DNA from: Takakia lepidozioides
Lineage: Eukaryota; Plantae; Bryophyta
Reading direction: 5' to 3'
Assembly: GCA_030704615.1 (NCBI GenBank)
Contig: JAKLZA010000118.1
Location: forward strand, 1 to 7,196
DNA: 7,196 bases
The position numbers and the translations under genes are program-made. Under the pieces are notes generated by a model that worked only from the letters and a program-made list of their open reading frames with translations, was not told where the DNA came from and did no database searches. Of the stretch, positions 1 through 7,196 are shown in pieces; the first letter of the stretch is position 1, and each line of letters starts with the position of its first letter.

Positions 1-300
1 ACTTTCTCTGTGAACTCAGGGTGCAGGCTGGGACACATTGTGTGTAAGAAGGTCTCCTTGTGGATCCCAGGAAAGACCGAGTCCATTAAAGCCTCTCCAC
101 CACCGGGGACTGTTAAAAGCACGGAAATTCCTTGGGCAAACCAGTTATTACAGGAGATTTGTCAAAAGGTATGCACAAAAATAGCAGCACCATTGAGCAA
201 ACTACTGAAGAAAGATGCAGTGTTTGTCTGGACAGCTGAATGTCAAGGCATTTGAGGAACTTACACTGTCAGTAAACAACTACACCTGTGCTGATTAACC
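1..300 (+). other. Reverse transcriptase C-terminal (thumb/connection) region
   Basis: LGHIV, FLGQTSYYRRFV, IAAPLSKLLKKD..F.W...CQ and PVL motifs spread over several frames. Confidence 0.9.
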
Positions 301-317
301 CTCACTGGCATGTAGTA

Positions 318-676
318 TTCCATGTTCACTGCGATGCATCAGGAGAAGCGTTGGAGCGGTGTTAGCCCGAATGTTACAGGGAATATAGATTCACCTGTGT
401 ACTATGCTAGCCGGTTGATGAACAGTGCTGAGAGGAACTATAGCAACGAAAGAGAAGCATTGGCAATGATCTATGCAGTGAAGAATTCAGGCATTACCCT
501 TTTGTTGGGCAAGAAGTTTATGTTCTATGTGGATCACCAGCTCTGATATACTGGTAAACCAAACCTCTGATAAGCGGAAGAATAGCAAGATGGTTGATAT
601 CTTGCACGAGTTTGAGTTCGAGGTTGTTTACAAGCCTGGGAGACTGCATCTTGTGGCGGATCATTTGTCACGATTG
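318..676 (+). other. Ty3/Gypsy RNase H domain
   Basis: Catalytic motifs CDAS (330-341), EREALA (448-465), YVDHQ (526-540) and VADHLSR (653-673). Confidence 0.92.
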
Positions 677-769
677 TCAAAAGGAGAACCAGCCACATGA
701 ATAGATGATCAATTACCAGATGCGAGTCTCTTTGCAGTGGAGGTGCAGGGAAGTGCAGATGACTGGTTA

Positions 770-2010
770 GATTGGCAGTGGCCAATCAGATACTACCTTG
801 CTCATGGTCAGTGCCCACCTAGTTATGGTAAGGAGCAGAGGAAGAGAATCGCTATCAAAGCTTTACCTTATACTATGGTAGGAAGCAGAATGTATAAGTT
901 AGGACCTGATGGAGTACTAAAACGATGCTTGTACCACCATGAAGTAAATAAAGTTTTGGCGGAAGTTCATAAAGGAGTGGCTGGAGGTCATTTTGGAGAA
1001 GAGACTACCAGTAGAAAGATACTACTCGCAGGATACTGGTGGCCTACTTTGTTCAAAGATGTACACGAGTATTGTCAGAAGTGTGATGAATGTCAGAGGC
1101 TAGGACCTTTGCAGAGATCTGGAAGGATGGCCTTGCATCCTACAATGCCTACGGAACCATTTCAGAAATGGGGACTAGACTTTGTTGGACCAATTAACCC
1201 ACCATCCAAGAATACACGAAACAGGTACATAATTACAGCCACTGATTATACTACAAAGTGGGTGGAAGCTAAAGCTTTGAGGGACAACACAGCCAAGTCC
1301 ACAGCAAGGTTCCTGTACGAGAACATACTTACACGATTTGGCTGTCCCTTAGAATTTATCAGTGATCAAGGAAGTCACTTCATGAATGAGACCATTGAGT
1401 TGTTGACTAAAGAGTATGATTGTGCATAGAAAGAGTACAACATATTACCCACAGGGTAATGGGCAGGCAGAGGCTACCAACAAAATACTATGTACTATCT
1501 TGGCTAAGATAGTCAATGCAAACAGAACGGATTGGGATACAAAGCTGCTGACAGCTTTTGGTCATACAGGACTTCATATAAAGTCACCACTAAGTATACA
1601 CCATTCCAATTAGTTATGGTATGGAAGCCTTACTTCCAGTGGAATTCCTGTTACCTACCATGAGAACGGAGTGGGGAAAAAGAATGGAATTGCAAGACTC
1701 CATCAAGGTCAGGAAACATGAATTATACCATGTGGAAGAAGTACGTGCTGATGCAGCTGATAATATGACCAGAATTCAGATGAAGCGAAAGGAACAGTTG
1801 ATGAAGGCAAAGTTAAAGACTTTTAAGACGGGGGATTTGGTTCTATGGTTGCAAGAAGAAAGGAAAGATTCAAGCTTCTAAGCTTAAATCACCATGGAAA
1901 GGACCTTATGTCATACAAAAGATGTATGATAACAACACCGCCATGTTACAAACCATTAACAAAGAAATGCTGGGAAGAGTCAATGCAAATAAGTTGAAGG
2001 GGTACAGTGG
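770..2010 (+). other. Integrase (HHCC zinc finger, rve core, GPY C-terminal module)
   Basis: EVH-x6-HFG...CDEC zinc finger; D at 1178 (WGLDFVGP), D at 1364 (ISDQGSHF), E at 1470 (NGQAEATN); W-K-G-P-Y at 1895-1909 followed by VNANKLKGY. Confidence 0.95.
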
Positions 2011-2149
2011 TATCCATGACAAACCCTTGCAGCATGATTTGCATGTTGAACCGCAAGAGCAGTCACGGGCTGCACCAGTGTTACGAACGGAGTATGGAGC
2101 ACTTGTCGCTAGGCCCAGCATATATGACCAGGGTGGGCAAAAAAAGTGA

Positions 2150-2473
2150 CACAGCCTATCACAGCCCAACAAGGCAAAAAACAGCCTATCACAGCCAACA
2201 AGGCAAAGCACAGCCTATCAAGCCCATCAGCAAACACAGCCTATCACAGCCCATCAAGGAAAAGCACAGCCTATCACGCCCATCAAGGCAAAGCACAAAC
2301 TATCACAGCCCATCACAACGTGACACAGCCTATCACAGCCCAGCACGGCGCACACAGCCTATCACAACCTACCACAGCGTGTCACAGCCTATCACAGCTT
2401 ACCACAGTGCATCACAGCCTATCACAGCGTAACACAGTATGACACAGCCTGTCACAGCTCAACACAGCCTACT
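2150..2473 (+). repeat. Internal tandem array: ~33 decamers (ACAGCCTATC type) arranged as 11 ~30-bp higher-order units
   Basis: ACAGCCTATC or a close variant starts at 2151, 2181, 2210, 2236, 2266, 2295, 2325, 2354, 2384, 2414 and 2444, each followed by two variant decamers (e.g. ACAGCCCATC, AAGGCAAAGC). Confidence 0.97.
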
Positions 2474-2499
2474 AAAGTTACACGATCCATAGAATCAGT

Positions 2500-2830
2500 G
2501 ACAAGTGGACGCATAATAACTTCAGGAAAATGGCTGACGGAAGAGGAAACGGAAATTACTTTAAAAATAGACACGTGGAGGTCAGGGCGCGACACACAGC
2601 CGAGAAGGAAGTGCAAGAACAGGTGTCAAAAAGAAAGAGGACAAGAACGGCCGTCAAAAGGGATGAAAGGCGGGCCCATTAATGAATACGGAAAAAGGGA
2701 AACGGAACGAACGGCAAGTACAGAAAAGCGGAATTCTTGTCACATGTGTGATCCTAGTGGACTATCCAACAGGGAAAGTCCACTAAAGAAATAAATCTAA
2801 AATCCAGTCACAGCGGATACAGCCAATAGA
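2500..2830 (+). promoter_or_regulatory. Putative internal promoter for the accessory ORF
   Basis: G-box GACACGTGG 2570-2578, site-II-like GGGCCCA 2672-2678, four AACGG (2548, 2646, 2701, 2710), CACATGTG 2741-2748, AT-rich AAATAAAT ~2789-2796, CCAAT 2823-2827. Short motifs only; function is inferred. Confidence 0.4.
2755..2785. other. Inverted repeat / stem-loop
   Basis: TAGTGGACT (2755-2763) and AGTCCACTA (2777-2785) are exact reverse complements; after an A/A mismatch TCC pairs with GGA, leaving a 5-nt loop. Confidence 0.8.
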
Positions 2831-3178
2831 AAACCAGAGAAAGGATCAAGAAAATGGAGGGAAATTGAGCGCAAGAGGCGGCGTCGTTCTGAGTAGTACG
2901 GGCGTCTCGACGGGACAGACCATCAATGCTATAGCTTGGAAACTATGGAGGAACTAACAGACTATACGCTCGCAATATTACTTACGCAGTGGCATAGACA
3001 CGAAAGGACAGAGCGGAGCTTTTCTCTTGAGCGATGCTTGCAAGCCCCGCAGGCTTACAAGAAATTACCCATAGCTTTCTGCGGCAACCATACGTTTATG
3101 CTTTGTGCACTACAGGCATTCCTGCAGTTGTTACAGCCAAAAAGTTCTGTGAGTCTAAAATGAAGAGAGAGTGAGAGA

Positions 3179-3790
3179 ATGGAGGAAATCAGGGTGAAGA
3201 GCACCACAATTCTGCAGAAACAAACAATTGCTACCCCACAGGCGATACAGATACTGGAGGAGCTGAGATTGCAAGGATTGCAAAGCCTAGATTGGACACT
3301 ACACCATAGACAGTACATGTTACAATTTTTGCAGAACTTTGAGCCAAGGACAGGAACAACAACGGTGAAGTGAAGGGAGTTGAATTAATGATTACTCCCC
3401 TATACCTCCAGCAATTGTTTCGATTGCCAGCAGGTCAGGTGCATGTGGAGGAACACAGGGCAAGACTGCAAATAGGGGACTTATTCCAAGAAGGGAGTTT
3501 CTTTAAAACTCAGGGTTATGCTTGTACCAAGGCTGTGTACCCAGGGCTTAAAAGAGGTAGGCCAGGTATTGAACGTTCTGATTGCCATGAAACAGAACCA
3601 ACAGTATTTGAGCAGATCCTTCACGGAGGAAATACTCAAAGGCTGAAGGGACAAGAGGTACAATGGGCGGACATAATGTACAACGCACTGGTAGAGGAGA
3701 TGAAAAGATTACAAGGTACTACCGCAAAGTCTCCTATCATAGTGTCTGGCCCAATCATTGCTCAAATAATCCTTGATTCTGGCATACTTG
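3179..3790 (+). other. PMD (plant mobile domain)/Transposase_32-like N-terminal domain of ORF-X
   Basis: Repaired sequence MLQFLQNFEPRTGTTTVKGVELMITPLYLQQLFRLP follows, without gaps, the remembered PMD pattern L..LVERW.PET.TF....GE.TITL.DV..LLGLP; downstream VQWADIMYNALVEEM..GPIIAQII matches the W-helix end of these domains. By-eye comparison only. Confidence 0.55.
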
Positions 3791-4545
3791 ATGCGCAAGA
3801 AAGAAAGGAAATGGGAGTGTTTGAGCCAGAAACAACTGCAATGGAAGAGCAAGGCTCTTCACACAGTGAGGGTGGACTAGCAGGGCAACCCGACTAAGAC
3901 TAGGCAGAGACGGGGAAAGACTGTGTAGTGGCGGATCCACTGGCTTCACGGATTCCGCATGATAATGTTTCCCAAGCTCATGGCAGGAAGGGGCACAGCA
4001 GCACAGAGAAATGCTATTACTGGAAGCAGGACCTTCAGAGAGGGAGGGGAAGTTACTTCTGTATCACAACCATCACAGCCAACTGATCGACTTGTCACAA
4101 GGTCACAAGTTATCCATGCAGCTCAACCAGAAATAATTGATTTGGAAAAGAAGGGTTAGATATTCCAACTACAGAACAGATAGTGGCAGAAATGGAGAAG
4201 GGGGACCTTCTCTATGAATATTCTGGTCTGGTCAAGGAGACAGAGATCCCAGAGGTGCAACAGTTGCCCAAGGGAAATCCTGAGGTGCATATAATACACA
4301 CACCTGTGTCGGAGGTACCACAGGCGGAAGGTCATGACACTGTAGCACCGGTGATAGATGAAGTAGTTCAGGAAGAAAATCCGGTGGGACAATGGCCTGA
4401 ATGGTTCGTGAGACATCACACTGTTGAAGATCAGGAGGAACAGCAGCAACCTCACCATGATGACCCTCAACAGGCAATGCTGATGAGTTCCATAGGCAGG
4501 ACACTTAATTTGTTGGGGACTTATGTCAAATCCCATGTTCCAATT

Positions 4546-5520
4546 ACCCAATTGACAGCCTTGAGAGAGGAACTCAGGAAGGAGTTTGAGGCTCGACTAG
4601 CCACTGAGTGTGCAAACAAGGTCGATGAAGAGGTCACTCTCAAGATGAAGCAGGACTTGGGAAATACAGAAATGGCTTTGCAATTGGCCAAGGAACAATT
4701 GATTGAGGCAGGCCTCGCGCAAGACCAGTTGCACGAAGCACATAAGCAACAGCTATACCAAATGCAGGTGCAGCATGAAAGCAAGTTGCAAGAAGTGAAT
4801 GCACTACATACGGAGTTGCAGACAGTGCATGACAGGATGGCGATACAATGTGCTACATTACAACTATGCTTGACCAATCTACAAAAGAAATAAACAGTCA
4901 AGCGGAAAAATGTACGAAGGCAGAAGAAAAAAGAGAATGTTGAGCAAATGAAGCTCATTGTCGATATGAAGAATACAATCTGTCGCAATGAAGATACTTT
5001 CAAGCAATACAGGCAGATTGAAGCTGATCAAGAGAAGCACATCGTGGAGTTGCAACAAACCATCATGGCCAATAGAAATGAAATCGCGGTCAATAACAAG
5101 GCTTGGAAGGAAGCCAATAATCTACTTGCTGCTTATGCGCAATTGGTTGAACCTCAGGCGAAGCGCATGGAGGCTTTACAACAGCAGTTGGAATTGTACA
5201 AGCTAAGAGAGGAGCAAACTCTCAGGGGAACCACAAGCAACTTGGTGGATAACAGCCTTATGCAGGTCTGGTTAGCACAAGGGCCAGTAGAGGGCAAAGC
5301 ACCACGAAAGCTCACCCAAAGCGAGATGAATGAGCTCAGGCTGCAGGTGCAGAACATTGCCACAACTACTATAGACAATGTCTATAGTAGGATAGCAGAG
5401 TTACAAGAGGATGTAGACGGACTGCAGACTCAAGTGGAAGACCTCACTTCAAACATCGACAAAAGAGTCTATATCCCTCAGGAACAGCTAATGGCTTCTT
5501 ATTTACAAGCCAGAACTTTG
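4546..5520 (+). other. Long coiled-coil segment of ORF-X
   Basis: E/Q/K/L/A-rich, Pro/Gly-poor sequence with heptad-like hydrophobics (LQEVNALHTELQTVHDRM; IAELQEDVDGLQTQVEDLTSNI) over ~320 codons. Confidence 0.8.
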
Positions 5521-5559
5521 GCTTTTCAGTCTTCACAGGAGGGCAGGAGATGAGATGCA

Positions 5560-6723
5560 ATGATACAAGAGCCAGTACCACCACCACCACAACAAGTCAC
5601 TGTACAAGTAGCTGAACCTGTGGTTACTACAACCACACCACAGCCACCACAGCCGGAGGTATGGGGCAATGCCGCTTTTAACCCACCTAAAACTCCAGCT
5701 GCAAGGGAGTACAGTAGGGCTATGATTATGCCCTTCAACCAAATTCCCATCATGTTGGATTTGGCTTGGAAAGAATTTAGTCCTCCGCAGTCATTCGCAC
5801 ATTACTACCAAATCATGCGTATTTGGCTGCCAGTGGCAACTAGGACTAAAGTTCTTCCGAACAATCGACATATTGAAGATCATCACTTTGCACAATACTG
5901 GCACGAGGCAGGTACCATGTTGAGGGAATTGATTGCTTTCCAGGTTGTACATGGACTCATTTATACCAAGACCAAGGAGGTAGCAAGTATTGTCATGGGA
6001 TGCGGGTTATACTACGCTGCTTGTTTTCTGGTACGTTACCACATTGAGCAACAAAAGATGCAAACACGCTTTCTGAGTTATTCCAGTGGAGATCATTGGG
6101 TATTACCTTCGGTGCCACCTCATATGTACCTATATGACCCAAAAGTTATGATGCAAAAGGATTCTCAAATTCGTTCATGGTTTCAAGCGGCCTGGAACCA
6201 TTTGTCAACACAGAAATTCGGCATTGATGACATTTTCTATAAGGGACATGTGGCATGGAAATACTTGCACGCTGCACCAGTAATTGGTACCCCACTCACC
6301 TGGACAGACAAGGAGCTCAGTGTCTACACCAATTTTGCTGTTCAGCGGTTACACCAAGTTGTAAAATACAAACTTCCAGACATGGTAGGACAGCATTGTA
6401 TGCCCCAGATGATTCCACAAAAAGTTCGAAAATTAAAACACCTGAGAGGCGATGAGGATTTTGATACAACTGTTTCTTCACCGAATTCTTTTGACATGGG
6501 AGAAGACTATGCAGTTCAGATGGCAGAGAAGAAGCGACGGGGGTCTCCTATGCCGGAAAGGTTACCTCGATATCAGCCTCCAGAGGGCCTCACTTATCCA
6601 GGTAGTGATCAACCATCTCCGTCAACCAGAGACAGACCTCGGGCTCGTACACACAGTCCGCCACGAAACTCTCAACGTCAAAAAGGTGCTCACTCACAAA
6701 GGTTTGCTAATCGAAATCAGTAA
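5560..6723 (+). CDS. Intact 387-codon frame: P/Q/T hinge, aromatic-rich globular domain of unknown function, basic R/S/P tail (probably the C-terminus of ORF-X)
   Basis: Longest uninterrupted ORF in the window; protein-like composition; KKRR at 6529-6540; ends 21 nt before the PPT. Confidence 0.8.
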   Translation: MIQEPVPPPPQQVTVQVAEPVVTTTTPQPPQPEVWGNAAFNPPKTPAAREYSRAMIMPFNQIPIMLDLAWKEFSPPQSFAHYYQIMRIWLPVATRTKVLPNNRHIEDHHFAQYWHEAGTMLRELIAFQVVHGLIYTKTKEVASIVMGCGLYYAACFLVRYHIEQQKMQTRFLSYSSGDHWVLPSVPPHMYLYDPKVMMQKDSQIRSWFQAAWNHLSTQKFGIDDIFYKGHVAWKYLHAAPVIGTPLTWTDKELSVYTNFAVQRLHQVVKYKLPDMVGQHCMPQMIPQKVRKLKHLRGDEDFDTTVSSPNSFDMGEDYAVQMAEKKRRGSPMPERLPRYQPPEGLTYPGSDQPSPSTRDRPRARTHSPPRNSQRQKGAHSQRFANRNQ

Positions 6724-6724
6724 A

Positions 6725-6738
6725 CCGTGAGGACACGG
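6725..6738 (+). other. Pre-PPT mini-hairpin CCGTG-AGGA-CACGG
   Basis: Perfect 5-bp stem with AGGA loop, immediately upstream of the T-run and PPT. Confidence 0.7.
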
Positions 6739-6744
6739 CTTTTT

Positions 6745-6757
6745 GAGGGGGAAGGGG
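6745..6757 (+). promoter_or_regulatory. Polypurine tract (plus-strand primer site)
   Basis: GAGGGGGAAGGGG preceded by TTTTT and followed by TAA then TGT. Confidence 0.9.
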
Positions 6758-6828
6758 TAATGTTAGAGGACTGTCGGGGACTTAGACACTTATACGGGAT
6801 CTGTAGGGTACCCTTAATTTTTGCACAG

Positions 6829-6852
6829 ACTGAGACCAACACTGAGACCAAC
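6829..6852 (+). repeat. 12-bp perfect tandem duplication ACTGAGACCAAC x2
   Basis: Copies at 6829-6840 and 6841-6852. Confidence 0.9.
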
Positions 6853-6895
6853 AGGAGCCTTAGGGGTGACAGCAGCGCACTGTAGAGGGGGGTTA

Positions 6896-7190
6896 CACAG
6901 CCCGTCACAGTAGTCACAGCCGACACAGCCAACACAGCCTGTCACAGTAGTCACAGCCGACACAGCCAACACAGCCCGTCACAGTCATCACAGCCGACAC
7001 AGCCAACACAGCCCGTTGCAGTCGTCACAGCAAACACAGCCGACACAGCCCGTCACAGCCGACACAGCCCGACACAGCCAACACAGCCACACAGCCAGTC
7101 ACAGCCCGACACAGCCAAACACAGTCGCACAGCCAGTCACAGCCCGTCACAATTTCACACAGCCAGTCACAGCTTGACACAGCTGTCACG
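6896..7190 (+). repeat. LTR tandem array: ~31 CACAG(CC) monomers of 8-10 bp, the first 16 forming four 37-bp higher-order units
   Basis: Unit CACAGCCCGT-CACAGTAGT-CACAGCCGA-CACAGCCAA and variants start at 6896, 6933, 6970 and 7007; mostly 10-bp monomers from 7044 on. Confidence 0.97.
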
Positions 7191-7196
7191 ATCATA

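Follow-up and report, generated by a model that had tools for sequence, protein, structure and literature searches.

Two tandem arrays of one short motif, upstream of a conserved accessory gene and in the LTR, in a Ty3/gypsy retrotransposon from Takakia lepidozioides

The stretch of DNA analysed here (the window; 7196 bp, with the first 436 bp of one LTR at its 3' end) is the 3' portion of a dead, non-chromoviral Ty3/gypsy LTR retrotransposon. Read 5' to 3' it comprises RNase H, integrase, a first tandem array (array A), a spacer of about 700 bp, an accessory reading frame designated ORF-X, a polypurine tract, the start of an LTR and a second array (array B) (Table 1). RNase H precedes integrase, in which Pfam recognised H2C2 followed by rve (737-1426), and this is the pol order of Ty3/gypsy elements; no chromodomain was detected by Pfam in the C-terminal region of the integrase (1407-2149). 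The best database relatives of the integrase are 50 - 72% identical to it, the named ones belonging to Adiantum nelumboides, a fern, and to Pinus taeda. The start of array A (2146) coincides with the pol stop codon (2147-2149) and is preceded by a purine run at 2131-2146. At the other end of the window the LTR start, TGTTAG at 6761, abuts the polypurine tract as in Ty3/gypsy elements; it is the same as that of a related family, L131 (TGTTAGG, delimited by that family's own LTR pair), and near the TGTTGG of another, L005. Array B begins 134 bp inside the LTR, and the initial annotation was thus right to place it there. The primer-binding site, gag and RT fall outside the window, and a second copy or a 5' LTR of the window's family was searched for and none was found. 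Arrays carried in a dead copy may have altered since its insertion.

Table 1. Positions of the features recognised in the window
Feature	Position	Strand	Description or basis
RNase H remnant (pol)	322..543	+	Pfam RT_RNaseH, E 3e-9
Integrase	701..1426	+	Integrase_H2C2 zinc-binding and rve catalytic core; Pfam
Remaining integrase C-terminal region	1407..2149	+	Frame-broken; tblastn to L002, L003, L129, L130, L131
Array A	2146..2471	+	~33 monomers of 10 bp, 30-bp higher-order unit; Tandem Repeats Finder
Non-coding spacer 5' of ORF-X	2472..3178	+	Proposed internal promoter and leader (putative function)
TATA-like TTTAAAAATA	about 2559-2572	+	In spacer
Relic motif copies	2595-2601, 2806-2826		In spacer; second overlaps a CCAAT
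ORF-X	3179..6723	+	Sense accessory gene, ~1180 codons; pseudogene in this copy
ORF-X N domain	3179..3894	+	Conserved block G-x-x-V-x-W ... Y..L..E ... K
ORF-X middle	4500..5550	+	Helix-rich, coiled-coil-like, Pro/Gly-poor, heptad-like hydrophobic spacing
NLS-like basic cluster	about 4900-4932	+	KRKNVRRQKKK; basic-cluster count
ORF-X C domain	5680..6480	+	All-helical in weak model; AF2 pLDDT 54.8
ORF-X tail	6481..6720	+	Basic, Ser/Pro-rich; 3' of C domain
Polypurine tract GAGGGGGAAGGGGTAA	6745..6760	+	Sequence reading; 22 bp past ORF-X stop codon
3' LTR (U3) start, TGTTAGAGG	6761..7196	+	Cut by window end; same start as L131
12-bp x2 repeat in LTR	6829..6853	+	Tandem Repeats Finder
Array B	6895..7185	+	~31 monomers of 9-10 bp, 37-bp higher-order unit (10+9+9+9)

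Exact copies of CACAGCC occur 43 times in the window against an expectation of 1.75, a count reached by 0 of 200 shuffles, with 15 copies in array A and 22 in array B, every one of these in-array copies being on the + strand. Tandem Repeats Finder resolved array A into 32.9 copies at a period of 10 and 10.8 copies at a period of 30 (77% matches), with further periods of 59 and 85, and array B (6895-7183) into 30.7 copies at a period of 9 and 6.7 copies at a period of 37 (86% matches). Each of the 29 monomers scored in array B has CACAG, as do nearly all those of array A; monomer positions 8-10 are variable and differ between the two arrays. The arrays are about 70% identical to each other across 284 bp and their flanks are without similarity. 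The initial annotation had described two co-oriented arrays with the same core and similar monomer counts, with higher-order periods of 30 bp and 37 bp, and had argued that neither was a simple recent copy of the other, all of which agrees with the copy numbers, the level of identity and the different higher-order units found here. A small correction is that array B ends at about 7185, just short of the end of the window. The motif itself is real, with an invariant part that is better written CACAG(C/T)(C), and is not restricted to the two arrays, relic copies being present between array A and ORF-X. Both arrays show strand asymmetry (C 37 - 40%, G 15 - 18%), stable secondary structure was not found for either (z -1.29 and +0.83) and an Rfam search gave no family match.

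ORF-X is interrupted in this copy by a frame change near 3343-3373 and at least five in-frame stops (3895, 3901, 4084, 4891 and 5551), and the stretch 4087-4140 is disrupted as well. Its N domain was found 3' of integrase in seven further families in public assemblies. BLASTP of the window's N domain against L002 gave 2e-5 and 1e-4, and a held-out N-domain HMM scored L131 at 24.2 bits and L130 at 11.9 bits, with 1000 shuffles scoring no more than 7.5. To judge from these homologues after integrase, ORF-X is a true lineage-conserved accessory gene and not a chance ORF, which supports the initial annotation on this point. A variable C domain follows the N domain and a long coiled-coil-like middle, and the gene has no described relatives. 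The middle gave sub-threshold Pfam matches to coiled-coil families, and the heptad count is a crude one. A profile search found the C domain to be common to P0001 (locus L001) and the L002 clade (P0122-P0126), the link between P0001 and L002 standing at 2e-10; a single match was obtained among 1.84 billion representatives (E 1.9e-5; tblastn 1e-18), and L130 is without a C domain of the window type. Pfam recognised no DNA-binding or other known domain in ORF-X and its seven relatives, and ORF-X gave no Pfam, PDB or fold match, its structure models being too poor for use.

A number of known proteins were considered as identities for the accessory product and rejected. PMD (PF10536) was not matched by pieces from the window at E up to 0.1, nor by the relatives at E up to 1. 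An env-like protein was rejected on the transmembrane segment, the maximum 19-residue hydropathy being 1.7 (borderline) in the window and no more than 1.28 at the aligned positions of the relatives, and a VANC homologue was rejected as the host element is an LTR retrotransposon and no Pfam family was matched. No antisense ORF of 74 aa or more gave a Pfam match, to TRP28 (Transposase_28) or otherwise. In position, orientation and lineage conservation ORF-X is like the aORF-3S or "env-like" ORFs of Athila and Bagy2 (PMC7264820), the conserved N domain block being common to L002, L007, L005, L006, L131 and L130 and the homologues being sited alike in each of them. It is unlike those ORFs in that the family has neither a conserved transmembrane segment nor a Pfam match, and in that expression would probably be from an internal promoter and not by splicing.

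The 600 bp immediately 3' of array A (2501-3100) have been spared the CpG decay seen elsewhere in the element. The CpG observed/expected ratio of this island is 1.04 compared to 0.39 in the remaining window, that of TG+CA is 0.98 compared to 1.41, and its 33 observed CpG compare with the 12.3 that the background rate would give (Poisson P 7e-7). Similar islands are present in the pol/ORF-X spacer of L006, L002, L007 and L003, making five families with the window, and it is this preservation, repeated in four relatives, that suggests that ORF-X has a promoter of its own there. The window and L131 have TATA-like boxes 3' of the repeats and ahead of the ATG, and L130 has them 5' of the repeats. 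From CpG preservation and these boxes, both of them features of sequence only, the spacer most likely contains an internal promoter of ORF-X. The island is not array-dependent, since L002 and L007 have such islands and are without a spacer array.

An important consideration is whether the occurrence of one motif at both places is peculiar to the window. Family-specific short repeats are found just 5' of ORF-X in L006 (of the ATAGCGGTTTC type), in L130 (GACACGCG, five copies) and in L131 (CGGTCC, six copies, including one complete palindromic unit of the LTR type), and spacer arrays are absent from L002, L007 and L005, the last of which has no spacer whatever. Both LTRs of L131 can be seen, and their array has the same CGGTCC motif as the spacer. 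For 8-mers common to spacer and LTR, the window (39 against 8.3) and L131 (32 against 18.5) each surpassed every one of 500 coding controls; such sharing was marginal in L007 (34/500) and absent from L002, L005, L003 and the visible part of L130. The similarity in L131 is restricted to motif units, with no extended copy of the LTR, which indicates sharing at the level of sites. The expectation of the initial annotation that motifs would match within families and differ between them is thus borne out by L131, but not by L002, L005, L003 or the visible part of L130, with L007 marginal. Nor are matched arrays a constant companion of ORF-X, because L002, L007, L005, L003 and the visible part of L130 lack either the array or the match; the relatives with ORF-X and without such arrays that the annotation had named as evidence against itself do exist (L002, L005, L003 and the visible part of L130), though they are distant.

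The reading to which we give most weight, albeit tentatively, is that the arrays are repeated upstream cis-elements common to the LTR promoter and the internal ORF-X promoter. Array B would serve the Pol II promoter in the LTR (U3) and array A an internal Pol II promoter of ORF-X and, with arrays at both promoters, one sequence-specific factor would therefore act on both, candidates being a host transcription factor or a product of the element. The arrays were probably formed by slippage or aberrant strand transfer in reverse transcription, as is usual in plant LTR retrotransposons, and one ancestral CA-rich repeat, present at both sites, may then have undergone the independent amplification that led to different higher-order units. 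Reiterated enhancer elements occur in U3, and plant elements of the Tat lineage often have tandem repeats 3' of pol (PMC7004042, PMC11963269). The arrangement is like that of the Tat-lineage elements Ogre and Retand, in which short family-specific arrays, probably formed during replication, are found both in the stretch from pol to the 3' LTR and within the LTRs (PMC7004042, PMC11963269); the RT, by which the lineage would be assigned, is outside the window. It is unlike Ogre and Retand in that the internal array separates pol from a sense accessory gene instead of belonging to the 3' UTR, that its core is shared with the U3 array, and that the window has no antisense TRP28 ORF. Among retroelements, the nearest precedent for such a circuit is foamy-virus Tas, which binds the LTR promoter and the internal promoter alike (PMC4929722, PMC8670036), the points of likeness being an accessory gene that follows the structural genes, an internal promoter and common binding sites at both promoters (the promoter and the sites being putative here). 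Such candidate common sites are seen in the window and L131, but not in L002, L005, L003 or the visible part of L130, and the foamy virus, unlike the window's element, is an animal retrovirus, with no homology and with sites that are not long tandem arrays.

To our knowledge, tandem repeats at such positions are hypervariable and have no demonstrated function. The arrays may be neutral by-products of slippage or strand transfer that share a core because one seeded the other, an explanation that is rather unlikely but has to be taken seriously. Variable arrays 3' of pol are common in Tat, Ogre and Retand elements and have been ascribed to illegitimate recombination or abnormal strand transfer (PMC7004042), and around half of Retand clusters carry them (PMC11963269). 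Neutrality is also consistent with the spacers of L002, L007 and L005, which have no array, with a second same-motif array in L006 that sits in the gag-pol linker and not at a recognisable promoter, and with the occurrence of short-period arrays of the CACAGCC type in unrelated DNA (e.g. L048). However, the core is invariant where the spacer bases are variable and orientation is strict in both arrays, the match between spacer and LTR is seen again, with another motif, in a second and very divergent family (L131), and the arrays adjoin a CpG-preserved island that is conserved across families.

The initial annotation had gone further and proposed that ORF-X itself binds both CACAGCC arrays, the one at its own promoter and the one in U3, activating the two promoters or shielding them from silencing. 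Such an autoregulatory loop we consider unlikely. It is consistent with an accessory gene 3' of pol whose upstream region shares a motif with U3 in two families with different motifs, with NLS-like basic clusters in ORF-X and with the CpG-preserved island beside array A, as protection of that region from methylation would predict. There are also precedents in Tas (PMC4929722, PMC8670036) and in VANC, the targets of which are tandem repeats that differ between related transposons (PMC5735166). The element is like VANC/VANDAL in combining a transposon accessory protein with tandem short motifs differing between related families (PMC5735166, PMC10398659), and has family-specific short motifs as tandem repeats in non-coding DNA, a resemblance in cis only. 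It is unlike VANDAL, a group of Mutator-like DNA transposons, in element class, in the lack of any Pfam relation of ORF-X and in that arrays are not present in all ORF-X families. Against binding by ORF-X there are the failure to find any known domain in it or its seven relatives, with uninformative structure models, the CpG islands of the array-less L002 and L007, the several ORF-X-bearing relatives without a match between spacer and LTR, and the complete absence of the window-type C domain from L130; close sister families in which ORF-X and motif might be seen to co-vary were not found. The broader proposition, that a plant Ty3/gypsy lineage of fern or gymnosperm type encodes its own trans-regulator, ORF-X, which would read family-specific arrays at a methylation-resistant internal promoter and in U3, protein and arrays co-evolving, is likewise doubtful.

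A role at the level of RNA, in which the arrays in genomic RNA would be unstructured CA-rich platforms for RNA-binding proteins acting in export, stability, packaging or splicing, seems improbable. A parallel is offered by the direct repeats on either side of src in Rous sarcoma virus. The strict same-strand orientation and strong strand asymmetry would suit such a role, as would the lack of stable structure for single-strand binding, but Rfam was without a match and the L131 motif is palindromic, as for a site in double-stranded DNA. That array B is host satellite beside a truncated element and outside the LTR can be given very little credence for, although the window ends 11 bp past it and has a single LTR in view, it shares motif and strand with the internal array A, lies 134 bp past the polypurine tract and the L131-like TGTTAG and terminates inside the window after about 290 bp, and relatives too have tandem repeats early in U3.

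Accessory genes are common in plant LTR retrotransposons and almost all are without known function. From the window and its relatives there emerges a conserved family of accessory genes that is absent from Pfam and has no PDB relatives, and in at least two families the probable ORF-X promoter region and the LTR promoter share reiterated family-specific motifs. The locus is a concrete system in which to ask about a two-promoter circuit, host-driven or self-encoded, in a plant retrotransposon, and bears on how retrotransposons escape or tune silencing. If the arrays are neutral they would still be a clear case of one repeat seeding two independently amplified arrays in one element and, if ORF-X were a trans-regulator, it would be a retrotransposon counterpart of VANC or of foamy-virus Tas.

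The motif CACAGCC is found 43 times as an exact match in the window, against an expectation of 1.75 and with none of 200 shuffles coming near that figure, and every copy within its two arrays (array A, upstream of the accessory gene ORF-X, and array B, in the U3 region of the 3' LTR) lies on the + strand. A monomer-by-monomer comparison showed that CACAG is invariant across array B and almost so across array A, and that the variable positions 8-10 of the monomer are unlike in the two arrays (TAT/CAT/AAG in A versus CGT/GA/AA/AGT in B). The initial annotation was thus right about the core and its orientation, the number of monomers and the difference in higher-order structure, according to Tandem Repeats Finder, motif counts and this comparison. 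The arrays are about 70% identical to each other across 284 bp, with no repeated sequence outside them. Relic copies of the motif occur in the spacer that separates ORF-X from array A, at 2595-2601 and at 2806-2826, the latter being a pair that overlaps a CCAAT and has 90% identity with a unit of array B. The sequence GCCGAC, which resembles the DRE/CRT core, occurs five times in the window, always on the + strand within array B, with no copy in array A. Upstream of each array there is a purine run followed by TG (2131-2149 and 6745-6763); GGGTGGGCAAAAAAAG followed by TGA immediately precedes array A, and the true polypurine tract with its TGT is 134 bp upstream of array B, an arrangement that might bear on the copying of the repeat from one site to the other. 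RNA folding of arrays A and B revealed no structure exceeding that of shuffled controls, and Rfam yielded no match. Scanning metagenomes for CACAGCC in three spaced copies produced 120 loci, of which L014, L015, L055, L108 and L115, labelled as human gut metagenome and possibly human DNA, were left out of all comparisons; none of the loci compared was related to the window beyond the repeat. The locus richest in CACAGCC (L048, a metagenome contig, 555-2073) is unrelated DNA with 9-bp arrays and higher orders of 18-213 bp, and looks like a GCCACAGCC repeat of coding type. Since arrays containing CACAGCC are thus found in unrelated DNA, the bare motif is not diagnostic of the window element.

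The pol reading frame preceding array A is interrupted by frame changes and stops, and the strong depletion of CpG in the window (observed/expected 0.35-0.43), together with an excess of TG+CA, fits an old, methylated copy. In a collection of 5.8 billion proteins the nearest integrases were just 50-72% identical, those with a named source coming from the fern Adiantum nelumboides and from Pinus taeda, so that the element probably belongs to a land plant outside the angiosperms. Elements with post-integrase relatives of ORF-X (L002, L003, L005, L006, L007, L130 and L131) were available for comparison from public assemblies. In the L002 clade the N-terminal zinc-binding (H2C2) region of the integrase is present in several tandem copies, seen as repeated GPYWWPT blocks ahead of the catalytic core in L002 (47-1800) and L007 (1703-4523). 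The 3' LTR of the window can be placed because a polypurine tract is followed by a start sequence like those of the LTRs of L131 (TGTTAGG, both LTRs being visible and 88% identical) and L005 (TGTTGG), and therefore array B is 134 bp inside U3, in agreement with the earlier assignment of the second array to the LTR. The LTR is visible as far as the end of the window, 11 bp beyond array B. A short hairpin, CCGTG AGGA CACGG, occupies 6725-6738 between the ORF-X stop codon and the polypurine tract.

Positions of features in the window and in related elements (o/e, observed/expected)
Feature	Locus	Position	Strand	Remarks
RNase H piece of Ty3/gypsy pol	window	322-543		Pfam
Integrase, H2C2 and rve domains	window	701-1426		Pfam
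pol stop codon	window	2147-2149		array A begins here
Array A	window	2146-2471	+	Tandem Repeats Finder: period 10 (32.9 copies), higher-order period 30 (10.8 copies, 77% matches)
Non-coding spacer	window	between array A and ORF-X		700 bp
CpG-preserved island	window	2501-3100		33 CpG, o/e 1.04; TG+CA o/e 0.98
ORF-X	window	3179-6723	+	ATG to end; most likely bounds, judged by comparison with relatives
Polypurine tract	window	6745-6760		22 bases past ORF-X stop codon
3' LTR start	window	6761		TGTTAGAGG directly after polypurine tract
Array B	window	about 6895-7185	+	Tandem Repeats Finder: 6895-7183, period 9 (30.7 copies), higher-order period 37 (6.7 copies, 86% matches)
First array of palindrome-containing motif ATAGCGGTTTCAAACCGCGA	L006	3495-3660		in frame in gag-pol linker, 30-bp period
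Second array of ATAGCGGTTTCAAACCGCGA	L006	6826-7070		spacer upstream of ORF-X
Island in pol/ORF-X spacer	L006	6750-7350		o/e 1.1-1.5 vs 0.05-0.3 nearby
Island in pol/ORF-X spacer	L002	3151-3900		
Island in pol/ORF-X spacer	L007	6500-6950		
Island in pol/ORF-X spacer	L003	11500-11950		

ORF-X resembles in its position the sense accessory ORFs found between pol and the 3' LTR (PMC7264820). In the window its reading frame shifts once near 3343-3373 and is interrupted by in-frame stops at 3895, 3901, 4084, 4891 and 5551, and all searches were run on separate stop-free pieces, none of them joined or made into a consensus. With the intact last 387 amino acids a word-based protein search gave no match and an exact-protein look-up no record, and an exhaustive comparison with 1.84 billion representatives gave one weak match, P0001 (E 1.9e-5). 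P0001 in turn matched L002 (BLASTP, 2e-10) and a profile search retrieved the L002-clade proteins P0122-P0126, which ties it to a clade of post-integrase proteins of other Ty3/gypsy elements. The N-terminal piece of ORF-X matched the corresponding ORF of L002 (2e-5 and 1e-4), and an HMM of the N domain built from the window, L002, L007, L005 and L006 gave, on post-integrase ORFs, 24.2 bits for L131 and 11.9 bits for L130, the best of 1000 shuffles reaching 7.5. Taken together, the N-domain, P0001 and profile matches make ORF-X a member of a lineage-wide accessory gene. The family plan is an N domain followed by a long middle of coiled-coil-like character, with a C end that varies, and all the relatives are distant from the window, their ORF-X domains being about 20-35% identical. 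Scans of metagenomes and viral contigs for ORF-X and the array found no relatives, and protein, metagenome and viral-contig searches turned up no closely related sister family for the window; judged by sequence, ORF-X is an undescribed family. The L130 gene is intact (1048 codons) and has an acidic tail in place of the window-type C domain. Immediately past the integrase stop codon of L130 there is a run of 41 A, with two T (1298-1338); beyond it lie a TATA-like box, GACACGCG in five copies and the intact ORF-X, in that order, and the placement of this poly(A) tract could be a clue to how the gene was acquired.

Pfam scans of the ORF-X pieces, of antisense ORFs and of the relatives' ORFs returned sub-threshold coiled-coil noise only. 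A reading as PMD was consequently abandoned, as was a Transposase_28 (TRP28) reading, for which the antisense ORFs likewise gave no match. An env-like reading was also rejected, there being no Pfam match, and the label is unfit because no transmembrane segment is conserved. ORF-X possesses two basic clusters resembling nuclear localisation signals. AlphaFold2 models from shallow alignments were poor (pLDDT 54.8 for the C domain and 42.3 for the N domain), a Foldseek search of the PDB with the C-domain model gave no match below E 2, and the C-domain profile found nothing among PDB sequences. No recognisable DNA-binding domain was thus found by Pfam, PDB or Foldseek searches, in which poor models could miss one. 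A 25-nt near-perfect palindrome (96% by self-BLAST) is situated within the coding region at 5366-5390.

An important consideration is whether the sharing of a motif between spacer and LTR recurs in other ORF-X families, and 8-mers common to the two were therefore scored against 500 coding controls per family. In the window, with its CACAGCC arrays on both sides, 39 were shared compared to 8.3 in the controls, none of which reached that number. Both LTRs of L131 contain a 26-bp array of 6.7 copies on a CGGTCC...GGACCG base, and its spacer has six CGGTCC in 320 bp, one of which is a complete palindromic LTR-type unit; 32 8-mers were shared compared to 18.5 (0 of 500 controls), and CGGTCC occurs 40 times in the whole locus compared to 7.8 expected. 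L131, where the motif units alone are shared, with no extended homology, lends no support to an origin of the spacer as an incomplete copy of the LTR. L006 has about ten ATAGCGGTTTC-type units in the spacer, and its contig does not include the LTR. The spacer of L007 has no array, its LTR/3' flank has a 28-bp repeat in three copies, and the excess was marginal (77 8-mers compared to 50, 34 of 500 controls). No excess was seen in L130 (five repeat copies in the spacer, nothing matching in the 530 bp of LTR/3' flank that can be seen), L002 (no spacer array, short repeats only in the LTR/3' flank), L005 (no spacer, the ORFs abutting, and a 65-bp repeat of 2.6 copies in the LTR/3' flank) or L003 (no spacer array and none in the part of the LTR seen). 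The expectation that internal and LTR motifs match within a family and change between families thus holds for the window and for L131 (found blind) but is not universal, failing in L002, L005, L003 and the visible part of L130.

The spacer upstream of ORF-X is distinguished in a second way. Outside its CpG-preserved island the window has a CpG observed/expected ratio of 0.39 and a TG+CA ratio of 1.41, and the island has a Poisson P of 7e-7 at the background rate. Such an island occupies the spacer in five divergent, otherwise CpG-depleted families (observed/expected about 1.0-1.5), whether arrays are present or not; the genomes of L130 and L131 are not CpG-depleted, and these two hence carry no information on it. 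The simplest reading is that this segment, spared methylation-driven decay across divergent families, is a promoter or a protected regulatory region of another kind. Because the island recurs across families and TATA-like boxes are found in the spacer (at about 2562 in the window, 7966 in L131 and 1468 in L130), we infer an internal promoter for ORF-X. A block, GGATCAAGAAAAT, is common to the window (2841-2863) and L130 (1386-1408), with 87% identity over 23 nt, just upstream of ORF-X in both families; the match is of weak significance (E 0.005, tiny database).

The arrays themselves are of a kind known from plant LTR retrotransposons. They are tentatively regarded here as reiterated upstream sites, common to the LTR promoter and the internal ORF-X promoter and bound by some factor. 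The repeats would probably have formed while the element was being reverse transcribed, by slippage or aberrant strand transfer, as is known to occur (PMC7004042), each copy then being separately amplified into its own higher-order unit. The main rival, purely neutral arrays, draws on the fact that such arrays are common in Tat-lineage elements (PMC11963269) and missing from several ORF-X families, and is rather unlikely without being negligible. The proposal of the initial annotation that ORF-X itself acts on the CACAGCC arrays fits the architecture and has a good precedent in VANC (PMC5735166) and a closer one in the Tas protein of foamy viruses, with its binding to the LTR promoter as well as to an internal one (PMC4929722, PMC8670036), but the CpG island is independent of the arrays; we consider the proposal improbable, and equally so the idea of a self-encoded trans-regulator that co-evolves with its own target arrays. 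A role of the arrays at the RNA level, with which their strand bias and absence of structure are compatible, is less probable again. Array B is very unlikely to be host satellite, given that it shares the motif and follows a polypurine tract and an LTR start. What is new is that a CpG-preserved spacer is conserved upstream of an accessory gene that is itself conserved, and that one motif is present in both spacer and U3, a pattern recurring in two families with different motifs.
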